Of a stretch of DNA of 64,000 nucleotides, positions 1 through 64,000 are shown one piece after another. The number at the start of each line of letters is the position of its first letter. The first letter of the stretch is position 1. A program made the translations under genes and the position numbers. The stretch is from Candidatus Woesearchaeota archaeon (GTDB lineage: Archaea; Nanobdellota; Nanobdellia; Pacearchaeales; UBA284), in assembly GCA_964354405.1 (NCBI GenBank), contig CAYGZP010000001.1, positions 84,879 to 148,878 of the forward strand, in the 5' to 3' direction. The notes under the pieces were generated by a model. That model had not been told where the DNA came from. It did not search any database and saw nothing but the letters and a program-made list of their open reading frames with translations.

Positions 1-182
1 GTCAATCTTTCTTTAAGCATTCTCATATTCTCTTCCAAGTCATTCATCCTTGTACTAAAATCAGAAAGTAAAGCTGAAACTGCTCCGAGCTCTTGATTAT
101 CCATTTTTGCTTTTTCCTTTAATTGCCCCTTTTATGTCGCTATGAAAAAGAAAATTCAATTTAAATATTTAACTTAAGGGGG

Positions 183-740
183 CTACTTATGGAGTCCTTT
201 ACTGTTATAGTAACTTATCCAGTCTAATTTTTTGCCCTTAAATCTCAACCGAGTTATATGACAATTGTGATGATCAAAATGTCTGCATTGCTTCATGCTA
301 AGTCCTAATTTTTTCTTGAGCATAAGCCTTATCCACCCCCCGTGCCCCACAATAACTATAACTTTCCCCATATGTTTTTCCAAAATATTATCTAGTGCTT
401 TTACTGCTTTTCTATAATACCTTTTCATTTTCCAATATAATGGATGGAAAATTTTTTGCTCGAAGATTATTTTATTAAATTCAGAAAGTTCATCAACAGT
501 TTTTGGCTTTTTCTTCAATACTTTTTCAATTTCTTTTGCAGTTTCTTTAGCTCTAGACATTGAACTGCAATAAATAACATCAACTTCATTCTTAATTTTT
601 TTAAATTCTCTGGCAACTTCCTTTGCTTGTTTCTTGCCAAGTTTTGTTAATCTTGCACCATTTGGAAGTCTATCTCCATGTCTTACAAAGAAAATTATTG
701 TCTTTTCTCTTTCCCATTCATTCGGGTTTTTTAGAGCCAT
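183..740 (-). CDS. histidine phosphatase superfamily protein (phosphoglycerate mutase-like)
   Basis: N-terminal RHG-type motif (FFVRHGDR) and a later HGG motif, typical of branch-1 histidine phosphatases. Confidence 0.6.
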   Translation of the reverse strand: MALKNPNEWEREKTIIFFVRHGDRLPNGARLTKLGKKQAKEVAREFKKIKNEVDVIYCSSMSRAKETAKEIEKVLKKKPKTVDELSEFNKIIFEQKIFHPLYWKMKRYYRKAVKALDNILEKHMGKVIVIVGHGGWIRLMLKKKLGLSMKQCRHFDHHNCHITRLRFKGKKLDWISYYNSKGLHK

Positions 741-836
741 TAGATTAAATAAAAAACAAACATATTTAATCTTTTCTTATCGCAACAATTAAAAATATAA
801 CTTAACTAACTATATCGTAAAAAGAGGCATACAAAA

Positions 837-3128
837 ATGATGTTTAAAGAGGGCACCAAATTATATACTTATGAAGTTGTCCGCGAAGCTGGCCAGGATG
901 TCATGTATGTCAACTATCTCGGCGCAGCTTATGTCCCTGCTATCGGTGATTCGCCAGTTGTGATGGCCAGGACAATTGACTTTCTCATAGAAGCTCCAAG
1001 CATCTCAAGAATTGTTTTTGTTCAGCAGAGGAACTACAGCTATGATTTCCACGAAGTCACGATGCTTAATGAAATCGCGCAGCTCTATATCCATTTGATA
1101 AAACAGGAAAAAGTATTGGCAACATCTACTCTTGAACCCTACAAGTGTAAGAAACACTTGACACAAAGATATGAAGTCATGCGTTATTTAATTTTAAGTT
1201 TGTTAAAACAGGATCCAATAAGCTGTTATGTCGAAGCCAGAAGGATTTTGCACGAAGAAAAGATTGTCGCAAAGAACATGCCCGAGTCAGATCTTACTTG
1301 CGAGAATCATTATATAAGACTCTTGACAAAAATCACTGCGATGCTCGAGAATCTGACACTAATAAAATCCATAAAAGATCGCTTAGAAGGATATCAGTTG
1401 GGCGATAGAAGTTTATATGTAGACTTATTCCGCCCCGAGATAGTTCCAAACTTCACCTTCACAAGACTCATGGCGTCGATGCCTCCTGACGCAGAGATAA
1501 TCGACGAATATGAAATAGGCCCAGAACATGACAAAAGTTCCGTGACGATATTAAAATCCCCTGACTCAACAAAATATGTCTATCATCTTGTAGCCCCTGA
1601 GTTCACTTTAAATGAAGATATGCAGTCTCTTGTAAACTTAGCCAGAAATGTCTTGCTTGAGCACAAACCCAAAGCAGAGGAGTTCACAGACCCCGCGAGA
1701 ATAAGACAGGTTTTTTTCAGCATCGCCCGCGATCTTTTACAAGAACTAAGCGAGACAAAAAAAGTCGCGCTCACATACAAGCAACTTAACAAACTTGCTA
1801 CTATTTTAGTAAGATATACTATTGGATTTGGTTTGATAGAGGTTTTATTGCAAGATGAAAATCTCCAAGACATAATGATTAATGCTCCCGCAGGCGCAGT
1901 TCCTATGTTTGTCAGACATCAGGAGTTTGATGAATGCGACACAAACATAATTCCTTCACATGAAGATGCAGAATCCTGGGCCGCGAAGTTCAGGATGATG
2001 TCCGGCCGTCCTCTCGATGAAGCCAACCCCGTTCTTGACACAGAACTTATTGTTGGCAATGCTCGAGCAAGAGTAGCAATAATCCAACAGCCCCTCTCGC
2101 CCTATGGCCTTGCATATGCATTAAGAAGACATAGAGAGAAGCCCTGGACTCTTCCATTATACATAAAAAACAGGATGATAAACCCTCTCGCCGCAGGACT
2201 GTTATCATTCCTCATCGATGGTTCAAGAACACTGTTAATCGCAGGAACAAGAAGCTCGGGAAAAACTTCCTTGCTGGGCGCGTGCATGCTAGAAATCATG
2301 TCCCGATATAGAATAATTGTGTGCGAAGGCACAATGGAGCTTCCTGTAGATTCTTTCCGTGAGATGGGCTACGACATTTTAAGAATGAAGGTTCGCGAAG
2401 CATTGACAAGAGAATCTTCTGAACTCAGCGCAGCCGAAGGCATCAGAACAAGTTTGAGATTAGGAGACTCTGGCTTAATAGTCGGAGAGGTTCGAAGTGA
2501 AGAAGCTCTAAGCTTGTATGAAGCCATGAGAGTTGGCGCGTTAGCTAATGTAGTTGCGGGCACAATTCATGGAGCCTCGCCTTACGGAGTGTTCGACAGA
2601 GTTGTCAATGATTTGAAAGTTCCCGCTACTAGTTTTAAAGCAACTGACATAATCGCAATAGCCAATCCAATCAAAAGTCCCGATGGAATGCATCGCTGGC
2701 GCCGAGTTCTTCAGCTGACAGAAGTGAGAAAACACTGGACATTAGACCCTGCAACCGAGCATGGTTTCGTTGATTTGATGAGATATGATGTCACAAAAGA
2801 TGAGCTTGTTGCAACAGATGATTTGATCAATGGAGAGTCAGAAGTTCTGAAAGATATTGCGGGCAATGTCAAGGGATGGGCAGGCTCATGGGATGCTGTC
2901 TGGGATAACATTCTCCTAAGAGCAAAAATCAAGCAGGCTATAGTCGAGGCAAGTGTCAAAACAAAAGATGCAAACTTGCTCGAAGCTCCATTTGTACTCA
3001 GGTGCACTAATGCGTTTCATGAAATCTCAGACAAAGTAAGGCAAGAAATAGGGGTTCCTCAAGGAAAGCGAGTTTTCAAAGAATGGCAAGTTTGGCTCGA
3101 GCACGAACTCAAGAGAAAGAAGTTATGA
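837..3128 (+). CDS. FlaI/ArlI-type secretion ATPase (GspE/VirB11/KaiC-superfamily) with ~400 aa N-terminal extension
   Basis: Walker A AGTRSSGKTSLLGA preceded by a LIDGSRTLLIAG block and followed by CEGTMELPV, the canonical FlaI/GspE core; Walker B-like block present; the N-terminal ~400 aa have no recognisable motif. Confidence 0.7.
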   Translation: MMFKEGTKLYTYEVVREAGQDVMYVNYLGAAYVPAIGDSPVVMARTIDFLIEAPSISRIVFVQQRNYSYDFHEVTMLNEIAQLYIHLIKQEKVLATSTLEPYKCKKHLTQRYEVMRYLILSLLKQDPISCYVEARRILHEEKIVAKNMPESDLTCENHYIRLLTKITAMLENLTLIKSIKDRLEGYQLGDRSLYVDLFRPEIVPNFTFTRLMASMPPDAEIIDEYEIGPEHDKSSVTILKSPDSTKYVYHLVAPEFTLNEDMQSLVNLARNVLLEHKPKAEEFTDPARIRQVFFSIARDLLQELSETKKVALTYKQLNKLATILVRYTIGFGLIEVLLQDENLQDIMINAPAGAVPMFVRHQEFDECDTNIIPSHEDAESWAAKFRMMSGRPLDEANPVLDTELIVGNARARVAIIQQPLSPYGLAYALRRHREKPWTLPLYIKNRMINPLAAGLLSFLIDGSRTLLIAGTRSSGKTSLLGACMLEIMSRYRIIVCEGTMELPVDSFREMGYDILRMKVREALTRESSELSAAEGIRTSLRLGDSGLIVGEVRSEEALSLYEAMRVGALANVVAGTIHGASPYGVFDRVVNDLKVPATSFKATDIIAIANPIKSPDGMHRWRRVLQLTEVRKHWTLDPATEHGFVDLMRYDVTKDELVATDDLINGESEVLKDIAGNVKGWAGSWDAVWDNILLRAKIKQAIVEASVKTKDANLLEAPFVLRCTNAFHEISDKVRQEIGVPQGKRVFKEWQVWLEHELKRKKL

Positions 3129-3193
3129 GAAATATCTTAAAACATATTATCTATAGCAATAATCTATTTAAGCTTTTTATTGATGATGTTTAG

Positions 3194-4039
3194 ATGGCTG
3201 AGGGTATTGAACTGTTTGGGATAATTTCTCAATTTAATTTTAATAAAGATTTCTCTCTTAAGCCCAGTTGTTTTTTGTTAAGTAAAATTAAAGGTTATAA
3301 TAATATTAAAATTGGTCTTGAAAAAAGTACAGTACCACAAGAAGACCATCTTTATTGGGATGAGCTGATTAATGCCATGAATGAAGGCACTATCCACTGT
3401 TCTTTAGACAATTTGGATTTTAAGAAGCTTGAAAAGGAACTAAGAACACATTTTAGTAAATTAAAGAGTTTACATATTCCGCCAGCAGATAAGGGGGTAT
3501 TATATGAGATCGGAAACCAGTATGCTGAAAGGATAACTATAGCTAGTCGTTTGTCCTCTATTGTAAATAACCTCTTAACAGAAAAACCAGATGTGCTCAT
3601 TCTTACTATAGGAAATGCAGATTATTTATACCGACAGCGAGAACAGCTTGAAAAATTAGATATTTTTATTAAAGATTTTATGGGTTTTGAAACATTTCCT
3701 CCAATGAAAATAGTGAATAATTTATGTCACGAACATCAGTTTGACAACGAAGCAATTTATCAAGCTTTGCCTAGGAATGGGTTCATTAGAGAAATTAGGA
3801 GGCTTGAGAGTGACTCCCTTATAGATGAATTATTGGACAAAGATATATGGGAATCTGCCCAAGATATAACAAAATTAAATCGAGATTATGAAGGATATCT
3901 TAGAATTTTTGAAGCGTTTTGCAGAAATGAGCAATTAGCAATTGCCTTCATGGAAGGCTATAAGAAGTTTGGTGGCAAAATCAGCCTTGATGAAATTAAA
4001 AAGGCAACAGCAGAAGCATTAAAACAATATCAAGGCTAG
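3194..4039 (+). CDS. hypothetical protein downstream of FlaI-like ATPase
   Basis: ORF of ordinary composition with 65-nt spacing after the ATPase; no motif recognised. Confidence 0.3.
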   Translation: MAEGIELFGIISQFNFNKDFSLKPSCFLLSKIKGYNNIKIGLEKSTVPQEDHLYWDELINAMNEGTIHCSLDNLDFKKLEKELRTHFSKLKSLHIPPADKGVLYEIGNQYAERITIASRLSSIVNNLLTEKPDVLILTIGNADYLYRQREQLEKLDIFIKDFMGFETFPPMKIVNNLCHEHQFDNEAIYQALPRNGFIREIRRLESDSLIDELLDKDIWESAQDITKLNRDYEGYLRIFEAFCRNEQLAIAFMEGYKKFGGKISLDEIKKATAEALKQYQG

Positions 4040-4080
4040 CCAAGCGAAAAGTAAATAAAACCCTGTGTCTATAAAAGAGC

Positions 4081-4800
4081 ATGGAGTGGAAAAAAGAGTA
4101 TTTTAATGAATTATTTGTCTGGCTGCTAGCCTCTATCTTCATGGCTTTTATTTTCGCAGTAAAATTCCAATGGCCAATCATAAGTATAGAACCTTTAGAC
4201 ATTTTACTCGGCTTATTATATTCATTTATTATCTTCGGAGTTTTTATCGGAGCTCAGAAACTCGTTGCTTTTGCTGTAGATTGCAAGACTACAACCAAGC
4301 TCCTTAGCTTTAGAAGATACTGGTTCCGCTCTTTCACAGAGCGCGGCTCTGCATTATTACCATTTGAATTTCCGGCATGGATTCTTCTTCCTGTAATCTT
4401 TGCCTTCGCTAACATTCCATGGTTCGCAATTTTAAACTTTGATGTAGAACCAAAAACATCTCATGTCAGGCACAGATGGCAAAACTTAACAGAGTGGGAC
4501 ATTGGCAAAATCTCAATCGCGGGCCCTCTCGCTCTGATGGCATTAGGTCTAATCGTCAGAATTTTCGGCGCAAGTGAATTTGCATTCTTGTGCATGCTTG
4601 CCGCGTTTCTCGCACTAGTTCCCATAGGCTTGGGATTCAAACTTGCAGTAAGCTCAAGGATATTATGGTTCTTTGCCTTTGTATTCGCTCTCACAATGCT
4701 GTTATTAATCAAACTTCAGAGCACATTTGCAGTGATAATGATTGCAGTTATCTTTGCAGCTCTCGCAACATTGGCATATTATGTCTTATATGAAAAATAA
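4081..4800 (+). CDS. polytopic membrane protein (unknown function)
   Basis: Six or more hydrophobic segments; no HExxH or GGD peptidase motif found. Confidence 0.35.
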   Translation: MEWKKEYFNELFVWLLASIFMAFIFAVKFQWPIISIEPLDILLGLLYSFIIFGVFIGAQKLVAFAVDCKTTTKLLSFRRYWFRSFTERGSALLPFEFPAWILLPVIFAFANIPWFAILNFDVEPKTSHVRHRWQNLTEWDIGKISIAGPLALMALGLIVRIFGASEFAFLCMLAAFLALVPIGLGFKLAVSSRILWFFAFVFALTMLLLIKLQSTFAVIMIAVIFAALATLAYYVLYEK

Positions 4801-4812
4801 CTTAAGAAATAA

Positions 4813-5292
4813 TCACCTTTCTTCTTTTTCCTTTTCTTCTTCCTCTAATTCTTCCTTAGTTCTTCTTATAACTTTTACATTGTCTATTTTTACAGTTATA
4901 GGAATAGGAACCGCTGCTTCGAGCAGCTCGACAACAACTTCTTCTCGAGCTTTATCAATCCTCACAACTTTTGCCTTCTCTCTCTTGAAAGGCTCTGTCA
5001 ACATTTCCACAATATCGCCTTTTTCGATGTTAATCGCTGTGACCACTGGCTGGATCATTGACTCTATCTCTTTGTAGCTTATTGCCTTGGGAATCAATCC
5101 TTTAACATATGGCAGATTGTAAATCGCCTGCTCAGCGCTTTCAGTATCTAAAGCCTCGAGAATAATATAACCTCTCAATCCATGCGGCCTAGCAACAGAA
5201 AAAACATTCGATTTTTTCTTCTCAGCCCTGTCCGCAATCAAGTCCAAAGCCTGGTCTTCTTTGTTTGTCGTAACTTTCACTACAAATATCAT
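4813..5292 (-). CDS. spt5: transcription elongation factor Spt5 (NusG homologue)
   Basis: NGN-like N-terminus, a KOW motif (KGDIVEMLTEPFKREKAKVVRID), an acidic C-tail, and a conserved position next to secE. Confidence 0.8.
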   Translation of the reverse strand: MIFVVKVTTNKEDQALDLIADRAEKKKSNVFSVARPHGLRGYIILEALDTESAEQAIYNLPYVKGLIPKAISYKEIESMIQPVVTAINIEKGDIVEMLTEPFKREKAKVVRIDKAREEVVVELLEAAVPIPITVKIDNVKVIRRTKEELEEEEKEKEER

Positions 5293-5327
5293 TTTAATTC
5301 CGCTGTTATTTTTTGTTAGTTTTTGAG

Positions 5328-5648
5328 TTAATAAATCTTTTTAGCATAAATGTAGTAACCAAGGAAAACTTCTTTCATCAAAACTCCTTGCACAGTCACT
5401 TTCTTTCCTTCTGCAGGAAGTTCTTTGCTCTGAACACTTATGCTGTACTCGCCTTCTGTAAGAGAGAATCCTGACAATGTTCCGATTTTTATGCTGTTTG
5501 AAACCACTCCGCTCACTGCAATCTCCTTGCCGATATATTTCTCAGGAGTTTCTTTCAGTTCGCGGACACTCACAAACCCGCAGCCCGAGAGTAACAAGGC
5601 TATGAGTAACAATATCAAAATCCCAAAAACAAAATAATTTTTATCCAT
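5328..5648 (-). CDS. small secreted lipoprotein (hypothetical)
   Basis: Signal peptide followed by LLSGCGF, a lipobox-like Cys. Confidence 0.4.
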   Translation of the reverse strand: MDKNYFVFGILILLLIALLLSGCGFVSVRELKETPEKYIGKEIAVSGVVSNSIKIGTLSGFSLTEGEYSISVQSKELPAEGKKVTVQGVLMKEVFLGYYIYAKKIY

Positions 5649-5690
5649 TTTTTATTTTCTATTCTTTGATACAATCTTTTTTAAAGATTG

Positions 5691-5912
5691 TTAAGTGAAT
5701 AATAATATATAAAGTAATCCGATAATAAATCCTATCATCCCAATGGCTAATATCCCTAAAGCCGAGACTTTCGAGACTTGCTTGACTTCTTCTGTAGTGG
5801 GTTTTCTGGCTACTTTGAAGACCCTGACACACTTGCCAAAAAAGTCCCCAGCTGCCTTGAAAATGCTTTTTTTCTTCTCTTCTTCCATTTTAGATAGCGA
5901 TATAAAAATCAA
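5691..5912 (-). CDS. secE: protein translocase subunit SecE/Sec61-gamma
   Basis: About 70 aa with a basic N-terminus and a single C-terminal TM helix; classic secE-spt5(nusG) synteny. Confidence 0.6.
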   Translation of the reverse strand: MIFISLSKMEEEKKKSIFKAAGDFFGKCVRVFKVARKPTTEEVKQVSKVSALGILAIGMIGFIIGLLYILLFT

Positions 5913-5939
5913 GAAAGAATATACTTAAAAATCTTGTTA

Positions 5940-7031
5940 TTACTTGGGCTCTTCAACAAAATCTATTCCGAGCTCTTCTTCCATTTCTCTCACATTCTTG
6001 TCATATCTTCTTTCTCCGGGCCCCAAGATTTGCGAGCTTTTGACTCCCGTGACTATAAGCAAAACCCTCAATGTTTTGTCCATATCTTCACTAAGCTGAG
6101 CGCCCCATATCATCTTTGCGTTAGGGCTGATTCTCTGTCCGATAGTCTCGATGACTTTCTTCGCCTCTTCTAATGTCAAATCCAATCCGCCGATAATGTT
6201 AATGAGTGCCCCACTCGCATCTGAAATATCAACATCTAACAATGGATTTTCTATAGCTTTTTCAACAGCTTCAGTTGCTCTGTCCTGCGAGTCGCTCTCC
6301 CCCACACCTATCATGGCAACCCCGCCATTCAACATCACAGCTTTAATATCCGCAAAGTCAAGATTAACTAATCCAGCCTTAGTTACAAGTTCTGCTGTTC
6401 CTTTGACCGCGCTCGTGAGAATTTCATCAGCAACTTTGAACGCAGTATGCAACGGCAAATCAGGAGCGAGTTCCAATAATTTATCATTGGGGATTACAAT
6501 TAAAGTATCAACAGCATTTTCAAGTTTCTCCAAGCCAATCATTGCGTTCTCATATCTCCTCTGGCCTTCAATTGTGAAAGGCAATGTAACAACAGCGATT
6601 GTTAACGCGCCCATTTTTTTCGCTAGGTTTGCAACAACTGGCGCAGCCCCTGTTCCGGTTCCTCCGCCTAATCCACAAGTAATGAAAACCATATCTCCTC
6701 CCTGCAATTTCTGCTTAATTTCATGCTCTGATTCGTGAGCAGCTTCCTCGCCAATCTGTGGATTGCTTCCTGCCCCTAAACCATGAGTCAATTCCTTTCC
6801 AACAAGTATTTTAGAATCTGCGCAAGTATAAAGTAAATCCTGCGCGTCAGTATTAATCGCGATAAGCTCCGCACCTTTAATCCCAATCTCCTTCATTCTT
6901 GTCAAGGTGTTCCCGCCGCCGCCACCGCATCCAAAAACTTTAATCGCTGCCTTATGTTTGGCGATAATTTCCTCAAGCTCTCTATCCACTTCATGAGTAA
7001 TTTCCTCTTTCAATTGAAATAATTCAGCCAT
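5940..7031 (-). CDS. ftsZ: cell division GTPase FtsZ
   Basis: Tubulin signature GGGTGTG ([15 protein letters not shown]) and the N-terminal [11 protein letters not shown]-binding loop. Confidence 0.9.
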
Positions 7032-7152
7032 TTTTACCTATTTTTGCTCTATTGATAAATAAAAAACAACCAGTATATAAATTTTAGTATTCTTTAATCA
7101 ATATTTTAAAAAAGTCAGGTAAACATCCGATATTTTCTTGAGTTTGCTTAGT

Positions 7153-7794
7153 CTACTTAAATTCTAAATTCATTCCAAGAATTTCTTTAACTTTTTCTTT
7201 GAACAATTCAGCATCGCTCTTGTTCAAATTTTTCTGATTCTTCACCGCAACAAGCAACTTGCCTTCTTTCTCTTCTAAACTTTCGACATCAATTCTTAAA
7301 ACCCTTGCAATAGCTTCAACTTTCTTTTTAATATCGCTGACAATCGCTTTTATCTTGAATGTATATTTTATCTCCTTGCCCATAAGAGGATTATTCAAAT
7401 CTACAAGAGTTCTTCCACTTGTAACCGAGACAACTTTCGCGACAAAACCATTGACATTAACTAACATTCCAGCGTGAGGAATTTCAGAGAACGCACTTAA
7501 TGGAATAGTTTTAATCAACTTAGGATCGCGCTTTCCAAAAGCCTCTTCAGGCTTAAGAACAATCTTATAATCTTTGTCAATTTCTTTATCCTCGAGTGCT
7601 TTGTCAAAACCTTTTAAGAGCATTCCCTCGCCGATGCAGACAACAAGTGGCTCGAACTTTCCTTTACTAGTATCAATCCCCGCCTTCTTTGCCTCGCCCA
7701 CAAGAGTTGTGTCAAACAAAACTCCGTTAGCATAAGCGCTGAAATCTAATTCTACAAAATCTTTTTTCTGGGTTTTATCAGCCATGTCAAGCAA
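7153..7794 (-). CDS. FKBP-type peptidyl-prolyl cis-trans isomerase (long archaeal type with IF domain)
   Basis: FKBP core blocks (VLFDTTL...PLVVCIGEGMLLKGFDKAL) plus an insert-in-flap-like extension. Confidence 0.7.
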   Translation of the reverse strand: MLDMADKTQKKDFVELDFSAYANGVLFDTTLVGEAKKAGIDTSKGKFEPLVVCIGEGMLLKGFDKALEDKEIDKDYKIVLKPEEAFGKRDPKLIKTIPLSAFSEIPHAGMLVNVNGFVAKVVSVTSGRTLVDLNNPLMGKEIKYTFKIKAIVSDIKKKVEAIARVLRIDVESLEEKEGKLLVAVKNQKNLNKSDAELFKEKVKEILGMNLEFK

Positions 7795-7841
7795 AAGAAA
7801 AAATCAGTTTAAATGTCTTTCCTTATTTCTTTATCCCAATA

Positions 7842-8120
7842 TTAATGGTTTCTTATATTTCTTTTCGCAGGTTCGACTAAAATCAGACTCTTAACTAATT
7901 GATGATTGTAGAGACAATATTCCCTTCCTGGAATAAACTCTCCTTGTGGTCTATTATCCAAGGGTAAAAATATAGCCGCTCCATCTTTTCTGTTATTAAC
8001 ATACTGGAATAGTCCATTACCCATATATTGGATCTCTACAGAGATTGTATCTCCAATTCCAATCCCATTTTGCCTAAACAAAGTTTTCAATTTGTCTATA
8101 TCTGGTAAATCCATTTTCAT
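7842..8120 (-). CDS. hypothetical protein
   Basis: ORF only. Confidence 0.3.
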   Translation of the reverse strand: MKMDLPDIDKLKTLFRQNGIGIGDTISVEIQYMGNGLFQYVNNRKDGAAIFLPLDNRPQGEFIPGREYCLYNHQLVKSLILVEPAKRNIRNH

Positions 8121-8239
8121 TTCTCCTTGAAATTTAAAACAAAAATATAGAAGGAAAAACCATATTTAAACCTTACCCTTTGTCACTACATCATTACATC
8201 AAACGAAAGTTTTAAATATTATTTAAACTCTTAATACCC

Positions 8240-8626
8240 ATGGCTGAAAATTGGCGGAAGGGGCTTAGTAAAGATTTACAGTATCATATCGAACGAGTTA
8301 TTCTTGAGAGTTACTCACACAAATATGCAATCGAACAAGCAAAGGATAAGGGCAAGGCGCAGTTATGGGTGGCTTTGGCGATTCTTAACAAAAAAATTGC
8401 CGAGTTAGAATTAAAAACTGCATATTTAGAGCGGGTGCTTAAACAATTTTTCCCAAAGAAGCGCGTTTCGCAAGATGAAAGAGAAAAACAAGAAGCGGAA
8501 GTTGAAAAAATCCTTAAGAACCTTGTGACAGGGCAAAGAATTGAGCCAATAAAAAAACCGAGGGCAAAGAGAAAAGCAAGGAAAAAAATCAAGAGAAGTT
8601 CAATAAAGATAGCAAAATCTTTATAA
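8240..8626 (+). CDS. hypothetical coiled-coil protein with basic C-tail
   Basis: Heptad-like central region; KKPRAKRKARKKIKR tail. Confidence 0.3.
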   Translation: MAENWRKGLSKDLQYHIERVILESYSHKYAIEQAKDKGKAQLWVALAILNKKIAELELKTAYLERVLKQFFPKKRVSQDEREKQEAEVEKILKNLVTGQRIEPIKKPRAKRKARKKIKRSSIKIAKSL

Positions 8627-8688
8627 TTCTCTATAATTTTAAGCACAATCATCACAATCTTTATAAATTATCTTTTTCTTGTCTTGAC

Positions 8689-9084
8689 ATGTCGTCAAAA
8701 TTGGTTGATGCTACAGAGTTGAGATCAGGAAGTTTCGCAATAATTAACGAAGCTCCTTGTGTTATCAAGTCAGTTGACATCAGCAAAACCGGCAAGCATG
8801 GCGCGAGCAAGTGCAGGATAGAGGCAATAGGCATTTTAGATGATAAAAAAAGAATTACTGTAATGCCCGGCTCAGAGCGAATAACAGTTCCAATGATTGA
8901 AAAAAAGCGCGCACAGGTACTCAGTTTAAACAAACAAGATTCAAAAGCAAGTTTGATGGATCTCGAAAATTTCGAGACAATAGATTCTGCGATTGCTTCA
9001 GATTTGCTCGAGAACATCACAGATGGCTCACAAGTGGAATATTGGGATGTGGAAGGAAAAAAAATAATCAAGAGGTTGTTGTAA
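8689..9084 (+). CDS. aif5A: translation initiation factor 5A (aIF5A)
   Basis: Hypusine-loop motif SKTGKHGASK and an OB-fold C-terminal half. Confidence 0.85.
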   Translation: MSSKLVDATELRSGSFAIINEAPCVIKSVDISKTGKHGASKCRIEAIGILDDKKRITVMPGSERITVPMIEKKRAQVLSLNKQDSKASLMDLENFETIDSAIASDLLENITDGSQVEYWDVEGKKIIKRLL

Positions 9085-9085
9085 A

Positions 9086-9256
9086 ATGGCAAAAATAGAA
9101 GCAGCTCATGCAAGATTATTCAAGGGAGTATTTGTATGCCGAAGATGCGGCAGCAAGATAAGAGCGCAGGCAAGAAAGGTTTCTGAAGGTGGCGTGAGAT
9201 GCAGGAAATGCAAAAGCCTCGCGCTGCGGCCCAAGAGCAAGAAAACAAAGAAGTAA
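9086..9256 (+). CDS. rpl40e: 50S ribosomal protein L40e (not in the ORF track because <60 aa)
   Basis: 56-aa basic protein MAKIEAAHARLFKGVFVCRRCGSKI...RCRKCKSLALRPKSKK; C4 zinc-ribbon pattern and N-terminal AExRLFxxxxCxRC similar to archaeal L40e; starts 2 nt after the aIF5A stop. Confidence 0.65.
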   Translation: MAKIEAAHARLFKGVFVCRRCGSKIRAQARKVSEGGVRCRKCKSLALRPKSKKTKK

Positions 9257-9290
9257 ATAACAGTTTAATAAAAAAAGAACAAGAAAAAAG

Positions 9291-10694
9291 ATGGATTTTA
9301 TTTATATTGATATTGCTCTTCTAGTTATTTTTTGCGCGGTTTTGGGGGGTTTTCTATACAAGCACAAGAAAAAGCTAAAAGTAGAATCAAAAATTTTCCT
9401 TCTCTACAGAACAAAAATCGGCTTGAAATTTATTAATTGGGCTAGCAAAAAGTTTTCTAAAGCTCTTCATGTGTTGAGTTATTTCTCAATAACTTTCGGG
9501 GTTGTAGCGATGTTAGCTGCCTTCTGGCTTCTGTATCGCAGCATTGAATTAATATTAACCATGGTATCTGTTCCAAAAGTTCCTCCAATCATGCCTCTTG
9601 TTCCATACTTGCCACAACTTTTCAACCTTCCATTGCCTCCATTTTATTTTACTTATTGGATTGTTATCATAGCGATAGTTGCTGTAGTCCATGAGTTCGC
9701 GCACGGCATCTTCGCCTCTCTTTACAAATTAAAAGTAAAGGCAACTGGCTTCGGATTTCTCGGCCCTTTCCTTGCTGCTTTTGTAGAGCCAGATGAAAAA
9801 GCACTAAGAAGACGCAGGCCAAGGCAACAGCTCGCTATATTGTCCGCAGGAAGTTTCTCAAATTTTACTTTTGGGATAATTTTCTTGTTACTGATGCAGC
9901 TTTTCTTTGCAGTTTGTTATCAACCAGCAGGAGTCATAGGATATTTGTATGGAAATCAGAGAATAAACGCAAGCTCAATAGAAACTGTAGGAAACTATTC
10001 CATAGATAATTTTCTTAACATGAGCGACAAACAACTCGAAAACATCACAGAGCTTCTTGAAGTCAAGACAGAAGACAACGGAACATTTTACTTAAGACAA
10101 GAATTATTTGATTCATTCAAATTAATTAGCAAAGGAAGCTTGACAGCGATTGTTTATCTCGACGCTCCCGCAGTCAAAGCAAATCTTTCAGGCGCATTGC
10201 AAAAAATAGGAGATTATGAAATAAACAAAATCGAAGACGTTCATGACGCGATAATCAACTTCAAGCCAGGAGAAACAACAACAATAAAAACAAATCAAGG
10301 CGAATATGAAATAACTTTTGCAAATAATCCTACAAATGACTCATTGCCGTATCTGGGGATTGGTTTCCCTTATATTGATCAAACAACATTAACAATCTTT
10401 GAACTATCCTCCCCATTTTTCTCTCCATTTACTTATGCAGCTCCAAGATTCAATCCTGAGATTCTTCAATTGATTCAGTACTTGTTTTGGTGGTTAATCA
10501 TAATAAGCTTCTCGATTGCGCTCATCAACATGCTTCCATTAGGAATACTCGACGGCGGGCGCTTCATTTATGTCGCAGCTCTAGGATTAACAAAATCCAA
10601 AAAAATCGCAGAATTTGTTTTCAAAGCAGCTGCGTTCATTGTATTGTTGATTCTTTTAATTTTAACAGTTGTCTGGTTCGTTAGAATAATTTAA
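9291..10694 (+). CDS. site-2 protease family (peptidase M50) membrane metalloprotease
   Basis: HEFAHG zinc-binding HExxH in a TM helix, a C-terminal LPLGILDGGR (LDG) motif, and a central soluble (PDZ-like) insert. Confidence 0.7.
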   Translation: MDFIYIDIALLVIFCAVLGGFLYKHKKKLKVESKIFLLYRTKIGLKFINWASKKFSKALHVLSYFSITFGVVAMLAAFWLLYRSIELILTMVSVPKVPPIMPLVPYLPQLFNLPLPPFYFTYWIVIIAIVAVVHEFAHGIFASLYKLKVKATGFGFLGPFLAAFVEPDEKALRRRRPRQQLAILSAGSFSNFTFGIIFLLLMQLFFAVCYQPAGVIGYLYGNQRINASSIETVGNYSIDNFLNMSDKQLENITELLEVKTEDNGTFYLRQELFDSFKLISKGSLTAIVYLDAPAVKANLSGALQKIGDYEINKIEDVHDAIINFKPGETTTIKTNQGEYEITFANNPTNDSLPYLGIGFPYIDQTTLTIFELSSPFFSPFTYAAPRFNPEILQLIQYLFWWLIIISFSIALINMLPLGILDGGRFIYVAALGLTKSKKIAEFVFKAAAFIVLLILLILTVVWFVRII

Positions 10695-10763
10695 AATGTT
10701 ATAAGATTTGATGCGTACTAAAATTATTTAAAACAAATTTTCTTTGGATATTAATAATTTGGC

Positions 10764-10834
10764 GGGCCCGTAGTCTAATGGCAAGACGCCTCCTTCGCAG
10801 GGAGGAATTTCGAGTTCAACTCTCGACGGGTCCA
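10764..10834 (+). tRNA. tRNA-Ala (anticodon CGC)
   Basis: Hand-folded cloverleaf: acceptor GGGCCCG/CGGGUCC with a G3:U70 Ala identity pair, D stem gtct/agac, anticodon loop TTCGCAG, T stem tcgag/ctcga with TTCAACT loop, discriminator A; no encoded CCA. Confidence 0.8.
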
Positions 10835-11110
10835 TTTTTGTGTGATTTTTAGCGAAATTTTCAAAAATTCCCAAAAATTTCTTTTTCAGAAAAATTCTCA
10901 AAAAAAAGAATAAGTATATAAAGAAAAAGCACATTTATCTTTTAATAATTTTAAATTCAAATTAAAGAAAAAGAGGTAAAAAGATGGCAAAAAAGAAAAA
11001 GAAGGGAAAAAAGAAGAAGAAAAAGAGATAATTCTAATTAATTTTTTATTTTTTCTTTTTTTATTTTTATTTTTTATTACTATTTCTATCAAAATTTATC
11101 AAAAAAAAGT

Positions 11111-11473
11111 CTAGAATTCAACTATTCCGTCTCGCGTTAATGCAACAAATTTGATTCCTACAGGAAGTTGCAGCAATGCAGAGATAAGTGCCATATGCTC
11201 TTTTCCTTCGCCAGAAGCTATAGACAAAGCGACTTCTGTTCCTTTGAACTTTCCATTCAATTTTTGTTTTATTTCCTCGATTGCTTCTTTGATTGATTTG
11301 TCAAAACTCACACTTATCACTTCCGCTTTCTTGCTAAAATCAAATTTACCTACAGAAGCTTTGAAAAAATTATCGCAAATTAAAGTTATGCTATCCCAGG
11401 CGCCCCTGTTGACCAAGCCTGCCACTTGCCCCCATGTTCCTTTTCCAGATGATAACAATGCGATTAACTCCAT
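11111..11473 (-). CDS. hypothetical protein
   Basis: ORF only; no motif recognised. Confidence 0.3.
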   Translation of the reverse strand: MELIALLSSGKGTWGQVAGLVNRGAWDSITLICDNFFKASVGKFDFSKKAEVISVSFDKSIKEAIEEIKQKLNGKFKGTEVALSIASGEGKEHMALISALLQLPVGIKFVALTRDGIVEF

Positions 11474-11523
11474 AAAAGAATTTGAGACTTAAAGTTTATA
11501 AGTATTATGTCATTATTGTATAC

Positions 11524-11994
11524 ATGAAAGAACGTTCATTGAGCGAGATCACATTAAGAAAATATGAAAAGCCTTATGAACTCGGCCAGCGCGATTTGTT
11601 GAAAAAGATTTGTTTGAGTTTAGGATTGTTACAACCTGGGGATTCTAGAGATATTGTTGTTGATATTTTACAAGTTTTGTTTGAAACGAGAGACAGCAAA
11701 AAAGATTTGAACTTGGAACAAGTAAAAACATTGGCCATAGAAAACAGAAAAAAATCAAACTTGGAATTAAAAGGAATTGCGGATTCAAACATCAGAAGAC
11801 AGTTGAAAAGACTCAGAGATTTATTCCTTGTTGAAAAGAATAATAACCTTTATAGGATAAGCGAGTTCGAAAGTCTCGAAGAAATCTTCTCAAAAAAGAT
11901 AGAAAAATTCCATGTTGCAAGCATCATAGAACGCATTAAAGAATATCTGACAGCGTTGGAAAAATCTAAAAAATCAGAAAAGAAACCTTTATAA
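11524..11994 (+). CDS. hypothetical protein, possible winged-helix regulator, immediately upstream of the L1-P0-P1 operon
   Basis: Start chosen at the internal Met (MKERSL); helix-turn-helix-like segment LSLGLLQPGDSRDIVVDILQVL; occupies the position where rpl11 is usually found. Confidence 0.3.
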   Translation: MKERSLSEITLRKYEKPYELGQRDLLKKICLSLGLLQPGDSRDIVVDILQVLFETRDSKKDLNLEQVKTLAIENRKKSNLELKGIADSNIRRQLKRLRDLFLVEKNNNLYRISEFESLEEIFSKKIEKFHVASIIERIKEYLTALEKSKKSEKKPL

Positions 11995-12068
11995 ACGCCC
12001 CTTCTTTCTTCTTATTATTCCGTTAAAACTACTACTTGACGGGTCAGTTTGAGGATGTAGGAGGAAAA

Positions 12069-12689
12069 ATGAATTTTAACGAATCCTTAGAAGAATTAAG
12101 AAAAGTAAGCAAAAAGCGAAAGTTTGATCAAACTGTAGACTTAATCATAAATCTAAAAGATTTCGATCCGCGCCGAGATTCTTTAAACACTTTCGCAATA
12201 TTGCCACATCTAAGCGTAAAAAAGAAAGTTGCCGCGTTCTTGGAAAAACCTTCTTCACACGCATATTCTATAACAAAAGGGGATTTAGAGAAAATAGCAA
12301 AAAGCGATTTAAAGAAACTTATCAGAGAATATGATTTTTTCATCGCTAATGCGAAACTGATGCCCTTTATTGCACAAAGGTTCGGAAAAGTTTTAGGAAT
12401 CGCAGGAAAGATGCCCGATCCCAAAATGGGCTGCGTTCTAATGCAGGAAAATGAAAAGGCAATTGAGGATATTATCGAAAAACTATCTAAAATGGTTAAA
12501 ATAAAAGCTAAGGAAGCAAGTTTGAAAATAGCAGTTGGCAAGGAAAGCATGCAAAACAAAGAGATAGCCGAGAACACACAGATTGCAATAAAAACAGTCA
12601 CAGAAGCTCTGCCGAAAAAAGAGCTGAACATCCGCTCAATCATGCTAAAATTCACAATGAGTAAGCCAGTAAAAATAAAACTCAAATAA
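12069..12689 (+). CDS. rpl1: 50S ribosomal protein L1
   Basis: L1 blocks (FDQTVDLIINLKDFDPRRD, GKMPDPKMG); GGAGG Shine-Dalgarno 7 nt upstream of the ATG at 12069, which is preferred over the track start at 12036. Confidence 0.85.
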   Translation: MNFNESLEELRKVSKKRKFDQTVDLIINLKDFDPRRDSLNTFAILPHLSVKKKVAAFLEKPSSHAYSITKGDLEKIAKSDLKKLIREYDFFIANAKLMPFIAQRFGKVLGIAGKMPDPKMGCVLMQENEKAIEDIIEKLSKMVKIKAKEASLKIAVGKESMQNKEIAENTQIAIKTVTEALPKKELNIRSIMLKFTMSKPVKIKLK

Positions 12690-12717
12690 AAACCAGAAAA
12701 TAAAAAAATAAATCAAA

Positions 12718-13542
12718 ATGGTAGCAAAAAAAACAAAAGGCGCGAAGAAAGAAAATAAAAAAATAGAAGCGCAAGTTTCAGAAGAAAAGAAACAGATACT
12801 CAGCGAACTAGTGAAACTCATTGACACCCACAATACCATAATGATTGCATCTATAGTAAATATCTCTTCATTACAGTTTCAGAAGTTAAAGAGATTGCTC
12901 AAAGGAAAAGCTATTGTAAAAGTTGTCAAAAGAAATCTTGCATTGAAAGCGTTTGAGAAAGCCAAGGAAAAGAAACAGGATATTGAGCAATTAGAACCCT
13001 CAATAAAGAGCAACATAGCAATATTACTTTCATCTCTCGAGTCATATGAACTTGCGGCAATTCTCGCAGAAAACAAAAAGCCGGCAAAGATAAAAGCGGG
13101 CCAGATTGCTTCTCAAGAAATTGTTATAGAAGCCGGGCCAACTGATTTGCCAGCAGGCCCCGCAATATCTGATTTATCAAAAGTAAAACTAAAGGCAGGA
13201 ATAGTAGGCGGAAAAATAGTTATCAAAGAGCGAGCTGTTTTGACGAAGAAAGGCGAAAAAGTTTCAGATGATGTTGCCTCTGTTCTATCAAAATTGGAGA
13301 TAATGCCATTGTCAGTTGGTCTCGAGCCCTTAGCTGCTTATGATTCAAAAGAAAAAAAGATATATCACAATATAAAAATAGACAAGCAAGGCATGCTCAA
13401 CGAGTTAAAGCTATATTCGCAACACTCAATTGCTTTGGCTGTTCATATTGCCTATCCAGCCACAGAAACAATTAAATTATTGCTAAGCAAAGCTAATGTT
13501 CAGGGAAATCTTATATTAAATATGACTAACAAGACAAATTAA
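12718..13542 (+). CDS. rplP0: 50S ribosomal stalk protein P0 (L10)
   Basis: Typical P0 N-terminal domain and the conserved L1-P0-P1 gene order. Confidence 0.85.
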
Positions 13543-13553
13543 ATGGAGGAAAA

Positions 13554-13835
13554 ATGCAATACATATATGCAGCTTTACTTTTGCACAAGGCAGGCAAAGA
13601 AATCACTGAAGAACATCTGAAGAAAGTGATTGAAGCTACTGGAACTCACGCAGACGAGTCTCGAGTGAAGACAGTTGTAGCAAGTTTGAAGGGTGTTGAC
13701 ATCGAAAAAGCACTTTTAGAAGCAGCTGCCATGCCAGTTGCGGCAGCTGGAGCCCCAGCACAAGCAAAAGCAGAAGAGAAGAAAGAAGAGAGACATGAAG
13801 AAGCTGCAGAAGGTTTAGCTGCCCTATTTGGCTAA
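13554..13835 (+). CDS. rpl12: 50S ribosomal stalk protein P1 (aL12)
   Basis: [12 protein letters not shown]-terminus, Ala-rich hinge, acidic C-terminal tail; GGAGG SD upstream. Confidence 0.85.
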
Positions 13836-13842
13836 GGTTAGA

Positions 13843-14316
13843 ATGAATCCTTTGCTAGAGGGTATGCTTCTAAGCCTTTTGCCTATAGCTGAGCTTAGAG
13901 GCGGCATTCCCTATGCAGTCGCCTTAGGCACTAATCCTATCGTTGCATTTATTTTCTGCACTCTTGCTAATATTCTTGTTATTCCCATATGCTTTCTTTT
14001 TTTGATAACTCTTCACAAGCTTCTGTTAAAGAGCAGATTCTACAAAAAAGGTTTCAATGCTTATCTCAATCACAATAATCATAAAAAAGAGAAAGTGAAG
14101 AAAGCTTACGAGACTTATGGCTTGATTGCCTTGACTGTTTTTGTCGCGATTCCTCTTCCATTGACAGGAGCATGGACAGGAACATTCATTGCATGGCTTC
14201 TAGGACTAAAACGAGTTAAAAGTTTCTTTGCAATCGCCTTGGGGGTCATAATCGCGGGGGTGATTGTAACTCTAATAACAACGGGAATCCTAGCTTTTCT
14301 TCGCTTTTTGTTGTAA
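13843..14316 (+). CDS. small multidrug-export-like membrane protein (COG2426/Sm_multidrug_ex-like)
   Basis: About 155 aa with 4 TM helices and a conserved N-terminal ELRGGIPYA block; ATG at 13843 preferred over the TTG at 13828. Confidence 0.4.
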   Translation: MNPLLEGMLLSLLPIAELRGGIPYAVALGTNPIVAFIFCTLANILVIPICFLFLITLHKLLLKSRFYKKGFNAYLNHNNHKKEKVKKAYETYGLIALTVFVAIPLPLTGAWTGTFIAWLLGLKRVKSFFAIALGVIIAGVIVTLITTGILAFLRFLL

Positions 14317-14829
14317 TAAGAACTTTATATCAGAAACAAAAGGAACAGATTTAATCCCAAACACCCAAACACTGAAAAACCATATTACAACAACAAAAAC
14401 CGTGCTCAAAACATACCAAAATAGCTTGTGAGTAATATCAAACATCGCAGAGTTATTTACAAACAAAGAAATCAGTACAATTAATCTCACAATATTCAAG
14501 AGTAAAAGGCAGAGAGAGTCAAAAACAAATAAGGCTATTCGTTTTCTAAATCCTATATCTCTAGTAAGAGCGTTAAGCAGGAACAGCAAGACATATGCGC
14601 TTCCAGCAACACAAGCATCGATGATTGAAATCCCCACACCATTGACAATCAAGCTCTCCAAGCCGTTCAAACTCACATCATAAAATGCTCTTAACAAAAA
14701 ATATACAGGAAAAACAGTCAATGGCCTGAAGATAATATAAAATAATGGAAAAATCAGCGCGAACAATGCGATAGCCATCGCAATCCCATATCTCAGTAAA
14801 ATCTCGACTCCAGGATTAATCTTTGCCAT
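14290..14829 (-). CDS. polytopic membrane protein, possibly exosortase/archaeosortase-family
   Basis: Multi-TM; a Cys in IDACVAGSAY and an NIVRL (NxxR) motif reminiscent of the exosortase/archaeosortase Cys/Arg/Asn triad; weak. Confidence 0.3.
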   Translation of the reverse strand: MAKINPGVEILLRYGIAMAIALFALIFPLFYIIFRPLTVFPVYFLLRAFYDVSLNGLESLIVNGVGISIIDACVAGSAYVLLFLLNALTRDIGFRKRIALFVFDSLCLLLLNIVRLIVLISLFVNNSAMFDITHKLFWYVLSTVFVVVIWFFSVWVFGIKSVPFVSDIKFLLQQKAKKS

Positions 14830-14877
14830 GAAACATCAAAGGACAATTTATTTAAATATCTTTAGACAAAATATAAT

Positions 14878-15438
14878 ATGAAACACAGGCAATTAGTAAT
14901 CTTCTGCGCAGCAATTCTAGCATTTATTCTCGCGCTGATTTTTGATTCACAGATTCTCGCTTTCATAGAAATCATCAAATGTCCTTGTGCAAACAGCTTC
15001 TTTTCAGTGTTAATGTTCATAGAAAAAGAGATTATATTCTATCCCTTAGTCATTCTCTCTACATTGATTATCCTATTCACAAAAGACAAGAAAAAAATCC
15101 TCCCGTATATCATAAGCTTGGCAGTAATCGCGATAATTGGACTCTCGTTAAAAGCCATTGTAGCAAGGCCGCGCCCGAACAACATGTCAATTCACTCATT
15201 CCCTTCAGGCCACACAGCTCTCGCATTCGCTTCATTATCATTTTTCAAAAATAAAACCTTGAAAGTAGTCTGGATTGTTTTTGCATGTTTATTTGTTCTC
15301 GCTCGAGTATGGGCTAACATGCATTATCTAAGCGATGTCATTGCAGGCGCTATCTTAGGTTACTATATCCCCCTAATTGTTACAAAGATAATAAATAAAA
15401 AAATAGCAAAGAAAAGCAAAAGAAAAAAGAAAAAATGA
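14878..15438 (+). CDS. PAP2-family lipid phosphatase (phosphatidic acid / polyprenyl-diphosphate phosphatase type)
   Basis: All three PAP2 motifs: KAIVARPRP, FPSGHTA and ARVWANMHYLSDV. Confidence 0.7.
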   Translation: MKHRQLVIFCAAILAFILALIFDSQILAFIEIIKCPCANSFFSVLMFIEKEIIFYPLVILSTLIILFTKDKKKILPYIISLAVIAIIGLSLKAIVARPRPNNMSIHSFPSGHTALAFASLSFFKNKTLKVVWIVFACLFVLARVWANMHYLSDVIAGAILGYYIPLIVTKIINKKIAKKSKRKKKK

Positions 15439-16037
15439 CACGAGCAATCACAGAAATAGGAAGGCAATTATTCCATATCTTATGCGGGATAATCGTCATT
15501 CTCCTTATATTGACTCTGCAGCGCGAAATCGCACTGATAATCATTTTCCTTGCATTTTTACTGATTACATTGATTGCGATAGTTTCAATAAAAATCCGAC
15601 TCCCAGGAATCAGCTGGTTTTTAGAAAAACTTGAGAGGGATTATGATAGAGGGCTCCCTGGAAAAGGTTTAATCTTCTTTTTAGCAGGATGTCTATTGAC
15701 ATTCAAACTTTTCACGCAGGACATCGCGCTCGCATCAATCGTTGTCTTGACTTTTGGCGATGCCATGTCAACTCTCGCTGGATTTTTCGGCCAGAGATAC
15801 AAACATAAGCCATTCAGCAAATTCAAAACACTATATGGTACAATAATTGGTACAATCGTCTCGTTCCTAATCGCATTGATTTTCATAGAGCCCCTTTACG
15901 CAGCTGTTGCAGCAATATTTGGCATGCTCGTAGAAGCTTTGGCAATCAAGATAGGGGAAACAGAAGCAGATGACAATCTGATAATTCCTTTGGCAGCGGG
16001 CACAGCATGTTATTTGTTAAGGCTAATACTAAGATAA
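15435..16037 (+). CDS. CTP-dependent polyprenol (dolichol) kinase-like membrane protein (cytidylyltransferase family)
   Basis: Polytopic; conserved FGDAMSTLAGFFGQRYKHK block resembling the dolichol kinase / CDP-alcohol CTP_transf_1 signature; overlaps the PAP2 gene by 4 nt. Confidence 0.45.
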   Translation: MTRAITEIGRQLFHILCGIIVILLILTLQREIALIIIFLAFLLITLIAIVSIKIRLPGISWFLEKLERDYDRGLPGKGLIFFLAGCLLTFKLFTQDIALASIVVLTFGDAMSTLAGFFGQRYKHKPFSKFKTLYGTIIGTIVSFLIALIFIEPLYAAVAAIFGMLVEALAIKIGETEADDNLIIPLAAGTACYLLRLILR

Positions 16038-16084
16038 ATTTAAATAAACTTGAAATTTATAATCGTTATAAAAAGAGTATAAAA

Positions 16085-17548
16085 ATGACAGTTAAGAGCA
16101 AATTAGACGATGTAATGAATCTCGCGATGAAGCGCGGGTTTTTCTTTCCTAGCTCCGAGCTTTATAGTGATGCTCCGAGTGGATTTTTTGATTATGGCCC
16201 GAACGGGGCTGCATTAAAGAACAAAATCATTGAACATTGGCGGGAGAGATTGAAAAAAGACAACGCTCTTGAGATAGATGGCTCGCAGATAATGTCTAAA
16301 AATGTTTTTACAGCTTCAGGACATCTCATCTCATTTACAGATCCTCTTGTAAAATGCGAGAAATGCAAATCAATCTATCGCGTAGATAAGCTTATAGAAG
16401 AAAAAACCGGCAAGGCAATTCCTGAAAAATTAAGCATCGAAGACTATGACAAACTCATAGAAAAATACAAAATCTCCTGCACAAAATGCAAAAGCAAACT
16501 CAGCAAAACCGCGCGATGGAATATGATGTTTAAAGTTGGAATAGGTCCAGAAGGAAAGGAAGCTTACTTGAGGCCAGAAACATGCCAGAGCATCTTTGTT
16601 GATTTTCCGCGATTATATCAAACAATGCGAATTAAATTTCCGCAGGCAATCGCGCAATTAGGAAAAAGTTTTAGGAATGAAATCTCGCCAAGACAGTCAT
16701 TATTGAGAATGCGTGAGTTCAATCAGGCTGAGATAGAGGTTTTCTTCAATCCAAACAGGGCTAATATGGAAAAATTCAGCAGAATAAAGAAAACCAATTT
16801 GAGATTGATGACTGGAAACAAAATCCAAGATGTCAGTGCAGAAGATGCTGTCAAGAAAAAGATAATCTCGAGCCAGCTCATAGCATATTATCTCGCATGG
16901 ATCCAAGAATTCTACGAATCTCTAGGAATTAACAAGGAAAAAATTAGATTAAGAAAGCTAACTGATGAAGAGAGAGCATTCTATGCCAAAGAAGCTTGGG
17001 ATTTAGAAGTTGAAACAAGCTTGGGATGGATTGAGATGGTTGCATGCAACAATCGCGGTGATCATGATTTGAAAGGACATGCAAAACAATCTGGTAAGAG
17101 TTTAGAAGTAATGGATAACGATGAAAAAACCCTCCCGAACATATTCGAGCTATCAATGGGGATTGACAGAACTGTATTTGTCTTGCTTGATTTAGCTTTT
17201 GAAAAAGAAATGGTCAATAAAGAAGAGCGGGTTGTTCTGAAACTTGCCTCGAGCATTGCTCCGACTTATGTCGCAATATTTCCATTAGTCAACAAAGACG
17301 GTTTGCCAGAAGTTGCAGAGCAAGTCTATACAAAATTATCAGAAGAATTTGACGCAGATTACGATTACTCCGGAAGCATCGGAAAAATGTACAGGCGACA
17401 TGACGAGATAGGCACTCCTTACTGCATAACCATAGACCATCAAACTTTGAAAGACAAGACAGTAACCGTCAGATATCGAGACACAATGAAACAAACGCGG
17501 GTTAAGATAGACAAACTTGTTGAAGAATTAAAGAAAAAAGCAAAATGA
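16085..17548 (+). CDS. glyS: glycyl-tRNA synthetase (archaeal/eukaryotic alpha2 type)
   Basis: N-terminal GFFFPSSELY...GFFDYGPNG class-II GlyRS signature, Zn-like CxxC pairs in the insertion, C-terminal anticodon-binding domain; start moved to ATG 16085 to avoid overlap with the upstream gene. Confidence 0.85.
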   Translation: MTVKSKLDDVMNLAMKRGFFFPSSELYSDAPSGFFDYGPNGAALKNKIIEHWRERLKKDNALEIDGSQIMSKNVFTASGHLISFTDPLVKCEKCKSIYRVDKLIEEKTGKAIPEKLSIEDYDKLIEKYKISCTKCKSKLSKTARWNMMFKVGIGPEGKEAYLRPETCQSIFVDFPRLYQTMRIKFPQAIAQLGKSFRNEISPRQSLLRMREFNQAEIEVFFNPNRANMEKFSRIKKTNLRLMTGNKIQDVSAEDAVKKKIISSQLIAYYLAWIQEFYESLGINKEKIRLRKLTDEERAFYAKEAWDLEVETSLGWIEMVACNNRGDHDLKGHAKQSGKSLEVMDNDEKTLPNIFELSMGIDRTVFVLLDLAFEKEMVNKEERVVLKLASSIAPTYVAIFPLVNKDGLPEVAEQVYTKLSEEFDADYDYSGSIGKMYRRHDEIGTPYCITIDHQTLKDKTVTVRYRDTMKQTRVKIDKLVEELKKKAK

Positions 17549-18063
17549 TGTTCAGAACCCATATTCTTTTCGCATTATTCTTCTACATTCTTGCAATCCA
17601 ACTTTTCTCATTAAACTTTTCAATCATATTTGCAATTATTCTTACATTCGGCGCAATCTTGCCAGACGTTGATTCTCCAACAAGTTTTGTTAATAAGAAA
17701 TACTTGTTCGGAATTGGGCAAGGCATAGCACTCTTTTCAGAACACAGAGGATTCTTCCACAGTGTCTTTGGTGCATTAATCTTTTTTACACTGGGGTTAA
17801 TCGTAATTTTCTTTCTCAAAGTTTCAATTATATTTGCGATTGCTCTCGCCTTCGGATATTTACTTCATCTTGCTGCAGATTCTTTAACTGTCTCAGGCAT
17901 AAAATGGCTATGGAAATCAGGGCATATCAAAGGTCCAATCCGCACGGGAAGCATCTTTGAACAATTATTCTTCATGGGTTTGATAATAATCACAGTCTAT
18001 TTAATCATCGGCGGCCAAGGCTTGCAGCAAATCACAGCATTCGTCTCAAAGATAAAACTCTAA
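17545..18063 (+). CDS. membrane-bound metal-dependent hydrolase (YdjM/DUF457-like)
   Basis: Four TM segments with conserved His/Asp positions (PDVDSP, HRGFFHS, HLAADS). Confidence 0.45.
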   Translation: MMFRTHILFALFFYILAIQLFSLNFSIIFAIILTFGAILPDVDSPTSFVNKKYLFGIGQGIALFSEHRGFFHSVFGALIFFTLGLIVIFFLKVSIIFAIALAFGYLLHLAADSLTVSGIKWLWKSGHIKGPIRTGSIFEQLFFMGLIIITVYLIIGGQGLQQITAFVSKIKL

Positions 18064-18103
18064 TCCAATTAAATTTAAATATTCTTTCGAGTTCTAGAAA
18101 CTA

Positions 18104-18174
18104 GGGCCCGTAGTATAACGGCATTATTCGCCCTTGGCTTGGGTGAGATTCGGGTTCAATTCCCGACGGGTCCA
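18104..18174 (+). tRNA. tRNA-Ala (anticodon GGC)
   Basis: Same acceptor stem and G3:U70 as the first tRNA-Ala; anticodon loop TTGGCTT; T stem tcggg/cccga with TTCAATT loop; position 37 is a pyrimidine, so the anticodon register is less certain. Confidence 0.6.
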
Positions 18175-18316
18175 CTTCCAAATAACTTCTCAGAAATTTC
18201 TCAAACAAAAACCGAAAAACAAACTATATTGTCGAAAAGTTGCATAAAAGTAAAGAAAAGATTATAAAGTGATTATTCTTAACAAATCTCTGTAGGGGGA
18301 TTTAAAGCAACTTACA

Positions 18317-18802
18317 ATGAAAATTGGTATAATTGGAGACACTCACGATAATATTCCGAACATTAAGAAAGCTGTGCAGCTATTCAAAAGGAAAAAAGTA
18401 ACTTTTGTTATACATGCCGGTGATATAGTCTCTCCTAGGAGCATTGAATTGTTCAAAGGATTGAACATGATTTTTGTTCAGGGCAATTGCGATGGCGATC
18501 CCGAGAAACTGAAAGAAAAGATTTCAGAAATAGGCGGCAAGTTCTTTATCGGGGGCTTCGGCGAGATTGAGATTGGAGGGAAAAGATTTGCTATAACCCA
18601 CAAACCAACGGTCATTGAAAATATACTAGGGGCAAAATATGACTTCATTATTCACGGCCATACTCACGAAAAAAAGATAGAGAAGATAGGCAAAGTTGTA
18701 GTAATCAACCCAGGCAGCCATTATTTAGGCGATTCAAAGAAAGAAAATTGTGTTGTTATAATAGACTTAATCAAAAATCTCATTGATGTTATCAAAATCT
18801 AA
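18317..18802 (+). CDS. metallophosphoesterase, YfcE/MJ0936-like
   Basis: GDTHD, GD(I), GNCD and GHTH metal-binding motifs. Confidence 0.7.
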   Translation: MKIGIIGDTHDNIPNIKKAVQLFKRKKVTFVIHAGDIVSPRSIELFKGLNMIFVQGNCDGDPEKLKEKISEIGGKFFIGGFGEIEIGGKRFAITHKPTVIENILGAKYDFIIHGHTHEKKIEKIGKVVVINPGSHYLGDSKKENCVVIIDLIKNLIDVIKI

Positions 18803-18832
18803 AAAAATTTAAAAGAGGTAAATAAAAAGCCA

Positions 18833-19318
18833 ATGATTGAAAGAACTTTAGTCTTAATCAAGCCAGATGGGGTTGCCAGAAGTTTAGTTGGCGAATGTAT
18901 CTCTCGCTTTGAGAAAAGAGGCTTGAAGATAGTAGGAATGAAAATGCAATGGGTTGATGAGAAATTTGCCCAGGAACATTATAAAGTCCACTCAAACAAA
19001 CCATTTTTTAAAAGTCTTGTGCAATTCATAATCGAAGGCCCTGTAGTTGCGATAGCAATAGAAGGAATTAACGCAGTCCAAGTTGTAAGAAAAATTACCG
19101 GCGCCACATCGCCCCACGAAGCTCTGCCAGGAACAATCCGTGGCGACTTTTCACATTTAAGCATGGACTATGCTGACGAGCAAGGAATCGGGGGCAAAAA
19201 TCTTATCCATGCTTCAGGAACAAGCGAAGAGGCCAAGCAAGAACTAGATTTATGGTTCAGCAAGAGCGAATCACACAGTTATAAAACAATTTTCGAGGAA
19301 CACATAGAAAAAAAGTGA
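18833..19318 (+). CDS. ndk: nucleoside diphosphate kinase
   Basis: NDK fold blocks (ERTLVLIKPDGV, the Kpn loop, an NxxH active-site region). Confidence 0.85.
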   Translation: MIERTLVLIKPDGVARSLVGECISRFEKRGLKIVGMKMQWVDEKFAQEHYKVHSNKPFFKSLVQFIIEGPVVAIAIEGINAVQVVRKITGATSPHEALPGTIRGDFSHLSMDYADEQGIGGKNLIHASGTSEEAKQELDLWFSKSESHSYKTIFEEHIEKK

Positions 19319-19336
19319 ACAAAAAGTGAAAACAAA

Positions 19337-19456
19337 ATGAAAACAAACAAAAAAGATAAAGAAAAAGAGGCAAAAGAATTAGAACTTGACGAATCGCTTC
19401 AAGAAAAATATGAAGATAAAGAGATTGTTGAAGCAATTTGCCGTTATATTGGATAA
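19337..19456 (+). CDS. small acidic protein (39 aa), hypothetical
   Basis: Unannotated short ORF MKTNKKDKEKEAKELELDESLQEKYEDKEIVEAICRYIG in the ndk-HIT gap; speculative. Confidence 0.2.
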   Translation: MKTNKKDKEKEAKELELDESLQEKYEDKEIVEAICRYIG

Positions 19457-19483
19457 ACTCAAGTTTCTTGAGGATTTTTGAAG

Positions 19484-19882
19484 ATGACAGATTGCATTTT
19501 TTGTAAGATTGTGAAAGGCGAGATTCCTTGTTACAAAGTTTATGAAGACGAAAACTTTTTTGCTTTTCTTGATATTAATCCATTAAATCCCGGCCATACT
19601 CTCCTTGTATCCAAAAAACATGTTCAATGGGTTGATGATTATGAGCCTTTCTGTGATTATTGGAAGACCGCAAGAAAATTATCAAAGGTCATTAAAAAAG
19701 CCGTGAATTGCGTTCTAGTTTCTTATGTGGTCTATGGCTTAGGAGTCCCGCATGCACATATTCATTTGATCCCAAAATTCAAGAACGATGCTCATCCTGC
19801 GGGGCCAGACCCTACAAAAGTTATGAAAATTTCTCCAGATGAGATGAAGAAAATCGCTGCTAAGATAAAGAATTCTTTATAA
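19484..19882 (+). CDS. HIT-family (histidine triad) nucleotide hydrolase
   Basis: C-x-x-C N-terminus and the HAHIHLI histidine triad. Confidence 0.75.
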   Translation: MTDCIFCKIVKGEIPCYKVYEDENFFAFLDINPLNPGHTLLVSKKHVQWVDDYEPFCDYWKTARKLSKVIKKAVNCVLVSYVVYGLGVPHAHIHLIPKFKNDAHPAGPDPTKVMKISPDEMKKIAAKIKNSL

Positions 19883-19904
19883 ATCTCAGCACATTGAAAG
19901 AAAT

Positions 19905-21431
19905 ATGGAATTAGGGGCAAGGGAATATCAGCTAAGCATCTTAGAGACTGCAAAAAAGCATAACACTCTCGTAGTTCTACCTACGGGATTGGGCAAAACA
20001 CTCATTGCACTGATGCTAGCTAAAGCGAGACTTGATAAGTTCCCCGACTCAAAGATCATCTTTCTCGCCCCCACAAGGCCCTTGACAGAACAACATTACA
20101 ATTATTTCAAAAAATATCTTCCCGGCTATGAGCAGCACATTTTCACAGGAAAAATCAATCCAAACCAAAGAACAAAGTTATGGCAGAGCGCGCAAATAGT
20201 CTTTTCAACACCCCAATGCATCGAGAATGATTTGAAAAATGAGTTGATTGACTTAAAACAAGTCTCCTTGCTTATCGAAGACGAGTGCCACAGATGTCTC
20301 AAGAACTATAGTTATGTTTATGTTGCCAAAGAATATTTGAAACAAGCCCGCGAGCCAAGATTGATAGGACTAACAGCTTCGCCAGGCAGCGATGCCCCCG
20401 TTATCAAGACAATCTGCAAGAACTTAGGCATAGATGCTGTTGAAATAAGAACTCGCGAGAGCAAAGATGTCAAATCCTATCTACAGAAACTTGAGAGCGA
20501 TGTAATAAAGGTTGAGCTTACAGAAGAGATGAAAGCAGTCAAATACTTGCTAAAGACAATTTATGACAGAAAAGTTGATGAACTGCAGAACAGAAAACTT
20601 TTGTTCGGAAGAACAACTAAAACAAATATCATAGAGCTGCAGAAAAGATTGATAAGACTGGTAACAACAGGCAACAAGCATTTCAATATTCTTAGGGGCA
20701 TGAGCATTTGCGCTCAGGCAATTAAAATACAGCATGCCCTTGAGATGTTAGAAACCCAAGGGATAGAGCAGTGTTATAATTATGTTAATGAAATTTTTAA
20801 TCAGGCTGATCAAAGCAAGAGCAAAGCAGTTCAGCAACTTGTAAACACAAAAGAGTTGGGGGATGCATATCTGATATTGACAAAACTTTTCCAAAATAAT
20901 ATTGAGCATCCAAAATTCGCAAAACTCAAGGAAGTGATGCAGAAAGAAATCAAGAACAAGCCAGAACTTAAGACAATAGTCTTCTCGCAATATCGAGACA
21001 CAGTTAACAAAATCCGAGATATCTTGAATGCAATGGGAATCAAAGCAAAAACTTTCATTGGCCAGGCAAAAAGAAAGACAAATGGCCTAACACAGATAGA
21101 ACAACAAGCCATATTGCGCGAGTTTTCACAAGGCAGAATCAATGCGCTCGTTTCAACTTCAATCGGCGAAGAAGGTTTGGACTTGCCTGAGGTTGACTTG
21201 GTTGTTTTTTACGAGCCGATTCCATCAGCAATAAGAAAAATTCAAAGAACAGGCAGAACCGCGAGATTAAAACCCGGAAAATTAATTGTTCTTGTGACAA
21301 AGGGAACAAGAGATGAGAGCAATTATTGGGCTTCGCATCACAAGGAGAAGAAAATGTACCGCGAGTTAGAAAACATGCAAAAAGGTTTCAATAAAAGCGA
21401 GCCATCACAAAAGAAACTCGAATCATTTTGA
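19905..21431 (+). CDS. hef: Hef-like SF2 helicase (helicase domain only, no nuclease)
   Basis: Motif I PTGLGKT, motif II DECH, motif VI QRTGRTAR; Hef/Dicer/FANCM-type insert between the RecA lobes; ends without an ERCC4 domain. Confidence 0.65.
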   Translation: MELGAREYQLSILETAKKHNTLVVLPTGLGKTLIALMLAKARLDKFPDSKIIFLAPTRPLTEQHYNYFKKYLPGYEQHIFTGKINPNQRTKLWQSAQIVFSTPQCIENDLKNELIDLKQVSLLIEDECHRCLKNYSYVYVAKEYLKQAREPRLIGLTASPGSDAPVIKTICKNLGIDAVEIRTRESKDVKSYLQKLESDVIKVELTEEMKAVKYLLKTIYDRKVDELQNRKLLFGRTTKTNIIELQKRLIRLVTTGNKHFNILRGMSICAQAIKIQHALEMLETQGIEQCYNYVNEIFNQADQSKSKAVQQLVNTKELGDAYLILTKLFQNNIEHPKFAKLKEVMQKEIKNKPELKTIVFSQYRDTVNKIRDILNAMGIKAKTFIGQAKRKTNGLTQIEQQAILREFSQGRINALVSTSIGEEGLDLPEVDLVVFYEPIPSAIRKIQRTGRTARLKPGKLIVLVTKGTRDESNYWASHHKEKKMYRELENMQKGFNKSEPSQKKLESF

Positions 21432-21465
21432 AAAGACTTTTAAATTCTTAATGTCTTGATTTTAT

Positions 21466-24400
21466 ATGAAAAAGGCACAGGTTAAACCCCGAGGGGTTAC
21501 TTTAGTAAAACGGCGCGATGGTTCGCTAGTTTCTTTTAATAGTTTGAAGATTGACAAGGCGATATTTAAGGCAATGAAAGCCTTAGACATGCATAATGAA
21601 AGAATAGCCAAGCAATTCACGCAGCAGGTTATTAATGCCCTTAATAAAAATATAAACCATTATGAAAAAGGCATTCCCACAGTTGAACAAATCCAAACCA
21701 CTGTAGAGCAAGTTCTTGAGAAAAATTATGAAAGATTGTTCAAAGTTTATTCTTTATACAGAAGATCAAGACATATCGCCAGAGAGCTCAGACAGTTTTT
21801 CAAAATCAAAGATGACTTGAAATTCAGCGCTAATGCGCTGAAAGTTCTTGAGGAGCGTTACTTGCTTAAGGATGATACTGGAAAAATCATTGAAACCCCG
21901 ACTGAAATGTTCAGAAGAATCTCTAGAGTAATCGCATTCGTAGATTCAAGATACAACAAAAGCAATGAGCAAGTAAAGAAAACCGAAGCTGAGTTCTTCG
22001 AAATGATGAAAAACTTGGAATTTTTGCCTAATTCTCCTACAATAATGAATGCCGGGACAAATTTAGGCCAGCTTTCAGCATGCTTCGTTCTTCCGATTGA
22101 AGACAGTTTAGAAAGCATTTTCACAACTCTCAAACACATGGCGCTTATCCAGCAATCAGGTGGGGGCACAGGCTTCAGTTTCTCAAAAATCCGGGCAGAT
22201 GGCGATATGGTAAAAAGTACTAAAGGAATTGCAAGCGGCCCAGTAAGTTTCATCAATATTTTCGACGCAACAACCGAAGTCATAAAACAAGGAGGTAAGC
22301 GCAGAGGCGCAAATATGGCAATATTACATTGCTCCCATCCTGATATCGAAAGATTTATCTTGGCTAAACAGAAAGAGAGACAATTGAGCAATTTTAATAT
22401 TTCTGTAGCAGCAACAGATGAATTCATGCAAGCTGCGCTTGAAAACAAATTGTTTTCATTAGTAAACCCAAGAACAAAAAAATCAGATAAAAAGATAAAC
22501 GCAAGAAAAACTTTTGAACTTTTATGCGATTCAGCTTGGCAGACAGGCGATCCCGGGATTGTTTTCATAGACGAAATTAACAGAAAACAACCCACACCCC
22601 TACTAGGGAAAATAGAATCTACTAATCCTTGCGTCGCTGAAGGCAGTCTTATTTCAACAAATGGGGGGTTAATTCCAATAGAAAAAATCCATAATCCTTA
22701 TTTTATCTCAACAATCAGTGGCTTAAATCCAATTTTATGGGCTGGAAAGACCGGAGTGAAAGAGGTCTTTAATATAAAAACTAATGCGGGATTCGAAATT
22801 AATGCAACAGCCGACCATAAAATATTAACTACTACTGGTTGGAAAGAAGCAGAAAAATTGACAAATAAAGATAAGTTGGTTTTAGGAAAATGTCCTTTTG
22901 GCAATATTAAAATTTCTAAAGAAGAAGCTCTTGCTTTGGGTTGGCTTATTGGAGATGGACATCTGACAAAAGATCAAAAAAAAGTAATTTTCTTTTTTAA
23001 TAAAGAAGATAAAAATGAAATGTTATCGCTAATTAAGCCTTATATGGACAAATTAAACAAAAAAGAAGTGAAAATAAGAGAAGAAAATAATGAAATAAGA
23101 ATAACCTATAGTTCAAAGATTGCAAAATTTTTCATAAATCTAGGAATAAGATACAAAAAAGCTAAAGAAAAAGAAATTCCATTAAAAGTATTTCAGATGG
23201 AGAAGGAATCTATAAAAAATATTCTTTCTGCCATATTTGGAGCAGATGGTTCTGTCCAAGGAAATAGGAAAAAGGGGATTAGTATTAGACTAGCCTCATC
23301 TTCATTAAAATTATTAAAGCAAATTCAACTACTACTTCTTCAATTTGATATTCTTTCAAAGGTTTATGAAAATAGAAGAAAAGCTGGAAAAAGAATTTTA
23401 CCCGATTCTAAAAGAAATCCAAAAGAATTTTTCTGTAATGCAGACCATGAATTGATAATCTCAAGAGAAAGCGCATTTAGATTTATGAAAGAAATAGGGT
23501 TTTCTATAGAAGCAAAACAAAAAAAATTTGAAAAAATAAAACCTTTTAAAATTTATAAAGATAATTTAGATTTATCAGTCAAAGAAATAAAGAAAATAGG
23601 AACAATGAAAGTTTATGATATAAGTGAGCCCAAAACACATTCCTTTGTTGCGAATGGTTTAATTGTCCATAATTGCGGCGAGGTTCCTTTGCTGCCTTTC
23701 GAATCTTGTAATCTTGGCTCGATAAACCTAAGCAAATTCGTAGCAAACAGCAAGATTGACTGGCAGAGGCTTCAGAAAACAATCCACAATGCGATACATT
23801 TTCTTGACAATGTCATAGATGCAAACAAATATCCTTTACTTGAGATAGAAAAAATAACAAAGGCGAATAGAAAAATTGGATTAGGCATCATGGGATTCGC
23901 AGATATGTTGATAAAATTACGCATTCCTTACAATTCTAATGAAGCTCTCGCACTTGCCGAAAAAATAATGGGGTTTATAACCAAAGAATCCCGAACAGCG
24001 TCAATAGTTCTTGCAAAGTCTAGAGGAAGTTTCCCAAATTTTGACAAAAGCATATGGAAAGGCAAAGTTCCATGCTTGAGAAACGCGACATGCACGACTA
24101 TCGCCCCAACAGGCTCAATATCCATCATCGCGGGCTGCTCAAGCGGCATCGAACCATTATTTGCGATGGCTTATGTCCGAGAGATAATGGAAAAAAAGCG
24201 TTTTGTTGAAATCAATCACGATTTTCAGATAGAATTAATCAAAAAAGATTTGTTCAACGATGCTCTAATAAGAAAGGTAGCTTCAACAGGTTCAATACAA
24301 AAAGTTCCATTACCTCGGGACTTGAAAAAAGTTTATGTCACAGCTTTAGACATCTTGCCAGAATGGCATGTGAAGATGCAGGCAGCATTTCAAAAACATA

Positions 24401-24624
24401 CAGATAATGCAGTCAGCAAAACAGTCAACTTGCCACAGAATGCGAAGCCTCAAGAAATCAGAAAAATTTTCTTATTGGCATGGAAACTCAAATGCCAGGG
24501 CATAACTATCTATCGCTATGGGAGCAAACCAGAACAAGTTCTTTATCTCGGCAAGGGAAGAAAGCTAACAAAAGCGGAGTTGCATTACTCAGGCGGCTCA
24601 GCCTGCGTCGAGTGTTCTATATAA
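21466..24624 (+). CDS. nrdJ: ribonucleoside-triphosphate/diphosphate reductase, class II (adenosylcobalamin type) with ATP-cone, interrupted by an intein
   Basis: N-terminal ATP-cone (VKRRDGSLVSFN...KI); class II finger-loop motif NPCGE reconstituted across the intein (..STNP | intein | CGEVPL..); conserved C-terminal glycyl-free RNR core. Confidence 0.8.
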   Translation: MKKAQVKPRGVTLVKRRDGSLVSFNSLKIDKAIFKAMKALDMHNERIAKQFTQQVINALNKNINHYEKGIPTVEQIQTTVEQVLEKNYERLFKVYSLYRRSRHIARELRQFFKIKDDLKFSANALKVLEERYLLKDDTGKIIETPTEMFRRISRVIAFVDSRYNKSNEQVKKTEAEFFEMMKNLEFLPNSPTIMNAGTNLGQLSACFVLPIEDSLESIFTTLKHMALIQQSGGGTGFSFSKIRADGDMVKSTKGIASGPVSFINIFDATTEVIKQGGKRRGANMAILHCSHPDIERFILAKQKERQLSNFNISVAATDEFMQAALENKLFSLVNPRTKKSDKKINARKTFELLCDSAWQTGDPGIVFIDEINRKQPTPLLGKIESTNPCVAEGSLISTNGGLIPIEKIHNPYFISTISGLNPILWAGKTGVKEVFNIKTNAGFEINATADHKILTTTGWKEAEKLTNKDKLVLGKCPFGNIKISKEEALALGWLIGDGHLTKDQKKVIFFFNKEDKNEMLSLIKPYMDKLNKKEVKIREENNEIRITYSSKIAKFFINLGIRYKKAKEKEIPLKVFQMEKESIKNILSAIFGADGSVQGNRKKGISIRLASSSLKLLKQIQLLLLQFDILSKVYENRRKAGKRILPDSKRNPKEFFCNADHELIISRESAFRFMKEIGFSIEAKQKKFEKIKPFKIYKDNLDLSVKEIKKIGTMKVYDISEPKTHSFVANGLIVHNCGEVPLLPFESCNLGSINLSKFVANSKIDWQRLQKTIHNAIHFLDNVIDANKYPLLEIEKITKANRKIGLGIMGFADMLIKLRIPYNSNEALALAEKIMGFITKESRTASIVLAKSRGSFPNFDKSIWKGKVPCLRNATCTTIAPTGSISIIAGCSSGIEPLFAMAYVREIMEKKRFVEINHDFQIELIKKDLFNDALIRKVASTGSIQKVPLPRDLKKVYVTALDILPEWHVKMQAAFQKHTDNAVSKTVNLPQNAKPQEIRKIFLLAWKLKCQGITIYRYGSKPEQVLYLGKGRKLTKAELHYSGGSACVECSI
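22630..23673 (+). mobile_element. intein (348 aa) with LAGLIDADG homing endonuclease, inserted at the catalytic Cys of the RNR
   Basis: Begins with Cys (CVAEGSLI, block A), TADH block B, two LAGLIDADG-like blocks (LALGWLIGDGHL and LSAIFGADGSV), ends ...GLIVHN followed by +1 Cys of the CGEV extein; in frame. Confidence 0.75.
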
Positions 24625-24648
24625 AAATAAAATTCAGATAATAGATAA

Positions 24649-24927
24649 TCACAACAGACTAAAAACTCCTTTCTGGCCTATCGCCAATGCAGCAATAACT
24701 AAAATTAAAGCATTCACACTGAAAAATATTGCAAACAAGAGCATTAATGCAATAATTACATCAATTATGCTTCCGATGTCTAGAGTAAAGATAAAAGGGA
24801 GGGATTTAACAACCAAAACAACAATCATAACAATCAACAGCAACGCAGGCATATTAACTTCCAAAGCTAAAAGGAACAAAACTAAAGCCACAAACAAATC
24901 AAACCCTCCGAGTATCTTAATAAGCAT
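24649..24927 (-). CDS. small membrane protein (hypothetical)
   Basis: Three hydrophobic helices; ORF only. Confidence 0.3.
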   Translation of the reverse strand: MLIKILGGFDLFVALVLFLLALEVNMPALLLIVMIVVLVVKSLPFIFTLDIGSIIDVIIALMLLFAIFFSVNALILVIAALAIGQKGVFSLL

Positions 24928-24960
24928 ACATATTATAAGTCCTGTTTATTTTAAAACTTT

Positions 24961-25590
24961 ATGATTGTAGTTGATAAAAGAGAAAAGAACTCACTAGTGT
25001 TAGCAGAGCTCATTGACCATCATCATGAGATAAAACTCGAGCAGCTTGAAGTCGCGGATTACATCATTGGCCAAGTTGCCGTTGAAAGAAAAACTCTTGC
25101 AGATTTCGTATCAAGCATGCTTAACAAGCGGCTTTTAAGACAATTAGAAGAGCTAAAACAGTTCCCCAACCCCCTATTAATAATCGAAGGCATAGATGAT
25201 CATCCACTTTATGAGTTTGGCAAGCTTAATCCTAACGCAATTCGCGGGATGATGCTCTCAATTATGTTAGAGTTCAAAATTCCAATTGTTTTGACAAGAA
25301 ATTCAGCCGACACCGCAGAATTTCTCATTTTAATTGATAAAAGACAGGCGAGGGGAGAAAAAGAAATCTCACTCAAAGCAAAAAGAAAAGCTTTCAATCT
25401 CGCACAACAGCAGCAATTTATTCTTGAAAGCTTTCCAGGAATCGGCCCAGCAACAGCTAAAGCACTATTAAAAAAATTCAAAACCGTCAAGGCAGTGATG
25501 AATGCTAAAGATAAAGATTTAGAAAAAATAATAAACAAAAATAAAATCTTCACACTAAAGAAAATTATCACTGCAAGGTATATTCCTTGA
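24961..25590 (+). CDS. ERCC4-type nuclease (XPF/Hef nuclease domain) with C-terminal HhH2
   Basis: ERCC4 catalytic signature (VVDKREK...ADY..G...VERKTLADFVSS) and a C-terminal helix-hairpin-helix pair (GIGPATAKALL). Confidence 0.7.
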   Translation: MIVVDKREKNSLVLAELIDHHHEIKLEQLEVADYIIGQVAVERKTLADFVSSMLNKRLLRQLEELKQFPNPLLIIEGIDDHPLYEFGKLNPNAIRGMMLSIMLEFKIPIVLTRNSADTAEFLILIDKRQARGEKEISLKAKRKAFNLAQQQQFILESFPGIGPATAKALLKKFKTVKAVMNAKDKDLEKIINKNKIFTLKKIITARYIP

Positions 25591-26104
25591 TTGTCTCATA
25601 TATTGGCCCTGCCTTTGTAAGCTCGGATTTCTTCAGCGCGAACTTTGTAATCTCAAATTCAATTGGATTAATCTTTATATCTTGGAGTTTTTTGGAAAAT
25701 TCCTCTTTATTCTGGATAAATCTGACTCTGGTCAGTGTTATATGAGATTCAAACGACTGATCTTTCTTGATTCCTTCTTTCTCTAAAACAGCATCAATTT
25801 TTTTGTGAAGTTCTTTGACTTTTTCTATCGGTTCAAGAGCAATCCAAACAACCCGCACAAATGTGGGCAAGGGAAAAACTCCTATCTTGCCCAAACTTGC
25901 CTTAAACTTTCCAAATTTAACTTGATCCAATGTATCTTTTATTTTATTAACTTGAGAATCGTCGATTTCTCCAAAGAATTTTAAAGTCAAATGCAAATTC
26001 TCTGGCTCAATAAGTTTCATGCTGGCGTCAGGAAGCTGTTTCTGCAATTTTAATAACTCTTCTTTTATTTCTTTCGGAAGCTCGATAGCAAGAAAACATC
26101 TCAT
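25568..26104 (-). CDS. RNA 2',3'-cyclic phosphodiesterase (LigT/ThpR, 2H family)
   Basis: Two H-x-T-x motifs (HLTL and HITL) at the expected spacing. Confidence 0.7.
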   Translation of the reverse strand: MRCFLAIELPKEIKEELLKLQKQLPDASMKLIEPENLHLTLKFFGEIDDSQVNKIKDTLDQVKFGKFKASLGKIGVFPLPTFVRVVWIALEPIEKVKELHKKIDAVLEKEGIKKDQSFESHITLTRVRFIQNKEEFSKKLQDIKINPIEFEITKFALKKSELTKAGPIYETIKEYTLQ

Positions 26105-26105
26105 C

Positions 26106-26711
26106 TTAATAATTATGCAACTTAACTTTTGCGCTGACTGTTTTGATATTATGATCTTTAATTTCCGCTTTTGTCAAGCCTATAAGAACACAACATCCAA
26201 TTAAAGCTAAAATCCCCACAGCTGCAAAAACTGGAGTGAATCCTATTTTAGTGACCAACTGCGAGCCCACAAAAGCTGCAAGGGCAGTTCCAATCCCAAC
26301 ACTCGACGAGTAGATGGACCATTCCCATCCTCGTGCTTTTTTATTCAAATTTGCCGCGAACAATGAAAACCATGCAGGGTTTGCCAATCCAGCCCCGAAA
26401 CCCTGGACTGCGGCAGCAATAAAGATATGATTCACATTAGTTGAAAAAATATAAATAAATGGAACCGCTGCAATGAAAAAAGTTCCTAGGATAACCATAG
26501 GATATCTGTGTTTGGGTTTAGCAACATTTGCAAAAACAAGCTGTAAAACACATCGGATAAATGTGGTTATAGCAATCGCGATTCCTGCAGCCGCAATACT
26601 GCCTCCAATCAAATTCTCTTTGATGAAAATTGCCATTATAGGCGCAATCAACCCAAATCCAGTTAATACAAATATATCTGAAAACACAAGCAACTTCAAA
26701 GTTCTATTCAT
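26106..26711 (-). CDS. MFS-type transporter, six-TM half-size (or truncated)
   Basis: Six TM helices with an MFS-like charged loop; only about 200 aa. Confidence 0.45.
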   Translation of the reverse strand: MNRTLKLLVFSDIFVLTGFGLIAPIMAIFIKENLIGGSIAAAGIAIAITTFIRCVLQLVFANVAKPKHRYPMVILGTFFIAAVPFIYIFSTNVNHIFIAAAVQGFGAGLANPAWFSLFAANLNKKARGWEWSIYSSSVGIGTALAAFVGSQLVTKIGFTPVFAAVGILALIGCCVLIGLTKAEIKDHNIKTVSAKVKLHNY

Positions 26712-26716
26712 TTTTC

Positions 26717-27418
26717 TTAGCTCGATTCCTCTTTCTTAATCAAATATTTAATCAGCTTTGCTGCTAGATTAACAGTTTTATTGTTTAAATCCTTTTCGGG
26801 ATTGACCTCAATTAAGTCAATGGCTTTTGTCTTGTCTTTAATCTTATCGAGCAAATCATAAAACTCCTTGATTTTCATTCCATTTGACTCTAGATAACCA
26901 GTCCCTGGCGCGATTGCAGGATCTAAAACATCAATATCAATGCTAAGATAAATATCAAAATTCTCCCGTAAATTAAGCTTGTTAATCTCTATTTCTTTTC
27001 TTTTGCTCAAAAACGTTTTTTCTTCTGGCTCTATCTTCCTTAAGCCCAACAGAACAATTTTATCAAAAAGTTTTTCTTCTATAATTGCCCGCAGCCATTC
27101 CTCATGACTAGGCTCTGGCATCGGTTTCATACAGTCCGCATGAGCATCAAAAATCACAAGACATTTTTTCCTCTTCGCACATTTAGCAAATGCCTTAGCA
27201 AGAGGATAAGATATTGAGTGATCCCCGCCGATAAACAAAACTCTCTCGCCTTTCTTTAGAATCTGAACTGCCCTTTTAGAAATTTTTTCCAAAGATTCTT
27301 TTACATTATCATTATCAACTTTAATTTCTTCAGCATTTTTTGCAAGAATATTGGGCGCTTTTTCACATCCTTTAGTCTTGCCTAATCCATTGATAAAAGG
27401 AACCTTGACAATTAACAT
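26717..27418 (-). CDS. arginase/agmatinase (ureohydrolase) family protein
   Basis: Mn-binding motifs GGDHSIS, DAHAD and SIDIDVLDP. Confidence 0.7.
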   Translation of the reverse strand: MLIVKVPFINGLGKTKGCEKAPNILAKNAEEIKVDNDNVKESLEKISKRAVQILKKGERVLFIGGDHSISYPLAKAFAKCAKRKKCLVIFDAHADCMKPMPEPSHEEWLRAIIEEKLFDKIVLLGLRKIEPEEKTFLSKRKEIEINKLNLRENFDIYLSIDIDVLDPAIAPGTGYLESNGMKIKEFYDLLDKIKDKTKAIDLIEVNPEKDLNNKTVNLAAKLIKYLIKKEESS

Positions 27419-27429
27419 TTTCAGGAAAT

Positions 27430-28629
27430 TTATTTTGGCACAACAGCCGCGAACGCATAATTCTTTATTTTTGCTATAGCTTTGACATCCTCAAGCTTGA
27501 CGTCTGAGATTTTCTCATCATATTCATAAAAATCTTCTGCTTGGGTTGCGATTTCCTGGAATGTAATAGCAGCAGCGGTTTTCTCGCTATCTTCCAAGTC
27601 CAATTGCCAGTTTCCAATGCATTGCTCCTTGGCTTCCTCCAAGTCTCTCGAATTCAAATTTTTAAATTTAGACAATTCTTTTAATATAATTTCTCGAACT
27701 TTCTTCAAATTCTCCTTATTGATGCCTGCATAAACAATGCAATGCCCATAATCGCGTTCATTCTCGATAAAGCTCTTTATTGTGTAAGCCCATCCTCGTT
27801 TTTCTCGGACTTCCTGGAAAAGCCATGAGGACATTCCTTGTCCAAAAATCCCATTGAATATATCCGCAGAATGTTTTTGTTTATCGCTTAATTTAGCTGA
27901 ATTGAAAGCCAATGTCAAATGAGCCTGATCAATGTCTTTTCTCTTCTCAATAAACTCATTATTCTTTCCAGCAGGAAGAATATTTAATTTAGGCATGGGA
28001 TTTTTATAAGAATTAATATTTTTCTTGGCAATATCTTCAATTTCTTCTATGTCTGCATCGCCTACAACCGCGATTACAGAATTTTCCGCGCCATAGAACT
28101 TATCATGCCATCTTGCAAAAGTATTTCTGTTAAAACTCGTAACAGTCTCCTTGCTACCCAATACAGGCAAGGCAAATGGCTTTCTATAAAGAAGCTCTTT
28201 AATTTTATCAAACAAAAAGTTCATTGGCATGTCATGAGTTCTCTTTATCTCGGAAACAATCACTCCTTTTTCTTTCCCAAGTTCCTTAGAATCAAACTTT
28301 GGATTTGAGAACATATCAAAAATAATATCTGCTCCGAGTTTTGCCTGTTTCGATGGCATCTTGCACCAAAATGCAGTAATCTGCTCTGCAGTGAAGCCAT
28401 TTAAGATTCCCCCTGCTTTTTCTATAGCGCTTGAGATAGTTTTTTGCCCCCGTGTCTTCGAACCCTTGAATAACATATGCTCTGTAAAATGTGCTATTCC
28501 TTTATTTTTCTCGTTCTCATAGGCTGCTCCGGCCCTTGTCGCAGCAATGATAGTCACGACAGGAAGATTTCTTTTCTCAAACAACAAGGTTGCGCCATTC
28601 TTCAGCCTCTTTTTATAAAACTCAGCCAT
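27430..28629 (-). CDS. M16-family (pitrilysin/insulinase-like) zinc peptidase
   Basis: Inverted zincin motif HFTEH (HxxEH) near the N-terminus; typical length. Confidence 0.7.
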   Translation of the reverse strand: MAEFYKKRLKNGATLLFEKRNLPVVTIIAATRAGAAYENEKNKGIAHFTEHMLFKGSKTRGQKTISSAIEKAGGILNGFTAEQITAFWCKMPSKQAKLGADIIFDMFSNPKFDSKELGKEKGVIVSEIKRTHDMPMNFLFDKIKELLYRKPFALPVLGSKETVTSFNRNTFARWHDKFYGAENSVIAVVGDADIEEIEDIAKKNINSYKNPMPKLNILPAGKNNEFIEKRKDIDQAHLTLAFNSAKLSDKQKHSADIFNGIFGQGMSSWLFQEVREKRGWAYTIKSFIENERDYGHCIVYAGINKENLKKVREIILKELSKFKNLNSRDLEEAKEQCIGNWQLDLEDSEKTAAAITFQEIATQAEDFYEYDEKISDVKLEDVKAIAKIKNYAFAAVVPK

Positions 28630-29051
28630 AAATCTCTTTGCCCGCGCTAATTTAAATTACTTTCTATTGCAAAATATATTAAAAAAAGGTTATAAGGTAG
28701 CGACATAATGTATTTAAATTAAAAACTTCTTAAGAATCTGACTTTCGGGGGAAAGATGTTTAAACTAAATGGGGCGATTTCTGAAATTTTTACGAGTTTC
28801 ACTTACTTCATTTAGTTTTCTCTTTCCCGTATTAATTCTCAACTGCTACAATATACAGTATTATTTAAAATTCTGACACAAAAACTTGTATTTTTGAAGA
28901 TTTTGGCGTCGAAGAGCTGTGAAAACCGAAAAACTCGCAGAAAGTTATACTTAAAGCTCGAGGGAAAAGTTTAAATATTTAATATTGCCCTTATTTTTCA
29001 CAGAAATAACGAAAAAAGAGAACACAAGGGGCTGGGAGCGAGGAGAAAAAA

Positions 29052-29297
29052 ATGGCAATGACAGCAGGCGGCGGCCGTGACTTAAGAAAATATATGGATG
29101 ACCCGAAAACACTTGAAATCTTTGGTAAATTAATCAGCGGAAGAAGCGGTTATATTCCAGTCATAGAAAGAAGAGTGGAGATTGTTTATTGTAAAACTTG
29201 TCATCTACAATTGAGCGGCGAGGAAAAATTCTGCCCAGAGTGCGGGACAAAAGTCGTCAAAGAAGAACCAAAACAAGAACAAGAAGAAACTCAGTAG
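29052..29297 (+). CDS. small zinc-ribbon protein
   Basis: CKTCH...CPECG four-Cys ribbon; GGAGG-type SD upstream. Confidence 0.4.
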   Translation: MAMTAGGGRDLRKYMDDPKTLEIFGKLISGRSGYIPVIERRVEIVYCKTCHLQLSGEEKFCPECGTKVVKEEPKQEQEETQ

Positions 29298-29319
29298 ATT
29301 AGGGATTTAAAAATTTCAC

Positions 29320-29802
29320 TTATCTTGTAAGATATATTTCTCTGTAAGCCTTCATATCCAAGTAAGTAGCTAGAACTTTAGGCAACGTGCCGGGCCAATC
29401 ATTCACTTTTTCTATTTTGAAAACACTTTCAGTTTCATTAAAGTCTCTAGCTATGTACTCAAGCCGGGCTCCATCATGAACGCCCGTACTCTCTACATAT
29501 TTTTTTTCTGTCTTCGCTTTTAAAATGTATGCTCTTATACTATCTCCTTTCTCCAAAGGGCATAAACCATTAAAAATTAACTTTTTTATACCACTTATGT
29601 GTGTGAGACTTCCTTCAAGTCCTCCTTTTATATCTATGACAGTTTGGTATTTTTGTCCAACTTCTTCTGAATGGGCTTTCCCACCATAAACCCTAAAACC
29701 CGCAGGTGTAGGGTCAATAAATTTGTCTTCAACAGTGATTTTTACCTCAAGAATCGAGCAGTAGATACATTCCACAAAAGGGTCTAGATTTTGTTTTTTC
29801 AT
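29320..29802 (-). CDS. hypothetical protein
   Basis: ORF only; N-terminal C-x-x-C. Confidence 0.3.
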   Translation of the reverse strand: MKKQNLDPFVECIYCSILEVKITVEDKFIDPTPAGFRVYGGKAHSEEVGQKYQTVIDIKGGLEGSLTHISGIKKLIFNGLCPLEKGDSIRAYILKAKTEKKYVESTGVHDGARLEYIARDFNETESVFKIEKVNDWPGTLPKVLATYLDMKAYREIYLTR

Positions 29803-29862
29803 GAGTTGTATAGAAAAGATCGCTTTAAAATGTTTATTATAATAAAAAGATTATTTCAGAGT

Positions 29863-30837
29863 TTACTTGAAATTCTTTCTTATAGGGGCTATAATTTTCT
29901 CTAGCTGTTCCGCAACTGCATTCTTCAAGTCTAACGGATGTAACTTGCCATCTTTGTAAGTTTTTTCCAACGCAGCATAATTTGAAAATTCCAATGTTCC
30001 CCCAAACTTCGCAGCCCTATCGACTTTAAACTTATCCTTCAAGGGAAAGATAATCAGTCTCGCTATCTCTAAAACAGGATTATTTTCAACCACTTTCTCA
30101 GGACAATAAGCTCCTTGCAATGTTTTCTTTATCTCCTCATAAGAATCTGTCACAGCAATGCCCGAGCCCAAGATAGTTTTACTCATTTTCTCGCCCGGCC
30201 CTTTCAATGATGTTATCAATGGGGTGTGCAGAGCTACAAACTTGTAATCCAGGGCTTTTGACATCTCTTTTCCAATCATATGGACTTTTCTTTGCTCAAT
30301 TCCTCCTAAAGCGACATCAACTCCAAGATATTTGATGTCTACAACCTGCATCAAAGGATACCATAATTGTGAGATTGTTGCGTGTGCTATATCGCGGGCA
30401 ATTTCCTGCATGCTTCTTAATCCTCTATTAATTGTGGATTCCTGCGCGAGTCTCATGACATCCATCTGATACTCTTTGCCGAACTGAAAATCACTCCCTA
30501 AAACTATATCGGCTTTCAAACCAATCGCCTTGACTGTTTTTTTCCACGCGCTAACTTCCTTTTCAATTTCTTTCTCCCCGCCCTTCCTGTTCAAAAAAGC
30601 GTGAATATCAGCCAAGAGAACCTTGACTTTAAATCCTGCTTCGACAAAATCCATAAGTTTAATTATCGTTACGAAATGCCCAAGGTGCATCGGCCCGGAA
30701 GGCTCATAACCGCAATACACAACCGGAGTTTTCTTCTCTTTCAATAGTCTCCTTAGCTCTTCTTCTGTAACAATCTCTTCTGTATTCCTTTTAACAAGCT
30801 GAAACCTCTTTTCAATATCCATAAAACCCATAAGCAA
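29863..30837 (-). CDS. tyrS: tyrosyl-tRNA synthetase (archaeal type)
   Basis: Class I HIGH motif (HLGH) and KMSKS motif (KMSKT); short archaeal TyrRS architecture; C-terminal LHPxDLKNAVAE block. Confidence 0.85.
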   Translation of the reverse strand: MLMGFMDIEKRFQLVKRNTEEIVTEEELRRLLKEKKTPVVYCGYEPSGPMHLGHFVTIIKLMDFVEAGFKVKVLLADIHAFLNRKGGEKEIEKEVSAWKKTVKAIGLKADIVLGSDFQFGKEYQMDVMRLAQESTINRGLRSMQEIARDIAHATISQLWYPLMQVVDIKYLGVDVALGGIEQRKVHMIGKEMSKALDYKFVALHTPLITSLKGPGEKMSKTILGSGIAVTDSYEEIKKTLQGAYCPEKVVENNPVLEIARLIIFPLKDKFKVDRAAKFGGTLEFSNYAALEKTYKDGKLHPLDLKNAVAEQLEKIIAPIRKNFK

Positions 30838-30921
30838 AGATGTTTTTTATAGTTTTCGAATAAACTCAAACAAAAAGAATAAAAATGCTTAAATCCTGGG
30901 CATAGAAAGAAAAGAGGTAAA

Positions 30922-31353
30922 ATGGATTATATAAATATAATAATAAAACTTCTTGTAGCAGTGGCCTTGGCAGGATTGATTGGATTTGAGAGAGAAACCC
31001 GCAAGACAAAATCTCAAGGAACCGCGGGCTTAAGAACCCACATGTTAGTTGCTTTAGGCTCGGCATTATTGACTTTGATAAGTATCTATGGATTTTCAAA
31101 TGTCTATGGAAGCATCGCGGATCCAGGAAGACTAGTAAGTTATATTATTCTAGGAATCGGTTTTATCGGCGCAGGGACAATAATGGCATTACATGGCCGA
31201 GTTGTTGGATTGACAACCGCAGCTTCAATATGGCTCGTTTCTGCAATAGGCATAGCAGTGATGCTTGATTTATATGTAATCGCAGTAATAACCACATTAA
31301 TCGCTTTGATTATTTTGGAACTTTGGAGATTTGAAAAACACGTTTTAGACTAA
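30922..31353 (+). CDS. mgtC: MgtC/SapB-family membrane protein
   Basis: GLIGFERE...AGLRTH signature in the first TM helices. Confidence 0.7.
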   Translation: MDYINIIIKLLVAVALAGLIGFERETRKTKSQGTAGLRTHMLVALGSALLTLISIYGFSNVYGSIADPGRLVSYIILGIGFIGAGTIMALHGRVVGLTTAASIWLVSAIGIAVMLDLYVIAVITTLIALIILELWRFEKHVLD

Positions 31354-31359
31354 TTATCT

Positions 31360-31701
31360 ATGGAAACTCGAGCACTGTTAAAACTTTCTTTAGTTGTTGC
31401 CTTAGTCTCCACTTTTATTATAGTTATTCTTGCGAATAATCTCGAGCCGGAAACCAAATCAATAGAAACAATCAATGAAAAATCTTTAGACGAATGGATA
31501 AAGATTCAGGGAACAGTAACTCAAGAGACAAATATAGAAACTCTTAAAATTATAACAGTCAACGACGGCACAGCAAGCATAAACTGCATTCTAAGACAAA
31601 AATCAGACTCTTTCAAAGACAAGCGAGTCGAAATCTTGGGCAAAATTATTGATTACAAGGGCGAATTGGAGATAGAGATAAGCAGGATAAGAAATTTGTA
31701 A
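31360..31701 (+). CDS. membrane-anchored OB-fold protein (hypothetical)
   Basis: N-terminal TM anchor plus a beta-rich domain of about 80 aa; weak. Confidence 0.35.
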   Translation: METRALLKLSLVVALVSTFIIVILANNLEPETKSIETINEKSLDEWIKIQGTVTQETNIETLKIITVNDGTASINCILRQKSDSFKDKRVEILGKIIDYKGELEIEISRIRNL

Positions 31702-31702
31702 A

Positions 31703-32899
31703 ATGCTTGAGCAAATTTTTATTGCGATTTTCATTGGCATAATCGCCGGGGCTTTCACAGGACTTTTTCCAGGAATCCACATAAATCTTGTTGCGTTGTT
31801 ATTATTTGTATTATCCTCTTTCTTCCTGCAATTCACAACCCCTATTGTCTTAGCAACTTTCATTATAACAATGTCCATAACCCACACTTTTCTTGATTTT
31901 GTTCCTTCTGTTTTCTTGGGCGCACCGAACGAAGATACTGTGTTAAGTGTTCTACCTGGCCATAGGATGCTTATGCAAGGCCAAGGCTATAGTGCAATAA
32001 AATTAACAACAATTGGCGCGTTCTTCGGGGTTCTCATCGCCATCGCGTTAACTCCAATATTTATTGTAACTGCTCCCTTATTTTATCCCTTCCTTGTTAA
32101 GATAATGGCTTTCTTATTAATTGCAATTGTAGGATTTTTAATCTGGCAGGAAGAAAAGAAAATGTGGGCTTTCATTATTTTCGCGCTATCAGGAATTCTT
32201 GGCTTAGCAACAATGAACTTGACAACAATAAAACAATCTTTATTCCCATTATTCTCAGGATTATTTGCTATCTCTCTCCTTACAATGAGTTTTCTGCAAA
32301 ATGTTCATCTTCCAAGACAAAAAATCAAAAAAATAAAGATTGAGAGAAAAGAAACTGTAAAAACTCTTGGATTGAGCATCATCGCCTCGAGTTTAGTATC
32401 ATTTTTGCCTGGTGTGGGCTCTGCCCAAGCTGCGACAATAGCCTCGGCATTGAAAAAATTTGATGAAAAGATGTTTCTTGTGCTTCTTGGGGCAGTCAAT
32501 ACAATAACCATGCTTTTGAGCTTTGTTGCGCTATATGCTATACAAAAGCCGCGAAGCGGAGTTGCCGTATTCGCAGGAAAGTTCTTGCCTTTTCTTAATC
32601 TACAGCAATTAGTTTTCTTGCTTCTCGCTGGTTTAATTGCCGCGAGTGTTTCAGTTTTTCTCTCATTGTTCTTTGCCCGGGTGTTCTCAAAAGGCATAGT
32701 AAAAATAAATTACAAGTGGCTCTGTCTTTCAATAATAATTTTCATAACAATTCTCTCGCTCATCCTTTCAGGCCCATTCTCATTACTCATTCTTATTGCG
32801 GGGGCATCTATAGGAATCGCCACAAGTCTTATAGGAATAAAAAAAATCCACATGATGGGCTCGCTGCTATTGCCAGTGATTGTCTACTATCTTTTCTAA
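31703..32899 (+). CDS. TctA-like (DUF112) polytopic membrane transporter
   Basis: Internally duplicated G-x3-G-x-(L/F)PG-hG motif (GAFTGLFPGIH and SFLPGVGSAQA) characteristic of DUF112. Confidence 0.45.
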   Translation: MLEQIFIAIFIGIIAGAFTGLFPGIHINLVALLLFVLSSFFLQFTTPIVLATFIITMSITHTFLDFVPSVFLGAPNEDTVLSVLPGHRMLMQGQGYSAIKLTTIGAFFGVLIAIALTPIFIVTAPLFYPFLVKIMAFLLIAIVGFLIWQEEKKMWAFIIFALSGILGLATMNLTTIKQSLFPLFSGLFAISLLTMSFLQNVHLPRQKIKKIKIERKETVKTLGLSIIASSLVSFLPGVGSAQAATIASALKKFDEKMFLVLLGAVNTITMLLSFVALYAIQKPRSGVAVFAGKFLPFLNLQQLVFLLLAGLIAASVSVFLSLFFARVFSKGIVKINYKWLCLSIIIFITILSLILSGPFSLLILIAGASIGIATSLIGIKKIHMMGSLLLPVIVYYLF

Positions 32900-33122
32900 T
32901 GGCCATAATTAGTTATTTGATAAATGGTTTTTTCAATAAGATTATTTGCCCATACATATTTGAAAAAAAGATATAAAAACGCCACTAAACTTATGGCGAT
33001 TCCTCCGATTACAATTCCAGTTGTTAAAGAATCTAAATCTTTGTTTTCTTTATTAGTTTTGTCTTCTAAATTCATAAAAATTAAAGGAATTGTTTTATAT
33101 AAATAATTTATCGTGCTAGAAA

Positions 33123-36100
33123 TCAACTCCACTTCTTCAAGTCTTGCTGCTTCTCAGTCTCTTTGCCGAACATGCTTTCAATCGCAGCCTTCACAAGTTC
33201 CAGACTTTGCCGAATGTAAGGAGAGACATTATAATCCTTCGCCAATGATATCGCTGGCTCGAGATATTTAACAATAGAACCTTCTGCAATCGTGAATATT
33301 ATTCTGCCATTACATGTATTTCCATTGTTCAAAATTTTGATGCATTTGCCCGCGAGAGGAGGCCTTCTGTATTTTTCATTACAACTAACACATCTGAACT
33401 GCTGTTGTGTGAATTTGTTGAAGTTTCCCTTGATATCTCTCATAAAGTGCCTGTCGATGATAAGCCTCGCCATGTCTGATTCATCAACTGCTCTCAGTTT
33501 CTTCGCCAAATCCATCTGGCTAAATAACTTATCCTTCATCGTTATGAGAGTTTTATAAGAACTGCATAGAATTCCATCGTTGACATTAGATGTCTGGTGG
33601 GTGTAGTACAGGTTTCGGAAAGCATCAAACTCCCCGCCATTCCTTATTCTGTCGCTAATCTGTTCAATCTTGATCGTGTTCGGCATCATTTCTTTCTCAG
33701 CTGCCATATAAAGTTCTAAAGGATATTCTTTAACAATATCTATATCAAAAATCATGTCATCAACTTCAGCGGGCCTTATTCTTGCATTCAAAATCAATGG
33801 AGCATCTTGTGTTGCTCCTCTATGTGCGGGCAGATATTCTCTTGAGAAATTTACCAAAGCATCAAGAAGCAAGATTATTGCAGCTTCATCTCCATCACAA
33901 TCTCTTCTCATCGCAGCATGCATGTAAGGCGATGCCAAGAAACCCTGAGTTTTGCTGAATCCGATGATTCTTCCAACAACCCCTGCACAATTATGCGGTG
34001 CCATGCACAAAGTTAAATGCCCAACTAAATCCTCTTTCTTCTTCAGATTGTAAAAAGCGGGCAAGCCATAAAGATTTACAAGAAGAGAATCAACAAACTT
34101 TGCTACTTTAAAAAAAGTTTCGTCCGCAGGCTCGTCAGAAGAAGCATCTGCACAAGGCAAAAGAATATCATGGGGCATAATCTCTAAAATCTGATTCTCA
34201 TGTTCCAATTCTTTGCCAAACATATCTTTTTTGTAGCCCAATGCTTTCAATTTCTCTATTGGAACATTAATCTCGCATGGTTTGAACTGCGTTATTGGAG
34301 TTTCACTAGCATCATAACGGATTGTTCCATCTTTATTTACATGTATATTCAACAATGCTCGCAAAATTCCTTTGCCGAGATGTTCAGGGGTGTGGTTCAC
34401 AGAACTCGTTCCTCTGACTCCCTTAACTAGTGCCGGCAGTTCTTTCTGATTCAATAACTTGACGGCAGAATCAAAATAATGTTTTATATCGATGTTTCTC
34501 TCGTGATATGTTCTCGCCTTGCCATGTAAGGGACAAGATTCACTCAATAAGTTCTTCGAACATTGATGACAGTAATAAAGTTGCTTTGTTTTATTGCCAC
34601 AGTTCTCACAAATATAATAAACTGTTTCTTTTTTGCAGTTTTCACAGAAATATATTGGGAAATCTGCCTTGACATGCCCCTTTTCCATCGCGGCCATCAT
34701 GCTTCGAAGTTTCCCTCCTTCTTCTCCTACAGGAAACAATACATGCGGTGAGCCAGTTAACTCGCGAGGCTTTGCTTTCTCAGGCCTTCCCATCCTCGAA
34801 CCGATAAAAGTTCCTGCTTTATCCTTAATTTTAAGCTTTGAAAAGGAGTTTACAATCTCCAAAACATTCTTTTGCTGTATTTCTTGTCTTTCTTTTTGCA
34901 ACTTTTCATGAATTTCCGAGACATTATTAAAATTTTTCATCTCAGAGTCTAACCCCAAATTCACTGCCAAAGCACTTGCTTCGTTTTTTTCTATGACAAC
35001 ACTTGCTGTCGCAACTTGATGCTCAACTCCAAGTAGCTCTAACGCTCTTTTTGCAACGGCGAGCTCCTCGCGTCTATGGGTTTCGTAAGGCAAATCTATT
35101 TTACCGTCGCGGATTGTTGCTTCAGTAAACCATTTCATCAATTCAAAAAATTGTTCAAAATTTATCTGGCTCCAGAAAAAAATGTATTTTGGATAAAGCG
35201 CCAAGTTAAACAACGCGCTTATTTTTATCGCATCTTCGAGTGAAGGCGCTCTTCTATCAAGATATTGTAAAGATTTTTGGATTGATTCGAGCTCTTGCTG
35301 GCTTTTTCCCTGCAGCATTTCAGGATTAGAATACTTAGTCGCAATTTCTTTCAGTTCAGCCAGCCACCACTCTTCATTATACCCGCAAGGCAACAGCGGC
35401 TGATTTCTGTTGAAAAAATCTCCGTAAGTTATGAGGATATCTCCGCTATACAAAATCTCTTGAACCTTATTATCAATCTTGTCAGCATCTTCTCTTGCAT
35501 TGACTTTCAAAACTGAGCCGTCTTTTAACTTGACTATTGGTCCATCGATATCATCACAAACACCAACAGCCGCGGCTTTCATTGGTTTTTCCAACTTAAG
35601 TTGCGTCGCAGCAGCAATAAATCCATTCAGCAGTTTCATCGTCGCAGGATGCAGAGCAACAGCACTATAGCCGCTATATCGAGATCTCCCATATCTCAAC
35701 CTGAACGCACCTGAATAAGATGGATGCCCAAAGATTGGCCTGCCTGCCACAGCATCCTGGATATAGGTTCCTGTAGCTGCTTGTTTTTTCTCTTTAATCA
35801 TTTCTTTCTGCATGTTCACGAAGTCTTCAAGAAAATCCCAATCAGGAAGTTTGAATCCCCTTGTCCTAAGTTTTTGGACAATCTTCAATAGCTTGGGAGC
35901 TTTTTGCGTCAATGATTCGCCGATTACAAGACAAACCCCATTTCTTAATCTGTCTGTATGAACCCGCTCTAAATCCTTGTAATTTGAAACTTCGCGCTCT
36001 TCAGAAGGCAGTCCCTCAATCTGTATCGGCAAGTTTCTCACGAAAAAATCAATCTCTTTCTCCGACGGCAAATACTGCAAGTTAGTAATTCTTTCATGAT

Positions 36101-36674
36101 AATCATAAAGTTCTGTGATGGTTCTTTTTATCTCGAGTTCTGTGGGGTCATATTTTGCATATCCAAACATATTTCTTAGATAATCTATAATTACTACTGC
36201 AAATGCCGCCGCTGTTGTTCCCGCACTTCTTATTGGCCCAGAAAAGAATGCGGCCCAGTAATCTTCTCCTTTCTTTGTCTTGCGCACTTCATAATGTGTA
36301 AAACCTTCTAGAGGAGGAACGACAACCCCTAATGTATAATAAGCAAAAGCAACTCTTATGCCCGCGTCTATTGCTTCCAACAAACTTTGGAACTTACAGA
36401 ACTTTTCCTTTGCAATCTCTTCTGCAATCTTCAAGCACACAGCATGATCTAAGAATCCATACTCTTTTTCTAACTCGCGGATTCGAGTCTCGACTTTTTC
36501 ATTGTTGACTTGAGGATACATTGTCCCGACTAATGCCATGGTTCTTTGTGCAAGATTTGTTGCAAGAGAGATTTCAACAACAGACTTGGGATCATATCCT
36601 TTTGCTCTTGCTTGCTTCGCTATATCATAAAGTTCATGCGTTCTATCCTGGATCTCCTTGAAATATTGCTGCAT
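33123..36674 (-). CDS. polD-DP2: DNA polymerase II (PolD) large catalytic subunit DP2
   Basis: Conserved DP2 N-terminus, Cys-cluster zinc modules (CENCKKETVYYICENCG / CHQCS...C), typical ~1180 aa length; no intein blocks seen. Confidence 0.9.
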   Translation of the reverse strand: MQQYFKEIQDRTHELYDIAKQARAKGYDPKSVVEISLATNLAQRTMALVGTMYPQVNNEKVETRIRELEKEYGFLDHAVCLKIAEEIAKEKFCKFQSLLEAIDAGIRVAFAYYTLGVVVPPLEGFTHYEVRKTKKGEDYWAAFFSGPIRSAGTTAAAFAVVIIDYLRNMFGYAKYDPTELEIKRTITELYDYHERITNLQYLPSEKEIDFFVRNLPIQIEGLPSEEREVSNYKDLERVHTDRLRNGVCLVIGESLTQKAPKLLKIVQKLRTRGFKLPDWDFLEDFVNMQKEMIKEKKQAATGTYIQDAVAGRPIFGHPSYSGAFRLRYGRSRYSGYSAVALHPATMKLLNGFIAAATQLKLEKPMKAAAVGVCDDIDGPIVKLKDGSVLKVNAREDADKIDNKVQEILYSGDILITYGDFFNRNQPLLPCGYNEEWWLAELKEIATKYSNPEMLQGKSQQELESIQKSLQYLDRRAPSLEDAIKISALFNLALYPKYIFFWSQINFEQFFELMKWFTEATIRDGKIDLPYETHRREELAVAKRALELLGVEHQVATASVVIEKNEASALAVNLGLDSEMKNFNNVSEIHEKLQKERQEIQQKNVLEIVNSFSKLKIKDKAGTFIGSRMGRPEKAKPRELTGSPHVLFPVGEEGGKLRSMMAAMEKGHVKADFPIYFCENCKKETVYYICENCGNKTKQLYYCHQCSKNLLSESCPLHGKARTYHERNIDIKHYFDSAVKLLNQKELPALVKGVRGTSSVNHTPEHLGKGILRALLNIHVNKDGTIRYDASETPITQFKPCEINVPIEKLKALGYKKDMFGKELEHENQILEIMPHDILLPCADASSDEPADETFFKVAKFVDSLLVNLYGLPAFYNLKKKEDLVGHLTLCMAPHNCAGVVGRIIGFSKTQGFLASPYMHAAMRRDCDGDEAAIILLLDALVNFSREYLPAHRGATQDAPLILNARIRPAEVDDMIFDIDIVKEYPLELYMAAEKEMMPNTIKIEQISDRIRNGGEFDAFRNLYYTHQTSNVNDGILCSSYKTLITMKDKLFSQMDLAKKLRAVDESDMARLIIDRHFMRDIKGNFNKFTQQQFRCVSCNEKYRRPPLAGKCIKILNNGNTCNGRIIFTIAEGSIVKYLEPAISLAKDYNVSPYIRQSLELVKAAIESMFGKETEKQQDLKKWS

Positions 36675-36705
36675 TTTTTATCTTTTTTATTTTTTCTTAG
36701 TTAAA

Positions 36706-38256
36706 TCAACTGAAATCCATCACGCTGACTTTTCCTGTTTTTAAATTTAATATTGGAACCTTGCAAGGATCTGGCTCGTGCCCGAATTTTTCTTGATAAG
36801 CTGTCTTGCTCTGCCAGCACGAGCACGAAATCGTCAAAATATTGTTGTAATGCGAAACAGCACTTTTGTGGATATGTCCAACAACAAAAATATCAGGAAT
36901 CATTCTTAGCACAAGATAGTCTTTTTCTGAAGGATAGTAAGTTGTGGAAGTGTGTGAAGGCGCGAGATGCCTTTTATTCAGAAGGAAGTGACTAATCATA
37001 TCGGGTTTTAGTTTTGCGTTGTTGAGTCTCAACACATCAACTACATCCCCATAATAATCATAGGAATCTCCATGATACATCAACACATCAAATCCCTGAA
37101 AGTTTTTTGTCTGTCCGATTCTTATAACCGATGGATTGACTGTAAGCATAACATTTTCCATTGCATTCAGCTCAGGCGCGAATTCCTTTGGAATCTTTGG
37201 CTGTGGCTCTACCTGCCTCACAGCGTCATGCTTTCCCCCCGCGCACATAATTATTGTAACATCTTTTCTTATTCTTCCAAGATGCTCTGCCAAAAGCCTA
37301 TACTGTTCCTTGACATCTTTGATATTCAATTCTTTCTCTTGTTTAGGATGAACCCCCACCCCATCAACATTATCTCCGGCAATGAAAAGATATTTTACTT
37401 TTTTTGCCATCTCTTTCTGCTGTTCCGAACCCACATTTCCGTTAAGCCAGTCAATAAATTTCAGAAAATTATCCTCGAGAAATCTTACTGAGCCGAGATG
37501 AATGTCAGAAGTAAACGCAACATATTCCTCTTTTGGCGAGAACTTTTTTTCTTTCGCGAGATTTGGAAAAATTACATCATTAACAAATAATATTTCTCGC
37601 GAACCCGCCCCTGTGATAGCGATAACCTCATCTAAAACTATGCTCTGCGCTTTTTCAAACAGTTCTGTCTTGTCTTTATTGATTATCACCGGGATTTTTC
37701 CTGTCATATCCTCAATTTCAATCAGAAGATTTTTGTTTTTTGTGACTCTTATATCGTAAACCATCCCAATGATGGAAATCATTCTTCTCTGCCCTGATAA
37801 TTTTCCGATGCTGCTCAATCCTTCTATCTCCCTCTCCTGTAAACAAATCTTCAAAACATTGTATCTGTCTCTAAAATACTTGACAAAATCTTCTACAGTT
37901 ATCTTCTTTGCAGGAAATTCATGAGAATCAATAACCACCGCGTTCCTTTTCCAGTCAAATGGTATTTTCGTCGGCTCGCTCTTAACTTTAATTTCTTCTG
38001 TCACATCCAAAGAAAACGCTTTTTTTATTCTCTCCAGCTGCTCTAGACTAAAACTACCGAAGTTTCCTGATTCAAGATTTTTTACAATTTCATGTATATT
38101 TTGATAAATTAAATTCTTTGTGATAAGTTTTGGTGGGTTCAGATTAAGAAGGATTTTTGCCAGAGGAATCTCGGCAAAGGGATCTTCCAAGAGTTTTGCG
38201 ATATCGTTACCTACAAGATAGCCTTGCGACAGCAACAACCTTACATCTTCTTTCAT
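36706..38256 (-). CDS. polD-DP1: DNA polymerase II (PolD) small subunit DP1 (calcineurin-like 3'-5' exonuclease)
   Basis: Metallophosphoesterase motifs (FIAGDNVDG, MYHGD, VVGHIH) and an OB-fold N-terminal region; immediately upstream of DP2. Confidence 0.85.
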   Translation of the reverse strand: MKEDVRLLLSQGYLVGNDIAKLLEDPFAEIPLAKILLNLNPPKLITKNLIYQNIHEIVKNLESGNFGSFSLEQLERIKKAFSLDVTEEIKVKSEPTKIPFDWKRNAVVIDSHEFPAKKITVEDFVKYFRDRYNVLKICLQEREIEGLSSIGKLSGQRRMISIIGMVYDIRVTKNKNLLIEIEDMTGKIPVIINKDKTELFEKAQSIVLDEVIAITGAGSREILFVNDVIFPNLAKEKKFSPKEEYVAFTSDIHLGSVRFLEDNFLKFIDWLNGNVGSEQQKEMAKKVKYLFIAGDNVDGVGVHPKQEKELNIKDVKEQYRLLAEHLGRIRKDVTIIMCAGGKHDAVRQVEPQPKIPKEFAPELNAMENVMLTVNPSVIRIGQTKNFQGFDVLMYHGDSYDYYGDVVDVLRLNNAKLKPDMISHFLLNKRHLAPSHTSTTYYPSEKDYLVLRMIPDIFVVGHIHKSAVSHYNNILTISCSCWQSKTAYQEKFGHEPDPCKVPILNLKTGKVSVMDFS

Positions 38257-38285
38257 TTTTGAATTTTAACGTTACTACAGAAACG

Positions 38286-39566
38286 CTATATTACGAGTGC
38301 TTCTTTCAATACTAAATTAATTTTTTCTACTAAAAATGCAGGCAAATCTATTCTTATCTCTCTTGTTCTGCCGTAACGCCCCTTGCTTATAACTTTAGCA
38401 TTAATTATGCCCTGCATATCAAATTGCGCGATAATATCACTTACTCTTCTCTGAGTAAGATAATCCACCTTGAATTTTTTACAAAGTTCCCGATATAAAT
38501 TATAAATATCTCCTGTAAACAATGCCGCGTCTTTCCTTTCATGCATAGTTTTCTTGAAGAGTTCTATTATAGACATCAAAACGAGCTGAAATTGCTTTGG
38601 TTGCATCTCCACAGCAACTAAAATTTTCTCTGTTTCGATTTTTTCATTTGCTCTATCTATGTATTCTAATGTTATCTTGCTCTTACTGTCTCTCTCTACT
38701 AACTCTCCAGCGATTCTCAATAAATCTAAGGCCCTTCTCGCGTCTCCGTGTTCTCTCGCAGCAAATGCCGCACATTTTTCAACAACCCCGTCACCGATTA
38801 CCCCGCTCTTGAAAGCCCCCCTTGCCCTTTCTTTCAAAATGTCTTGAAGCTGCAACGCATTATATGGAGGAAAAAGCATTTCCTCCTCGCTCAAAGAGCT
38901 TCTAACTCTAGGATCCAAAGATTCTAAAAATTTCAAATCATTAGAAATTCCGATGATGCTTATCTGCGCATTGTTCAATTCGTTGTTTAATCTAGTAAAA
39001 TTATAAAGGAACTCGTCTCCGATTCTTTTGACAGCTTGGTCAATCTCATCAAAAACCACAATTAACACCTGTTTTTTGTCATCAATTAGACTCATAAATC
39101 GATGGTAAAGCTGATCAGTAGGCAACCCCGTAGCTGGAACCTTATCCCCTAATTTTCTAATCAGCTCAGCTAATATTCTATACTCAGTATCAGAAACTTT
39201 TTTTAGTTTGCAATTGATAAAAGGAATCAAAAGGGTTATATTCTGCTCCTGTGCTTTTTTCTGTAGTTGTTTTTTAACATATTGTAATACAAGTGTCTTT
39301 CCTGTCCCAGTCAAACCGTAAACAAAAAGGTTGCTCGGTTTCTCAAGTCTCAAACTTGGCGCGACAATAGCGGCAACTTGGGAAACTTGTTTATCTCTAT
39401 GCGGGATGTTCTCCGGGGTATAGTTAGTCTGTAAGATTATTTTGTTTTTGAATATGGTTTGTTTGATAAAAGAATCGAAAATCTTGTTTATGCTATTTCC
39501 CTTCTCATCGTTTCTTCCTTCTTTCCCTTCGTTTTTTCCGTTTTCCCTTCCTTTTTTCTTCTCCAT
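38286..39566 (-). CDS. cdc6: Orc1/Cdc6 replication initiator (AAA+)
   Basis: Walker A GLTGTGKT, Walker B VVFDEID, sensor/arginine-finger region, C-terminal winged helix; low-complexity N-terminal tail. Confidence 0.9.
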   Translation of the reverse strand: MEKKKGRENGKNEGKEGRNDEKGNSINKIFDSFIKQTIFKNKIILQTNYTPENIPHRDKQVSQVAAIVAPSLRLEKPSNLFVYGLTGTGKTLVLQYVKKQLQKKAQEQNITLLIPFINCKLKKVSDTEYRILAELIRKLGDKVPATGLPTDQLYHRFMSLIDDKKQVLIVVFDEIDQAVKRIGDEFLYNFTRLNNELNNAQISIIGISNDLKFLESLDPRVRSSLSEEEMLFPPYNALQLQDILKERARGAFKSGVIGDGVVEKCAAFAAREHGDARRALDLLRIAGELVERDSKSKITLEYIDRANEKIETEKILVAVEMQPKQFQLVLMSIIELFKKTMHERKDAALFTGDIYNLYRELCKKFKVDYLTQRRVSDIIAQFDMQGIINAKVISKGRYGRTREIRIDLPAFLVEKINLVLKEALVI

Positions 39567-40117
39567 CTTTTTGATTTTCCCTCGATTTTTTCAAATTTTT
39601 CTGAAATATCGTCGTGCTAAAGCGAACACCCCCACACCTACATTTCCCGTGGAAAGTTAGATTGCCCTGAACTTTAAAAACCTTTGTCCTCACGAAACAA
39701 TAATAAAACCTACATTGCATATGGAATTTCGGTTTTTCGTTTTTCTCCTGCTTTACGTTTGTAATCTTTCCCCTTAGCCTTTTGAATTCTCCAAAGATAA
39801 ATTAAAAATGAAGGTTCAGAAAAAACCCAGAATAAAAACAAAAAATGAGAAAAACTATAATATAATAATAATATAATAATAATATAATAATATAATATAT
39901 ACTATACTATACAAAAATTTATAAATAAACTGTCACAAACCGAAAAACGGGTTGGTTTTTAAACCTTCGTGATTTTTCTCCATCGGCAATGGGAGGGTGG
40001 GGGTGTCCACTTTTATTCAAAATTCTAGGAATCTCGCCAGAAAGTTGATTTTCAACACTATCATAACAAAAGAGAAAAATTTATAAATAACTCGGGGTTG
40101 AATTTAATAATTATAAA
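39567..40117. promoter_or_regulatory. candidate chromosomal replication origin (oriC) with ORB-like inverted elements flanking an AT-rich unwinding region
   Basis: Inverted 10-mer G-string gtgggggtgt present as acacccccac at 39625-39638 and gtgggggtgt at 39998-40007; the first is adjacent to a mini-ORB-like ttcccgtggaaa at 39644-39655; about 340 bp of >80% AT between them including a (TAATA)n tract; immediately upstream of orc1/cdc6. Confidence 0.45.
39856..39912. repeat. AT microsatellite (ataataata/tataa units), probable DNA-unwinding element
   Basis: Tandem ata/taa repeats seen directly in the sequence. Confidence 0.6.
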
Positions 40118-40378
40118 ATGGCATTAGAAAAACGACCCGCAAAAGAACTTGTAGGAAAATTGGTTGTGACAAAAGAAGGTAAGCGAATCGGCATTGTGAA
40201 AGATATGACTTTTGAGACGAGAAGCGGCGAGCTCATACAGATAGTGATTACAAATGCGACATCTTATGCTGGATCTCTTAATCTAGAAAAGGGAAAAGCC
40301 GGTGAATTGTTCATTCCATATTCTTCAATTATGGCAATAGGCGACTTTGTTGTAGTTGGCGAAGAAGACATGAGATAA
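40118..40378 (+). CDS. PRC-barrel domain protein
   Basis: 86-aa G-K-x-V...G-x-x-I-G-x-V-x-D all-beta pattern typical of archaeal stand-alone PRC barrels. Confidence 0.55.
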   Translation: MALEKRPAKELVGKLVVTKEGKRIGIVKDMTFETRSGELIQIVITNATSYAGSLNLEKGKAGELFIPYSSIMAIGDFVVVGEEDMR

Positions 40379-40408
40379 ATTCACTAACACTTTATTTTTG
40401 TTACATTT

Positions 40409-40849
40409 TTGAAAATGGTAGTTATAGGTTTTAATTTAAAAAAAATTCTTGTTGAAAGGAAAGCTCCTGTTCGCGGAGAAGTTAAAGTCAATACCAAGAT
40501 GAACATAACCAATATCAAAAAAGAAGAAGTAAAACTTACCGCAGGCAAGGATGTTATCAATTTTGATTTTGATTTTATGATTAACTATGTTGGCGTTGCC
40601 AATCATACAGGCAATGTGGCCGAGTTATCATTCGAAGGAAATGTTCTTTATCTCGTTGATCCAAAAGACACGAAGAAAATAATTGATGACTGGAAGAAGA
40701 AAGAGATTCAGGAAGAAGTCCGAACGAAAGTTCTTAACACAATCCTGGCTAAATGCAACCTGAAAGCACTAGTTCTTGAAGATGAACTTGGGCTCCCCTC
40801 GCATCTGCCAATGCCGCGATTAGGGAAAAAGGTAGAAAAGAAGAAGTAA
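40409..40849 (+). CDS. hypothetical protein
   Basis: ORF only. Confidence 0.3.
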   Translation: MKMVVIGFNLKKILVERKAPVRGEVKVNTKMNITNIKKEEVKLTAGKDVINFDFDFMINYVGVANHTGNVAELSFEGNVLYLVDPKDTKKIIDDWKKKEIQEEVRTKVLNTILAKCNLKALVLEDELGLPSHLPMPRLGKKVEKKK

Positions 40850-40867
40850 AGAGAAAGAAAAAATAAA

Positions 40868-41002
40868 CGCCAGCGCTAGGATTCGAACCTAGATGTCCTT
40901 TCAGACAACGGTTTTCTTGTTTTATTTTTTTCTTTTTGATTGAATCTTTTTTCTAAAAAGATTCTTTCGAGACCGTCCCATTAACCGTTCTGGCACGCTG
41001 GC
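40868..41002 (-). tRNA. tRNA-Ser (anticodon CGA), type II, with a 52-nt intron at the canonical 37/38 position
   Basis: Hand-folded on the minus strand: acceptor GCCAGCG/CGCUGGC, discriminator G73, U8, D loop AACGGTTA, anticodon stem ACGGT/ACCGT, loop CTCGAA|A interrupted after position 37, 15-nt variable arm (tgtc-tgaaag-gaca), T stem ctagg/cctag with TTCGAAT loop. Confidence 0.7.
40914..40965 (-). other. tRNA-Ser intron (about 52 nt) containing its own hairpin gaatcttttt/aaaaagattc
   Basis: Sequence between anticodon-loop position 37 and 38 that must be removed to restore a 7-nt loop; boundaries are ambiguous by 1-2 nt because of flanking A runs. Confidence 0.6.
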
Positions 41003-41037
41003 ACAAGATATTTAAATCTCGCTTAATTAAAAAGCTT

Positions 41038-41766
41038 ATGGCTAAGGTAAATTTGTTTACAGCAGTTTTGATAACTCTCTTACTGATATCGGCGATATTT
41101 ATCATCGGTGCCGGTTGTGAGACAGCTTCACAAGGCGGTGGCGGGGGCCAGGGCAATGAAGGAAACGGACAAACTCCCCCAGCACCAGTTGAAACGCTTT
41201 TCTCAGACGACTTCAACAATGATATGTCCGGGGCAGTTCCATCGCAATGGAATATTGTCTTGAAAGACAATTTAGTTGCTTCAGTAAAAGGAACAACACA
41301 ATCTAACGACATTTATGGAAAAGTTCTCGAGCTTAAGGGAAGATTAGTCACAGCAAGCCCGGGAGCAACATGGCAGGATTACTCAGTTGAAATGGAATTT
41401 AAAGTATTCAACGCAGGCGAGCATGAAGGCCCAGCAATATTGTTCAGGGTTCAAGATTCTGACAACTATTACTTGTTGGCCACAAACACCCAGCCGACAG
41501 GAACCAACTACATCTTGTCTAAGGTAGTTTCAGGAACAAAATCCGAGTTAAAACAGCGCTCTTCAAACAAGAGAATCGACGATGACGTATGGCACACAAT
41601 AAAGTTAGACATACAAGGTGAAAATTTCAATGTATATGTCGATGGCAGCAATATCATGGAAACGACATTAGACGGGACATTTGCTACAGGGGGGATAGGT
41701 TTGATGACACATCCATTCAGCAACATTTTGTTTGACAACATTGTTGTTATCGGGATAACTGCTTAA
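41038..41766 (+). CDS. secreted lipoprotein with concanavalin-A-like (LamG/DUF1080-type) jelly-roll domain
   Basis: Signal peptide with IIGAGC lipobox-like Cys and a Gly/Gln-rich linker; beta-rich domain with W..G..L, EFKV, ILFRV and VYVDG blocks resembling DUF1080/LamG. Confidence 0.45.
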   Translation: MAKVNLFTAVLITLLLISAIFIIGAGCETASQGGGGGQGNEGNGQTPPAPVETLFSDDFNNDMSGAVPSQWNIVLKDNLVASVKGTTQSNDIYGKVLELKGRLVTASPGATWQDYSVEMEFKVFNAGEHEGPAILFRVQDSDNYYLLATNTQPTGTNYILSKVVSGTKSELKQRSSNKRIDDDVWHTIKLDIQGENFNVYVDGSNIMETTLDGTFATGGIGLMTHPFSNILFDNIVVIGITA

Positions 41767-41789
41767 AAGAAAAGAGAAATAAAAATAGT

Positions 41790-42110
41790 TTAAATTTCTT
41801 TTTGAAAATTCCTCGCTATATAACCAACAATTAATTCTCGGCTTGGCCCGTCAGTCGGAGTAAGAGAAATTTCCCTTGGCTTTCTACTCGTGTTCTCGAG
41901 TCTTTTTGTCTGATTATTAAACTTAATATAAACCACTTCCTCAGCTTCAATATGGTATTGAGAAAATTTTGATAAAAATTCTTTTAATTTTCTTTTATTT
42001 GTATAACCAAAACAGATTTCGATAGCGCTTTTTTTTGAAATGTCTTTGACATTCTTATCAGAAAGCAAATTTTCCAAAATCCCGGTAGTTCCTATCTTTT
42101 TTTGATTCAT
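41790..42110 (-). CDS. hypothetical protein, translationally coupled to the upstream phosphoesterase
   Basis: Start overlaps the stop of 42110..42829 by 1 nt. Confidence 0.3.
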   Translation of the reverse strand: MNQKKIGTTGILENLLSDKNVKDISKKSAIEICFGYTNKRKLKEFLSKFSQYHIEAEEVVYIKFNNQTKRLENTSRKPREISLTPTDGPSRELIVGYIARNFQKEI

Positions 42111-42829
42111 TAGATATTCTTTAACTTACCGAACTTATAAACTTTATTGGCTTCTCCTGCAATAAATACCTCGAATTCCTTCAGCGCGCTTTCTTCCAAG
42201 AAAGGCGATAAAAGTTTCTCGCGTTTAACGTCGCTGCCTTCATAAACAGAGAAGAACGAAGGCATTACAATAAGATTCTTGCCATGCCACTTCCCATTTA
42301 AAAAACATTTGTACAACTCACTCTTGACTCCTTCGCGAATCGAAACCGCGGGATGCTCATGTCCAATGACAATTGTTTTGATATTCTTTGCATAAATTTC
42401 TTTGTCTAATAAGATTTTATGTCCATGTAATATCGCTACATCGCCGGCTATATAATAATTAACTATTTTCAATCCTTTCTTTCGAGCGATAGGCTCGAGA
42501 ATTGCGTCGTGATTGCCCTTAATCAGCACAACTTTCCTTTTGTTTTTCATCAATAAATCAAGAATCTCAATGGTATCGTGCCATTCCTGCTGCGAAATCT
42601 CGCCAAACTCATGCTTCAAGTCGCCATTTATCACAACAACTCGCGGTTTTAACTTTAAAAGTTCTTGAATCTCTTGTTTCATCTCCTTGAAAGTAAGCTT
42701 TGGCACAAGTATGCCTTCGTTACTCAAGGCATCTTCATAGCCGATGTGCAAATCCGAGATGATTAACACTTTCTGTTCAGATAGCCACAATGCCGTATTC
42801 TTTATCCAGATTCCCCTTGAAATTATCAT
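42110..42829 (-). CDS. calcineurin-like metallophosphoesterase (MJ0037/TIGR00024-like)
   Basis: DLHIG, NGDLKHEF, GNHD and GHEH metal-binding motifs. Confidence 0.65.
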   Translation of the reverse strand: MIISRGIWIKNTALWLSEQKVLIISDLHIGYEDALSNEGILVPKLTFKEMKQEIQELLKLKPRVVVINGDLKHEFGEISQQEWHDTIEILDLLMKNKRKVVLIKGNHDAILEPIARKKGLKIVNYYIAGDVAILHGHKILLDKEIYAKNIKTIVIGHEHPAVSIREGVKSELYKCFLNGKWHGKNLIVMPSFFSVYEGSDVKREKLLSPFLEESALKEFEVFIAGEANKVYKFGKLKNI

Positions 42830-42897
42830 GGATATTATAATAAGAAAACTTTATTAAATCTTTTTCCTTGCTAATCCCGATTAAAAGGGGTAGATGC

Positions 42898-43764
42898 ATG
42901 GGGAATAAAAAAGTGATTGTAGGGTGTTCTGGTTCGAGAGCCATAGCAAAAGAGGTCGCGCAAAAGTTAAAACTTAAACATTTTAATCTAATTGTCGAAG
43001 AATTTCCAGATAATGAGCTAAGGATAAGATTCCCCAAGAATGTAAAAGGCCAAGATATCTGGTTTTTTCAATCATTTTACGGCGACGTAAACAAAAAAAT
43101 AATAGAAACTTTAATCGCATTCTACACTGCCAAGGATCTCGGAGCGAAAAATATCTCGCTTATGGCGCTTTATTTCCCCTATCTTAGAGAAGACAAACGA
43201 TTTGAGTCAGGCGAAGCCATAAATGCCAGAATCATAGCAAAGTTTTTCAGTCCTTTCTCCAAGGTTTTTGTAATAAATCCTCATTTGCACAGGCTGAAAA
43301 ACCTGCAAGCATTTTTTCCTAATGCTAAAGAGCTCAGCACCGCAAAGATTATAGCAAGATACATCAAAGATAGATATCAAAATTATATTATTGTAGGCCC
43401 AGATGAGGAAAGCGCAAGATGGATAGCCCCCATAAGCAAAATATTGCATTCAAAATACATTATTTTAAAAAAGACAAGACTCACTCCATCAAAAGTCAGG
43501 ATACAACAGCTGAAACACCATAAAAAATATCAGACAGCAATAATTATCGACGATATTATAAGCACCGGAGGAACAATGATAGAAGCGATTAAACAGATAA
43601 ATCCCCTATCCAAAAGCATTAATTGTATTGCAATTCACGGGATTTTTGACCAAAACAGTCTAGAAAGACTAGAAAAAATCGCGAAGGTAGTATCCACAAA
43701 TACTATCCCCTCTCGCGCGTCAAAGATAGATATCGCAGAGACAATAATTGAAGCATTGAAATAA
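42898..43764 (+). CDS. prs: ribose-phosphate pyrophosphokinase (PRPP synthetase)
   Basis: PRPP-binding loop IIDDIISTGGTM and an N-terminal flexible-loop region; in-frame ATG at 42898 preferred over the upstream TTG. Confidence 0.8.
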   Translation: MGNKKVIVGCSGSRAIAKEVAQKLKLKHFNLIVEEFPDNELRIRFPKNVKGQDIWFFQSFYGDVNKKIIETLIAFYTAKDLGAKNISLMALYFPYLREDKRFESGEAINARIIAKFFSPFSKVFVINPHLHRLKNLQAFFPNAKELSTAKIIARYIKDRYQNYIIVGPDEESARWIAPISKILHSKYIILKKTRLTPSKVRIQQLKHHKKYQTAIIIDDIISTGGTMIEAIKQINPLSKSINCIAIHGIFDQNSLERLEKIAKVVSTNTIPSRASKIDIAETIIEALK

Positions 43765-43784
43765 ACTTAAACTAAAAAGAAAAA

Positions 43785-44225
43785 ATGAAGAACAAAATTT
43801 TTATTGCAAGCGATCATGCAGGGTTCAAGCTGAAAAATCAAATTGCAGCTTTCCTAAAATCAAAAAATTACAATTATGCGGATTTGGGCGCAAAAAGATT
43901 TATCGCAGCAGATGATTTTCCAGATTATGCAGAAAAAGTTGCGAGAAAAGTCAAGAAGGAGAAAGCAAAAGGGATTCTTATCTGCCGCACAGGTCAAGGA
44001 ATGGCTATTGCAGCAAATAAAATAAAAGGCATCATCGCTGCTCCAGTATATAATCTATCGACGGCAAAACACGCAAAAGAGCATCTCAATGCAAATATCA
44101 TAACTTTCGGCGCAATCACCAAGACAAAAACCGCAACAAAAATGGTTGAAGCATGGCTTAAGTCTAAATTCCTTGCTCAAGCCAAATATATCCGAAGATT
44201 AAATAAAATCAACAGGTTAAGATGA
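43785..44225 (+). CDS. rpiB: ribose-5-phosphate isomerase B (RpiB/LacAB family)
   Basis: IASDHAGF and CRTGQGM active-site blocks. Confidence 0.8.
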   Translation: MKNKIFIASDHAGFKLKNQIAAFLKSKNYNYADLGAKRFIAADDFPDYAEKVARKVKKEKAKGILICRTGQGMAIAANKIKGIIAAPVYNLSTAKHAKEHLNANIITFGAITKTKTATKMVEAWLKSKFLAQAKYIRRLNKINRLR

Positions 44226-44839
44226 AAATCCAAATAGCTTTAGATCTGCTTGACAAGAAAAAAGCCTTGGAAATCTGCAAAAAAACCTCCAAATATGTTG
44301 ATATTATAGAATTAGGAACTCCCTTCATCAAAAAATTTGGGATTGGAATTGCAAAAGAGTTCAAGAAATTCCACAAACCACTCGTTGCAGATCTGAAGAT
44401 AATGGATGCAGGCGCTCTCGAAGCTGAAATGGCATTTGACGCAGGCGCTTCAATCATAACAGTATGCGCAGACACAAACGACGAAACAATAATTGCCACG
44501 GTCAAAGATACCAGAAAAAGAAAAAAGAAAGTTATGGCTGATTTAATTGGTGTGGATGACTTAAAAAAAAGAATAAAGGAAGTTTTAAAATTCAAGGTGG
44601 ATTATATCTGTCTCCACACAGGAATTGACATTCAAAAAAAAGTATCGGTGCTCACAGATTTGAAGAAAATTGCCCTATTAATCCCAAAAAAGAAGCTTGT
44701 GGTTGCAGGAGGGATAAATGAACATAACATAAAGGACATTGTTAAATTCAATCCTGCCATAATAATCGTTGGGGGAGCTATCACCAAGGCAAAAAATCCA
44801 GAAAAAATTGCAAAGGAGATAGCAAAAATAGTAAAATGA
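44222..44839 (+). CDS. hxlA: 3-hexulose-6-phosphate synthase (HPS)
   Basis: OMPDC-suprafamily blocks IQIALDL and LVADLKIMD; overlaps rpiB by 4 nt. Confidence 0.75.
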   Translation: MKIQIALDLLDKKKALEICKKTSKYVDIIELGTPFIKKFGIGIAKEFKKFHKPLVADLKIMDAGALEAEMAFDAGASIITVCADTNDETIIATVKDTRKRKKKVMADLIGVDDLKKRIKEVLKFKVDYICLHTGIDIQKKVSVLTDLKKIALLIPKKKLVVAGGINEHNIKDIVKFNPAIIIVGGAITKAKNPEKIAKEIAKIVK

Positions 44840-45366
44840 AGAAAAAACAAACAGAGAAGATCACAGCAGAAATAGAAAAGGTGCTTGAAAAAGTTCCAGC
44901 AAAGGCCACAAATTCATTTATTTCGTTGATGACAAATAAAAATAATATCTTCCTTGCAGGCGCGGGAAGAAGCAAGCTTGTCGCAGAAGCCTTTGCTATG
45001 AGGCTCAGGCAAGATGGTTTGAATAGCTATGTTGTAGGCGATGTTGTAAATCCGCCAATAACACAGAAAGATTTACTAGTAGCTGTAAGCGGCACAGGAG
45101 AAACTCAATTAACTTTAGACATTGTAAAAGAAGCGAAGAAACACCAGGCTAAGATTGTAGCTATCACAGCAAGGAAAAACTCAAGGATAGCAAAAGCCGC
45201 GCATCTTGTTATAGAACTTAAAGCCGAGTTAGATGGAACTCTCGAGCCTTTAGCTTCTTTGTTTGAACAGGCCGTGTTTATTTATCTGGACACCGTTATT
45301 ATAGATATGTTGAGAAAAGAACACAGGGGTTTCAAAGAATTAAAGAAGAGACACGCGAACTTGTAA
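44836..45366 (+). CDS. hxlB: 6-phospho-3-hexuloisomerase (PHI), SIS domain
   Basis: SIS fold with IFLAGAGRS and VSGTGETQ blocks; overlaps hxlA by 4 nt. Confidence 0.75.
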   Translation: MKKKQTEKITAEIEKVLEKVPAKATNSFISLMTNKNNIFLAGAGRSKLVAEAFAMRLRQDGLNSYVVGDVVNPPITQKDLLVAVSGTGETQLTLDIVKEAKKHQAKIVAITARKNSRIAKAAHLVIELKAELDGTLEPLASLFEQAVFIYLDTVIIDMLRKEHRGFKELKKRHANL

Positions 45367-45367
45367 A

Positions 45368-45838
45368 ATGGAGCTTAAAAAATATATCAAGAAAAGCTAC
45401 AACAAAAAAATCACGATAAGATTGAAAGACATGCAGAATTTCTTCTCTGACAAAAAATCAGTAAATCTCAAACTAAAGGGAAATCCGATAATCTATGAAG
45501 TTTTAAGGAAAAAGGCAGGAGACACCGAGTACAGTTTAACAACAATCAAACCAGGAAAAATAGGCAAAGAGCATTTTATGACCCGCGGCCATTATCACAA
45601 GAACAATTTTACGGAATTATATCTTTTGTTGAAAGGGAAAGGAGTTCTGCTCATACAGAACAAGAAATGCATTGCGATTAAATTAAAGAAAGACAAAATT
45701 TATCTAATCTCTTCAAAATATGCCCACCGAACCATAAACACTGGCGGAGATGCTTTAGAAATTCTAACAATTCAATCTACAAAAATAAAATATGATTACA
45801 AGAAAATAGAAAAAGCAGGTTTCAAGAAAAAAGTTTGA
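45368..45838 (+). CDS. cupin-type glucose-6-phosphate isomerase (cPGI)-like
   Basis: TRGHYH...ELY and YAHRTIN cupin metal-site blocks resembling Pyrococcus-type cPGI; sugar-phosphate neighbourhood. Confidence 0.55.
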   Translation: MELKKYIKKSYNKKITIRLKDMQNFFSDKKSVNLKLKGNPIIYEVLRKKAGDTEYSLTTIKPGKIGKEHFMTRGHYHKNNFTELYLLLKGKGVLLIQNKKCIAIKLKKDKIYLISSKYAHRTINTGGDALEILTIQSTKIKYDYKKIEKAGFKKKV

Positions 45839-45847
45839 ATTTTAAAA

Positions 45848-46732
45848 ATGAAATATATTGTTGCTTTGGATGTCGGCGGAACAAAAATAGCTGGCGCGCT
45901 TATCTCGCAAGGAAGAATATTGAAAAAGATAAAAACCCCCACAAAAGCGCATCAGGGAAAAATGCATATCTTAAGGAGGATTTGTAATGTGATTTCTGCG
46001 CTTATATCCGAGATTGACAAAAAAGATGTAAGGGGGATAGGCATAGGATTGCCTGGGCCAGTGAATATTGAATCAGGGACATTGCTTAGTGCCCCGAATT
46101 TGCCCGGTTGCCATAACGTTCCTGTTAAAAAAATAATTGAGAAAATGTTTAGGGTTCGAGCTCGAATAGAGAACGACGCAAAATGTGCTGCGCTAGGGGA
46201 AAGTCGTTTCTTCAAATGTAAAGATCTAATCTGCCTTACTTTAGGAACTGGAATCGGGGGAGGAATAATCATCAACAGAGAGATTTATCATGGAAATGGG
46301 GTCGCAGGGGAGATAGGACACATGACTATCGAAGTAAATGGCCCGAAATGTTCTTGCGGAAATCAGGGATGTTTTGAAGAGTATGTCTCGGTTCGTGGCA
46401 TAAGGAGAATCGCGCAAAAGCACAATAGCAGCTTGGGGCCGAGAGAGCTTTCAGAGAAAGCATATCATGGAGACAAAAAAGCAAAAGCGATTTATAATGA
46501 AGTAGGAAAATATCTGGGAGTTGGGTTGACTAATTTGGTGAACATTTTTAATCCCCAAATAATTGTCGTAAATGGAGGGATCAGCAAAGCTGGAAAGTTT
46601 TTGATGGAGCCCGCAATAAAAGAGATGAAAAAAAGAAGATTCAGATTAATAGAGCAGAACACTAAAATTAAACTCTCAGAGCTTCAAGAAGATGCCGGCT
46701 TATTAGGAGCATCGATGCTCTTCGAAAAATAA
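45848..46732 (+). CDS. ROK-family sugar kinase (glucokinase)
   Basis: LDVGGTK ATP site and the ROK zinc motif CSCGNQGCFE. Confidence 0.75.
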   Translation: MKYIVALDVGGTKIAGALISQGRILKKIKTPTKAHQGKMHILRRICNVISALISEIDKKDVRGIGIGLPGPVNIESGTLLSAPNLPGCHNVPVKKIIEKMFRVRARIENDAKCAALGESRFFKCKDLICLTLGTGIGGGIIINREIYHGNGVAGEIGHMTIEVNGPKCSCGNQGCFEEYVSVRGIRRIAQKHNSSLGPRELSEKAYHGDKKAKAIYNEVGKYLGVGLTNLVNIFNPQIIVVNGGISKAGKFLMEPAIKEMKKRRFRLIEQNTKIKLSELQEDAGLLGASMLFEK

Positions 46733-46742
46733 ATTTTGAAAA

Positions 46743-47597
46743 ATGAAAATATCAAAAGTCCCCCTACGAATTGATTTTGCAGGTGGCACAACAGACATCC
46801 AGCCCTTTCCTAGGAAATATGGCGGTGCTGTATTGAACGCAGCAATAAATTATTATGTCAATGGATGGTTAAAGACAAACCAAGGCATAACTTTACAATA
46901 CTCATGCCATGCGCCCACACATTCAGGATTAGGCACTTCAACAGCAATGTCCTTGGCATGGCTATCCTTGATTTTAAAGAAACATAACCCCCGGATTCTT
47001 GCAGACAAGGTTCTTGAGATAGAACATGATATTGGTTTGACTTCGGGCAAGCAGGATCAATACACTTCTGTTTTAGGGGGCATAAATTTTCTTCAATTTT
47101 TAGATGACAAAGTTAAAGTTACGAGACTAAACCTCCCACAATCAACAGTTTCAAGACTTGAAAGCAATTTCTTGATATGTTATAACAAAAATTTGAAGAG
47201 ATTTGTAGATTTGAACAGGGTTGTTGTAAAAAAATTGAATCAAGGCAATCCCATAGTGATTAATTCTTTGAAAAATATGAAAAGAATCGCCTTTGAAATG
47301 AAAAAAACCCTTGAAAAAAAGCAATTTGCAGAATTCGCAGAGCTCATGAATGAGGAGTGGCATTACAGAAGCAAGATGTTCCCCACATTCGCGTCAAAAG
47401 AGATAAATCTCCTCGTCAAAAAATGTCTAGAGAATGGCGCTTTAGGAGCCAAAGTTCTTGGCTCTTGCAACGGCGGCGTGGTTCTCGCTTATTGCGACAA
47501 TAAGACAAAACTGAAACAAAGTCTTTCAAGACTAAAAAACATAAAATATTTTGACTTCAAATTTGATTTTAAAGGGCTGCAAGTTCATACAATATGA
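46743..47597 (+). CDS. GHMP-family sugar kinase (HddA/fucokinase-like)
   Basis: PLRIDFAGGTTD N-terminus and the GHMP motif HSGLGTSTAMS. Confidence 0.55.
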   Translation: MKISKVPLRIDFAGGTTDIQPFPRKYGGAVLNAAINYYVNGWLKTNQGITLQYSCHAPTHSGLGTSTAMSLAWLSLILKKHNPRILADKVLEIEHDIGLTSGKQDQYTSVLGGINFLQFLDDKVKVTRLNLPQSTVSRLESNFLICYNKNLKRFVDLNRVVVKKLNQGNPIVINSLKNMKRIAFEMKKTLEKKQFAEFAELMNEEWHYRSKMFPTFASKEINLLVKKCLENGALGAKVLGSCNGGVVLAYCDNKTKLKQSLSRLKNIKYFDFKFDFKGLQVHTI

Positions 47598-47647
47598 CTT
47601 TTTTAAACCCCCATAATATTTAAATACCGCTTTCTCGACGATTAAAT

Positions 47648-48040
47648 ATGAAAGTTTTGGTTGTTTGTGATTTGAATTTCGCGAGAAGCATCACAACTGC
47701 GTTTGTTTTAAGAAGACAAGCCAGGGAGCAAGGATTAGAGTTAGATATAGAGACAGCAGGATTGCTCAACAACAAGAAAAAAAGAAACCATCTTGAAAAT
47801 GTATGTTATTATCTTAAAAAATATATTCCTTTGCTCAACAATAACAAATTAACAAAGGAGAAAGCTGACAAGGCAGACATAATTTATGTGATGAATGATG
47901 AAATGAAACAAGGAATAGCTGATAAATACAAATACCCAGAAGCAAAAATCTATAATCTTGACATTTCAAGCCGCCATTGGTTTCCTTACACAAGAAATCT
48001 GATAAGAGCGATAGAAGAATCGCTTATTGAATACATCTAA
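47648..48040 (+). CDS. low-molecular-weight phosphotyrosine phosphatase / ArsC-like
   Basis: P-loop VLVVCDLNFARS (C-x5-R-S); a DP-loop is not obvious. Confidence 0.4.
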   Translation: MKVLVVCDLNFARSITTAFVLRRQAREQGLELDIETAGLLNNKKKRNHLENVCYYLKKYIPLLNNNKLTKEKADKADIIYVMNDEMKQGIADKYKYPEAKIYNLDISSRHWFPYTRNLIRAIEESLIEYI

Positions 48041-50682
48041 TCTTTTCTTTCTTTCTTCCCTATTCTGTCCAACACATGTTTGTGCATTCTTTTCAAGAAC
48101 TCAATCTTATTTTCCATCTTAACAAGATCTCCATAGCCCTGTGTTATCAAGTTGAGCGAGAAAGGAGATGGAATCTCAGTCACAATGCTCTCAACTTTAA
48201 TCTTCTTGTCTTTAATCCATTGTAAAACTTTCATCGCGTTGTTTATATCCATCAAATCCTCGAGCACTTCTCTCTTAGTTTCTTTCAAAATTGGAAAATC
48301 ACTTGATATTTTCTTAACAGCTCCAAGCAAAAAGTCGCTTTTCATCTGCTGCTTCCCAACACTTTTGTTCTGCCCCTTATAATTTCGCAGAATCATCAAA
48401 CTGCGAGTTGCGCAATGCCTGAATCTCCTTTTAAAAACTTCTGTCTTGTCAAGCGCCTCTTCCAAAATCCCCCGCAGAGCTTCGGGTTTGTCCGAAAGAA
48501 GCTTGACAGCCTTCTCAATCTGCATCGGCCATTTTGAGGCAATAAAAAAACCATTGTCATTGATTCCAACCTCAACATCTCTCTTGCCGAATCTCGCCAC
48601 AAGATATGCAAGAGCTCTTGATAAAGCATCATTCACCCTTCTGCCGTATAAAGAATGAATCAAGATATATTGTTTATCCTCTCTGTCCATATATCTCTCG
48701 ATGACTAAGCGATTCTCGTGAGGCATTTTTCCTTTAGTGTAAAAATACTGTTCGTAAAGATAATTATAAAGAGCTTCTACAGAATTTTTGTCAACATAAC
48801 AATAACTTTCAATGAATTCTTTAATCTTCTCCTCGCTTTTCTTGCTGTCAAACATCTCGCAAACTAATTTTCTGAATTTCTGTATCGCGCAAGCTAAGTC
48901 AAAGCTAAGAGGAAGCATCTCACTCGCCCAAGTTGGGATTGTAGGCGGTTTGTAAACTGAAGCATTGACATAGGCATTCATGCCCCGCGAATAGAGAAAC
49001 TCAAACTTCGCGCCCCCGAGCACAAAGACATCACCTTTCTTCAATCGCTCAAGAAAATTCTCATCAATTTTTCCTATTCGCTCATCTCGCCGGTCATATG
49101 GCGCGGCAATAATAACATTCGCGAATGCTTCATCAGGAATTGTTCCAATGTTTGTCATATAAATCATTCTCGCAAGTTTCCCCCGCTTTCCAACCTCTTT
49201 GCTCTGCGGGTCATACCATATCTTTGCATAAACATTTCTTGCTTCCAATCCTTTATACTCCGCAGAAAGATAACTGATAACCGAGAAAAAATCCTCTCGA
49301 GAAAGCTCATGATAGCAATAGCTTTTCTTGATTAGCGCGAACATCTCATCAATGTTCCATCTTTGCTGGATTGCCATGCCAAAAATCTGCTGCGACAAGA
49401 CATCTAAGCAATTTTTAGGAAATTCCACCCGGTCAATCTTTCTTTCAACAGCCTCTTTCAGCATCACAGAGCATTCAACCAAGTCATCTCTGTCCAGCAC
49501 AACCAATCTCCCCTTGCTTACATTGTGCAATCTATGCCCTGCTCTTCCTGTTCTCTGTAAAATCCTCGCCACGCTCTTTGGCGAGCTCAACAGCACAACC
49601 AAATCAATATAACCGATGTCAATGCCCAATTCTAAAGAAGTGCTCGTGACAACACATTTTAATTTTCCCTCGCGCAATCTAGTTTCAATGCTATATCTCA
49701 TTGATTTGCTCAGAGAAGAGTGATGTGCTCCTATAGTCTCCTCAACTTGCTCATATTTTCCAGGAAACATCTCTTTCAAGTGATTGATAACTCTCTCAGT
49801 CGCGGAGCGGGTGTTAGTGAAGATAAGCGTTGTCTTATGTTCCTGTATCAGTTTGTCTAACAATCCATAAAGGCTTGTTTGCATCTCTTTCGCGCTCGTG
49901 TCAATCAAGTCAGGCACTGGGGAGAGAACTTTCAAGTCAAATTTTTTCGCGAACTGAACATCAGCCACAAGACACTCGCGCTCTTTTTCTTGTTCATAAC
50001 CCACAAGAAATTTCGCTATTTCTTCAAGAGGCGCAATTGTCGCGCTCAATCCAATGCGAACAGGAACAATCACACTCAAGTTCTCAAGCCTTTCAAGAGA
50101 TAAAGACAAATGAACCCCTCTCTTGTTCGCGAGAGCATGAACTTCATCAACAATAACAAACTCAACAGCCTTGAATGACTCAACAAACTTTTTGCTGCTA
50201 AGAACAATTGCTAGAGATTCAGGAGTTGTGATAAGGATATGCGGGGCTTTCTTGAGCATGGCACTCTTTTCTTCTGTTGTTGTGTCTCCTGTCCTTGTTG
50301 AGATTCTTATGCCGAATCCCTTCCCTTTTTCCTTGCCAGCGAGCTTCTCCATCTCCGCAAGAGGCTCTTTCAAGTTAACTTCAATGTCTCGCGAGAGCGC
50401 CTTCAGGGGCGATATGTAAACACAATAAACTTTATTCTCTAACTCGTTCTTTTCAGCCAATCCAATCAGATAATTCAAGATGGAAGTGAAAGCGCATAGA
50501 GTTTTGCCAGAGCCAGTCGGCGCAGTCACAAGAATATTCCTGCGCTCATGAATCGGCATTATGGCATATCGCTGGCTATCCGCGAACGAGCCAAATTTTT
50601 CCTTGAACCACTTCGCGACAATCGGATTCAGAGCTTCAAAGAGTTCTTTGTCTGTGTTAGCTTTGTCAATTAGTTTTATCAT
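48037..50682 (-). CDS. lhr: Lhr-type large ATP-dependent SF2 helicase
   Basis: Motif I APTGSGKT, DEVH box (VIVDEVH), motif VI QRTGRAGH, and a ~400 aa Lhr-like C-terminal extension. Confidence 0.75.
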   Translation of the reverse strand: MIKLIDKANTDKELFEALNPIVAKWFKEKFGSFADSQRYAIMPIHERRNILVTAPTGSGKTLCAFTSILNYLIGLAEKNELENKVYCVYISPLKALSRDIEVNLKEPLAEMEKLAGKEKGKGFGIRISTRTGDTTTEEKSAMLKKAPHILITTPESLAIVLSSKKFVESFKAVEFVIVDEVHALANKRGVHLSLSLERLENLSVIVPVRIGLSATIAPLEEIAKFLVGYEQEKERECLVADVQFAKKFDLKVLSPVPDLIDTSAKEMQTSLYGLLDKLIQEHKTTLIFTNTRSATERVINHLKEMFPGKYEQVEETIGAHHSSLSKSMRYSIETRLREGKLKCVVTSTSLELGIDIGYIDLVVLLSSPKSVARILQRTGRAGHRLHNVSKGRLVVLDRDDLVECSVMLKEAVERKIDRVEFPKNCLDVLSQQIFGMAIQQRWNIDEMFALIKKSYCYHELSREDFFSVISYLSAEYKGLEARNVYAKIWYDPQSKEVGKRGKLARMIYMTNIGTIPDEAFANVIIAAPYDRRDERIGKIDENFLERLKKGDVFVLGGAKFEFLYSRGMNAYVNASVYKPPTIPTWASEMLPLSFDLACAIQKFRKLVCEMFDSKKSEEKIKEFIESYCYVDKNSVEALYNYLYEQYFYTKGKMPHENRLVIERYMDREDKQYILIHSLYGRRVNDALSRALAYLVARFGKRDVEVGINDNGFFIASKWPMQIEKAVKLLSDKPEALRGILEEALDKTEVFKRRFRHCATRSLMILRNYKGQNKSVGKQQMKSDFLLGAVKKISSDFPILKETKREVLEDLMDINNAMKVLQWIKDKKIKVESIVTEIPSPFSLNLITQGYGDLVKMENKIEFLKRMHKHVLDRIGKKERKD

Positions 50683-50718
50683 AGCACCTCAAAAACAAAG
50701 AACTATTTATAATTTTAT

Positions 50719-51096
50719 TCACTTAACTTTTCCCTTTTGAATACTTACTTTGTATCCTGCTCTATAATCAAAACAAGGAAGTCTAATGCCAGAAATGCTT
50801 CCCCTCATCACCCAATCAATAGTTAAGGTGTCTCCTCTTTCAGCCTCTAGCAGTTTAGGATACTTCTGAACACCAGAAGCATAGGCAGTCAACCGAAACT
50901 TTCCTCTATCCTTCTTATTTTCTGCAAGACACCAGAAGCGAGGATCACCATTTTCATAATTATCTTTTGAAAATTCAACTTCTTTTAACACATGTCTCTC
51001 TTTATCTACAATCTCCTCAAACGGACAAGTAAGAAAAGCAAAAGTAGCCATCACACCAGTTATTGTGCCCGCCCCTAACCAATATTTTATATGCAT
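50719..51096 (-). CDS. small secreted/membrane-anchored protein (hypothetical)
   Basis: N-terminal hydrophobic segment; ORF only. Confidence 0.3.
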   Translation of the reverse strand: MHIKYWLGAGTITGVMATFAFLTCPFEEIVDKERHVLKEVEFSKDNYENGDPRFWCLAENKKDRGKFRLTAYASGVQKYPKLLEAERGDTLTIDWVMRGSISGIRLPCFDYRAGYKVSIQKGKVK

Positions 51097-51188
51097 TTTC
51101 TTTAGCTAAATGACTGATATTGTGATATTTATATTATTCTGTACTGAAAAATATATATCTAATGGAAATTTGCCCGCCTGTTTTCTTA

Positions 51189-52079
51189 TCAATGATTTTT
51201 CAGAAGCGTTTTCATGTCCAATGGCGCGAATAAAGCAGCCTTGCCAGTTTCTTTCTCGTAACCTCTCTTAAAATCCGGGCTTTTTACATATTTTCTATAA
51301 GTTGCGCTCAATCCCAAGCCAACAAAACTTCCCTCGCCTTCCCAGATCTCTATATCAACAAGTTTCGGAGCCCTGAGAACTTTGCCATCAGAAAAAAGAT
51401 TCAAGTCAAAGAATGTCGAGCCCCCATAACCATCATAAGTGACTCGGTTAAGCCATACATGATCTTTCGCGATGAGGTTTCCCATCTGCGCGACATACTG
51501 TTTCATCCTGTCCTCAGAAATAATATCAACAAGTTCCTTGAGATCCAATAGCTGATTGATATCTTCTTTGTTAATCTTGAATATCTTGAGCAATGCATAA
51601 GCTTTTCCTTTGAGTTTTTGGATAATCTCCTCTCCGATATTCGTTATCTCTTGAATCGGCAAGTTTGTAGCTAAGTCATAATACTTGTTTAAGTTAACCT
51701 CATAGATTTTCTTTGATAAATTAGTTTCTTCTGTGCTGTAGAACCAGAATTTTACTTTATCCAATCCCTTAGTGTTACACCAATCATTCTTTGGAAGATA
51801 AGTTACAACTCTCAGCTTGCCCGAGCCCCCCCTTGGCCCGCAAATATATTCCATTCTGACATTCAATCTGCCGTTCCCAAAAGGCAAGTCATATGAATTC
51901 AACAAATCTCCTTTATACTTCAGCGCGTTAGTCATCAAAACATCAACAGGAACCCCATTGCATTCGTCTTGAGCCAATAATTCAACTGGTTTTAGAACTC
52001 TAGCAGCAACAAGGGCTCCTGCGCCATATAACATAAATTTCAAGAATCTCCTCTTGCTATCATCAACCTCTTTTGTCAT
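51189..52079 (-). CDS. hypothetical exported protein with twin-arginine (Tat)-like signal
   Basis: N-terminal SKRRFLKF + hydrophobic AGALVAA matches the (S/T)RRxFLK Tat consensus. Confidence 0.4.
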   Translation of the reverse strand: MTKEVDDSKRRFLKFMLYGAGALVAARVLKPVELLAQDECNGVPVDVLMTNALKYKGDLLNSYDLPFGNGRLNVRMEYICGPRGGSGKLRVVTYLPKNDWCNTKGLDKVKFWFYSTEETNLSKKIYEVNLNKYYDLATNLPIQEITNIGEEIIQKLKGKAYALLKIFKINKEDINQLLDLKELVDIISEDRMKQYVAQMGNLIAKDHVWLNRVTYDGYGGSTFFDLNLFSDGKVLRAPKLVDIEIWEGEGSFVGLGLSATYRKYVKSPDFKRGYEKETGKAALFAPLDMKTLLKNH

Positions 52080-52108
52080 CTTTTAATTCGTGTTAACGAA
52101 AAACAATA

Positions 52109-52468
52109 ATGTTTATAAAGTTTGTTAAGGTAACCAAAATTATGCCGAGAATATCACAGACAAAAGAGAGTAAGATAAAAGAGTCCATTCTGCATTTGCT
52201 TTTCCAGCAATCTCCAAAGGCACTGTTTACTTATCATATTGCTCAAGAATTAGCTAGAGATGAAGAGTATGTCAAGAAGCTTATGATGGAGCTTGAAGGC
52301 AAAACCCTTGTAACGAGTGTAAAGAAGAACAGTGAAGGCAGAGATTACTCAAGAAGGATAAGATGGCGCCTCTCAGCGCAAACCTATGAGACTTACAAGA
52401 AGCTCAACGGTCCAGCACAATCTCAAAGCCAAAGTTCAACAGAGCAATATAATAATCAAGCGCAATAA
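52109..52468 (+). CDS. small winged-helix transcription regulator
   Basis: HTH-like ILHLLFQQSPKALFTYHIAQEL followed by a beta-wing; alternative start at 52142. Confidence 0.4.
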   Translation: MFIKFVKVTKIMPRISQTKESKIKESILHLLFQQSPKALFTYHIAQELARDEEYVKKLMMELEGKTLVTSVKKNSEGRDYSRRIRWRLSAQTYETYKKLNGPAQSQSQSSTEQYNNQAQ

Positions 52469-52514
52469 TTAAGGCTAAGAAGACTAAATCAAAGTCAAGC
52501 AAAGGCTAGGGAAA

Positions 52515-53297
52515 ATGAATATCTTTAACCGAGACAAATACCAAAACGAGAAAGAAAGGCAAGAGAGAATAAGGATTTCTTTCCAAAGAATGAAAGAAGA
52601 CATTCTTTATCTGCAACATGAGATAATAATTCTGAAAGACGAAATGCGCGAGTTAAATCAAAGCCTAAGTCAAATTTTAAAGCAATTTAAGCAGTTTTTG
52701 CCATCCAACACATCTCCAACACATGCCCAACACATGGCTAAAACTCCAACACATGTTTTGCCGAATCAGGCCCCAAATAAGCCATATTTCCATAGTTCCA
52801 TAGGAAATAGGGGGGTTCCAACAGACAGTCAACAGATAGTCAACAGACAATCCAACACATTAAACCGAACTTCAGCCCCTATCCAACATATTCAGCCAAT
52901 TCAGGATCCTTCCAAACTTCTGAAGGTATTGCCCTATACAATCGAGGATTTTCAGGAAAAGAAGACAAATTTCGACGCTCAAGGACTATCAACAATGGTT
53001 GCGAACATGAGGAAAGATCTCCAGGAAAAATTCAAGAAACTTACAAAGCAGGAGTTTCTAGTATTCTCGATTCTCTACACCCTTGAAGAAGAGCAAGGCC
53101 AAGTGACTTACAGGGACATAGCTGCCCGGGCCAATCTTGCCGAGAGTTCTGCTAGAGACTATATCTCCCGCCTCGAGCATAAAGGCATTCCCCTCGTGAA
53201 AGAACGCATTAACAACAAGATAGTTTTGTTAAAAATCCCTCAAGAACTCAGGAATATCGCGACATTAGACTCTTTATCCAAGCTAGTTAGGTTCTAA
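52515..53297 (+). CDS. coiled-coil + C-terminal winged-helix DNA-binding protein (paralogue A)
   Basis: N-terminal heptad region, low-complexity P/T/Q-rich linker with nucleotide-level repeats, C-terminal wHTH (QVTYRDIAARANLAESSARDYISRLEHKG). Confidence 0.4.
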   Translation: MNIFNRDKYQNEKERQERIRISFQRMKEDILYLQHEIIILKDEMRELNQSLSQILKQFKQFLPSNTSPTHAQHMAKTPTHVLPNQAPNKPYFHSSIGNRGVPTDSQQIVNRQSNTLNRTSAPIQHIQPIQDPSKLLKVLPYTIEDFQEKKTNFDAQGLSTMVANMRKDLQEKFKKLTKQEFLVFSILYTLEEEQGQVTYRDIAARANLAESSARDYISRLEHKGIPLVKERINNKIVLLKIPQELRNIATLDSLSKLVRF

Positions 53298-53368
53298 TTC
53301 CCAAAGAATCATTCAAGGATATTTAATCCGATACAACGAATACTTTTCCCTGTAGATTTTCAAGAAGT

Positions 53369-53403
53369 CAGATAAGCCTTATAGAGCCGAGATAAGCCTT
53401 ATA
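53369..53403. repeat. tandem direct repeat 2 x agataagccttata
   Basis: Two 14-bp copies 20 bp apart in the intergenic region between the convergent wHTH genes. Confidence 0.6.
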
Positions 53404-53682
53404 TCAGAGCTTTAAGGAATTAGAAAATGGGCTTTTTCTGCTGCTCACTTTGCCCTTTACGCAACTTTCTTCATTCCTCTTTTTTTGCTCAGTTTTTTCA
53501 GATCTTTTTGATTCAACCTGATAAACCCTTACAATGCCCTGAAAAGTTCGTTTTAATGCCTTAACGAACTCTCACTTTTACCTTTTCAAAGGCTTATTTA
53601 TTCGGTTTATACCTATCTTTTCCCTCTTTTATGTGCTTTTTACTGTTTTTCTCGGCTTTTTACAACTTCCTTGAACTCTCTT

Positions 53683-54312
53683 TTACTCTTCTTCTCCCCA
53701 GTCTCCCGGTTTACGGCTAGCTATCTTTCGACTCTTTACCTTCATGTTCTTGAGTAAAAGATCTCTCATTTTCTCATCAACATAATATCTCTTCTTGCCT
53801 GACTTTTCAATGAACTCTGCAATCCAGCTCTCATTCTTTTGTTTGATGTTGTTGATCTGACTTCTCACAGTTGACTTGTCTTTTCCCAGCAAAACTGCAA
53901 CATCTTCGCAGCTCAACTTCTGTTCTGCGTTCAACAAAACCCATAATATTACTCGTTCATTCTGCGTCAAACCTCTTAAAAACGCTGTTTGGACAGCTGT
54001 GTAGACAGCTGTTTGGACACCTTCCACACGTGTGTGTTTATCCACAGCTGTGGAATTTTGCTTGAAAACACGCGAGGCAACCCGCGTGTCAAAGAACGAA
54101 ACGAACTGTTTTATACCGTCGATATCCTGCTTAATTTCCAAGATTTCGTTGTAAATGCCTTCAATTTTGTCCTCATGCGAGCTGTCCTTGGCGCTTAAAT
54201 GTTTTATCCAGGTCGAAATTTTGGAAATATCCTGCTTGACTGACTCAAAAGAATGAGTAATTTTCTCATCACTATGCTCTTTTTTCTTTCTCCCAAACCA
54301 GAGAAAACCCAT
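53683..54312 (-). CDS. coiled-coil + C-terminal winged-helix DNA-binding protein (paralogue B)
   Basis: Same architecture as 52515..53297: coiled-coil N-terminus, VQTAVYTAVQTAF repeat, wHTH (LSCEDVAVLLGKDKSTVRSQINNIKQK). Confidence 0.4.
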   Translation of the reverse strand: MGFLWFGRKKKEHSDEKITHSFESVKQDISKISTWIKHLSAKDSSHEDKIEGIYNEILEIKQDIDGIKQFVSFFDTRVASRVFKQNSTAVDKHTRVEGVQTAVYTAVQTAFLRGLTQNERVILWVLLNAEQKLSCEDVAVLLGKDKSTVRSQINNIKQKNESWIAEFIEKSGKKRYYVDEKMRDLLLKNMKVKSRKIASRKPGDWGEEE

Positions 54313-54373
54313 AATAATTTTAACCGAGTTTGACTTTTAAACCTTTCGCAAAAAACGCGAGATTTATAAATAA

Positions 54374-54423
54374 AATCACAAGAAATCACAAAAATCCACA
54401 AAAATTAATCAAAATTGCAAAAA
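54374..54423. promoter_or_regulatory. helically phased A-rich repeat array (aatcacaagaa / atcacaaaaat / ccacaaaaatt / aatcaaaattg) in a divergent promoter region
   Basis: Four to five degenerate ~10.5-bp units seen directly; lies between the start of 53683..54312 (-) and 54460 (+). Confidence 0.4.
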
Positions 54424-54459
54424 CTTTTAAGCTCAAAATTCATAATAAAAGAATCAAAA

Positions 54460-54717
54460 ATGGCCAAGGAAAAGAGCAAAAAAGTAAAGCGGAGTTTCAA
54501 AAAAGAGTTCAAGAGACAGGTCAGAATGGCGACAGCCGCAGCCATTGGTTTTATTATAGCTTTTAGCTGGAGAAATTTTGTCTACGACATGACAAAAGCT
54601 TGGCTCGAAAAGATAACTCCTTTAAGCGGAGCTTTCGAGAGTGGCTTGGCATCAGCTCTTCTCATAACAGTTATAGGGGTAATTCTCATTCTGATCAGCT
54701 CGCGATTGCTGAGATAA
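54460..54717 (+). CDS. small basic membrane protein (hypothetical)
   Basis: Lys-rich N-terminus then two TM helices; start taken at the internal Met. Confidence 0.3.
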   Translation: MAKEKSKKVKRSFKKEFKRQVRMATAAAIGFIIAFSWRNFVYDMTKAWLEKITPLSGAFESGLASALLITVIGVILILISSRLLR

Positions 54718-54773
54718 CTAAAAGTTTTAAGCAAAAGTTCTAAAGATTTAAGCTAAACTCTTAAGCCAAATCC

Positions 54774-55004
54774 TTAAGCATGCATTCTCTTTCTGATATG
54801 CTCTCGTGTTGCAGTTATCAACAGATTTATGAAACTTGCTATCGCCAATACTAAGAAAATCAGGCCAAAGAAAGCGCCAAACATCAGATATTTCTGAGTT
54901 TCAGCGTCTATTCCAAGAAAGCCACCGAAAGCTTTAGCTGAAAAACAGATCACAGCTAACAGTATAAACCCTATGCCCAACACGAGCCATTCTGGCCATT
55001 TCAT
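54774..55004 (-). CDS. small two-TM membrane protein (hypothetical)
   Basis: ORF with two hydrophobic helices. Confidence 0.3.
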   Translation of the reverse strand: MKWPEWLVLGIGFILLAVICFSAKAFGGFLGIDAETQKYLMFGAFFGLIFLVLAIASFINLLITATREHIRKRMHA

Positions 55005-55248
55005 TGTAAAACATAGAAGCAGAAGAAATATATAAATTTTGCTAAAAAGCTCATCAAAACATCAAAAATAACGACGCTAAAACCTTTAAGCGTTGCCAAC
55101 AACCTTCTGCATGAGTGAAAATACCGTCGGAAAACAGAGAAAAACCTTCAAAACAACGAAAAATTTATATACTTAGGGTGCCCTAAGTTGACGTGAACGA
55201 GCTATTCAATGCCCTAAGTTCACAAAATCATTCAAGAAAAGAGGTAAA

Positions 55249-56028
55249 ATGCAAAATTCTAACAACTCCAACAGTGCAAAACCTTTAGCAGCAATTTATA
55301 TCCGAGTTTCAACTCAGGATCAAGCTCAGCATGGTTTCTCTTTAGATGCCCAGCAAGACACACTCCAAAATTATGCTAAAGTAATGGGCTATGACATCTT
55401 CAAAATTTACCGAGATGAAGGCAAGTCTGCTAAAGATATGAATAGGCCAGAGATGCAGCAGATGCTGAAAGATGCAGAAGCCAAGAAATTTTCAGCAATT
55501 TTCATTTACAAGTTAGATAGGTTTAGTAGAAGCATAAAAGACCTTATCCTGACTATTGACCAGCTTAAGACTTGGGGTATAGACTTTATCTCGCTCCAGG
55601 ACAAGATTGAAACAACCTCTGCTTCCGGAAAGCTTATGTTTCACATTATCTCGGCGTTCGCAGAGTTTGAAAGGAACATCATAGGCGATAGAACAACATT
55701 TGGAATGGCAAGGAAAGCAAAAGAAGGGGGTTTCATAACAAAAGCGCCTAAAGGATACAAATTAGTGAATAAACGATTGATAAAAGACACAGAACAAGAA
55801 AAGGAAATTAAAGAAATATTCAACAGTTTCCTGAATTCCGACATTTCATTGACACAACTGGCTAAAAAATACAATATGACGACTTCAGGCATCAAGAAGC
55901 TCCTGCAGAACACGACTTACTTGGGCAAAGTTAAGTTCGCCAATGTCGAGAGCCAAGGCGAGCACGAGCCCATAATCTTAGAAGAATTGTTCAACAAAGT
56001 CCAGGAAAAATTGAATAATATAAAATGA
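55249..56028 (+). CDS. serine recombinase (resolvase/invertase family)
   Basis: Catalytic-Ser region AAIYIRVSTQDQ, conserved Arg/Asp positions (YKLDRFSR, GDRT), C-terminal HTH; AGAGG-type SD. Confidence 0.8.
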   Translation: MQNSNNSNSAKPLAAIYIRVSTQDQAQHGFSLDAQQDTLQNYAKVMGYDIFKIYRDEGKSAKDMNRPEMQQMLKDAEAKKFSAIFIYKLDRFSRSIKDLILTIDQLKTWGIDFISLQDKIETTSASGKLMFHIISAFAEFERNIIGDRTTFGMARKAKEGGFITKAPKGYKLVNKRLIKDTEQEKEIKEIFNSFLNSDISLTQLAKKYNMTTSGIKKLLQNTTYLGKVKFANVESQGEHEPIILEELFNKVQEKLNNIK

Positions 56029-56588
56029 AAATTCTGCCAAAAACAACAAGGGAAGCAATGGAAATCATTTATAATACTCTTAATCAGGGAGATTCAAGAT
56101 ATAATGCGCCTGAAGATGAGCGCATTCTCGCTAATTTTATTATAAATGAAGCTATTTCTTTAGAAGAAAAGAAAATCCCGTTTATAAAAGAACCAGAAAA
56201 GAATAGCAAAATATCAGTTGTTCAAGAGACAGAGAAATATATAGCAAAAGAACTACTAAAACTTGAAGATTTTAAGGACAATGAAATATTTTTTGAAAGG
56301 TCATTTTTAGGTAGTAGGGCAGATGTTTTAGCAGAAGCCAACAACAAAATTATAGCAGTAGAATGTTGTTCATGCAGAATAAACAAAATAATAGATTATC
56401 TCTTAGAAGCAGATGAAGTTTGGGTGTTTACGCGGGGGAAACCTCCTTGGGAAACAGTCAACTATGTTGAAGATATGCAGTGGTTTATATTCAAAAGAGG
56501 CCCCAAATGGGACGAGACCTTTAAAGAACACGAAAAACAAGTCCAAGAAGAGCTGAAGAAGATTAAGAATCCGTTGGATGAGCTATAA
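56025..56588 (+). CDS. hypothetical protein co-transcribed with the recombinase
   Basis: Overlaps the recombinase stop by 4 nt; possible D...E-x-K-like pattern (RADVLAE...AVEC) but not convincing. Confidence 0.3.
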   Translation: MKILPKTTREAMEIIYNTLNQGDSRYNAPEDERILANFIINEAISLEEKKIPFIKEPEKNSKISVVQETEKYIAKELLKLEDFKDNEIFFERSFLGSRADVLAEANNKIIAVECCSCRINKIIDYLLEADEVWVFTRGKPPWETVNYVEDMQWFIFKRGPKWDETFKEHEKQVQEELKKIKNPLDEL

Positions 56589-56600
56589 AATGAAAAAGAA
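56553..56600. repeat. direct repeat copy 1 (gene-junction sequence ..ccg(t/c)t(g/t)gatgagctataaaatgaaaaag..)
   Basis: About 35 bp, ~90% identical to 57233..57270; core gatgagctataaaatgaaaaa identical. Confidence 0.6.
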
Positions 56601-57216
56601 AACAAGAAAAATACAGATAAAAACACTGATTTTTGATTATGGGGGGGTTCTTGCTGAAACTAACTATCATTTATTCAAGAAAATCATGATGAAAAAACAT
56701 GGTTTTTCTATCTTTTTATATTCAGATTATCCTAAAAAAATTCACAATAAGTTTAAGGGATTTTCAATCGGGAAACATTCTTATAGAGAAGTTTTGAAAG
56801 AGTTAAGCGGAAGAAAATATATTTCTGCTATAGTTAAAGATTATAAGAAATATCTTAACAAATGTCGAAAACCTAACAAAAGCTTGCTGAAACATCTTAG
56901 AAAATTAAAGAAAAAATATCTCTTGATTTATCTTTCCAATATCAGTGACTTGCATTTGGAAGCCCATCGTGAAAGCCATTTCTTTAAACATTTTAAATAT
57001 GGCCATGGTTCTTGCGAGCTCGGATTAAAAAAACCAGACAAAAGGATCTTTCTGCATGTAATTAAAAAATATCATCTAAAACCCAAAGAGACTGTTTTCA
57101 TTGACGATAGAAAAGAGAATGTCATAGCAGCAAGAAAAGTCAGAATGAAAGCAATCCAGTTCAAGAACAACCCTCAGCTTTTCAAAGACCTAAGAAAATT
57201 AGGGGTTAAGATTTAA
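56578..57216 (+). CDS. HAD-superfamily hydrolase
   Basis: Motif I-like LIFDYGGVL, motif II S/T, motif IV FIDDRKENV. Confidence 0.55.
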   Translation: MSYKMKKKTRKIQIKTLIFDYGGVLAETNYHLFKKIMMKKHGFSIFLYSDYPKKIHNKFKGFSIGKHSYREVLKELSGRKYISAIVKDYKKYLNKCRKPNKSLLKHLRKLKKKYLLIYLSNISDLHLEAHRESHFFKHFKYGHGSCELGLKKPDKRIFLHVIKKYHLKPKETVFIDDRKENVIAARKVRMKAIQFKNNPQLFKDLRKLGVKI

Positions 57217-57232
57217 GTTAAATTAGAAGAAA

Positions 57233-57270
57233 GTGAAAAACCCGCTTGATGAGCTATAAAATGAAAAAAG
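57233..57270. repeat. direct repeat copy 2 (includes a relic ..KNPLDEL-stop coding tail)
   Basis: aaaaacccgcttgatgagctataa translates to KNPLDEL-stop, duplicating the C-terminus of 56025..56588. Confidence 0.6.
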
Positions 57271-57878
57271 AAAAAATATTACTAATTGCATTATTTGTAT
57301 TGGTTTTATTGATGGTAGTAACCATTATAATAGTCGGATGTAAAACTCCTGAAGAAAAAACAAACGAAACTATAGAAGAACCACCACCTGAAATTATAGA
57401 AATAAATGAAAGCAAATTAGAATGGCTAATTTATCAAAAAATTAATGAAGAAAGAATAAAAGAAGGCATTGACATAGTAAATTACAGTAATAATTTCTCA
57501 ATTTTAGCTAAGGAACATAGTCAAGATATGTTAAAAAATGATTATGTTTCTGTAATAAATTTAGAAAACAAAAGTGCTATAGAAAGAGCTTTAGATAAGG
57601 GTTGGAATACTTATATTTTATGTTATGGCTGGAGAATATATATTTCTGAATTTGTAGATAATATTTCTATTAGATACGATGAAATATGTGGGTCTACAGA
57701 AGATGAAGAAGAAATTTCAGATTGTGCCATTAAAAAATGGATATATAACCCTGATATAAATGAAATAATTCTTGGAAAAGCCCATTTCGAAGGTCAAAAG
57801 TGCATACATCCCCGTGAATTAGGGGTAGGGGTATCTTGTGATAATTATAGTTGTCTTATTGCTGTAAATGGTCTTTAA
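57246..57878 (+). CDS. secreted CAP/SCP (PR-1-like) domain lipoprotein
   Basis: Signal peptide with IVGC lipobox-like Cys; CAP blocks (INEERIKEGI...ILAKEHSQDM). Confidence 0.45.
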   Translation: MMSYKMKKEKILLIALFVLVLLMVVTIIIVGCKTPEEKTNETIEEPPPEIIEINESKLEWLIYQKINEERIKEGIDIVNYSNNFSILAKEHSQDMLKNDYVSVINLENKSAIERALDKGWNTYILCYGWRIYISEFVDNISIRYDEICGSTEDEEEISDCAIKKWIYNPDINEIILGKAHFEGQKCIHPRELGVGVSCDNYSCLIAVNGL

Positions 57879-57909
57879 AAGTGAAAATCCCTAGAAATCC
57901 GTTTGGATT

Positions 57910-58365
57910 CTAATTGACAAACGTGTTTTTTACTCGTTTAGATTTAACAAAATAAATAGTCCAAACGATTGCGGCACCTAGATAAATTAATAAGGGGCTA
58001 TAATCCTCCAAAAGAGAGCTAACAATTAAGTTGTTAACAAAAATAGCCCATAAATAAATAATAGCAAAAACAGGAGCTTTTTTTGATTTTGTAAATATAA
58101 AATAAAGTGTAAATCCAATTAAAACTAGAAGCCCGAGATCTAAAAATAATGCCCACTCAATAGAATACTCTCCAATTAGAGAGAGAGCATCAAGAATATC
58201 TATAATTATAACAATGATACTATAAAACATCCCTATAATTGGAATAATTAACCACCCCCCTATCCCAGACACTTTCTCTTCTTTCTTTGCAGTTTTCTGT
58301 TGCAATCTCCTCTTTTTCGTTTTTTCTTCACTATAAAACCAATTAGATATTTTTTTCCAACACAT
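57910..58365 (-). CDS. polytopic membrane protein (hypothetical)
   Basis: Basic N-terminus plus four TM helices. Confidence 0.3.
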   Translation of the reverse strand: MCWKKISNWFYSEEKTKKRRLQQKTAKKEEKVSGIGGWLIIPIIGMFYSIIVIIIDILDALSLIGEYSIEWALFLDLGLLVLIGFTLYFIFTKSKKAPVFAIIYLWAIFVNNLIVSSLLEDYSPLLIYLGAAIVWTIYFVKSKRVKNTFVN

Positions 58366-58482
58366 AGATAAATCAAGTTTTTTTAATATATAAAATTAAC
58401 GAAAACAAAAGAAGAAAGAGTTATAAAAGCAAAGATTTTTAATTCCAAGAAAAGTAGAATTTATATTAAAAAGAGGTAAGAA

Positions 58483-58599
58483 ATGGCTAAAAAGAGAAAG
58501 TCAGGAAGTGCTATAATTATATATTTAGAAATTCTAAGGTGGCTTTTATTTGCCTTGGGTATTCTCTTTTTTATATGGTTAATCAAAAATCTAATATGA
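58483..58599 (+). CDS. 38-aa single-TM peptide, translationally coupled to the next ORF
   Basis: aagaggtaag SD 4 nt upstream; stop overlaps the downstream ATG as ATGA. Confidence 0.25.
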   Translation: MAKKRKSGSAIIIYLEILRWLLFALGILFFIWLIKNLI

Positions 58600-58847
58600 T
58601 AAGCATTAAATGGATTATAAGTAAAATAATTGAAATTATTTATTTAGTAATAATAGTATATGTTGCTTATCAAGTTTTAAAGGCAATCTTTGGTGGGACA
58701 TGGGCTACTGAAGATATTATTATAGCTGGGATGGGAATAATTTTGGCGGGGATGTTTGCTATAGTTGGATTTCTAATAAACCAAGCCCAGAGTATTGGTA
58801 AAATAAAAGGGACATTAGAAGAGCATGTGAGAAATCATAAAAAATAA
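58596..58847 (+). CDS. small two-TM membrane protein (hypothetical)
   Basis: In frame with track ORF 58539..58847; start moved to the ATG coupled to the upstream peptide. Confidence 0.3.
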   Translation: MISIKWIISKIIEIIYLVIIVYVAYQVLKAIFGGTWATEDIIIAGMGIILAGMFAIVGFLINQAQSIGKIKGTLEEHVRNHKK

Positions 58848-58908
58848 TTATTTCTTTTTCAATAATCTCAATATCCCAGAATTATTTAAGGGTTTCTGCT
58901 CAAAACAA

Positions 58909-59082
58909 CTATTCCTTCCTTTTTGTCTTTAAACCGCAAATTGGACATCTGTTTCTTGACTTAAGCCACCAATGATAAGGTAAGTAAAAAACACCAAAAC
59001 CTATCAAAAACCAAGCCCAACTAAATTTCTTTTTTGTTCCTTCTACATACTTCTTACATTCTGGACAATATCTTTTTCCCAT
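58909..59082 (-). CDS. 57-aa zinc-ribbon membrane protein (not in ORF track)
   Basis: MGKRYCPECKKY...TM helix...CPICGLK: two CPxC pairs flanking one TM helix. Confidence 0.3.
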   Translation of the reverse strand: MGKRYCPECKKYVEGTKKKFSWAWFLIGFGVFYLPYHWWLKSRNRCPICGLKTKRKE

Positions 59083-59233
59083 GTTTTTATAATGTTCAAG
59101 AAATATTTAATCCTTTCTATGACAAACGAGCATTGTCAATCGTTCTTACAAACGATTAAAAGAAATATTTAAGAGCGAGCCCATCAGGGCGAGCGTGGTT
59201 TCTGTAGGGTGAGATTTCTACTTTAATCCAAAA

Positions 59234-59587
59234 TTATTCTTGAAAATATTTTAATATTCTTGCTTTATCTTCATTTTCTTGTTGTGATTTACAATAGATT
59301 TCTATAAATATTATTTTGTCATTTGGTGGGTCATAGGCAAAAATAACCCTTATCCCGCTCATAGAACCCCTATTTAGTGATTTACAACGAAATTTTCTTG
59401 CTTTATATACTGGAATTTTAACTTTTTCTCCTAGTCCCGAAATTCTTACAACACCACTAAGGTTTTCTTTATCTGTTTCTAATGCTTGTTTAAATATTAA
59501 AAAATCTTTGTCAAATCCCCTATGCTTTTTTACTAATTTATCAAGATCTTTAGAGAATTCTTTTACTTTTTCTTCATCGAATATCAT
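59234..59587 (-). CDS. RelE/ParE-superfamily-like toxin
   Basis: About 117 aa; conserved layout G.G..VKIPVYKARKF......GIRVIFAYDP..DKIIFIEIY typical of the RelE/ParE/Gp49 fold; overlaps the upstream Panacea gene by 14 nt. Confidence 0.5.
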   Translation of the reverse strand: MIFDEEKVKEFSKDLDKLVKKHRGFDKDFLIFKQALETDKENLSGVVRISGLGEKVKIPVYKARKFRCKSLNRGSMSGIRVIFAYDPPNDKIIFIEIYCKSQQENEDKARILKYFQE

Positions 59588-60083
59588 TTTCTTCAGTTAC
59601 TGAATGTATAGCATCTCTATAGAACACAAGTTCATAGTCTATTATTTCTTTGTTTTTAGTTGCTTTCCAAGGTATATCAGTATGGGAATATCCAGTTATT
59701 TGGTGTGCAGTCATCCCAGAAAACTTATTTATTGTTTTATCAATAATTTGTATGTCCGCACCGCTGAGCAAAACAATCTCTGGTTCTTGAATAGATAAAA
59801 ATTTATTTTGGGGGTATCCCTTATATTTTGTTTTAATTTCTTTTATTTTACTTTTCTTTTTTAATTTTTTGAGCACTTTATTAATGTGGCATGGCGCCGG
59901 GCCATATAGGAGTTTTCTATAACTCTCGCCAGTTATAGAGATTTCATATTTTTCATAATAATCAAAATCAGAAAAGTATAATAACTTGTATAGTACTGTC
60001 TTTCCAACATTCTCTAAATTAGTACATTTATGGATCACATAATGTACCATTTCTTCAAATTTTTTTCCATTAAATTTAATCAT
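59574..60083 (-). CDS. Panacea-domain (DUF4065, SocA/PanA-like) putative antitoxin
   Basis: KLLYFSDFDYY...TGESY..LLYGPAP matches the DUF4065 core. Confidence 0.55.
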   Translation of the reverse strand: MIKFNGKKFEEMVHYVIHKCTNLENVGKTVLYKLLYFSDFDYYEKYEISITGESYRKLLYGPAPCHINKVLKKLKKKSKIKEIKTKYKGYPQNKFLSIQEPEIVLLSGADIQIIDKTINKFSGMTAHQITGYSHTDIPWKATKNKEIIDYELVFYRDAIHSVTEENDIR

Positions 60084-60155
60084 GTTACTTATAAGACCTC
60101 GGACTTTTTAACCCTTTCCTTTCTCATTAACCTTCAATCAATTTTTTTGACTTCT

Positions 60156-60995
60156 TTACTTTTTCAAGTTTAAAGAATTAAGATAATTTTCAACGAGTTC
60201 TTCAACCATTCTCGCCTTTATTACCATTCCTAAATCTATACTTTCTGACTTTTTTATTACTGGTTGCAGTTTTGCAGGAATCTCTTTAAATTCTATTTTT
60301 CCTTCATCATTTTTAAAAAACCATTTTGAGATCACTCCACAAAAATAAATTCTCTCACCTCCAAGAATAGTATTTCCACTTCTTGTTTTAAATCCAGATT
60401 TGTCATAAATAAAAACTGGACTTCCGCTTGATCCTGGAAATACAGAAGCATCGATTAAAAAGATAGGATTTCCTCCATAATCTATATTTATGGATGTTGC
60501 GGTTATTCCCGTTCTAATTATAGGTAATAAGTTCTTTGAATCATAAAGTCCAATAGGATACCCTATAAATAAAATATTTTCTAAGGCGTCAAATTCTTCT
60601 AGATCTTTTTGATTTGGTATAAAGTTTGCTGGAATAGATCTTACAAATAGCTTTACTCCATTATCTTTAAATGTATTAATTATAGTGGAAAGATTGGTTA
60701 AAGTTAAGTCTACATTTTCGTCAGGATGATTGAACCAATCTGTTTCGTTTAAAGTGCAATAAAGCTTCTTTCCAAGAAAAGGAGAATTTTTTGGAGGAAT
60801 TTCAGAATCAGACTCTGTGAAGAAGAAATTGATTTGTTTAGCACATTTTATAACATGCTTGTTTGTAATTAAAAAAGTCATCATTTTTCCATTATTTAAT
60901 TCTGCCTGTAAAATAAAACCAGTACCAACACCAAGATTTGTTTCTATCCTAGTTGTAGAAAAAAGTAATTGTTCAACAAGGGTTTCAACTTTCAT
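60156..60995 (-). CDS. cytoplasmic trypsin-like (chymotrypsin-fold, S1/Trypsin_2) serine peptidase
   Basis: His block GFILQ..TNKHVI, Asp in NVDLTL, Ser block GSSGSPVF; no signal peptide. Confidence 0.6.
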   Translation of the reverse strand: MKVETLVEQLLFSTTRIETNLGVGTGFILQAELNNGKMMTFLITNKHVIKCAKQINFFFTESDSEIPPKNSPFLGKKLYCTLNETDWFNHPDENVDLTLTNLSTIINTFKDNGVKLFVRSIPANFIPNQKDLEEFDALENILFIGYPIGLYDSKNLLPIIRTGITATSINIDYGGNPIFLIDASVFPGSSGSPVFIYDKSGFKTRSGNTILGGERIYFCGVISKWFFKNDEGKIEFKEIPAKLQPVIKKSESIDLGMVIKARMVEELVENYLNSLNLKK

Positions 60996-61831
60996 TTCAA
61001 ATTCTCCTCAACCTTATCTTGCTTTAGAAATTCACCTTTAATAGCTTTATCTACAACACCTTTAACTTCAGCAGAAAAATCTGTGCTTATCATCCAATTA
61101 AGATAAGAAGGATCGTTTTTAAATACGAATTCAAGTGTTTTTCCTTTATATTTATTTCCAAAGTTTATAATTGCTTTTCCTTCGAGCCATGCCAATTTTC
61201 CATTTTCGTCAATCCATTTAGGGTCTTTTTTTGGATTACAAAATCCATGCAAACCTAAAATATGCTTGGGTAATTCCTCATGCTGTTCCAATTGAGATTT
61301 AAAAACATCCACTATAGCACGAACATCAACCTCTGACCTATGGGCCCCTTTTAATTCTTTATTACAATATTTTTTATAAGCTGAACCCAAATCTCTTGGT
61401 TCTAATTTATGATAAATTGTTAAGACATCCACAATCAATTTTTCTTTATGCGAGTAAGTTATTCCTACTCTTTGAAATTCTGCTTCGAGAAGGGGCAAAT
61501 CAAACCTATTTATCGCAAATCCTCCCAGGTCACAATTTTCTATGAATTCGAGTAATTTTGGGGCAAATTCTTTAAAATAGGGCTTTCCTAAGACAGCTGC
61601 ATCCATTATACCATGAATTTTTATTACCTCAGGAGGAATTGGAATGCCTGGATTAATTAAAGAACTTAAAAATTCTTCATGTCCATCTGGATTAATTTTA
61701 ATAATGCTTATTTCTATTATACGATCTTGTTGTGGGTTTATTCCTGTTGATTCTATATCAATAAATGCAAGAGGTCTTGTTAATTGTAAATTCTTCATCT
61801 TCTCCCCATCCTTATCTCTCCAAGTCCTCAC
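60992..61831 (-). CDS. DnaQ-like DEDDh 3'-5' exonuclease with DUF3820-like C-terminal domain
   Basis: Exo I FIDIESTG, Exo II FDLPLL, Exo III HRSEVD; C-terminal FGNKYKGKTLEFV...DPSYLNWM resembles the KGKTL/DPxYLxW domain often fused to phage exonucleases; overlaps the protease gene by 4 nt. Confidence 0.65.
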   Translation of the reverse strand: MRTWRDKDGEKMKNLQLTRPLAFIDIESTGINPQQDRIIEISIIKINPDGHEEFLSSLINPGIPIPPEVIKIHGIMDAAVLGKPYFKEFAPKLLEFIENCDLGGFAINRFDLPLLEAEFQRVGITYSHKEKLIVDVLTIYHKLEPRDLGSAYKKYCNKELKGAHRSEVDVRAIVDVFKSQLEQHEELPKHILGLHGFCNPKKDPKWIDENGKLAWLEGKAIINFGNKYKGKTLEFVFKNDPSYLNWMISTDFSAEVKGVVDKAIKGEFLKQDKVEENLK

Positions 61832-61852
61832 AACTTTATTAGTTTTTCGGTT

Positions 61853-62173
61853 TTAGTTATCTACAATATGGAGTCCTTTTTTTATAGGCTCAACCCACCA
61901 ATATACCCATGCCCTTTCATGTTTCTTAGATTTGATTTTTCCCAACATCTCTAATTTTTTTAAACTCCGCCCTATTCTACTGTACATTGTTGGTAATCCC
62001 TTTCTCCACGAAGAAAAAGATTTATTTTCAACATCTTCAGGTTTAACTTTAAAAGTTTCTATCATAATCCCTATAATTGTATAAGCATTTTTAGGATCGT
62101 TTTTTAAAGTTTCTTCTACCTTCGTAAAAACATCGTCTTTTTCGAGTTCTTTTATAGGTATTTTTATTTTCAT
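61853..62173 (-). CDS. small winged-helix-like protein, first gene of the minus-strand operon
   Basis: Helix-rich middle (AYTIIGIMIETFKV) and a basic wing (KKHERAWVYWW). Confidence 0.3.
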   Translation of the reverse strand: MKIKIPIKELEKDDVFTKVEETLKNDPKNAYTIIGIMIETFKVKPEDVENKSFSSWRKGLPTMYSRIGRSLKKLEMLGKIKSKKHERAWVYWWVEPIKKGLHIVDN

Positions 62174-62349
62174 TTTAACCTCCTATACTCTATTGTATTT
62201 AATGTTTTATAAGTAATTTATGTATCTTAGGGTATTTAAATCTTTGCTTTTTTATAAGTAATATTTTTAAACTCTTCTATTATGTCTTATATCACCGAAA
62301 GGTTTAAAACTGGAAGTTTACTAGAAAAAGAAAGGCAGGGTGAAAAAAG

Positions 62350-63261
62350 ATGGCGCATCATAAAATCATAATTGGGGATTCTAGAAATATGAAAAAATGG
62401 ATTCCAGATGAATCTGTTCATTTAATTGTTACTTCGCCACCATATGCACACATCAAAGATTATGGAGTCAAAGGACAAATTGGATTTGGCAGTTCTTTTC
62501 AAGAATATATTAATGATTTAACAAAAGTATGGAAAGAATGTTATAGAGTTTTGAAGCCTAATTGTAGACTTATAATTAATATAGGAGATGTTTATAATAC
62601 TACACCAGTTATTGGAAGACATAAGGCCCTCCCTATACACGCACATTTTATTATTGAATGCGAGAAACTTGGTTTTGATTATATGGGGCATATCACTTGG
62701 CAAAAAGTTGGAACCGTTAGGCCGAGTGGGGGGGCAAGTGTTATGGGTTCTTTTCCACATCCTAGAAATGGCATTGTAGAATATGATTATGAGTATATTT
62801 TAATTTTTAAAAAACTTGGAAAAGGAAATGGATTAGAACTTTCAGAGAATATAGATGAATTATCAAAAAAGAGAAAAATTTCTAAATATGAATGGTTAAA
62901 AAAAGTAAAAGAGAAATCTGCGATGGATATTAAAGAATGGCGAGAATTATTTGCTGGCCATTGGAGATTTCCAGGAGTGCGACAAGTTGAACATATCGCC
63001 ATGTTTCCAGAAGAATTGCCCAGAAGACTAATCAAAATGTTTTCTTTTTCAGCAGTTCCAGAGCTCGGTTTCAAAGGAGATGTTGTTTTAGATCCATTTT
63101 TAGGAAGCGGCACTACAACAAAAGTCGCAAAAGAATTAAATAGAAACAGCATAGGTATAGAATTAAATTCTAAATTCTTAAAAACAATTAAAGACAAGGT
63201 TGGGATAACACAGAAAACCTTTGATAAAGCTGAGCATACTTTTGAAATAATTAAAGATTAA
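62350..63261 (+). CDS. beta-class amino-DNA methyltransferase (N4-cytosine or N6-adenine; SPPY type)
   Basis: Motif IV IVTSPPY near the N-terminus and AdoMet motif I LDPFLGSGTT near the C-terminus, i.e. beta permutation. Confidence 0.8.
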   Translation: MAHHKIIIGDSRNMKKWIPDESVHLIVTSPPYAHIKDYGVKGQIGFGSSFQEYINDLTKVWKECYRVLKPNCRLIINIGDVYNTTPVIGRHKALPIHAHFIIECEKLGFDYMGHITWQKVGTVRPSGGASVMGSFPHPRNGIVEYDYEYILIFKKLGKGNGLELSENIDELSKKRKISKYEWLKKVKEKSAMDIKEWRELFAGHWRFPGVRQVEHIAMFPEELPRRLIKMFSFSAVPELGFKGDVVLDPFLGSGTTTKVAKELNRNSIGIELNSKFLKTIKDKVGITQKTFDKAEHTFEIIKD

Positions 63262-63821
63262 ATTTTATCTTTTCTATTTTGCAAATATTTTATAAAATCA
63301 ATTTTTTTAATATCACAATATATCCTTAAAAAATAAGCTACTAAACCTTTATTTCCATATTCTGGAACCAAATAAAATTTACCATTATCATTTTTGATAT
63401 ATAACATAATCGTTTTTTCAAAATCAACATCTTTAAAGGCAATTCTAGCACCAGTAACCAATTTTACTTGAATCCATATTTCTTTTGTGTCCACTTTTCC
63501 AAGAATATCTATCCCCCCAACATCTTCTGCTTCAGTAGACCACCTCCAATTTATTTCAGGAACATTTCTTTCTAAAAATTCCATCGTCTTTTTTTCAGCT
63601 TGCCATCCATCAAAAGTTGACCATAGCATCATATATTCCACCCATTTGATAACTTCTTCATTTTTAATTGCCCTAATTTTTTCAAAATTATCTATAATAT
63701 ATCTATCAACCGCGCGATCTCTCAATCTTTCTTTAGTAACTTCTGTTATGAATGGATAGCCTTCAATTTTCTTTCGTTCTTTTAGAGGAATAAATTTATA
63801 ATTTGATTTTATCTTAGGCAA
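63258..63821 (-). CDS. putative type II restriction endonuclease (PD-(D/E)xK-like), convergent partner of the methyltransferase
   Basis: Candidate catalytic core EDVGGIDILGKVDTKEIWIQVK; 4-nt tail-to-tail overlap with the MTase; otherwise unrecognised. Confidence 0.35.
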   Translation of the reverse strand: MPKIKSNYKFIPLKERKKIEGYPFITEVTKERLRDRAVDRYIIDNFEKIRAIKNEEVIKWVEYMMLWSTFDGWQAEKKTMEFLERNVPEINWRWSTEAEDVGGIDILGKVDTKEIWIQVKLVTGARIAFKDVDFEKTIMLYIKNDNGKFYLVPEYGNKGLVAYFLRIYCDIKKIDFIKYLQNRKDKI

Positions 63822-64000
63822 TTTTATTTTTTTATTATCTTTTTCTTCAAGAGCATCCGCATAAAGCTTAATAACAAAATAATAATCTTTTATAATTTTT
63901 ATATAAAGTTCTTTTTCATTTTCTAATTCGTATATCTTTTTAAGATAATTCTCAATTGCTTCTTTTCTACTCCCTTTTGAACATTCTTTATCATAATCCC

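Follow-up and report, generated by a model that had tools for sequence, protein, structure and literature searches.

Five co-directional genes of a DPANN archaeon are likely a mosaic of independent modules, including a predicted PanA-PanT toxin-antitoxin pair and a PDC-S45 protease

The analysed stretch of Candidatus Woesearchaeota DNA (64,000 nucleotides, hereafter the window) contains a cluster of five open reading frames, all on the minus strand, at 59234-59587, 59574-60083, 60156-60995, 60992-61831 and 61853-62173. These coordinates are exactly those of a preliminary description of the locus, and the 14-nt overlap, the 4-nt overlap and the 72-nt gap given there are all correct. With one gene start revised, the features are as follows:

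61853..62173, minus strand: winged-helix (wHTH) protein, 106 aa (AF2 model and Foldseek fold match)
60992..61798, minus strand: DEDDh (DnaQ-like) 3'-5' exonuclease with an ExoX-like C-terminal domain, 268 aa (Pfam)
60156..60995, minus strand: cytoplasmic trypsin-fold serine protease, PDC-S45, 279 aa (PADLOC, Pfam)
60084..60155, minus strand: 72-nt intergenic gap between the protease gene and panA-panT
59574..60083, minus strand: PanA, Panacea (DUF4065) antitoxin, 169 aa (PF13274)
59234..59587, minus strand: PanT, RelE/HigB2-fold toxin, 117 aa (predicted structure)

The start codon of the exonuclease is almost certainly the ATG at 61798 (268 aa) and not the GTG at 61831. This ATG is the start position in all 26 of the 26 aligned exonuclease homologues, a Shine-Dalgarno (SD)-like GGGGAG lies just 5' of it, and independent gene calls on identical contigs likewise give 268 aa. 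The gap to the wHTH gene therefore measures 54 nt, not the 21 nt described earlier. The end of the exonuclease gene and the start of the protease gene share the 4 nt ATGA, and an SD-like GAGGAG precedes the protease start, making translational coupling of these two genes in the source genome possible. Another SD-like motif, GAGGT, is located 14 nt ahead of the panA ATG. A strong SD (TAGGAGGT) lies upstream of the wHTH gene, and a repeated ATTACTTATAAAA motif occurs in the divergent intergenic region beside it. Inspection of the 72-nt gap (60084-60155) revealed neither a convincing TATA box nor a convincing terminator. No recognisable terminator was seen between the five genes, and within the cluster there was no archaeal promoter that could be assigned. 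The sigma-70 and terminator scan stayed at background (20 found vs 17.5 expected) and used bacterial models, which are not applicable to archaea.

The cluster is part of an accessory segment of low GC content (0.30 vs 0.37), and low GC is common to all five genes (0.27-0.32). The adjacent type II restriction-modification (R-M) pair was confirmed by matches to N6_N4_Mtase (1.4e-45) and an MjaI-like REase (1e-7), and a serine recombinase is present at the edge of this segment, in agreement with the accessory, defence-island setting previously proposed. No att-like repeats flanking the segment were detected within the window by repeat search, and the one Rfam match in the window was a tRNA outside the cluster. 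Given their shared strand and low GC, the five genes may have been brought in together by a single element, which is a counterpoint to reading them as a mosaic.

As for the compactness of the cluster, 25 of the 48 same-strand neighbour pairs in the window overlap or lie at most 30 nt apart, and a 4-nt overlap is found in 6 of the 48. The spacing is not beyond chance; tight packing is the base rate in the window. Coding density, estimated from a crude gene model, is 90% for the window, and in such a genome the five genes may share transcripts merely for that reason.

The panA and panT genes overlap by 14 nt. PanA contains a complete Panacea domain (PF13274, 2.6e-19, 70.6 bits vs a cutoff of 25.7; residues 31-140, model 1-113 of 113), as called in the preliminary description, and sequence searches returned no close solved structure for it. 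The accompanying call of a RelE/ParE-like toxin holds at the level of fold, with no Pfam match above threshold. PanT matches Pfam RelE (PF06296) weakly (E=0.057, 14.1 bits vs a cutoff of 27); in its family (n=15), three members weakly match RelE and two ParE_toxin, none of them at the Pfam threshold, and the family profile matches the HigB-2 PDB sequence at E=0.002. The AF2 model of PanT (pLDDT 90.2) has a beta-alpha-alpha-beta4-alpha topology, and its top Foldseek PDB matches are HigB2, P. horikoshii RelE, YoeB, YafQ and HP0892 (probability 0.97-1.0, TM 0.5-0.7). Its conserved basic and aromatic residues include the invariant K62, R80 and Y98 and the nearly invariant K65 and K100. PanT is probably a ribosome-dependent mRNA endonuclease; on fold alone, its activity may instead be ParE-like, directed at gyrase.

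Homologues of PanT were found by word-index search in at least 14 clusters beyond that of the window, all of them metagenomic, and a scan of viral contigs found no relatives. In loci L171-L177 the gene immediately 5' of the toxin homologue encodes a Panacea protein, the two genes overlapping by 4 or 14 nt, and the Panacea-toxin pair of locus L030 overlaps by 8 nt. All examined toxin homologue loci had Panacea in this position (4-14 nt overlap), and none had the other three genes. From its domain, fold and conserved gene pairing, PanA-PanT is a predicted type II toxin-antitoxin (TA) pair and the only conserved unit of the cluster; the antitoxin/toxin logic suggested earlier for 59234-60083 is thus retained. 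PanA would bind and neutralise PanT, which, once freed, would cleave ribosome-bound mRNA, leading to growth arrest. Recurrence of the pair without the other three genes also agrees with the fallback proposal that the 72-nt gap sets a two-gene unit apart, and the gap at 60084..60155 is the most likely functional boundary between the protease and PanA-PanT.

Upstream of this gap, the protease matches PDC-S45 of PADLOC (PDLC05022) over its full length (3.4e-89, 296.7 bits; residues 1-272 on model 11-284 of 293). Judged from its sequence, it is a full-length member of this single-gene candidate defence family, and the earlier remark that the exonuclease-protease combination fits no named defence system does not hold for the protease. 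Its description as a cytoplasmic trypsin-like protease was confirmed by a match to Trypsin_2 (PF13365, 1.3e-6, 29.6 bits vs a cutoff of 27.6), by an H47/D96/S192 triad that is invariant in 31 sequences, with S192 placed within GSSGSP (GxSGxP motif), and by the absence of an N-terminal signal sequence. Sequence searches returned no close solved structure. The family is widespread (1861 hits). Its DPANN relatives of 57-59% identity (L082-85) are embedded in hsdR...hsdS...hsdM type I R-M operons and a Dehalococcoidia clade lies between hsdS and hsdR; altogether, embedding in type I R-M operons was seen in L003-5, L007, L020, L032 and L082-85. Relatives also recur in proviral contigs and are encoded in 95 IMG/VR stretches, the protease matches phrog_7688 at 3.3e-65, and a homologue annotated as hypothetical occupies a moron-like position at the genome end of Shigella phage SfII. 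A divergent clade (35-38% identity) resides in carboxysome/CbbQO loci, so not every member of the family is defence-linked. No conserved or recurrent partner accompanied the protease across 166 other loci, and all-against-all BLASTP of the genes adjacent to it in the closest DPANN loci gave no matches indicative of a shared small partner. PDC-S45 was nominated in PADLOC by guilt-by-embedding, the paper naming it terms it a hypothetical defence candidate, and we found no reports of its experimental validation in the literature. The protease would act as a single-gene effector of defence or abortive infection, latent until infection and then cleaving a host or viral protein.

The exonuclease matches RNase_T (PF00929, 3.3e-22, 80.2 bits vs a cutoff of 24) and ExoX-like_C (PF20600, 1.3e-8, 34.5 bits vs a cutoff of 26.5). 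It had been described as a DEDDh exonuclease with a DUF3820-like part; the exonuclease assignment stands, whereas DUF3820 itself gave no match and is replaced by ExoX-like_C. The DEDDh residues D14, E16, D100, H153 and D158 are invariant across 27 sequences, and the nearest solved structures are the DinG exonuclease domain, PolC and DnaQ. Other defence assignments were considered and rejected: i) PDC-S48, of which only the N-terminal exonuclease domain is matched (model 6-175 of 411; model class 411-512 aa), and ii) CBASS Cap18 or Cas2-DEDDh, for which the PADLOC DEDDh match reflects the generic domain alone. PADLOC found no CBASS or Cas matches in the six further proteins scanned from the cluster and the R-M pair. 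A 65%-identical homologue from Pacearchaeota (L090) is located between tsaD/kae1 and the ribosomal protein genes L7Ae/S28e/L24e, and no conserved neighbour was detected across 79 other exonuclease loci. Phage proteins annotated as DNA pol III epsilon also have the full-length architecture; relatives are encoded in 132 phage records, and the match to phrog_192 ("DNA polymerase exonuclease subunit") reaches 2.6e-44. The exonuclease is thus assigned to a generic solo DEDDh family, widespread in DPANN archaea and phages, and probably acts in DNA repair or replication.

The viral relatives of both proteins raise the question whether the exonuclease and protease are ordinary replication and maturation genes of an integrated archaeal virus. 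The PHROGs matches, the IMG/VR stretches and phage records and the serine recombinase at the segment edge are what such a provirus would lead one to expect. However, no capsid, portal or terminase gene was found in 56-64 kb (the far boundary of the segment lies past the window end), the protease shows neither conserved synteny to structural genes nor a recurring neighbour, and its SfII homologue sits in a moron-like position. A proviral origin is, in our estimate, highly unlikely.

The small wHTH protein had no Pfam match above threshold, and no curated family matched it. Its own family comprises 52 representatives (full-library phmmer search); weak matches among 38 members were to Penicillinase_R (10) and to the TBPIP/Hop2 winged helix (8). 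The winged-helix call of the preliminary description rests on structure: the top Foldseek PDB matches of the AF2 model (pLDDT 89.4) are predominantly winged-helix proteins (Hop2, LmrR/PadR, ArsR/SmtB, Fur) with a probability of about 1. The predicted fold suggests that the protein is probably a DNA-binding regulator of an unnamed family. Homologues of 51-59% identity sit before unrelated genes, encoding DUF2779, HATPase_c_3 and a 1014-aa PKD-like protein, and the protein accompanies neither the exonuclease nor the protease in other loci. As far as gene neighbourhoods indicate, the wHTH gene is independent of both.

Co-occurrence of the five genes was examined by tblastn and profile HMMs in loci from genomes, metagenomes and viruses (80 of each) and in targeted contexts, the HMMs serving to catch distant DEDDh neighbours beyond tblastn reach. 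With the HMMs, there were no matches to the exonuclease in 166 other protease loci and none to the protease in 79 other exonuclease loci. With tblastn, no relatives of the exonuclease, the toxin or the wHTH protein were found near the protease in the 80 genome and 80 viral loci. The closest protease homologue (L088, 76% identity) occurs without the exonuclease, and the closest exonuclease homologue (L089, 76% identity) without the protease. The exonuclease-protease pair had been put forward as an undescribed defence module, and the lack of co-occurrence in the loci searched speaks against this; from these neighbourhoods, no specific link between the two genes is apparent. A broader version of the idea, in which the wHTH protein, the exonuclease and the protease (or the latter two) form a lineage-specific defence module with PanAT as a separate unit, is very unlikely. 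It could draw on the 4-nt exonuclease/protease overlap with its SD-like motif, on the common strand and low GC, on the adjoining type II R-M pair and on the occurrence of DEDDh domains in defence contexts, as in the PADLOC DEDDh and N-terminal PDC-S48 matches. Against it, besides the absence of either gene from the loci of the other, the exonuclease family is solo in housekeeping and phage contexts, 4-nt overlaps of this kind are shared by several other pairs of the window, and the PDC-S48 match is confined to the segment given above.

The five-gene arrangement was repeated only on two contigs of the same organism (L086, L087), which are 100% identical, and no PADLOC multi-gene system model matched the four non-protease proteins. 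The single five-gene operon or system of the preliminary description is thus not supported: absence of the combination from other genomes had been named there as a finding that would refute it, and none of the other loci searched repeats the arrangement. In such an operon, the genes would be co-regulated in defence or abortive infection, with sensing or activation left to the nuclease and protease and execution to the TA pair; the protease might, for instance, degrade PanA on infection. The genes are indeed co-directional, tightly packed and free of recognisable terminators in between, and some PanAT clusters are reported to have conserved accessory third genes, proteases and nucleases among them (Kurata et al., PMC8832971); in the supplement of that study, nothing relevant to protease or exonuclease accessory genes was found. 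A Panacea relative near the protease was detected in two loci alone (L025 and L030) of the 80 genome and 80 viral loci, the TA modules lying 0.4-3 kb from the protease homologue, which hints at more than random co-localisation, though toxins and spacings differ. In L030, however, the protease and PanAT are 3 kb apart with unrelated genes in between, in L025 the toxin is of a different, MqsR-like type and the gene order is reversed, and in L171-L177 PanA-PanT lacks both protease and exonuclease. We regard a common five-gene operon as extremely unlikely.

We consider it likely that four modules of independent evolutionary origin make up the cluster, as a mosaic in a low-GC accessory DPANN segment, and that it is not one system. 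These modules would be i) the panA-panT pair, ii) the stand-alone protease, iii) the solo exonuclease and iv) the solo wHTH regulator. Recent, lineage-specific functional coupling would show no conservation, which is another counterpoint to the mosaic. In a speculative scenario of this kind, to which we assign very little probability, the PDC-S45 protease has newly become linked to the DEDDh exonuclease (by translational coupling at the ATGA overlap and possibly wHTH control), with PanAT as a linked addiction or abortive element, too recently for conservation. If this were true, a lineage-specific nuclease-protease anti-virus module in DPANN would follow. The five-gene claim would have meant that the poorly studied DPANN archaea have a multi-gene defence system not seen before, which the evidence contradicts. 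What the likely mosaic offers is an archaeal case of a Panacea antitoxin whose partner toxin represents a small RelE/HigB2-fold family not named before, and a further data point for PDC-S45 as an uncharacterised protease that moves on its own, as one gene, through R-M-rich accessory regions in archaea and bacteria. The protease is the sole part of the cluster worth experimental work.

Compared with known systems, the protease resembles PDC-S45 in its full-length match, intact triad, cytoplasmic location, lack of a conserved partner and relatives in type I R-M operons and proviruses. It differs in that the window copy is not inside an R-M operon, the type II R-M pair being 1.35 kb away, and directly follows an exonuclease gene. 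The exonuclease shares with DnaQ/ExoX-type DEDDh enzymes the invariant DEDDh motifs and the ExoX-like C-terminal motif, and is sized like solo repair exonucleases and the phage "pol III epsilon" proteins; unlike these, its host is archaeal (DPANN) and it has no polymerase or helicase partner. Panacea is reported to pair with many toxin folds including mRNA interferases, in archaea too (Kurata et al. 2022, PNAS; PMC8832971). As in these PanA-PanT systems, the pair of the window has a full Panacea domain and an antitoxin gene that is 5' of and overlaps a small toxin gene, whereas its toxin is a member of an unnamed RelE/HigB2-fold family of small size. Finally, PanT is similar to HigB2/RelE toxins (V. 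cholerae HigB2, PDB 5JA8/8A0X; P. horikoshii aRelE, PDB 1WMI) in predicted fold and topology and in conserved Lys, Arg and Tyr on the C-terminal beta-sheet, but shares just 9-19% sequence identity with them, and its antitoxin is Panacea, not HigA or RelB.

The final 8 kb of the window (56-64 kb) have a GC content of 0.299, compared with 0.373 in the remainder (1-55000), and each of the five genes of the minus-strand cluster falls between 0.27 and 0.32. The features of this region are as follows:

55249-56028, serine recombinase, CcrB/XisF-like (4.6e-47), at the GC transition
59234-59587, minus strand, toxin PanT (117 aa)
59574-60083, minus strand, Panacea antitoxin PanA
60156-60995, minus strand, trypsin-like protease
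60992-61798, minus strand, DEDDh exonuclease
61853-62173, minus strand, wHTH protein (106 aa)
62350-63821, type II MTase and MjaI-like REase pair, following the five-gene cluster

Given the low GC, the recombinase at the transition and the R-M pair, the accessory or defence-island setting proposed in the preliminary description is a fair one, and positions 56029-64000 probably belong to an integrated accessory element that extends past the window edge. A 51-nt direct repeat (80% identity, 56555-56605 and 57226-57276) duplicates a gene junction here; in both copies the end '...KNPLDEL-stop' overlaps the start 'MSYKMKK...', so that a HAD hydrolase (56578) and the ORF after it (57246) share their starting peptide, which suggests a cassette-like duplication or insertion. 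The REase gene is convergent with the MTase gene, with 4 nt shared at the end of the latter; the REase start is uncertain (63258-63821), with TTG 63821 giving 187 aa and ATG 63632 giving 124 aa, and the 187-aa form was absent from a collection of 15 billion proteins. Elsewhere in the window, a second tRNA-Ala (GGC) at 18104-18175 was called by ARAGORN and not by the Rfam tRNA model at its gathering threshold.

Our ORF list agrees exactly with the five minus-strand ORFs first described, including overlaps of 14 nt and 4 nt and a gap of 72 nt. For the exonuclease, however, the start had been placed at GTG 61831, where no SD-like motif was seen upstream. A GGGGAG motif lies just 5' of ATG 61798, all 26 aligned homologues begin at the matching position, and the gene called on each of two identical Logan contigs encodes the same 268-aa protein. 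The start is therefore almost certainly ATG 61798, which leaves 54 nt rather than 21 nt between this gene and the upstream one. Close packing says little in this window: a crude gene model puts coding density at 90%, with 25 of 48 same-strand neighbour pairs overlapping or lying at most 30 nt apart (exactly 4 nt of overlap in six of the 48).

Pfam, PADLOC, alignments and predicted structures together indicate that the domains were essentially labelled correctly, apart from the DUF3820 proposed for the exonuclease, for which the Pfam search gave no match. In Pfam, PanA matched Panacea (2.6e-19, model fully covered), the protease Trypsin_2 (1.3e-6), and the exonuclease RNase_T (3.3e-22) and ExoX-like_C (1.3e-8); the wHTH protein had no match, and the toxin matched RelE below threshold (E=0.057). 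Among PADLOC models, the protease matched the phage defence candidate PDC-S45 over its full length (3.4e-89, residues 1-272 against model positions 11-284 of 293), and is thus a member of a catalogued, uncharacterised candidate family. For the exonuclease, the matches were limited to generic DEDDh models and an N-terminal stretch of 170 positions in the candidate PDC-S48 (411 aa); the wHTH protein, PanA and the toxin matched none. The protease triad (H47, D96 and S192, the last within GSSGSP) and the DEDDh residues of the exonuclease are invariant in alignments, and no signal peptide was found in the protease alignment. The predicted toxin structure (pLDDT 90) matched HigB2, archaeal RelE, YoeB and YafQ in Foldseek with probability of about 1, and the toxin family profile matched the HigB-2 sequence (E=0.002). 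For the wHTH protein (pLDDT 89), the best Foldseek matches were predominantly winged-helix domains.

The only conserved association within the cluster is that of PanA and PanT. A word-index-limited search retrieved 14 clusters of toxin homologues besides the window's own, and all contexts recovered for them had a Panacea gene immediately upstream, overlapping by 4-14 nt, and no protease, exonuclease or wHTH gene. The pair is an additional member of the known PanA-PanT toxin-antitoxin systems.

As for the protease, we surveyed 80 loci from one-genome-per-species GTDB contigs, 80 from IMG/VR and six distinct contexts of the closest homologues. Neither tblastn nor profile HMMs detected relatives of the exonuclease, toxin or wHTH protein in them, and a recently assembled exonuclease-protease module, lacking positive comparative support, is very unlikely. 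By tblastn, Panacea modules occurred 0.4-3 kb from the protease in just two of about 170 loci, with another toxin type or with intervening genes, which fits co-localisation in islands rather than an operon. In one (L030:1538-6113, Methanophagaceae, ANME), the protease is 39% identical and a PanA 54% identical to that of the window lies about 3 kb downstream, overlapping a truncated 117-aa toxin homologue; the unrelated genes in between include an SNase-like 237-aa protein. In the other (L025:9986-12597, Thermotogota), a 113-aa protein, MqsR-like by eye, lies 410 nt downstream, followed by a 350-aa protein with an apparent N-terminal zinc ribbon and HTH and a C-terminal part 28% identical to the window's antitoxin; the arrangement, with the toxin gene first, would represent another type of PanAT.

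The exonuclease and the wHTH protein have still other contexts. In 80 metagenome exonuclease loci (43-66% identity), tblastn and profile HMMs found no protease, Panacea, toxin or wHTH gene, and no neighbour was conserved across them. The closest homologue (76%) is isolated, and a 65%-identical Pacearchaeota homologue is flanked by tsaD/kae1 and the L7Ae, S28e and L24e genes in 24 contigs. The full-length architecture also occurs in Flavobacterium and other phages, labelled "DNA polymerase III epsilon". A provirus replication or maturation block gained no positive support from the comparisons and is very unlikely. The exonuclease is probably a generic repair or replication enzyme. Downstream of wHTH homologues (51-59% identity) lies a DUF2779 gene, a small ORF and then an HATPase_c_3 gene, or the gene of a PKD-like protein of 1014 aa. 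DUF2779 is directly downstream in L178 (4001-5867), and a PDDEXK_1 gene is upstream in L179 (3322-4309) and L180 (24-1113), a possible hint that this family is loosely associated with PD-(D/E)XK-type nuclease genes. In the window, TTTTATAAGTAAT (minus strand ATTACTTATAAAA) occurs twice, 45 nt apart (62198-62224 and 62243-62269), within the 176 nt that separate the divergent wHTH and MTase genes; the copies could be archaeal TATA boxes of two divergent promoters or a wHTH operator. The wHTH protein probably acts as a local regulator, with the repeated ATTACTTATAAAA motifs as a possible target.

The complete five-gene arrangement was found elsewhere only in two short contigs from other sequencing runs, which carry no evolutionary information because they are 100% identical to the window. 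The single defence or abortive-infection operon first proposed gets no support from co-occurrence across the homologue loci of the protease, exonuclease, toxin or wHTH protein, and a full five-gene system, devoid of positive comparative support, appears extremely unlikely. We consider it very likely that the five genes are a mosaic of independent modules.

By their gene contexts, the PDC-S45-like proteases themselves group into separate clades, one embedded in R-M operons, one proviral and one linked to carboxysome/CbbQO genes. DPANN relatives (57-59% identity) are enclosed in type I R-M operons (hsdR-x-x-x-protease-hsdS-x-hsdM; hsdM-x-protease-hsdS), and a Dehalococcoidia clade lies between hsdS and hsdR. 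The closest homologue (76%) is preceded by unrelated small genes, and no homology was found among the genes next to the protease in these loci. In the phage database the sole relative, 31% identical across 65% of the query, is a hypothetical protein of Shigella phage SfII (KC736978.1:40459-40977), in a moron-like position at the extreme end of the 41.5-kb temperate genome. A further, divergent clade, 35-38% identical, is conserved among chemolithoautotrophic proteobacteria (Thiobacillus, Nitrobacter, Thiomonas, Thioalkalivibrio; L036-L076), in 23 of the 80 genome loci. Directly 5' of this protease, on the same strand, are cbbQ, cbbO (encoding a VWA protein of about 785 aa) and, in some loci, a gene for a BMC-domain protein; SulP, SbtA and P-II genes lie 3'. 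Two examples are:

L041:7635-10807, carboxysome locus with the protease
L038:6987-10810, carboxysome locus with the protease

These are carboxysome or CO2-concentrating loci rather than defence islands, and to our knowledge no role of a trypsin-like protease has been described at such sites.

Two results are the most useful, namely the negative one on the five-gene system and the context clades of PDC-S45-like proteases. In the window, the protease may be a latent defence or abortive-infection effector working alone. Its embedding in R-M operons elsewhere resembles the guilt-by-embedding by which PADLOC PDC candidates, mostly still unvalidated, were nominated (PMC12988326). PanA would bind and neutralise a RelE/HigB2-type ribosome-dependent mRNase, following the standard type II logic of the Panacea paradigm (PMC8832971).
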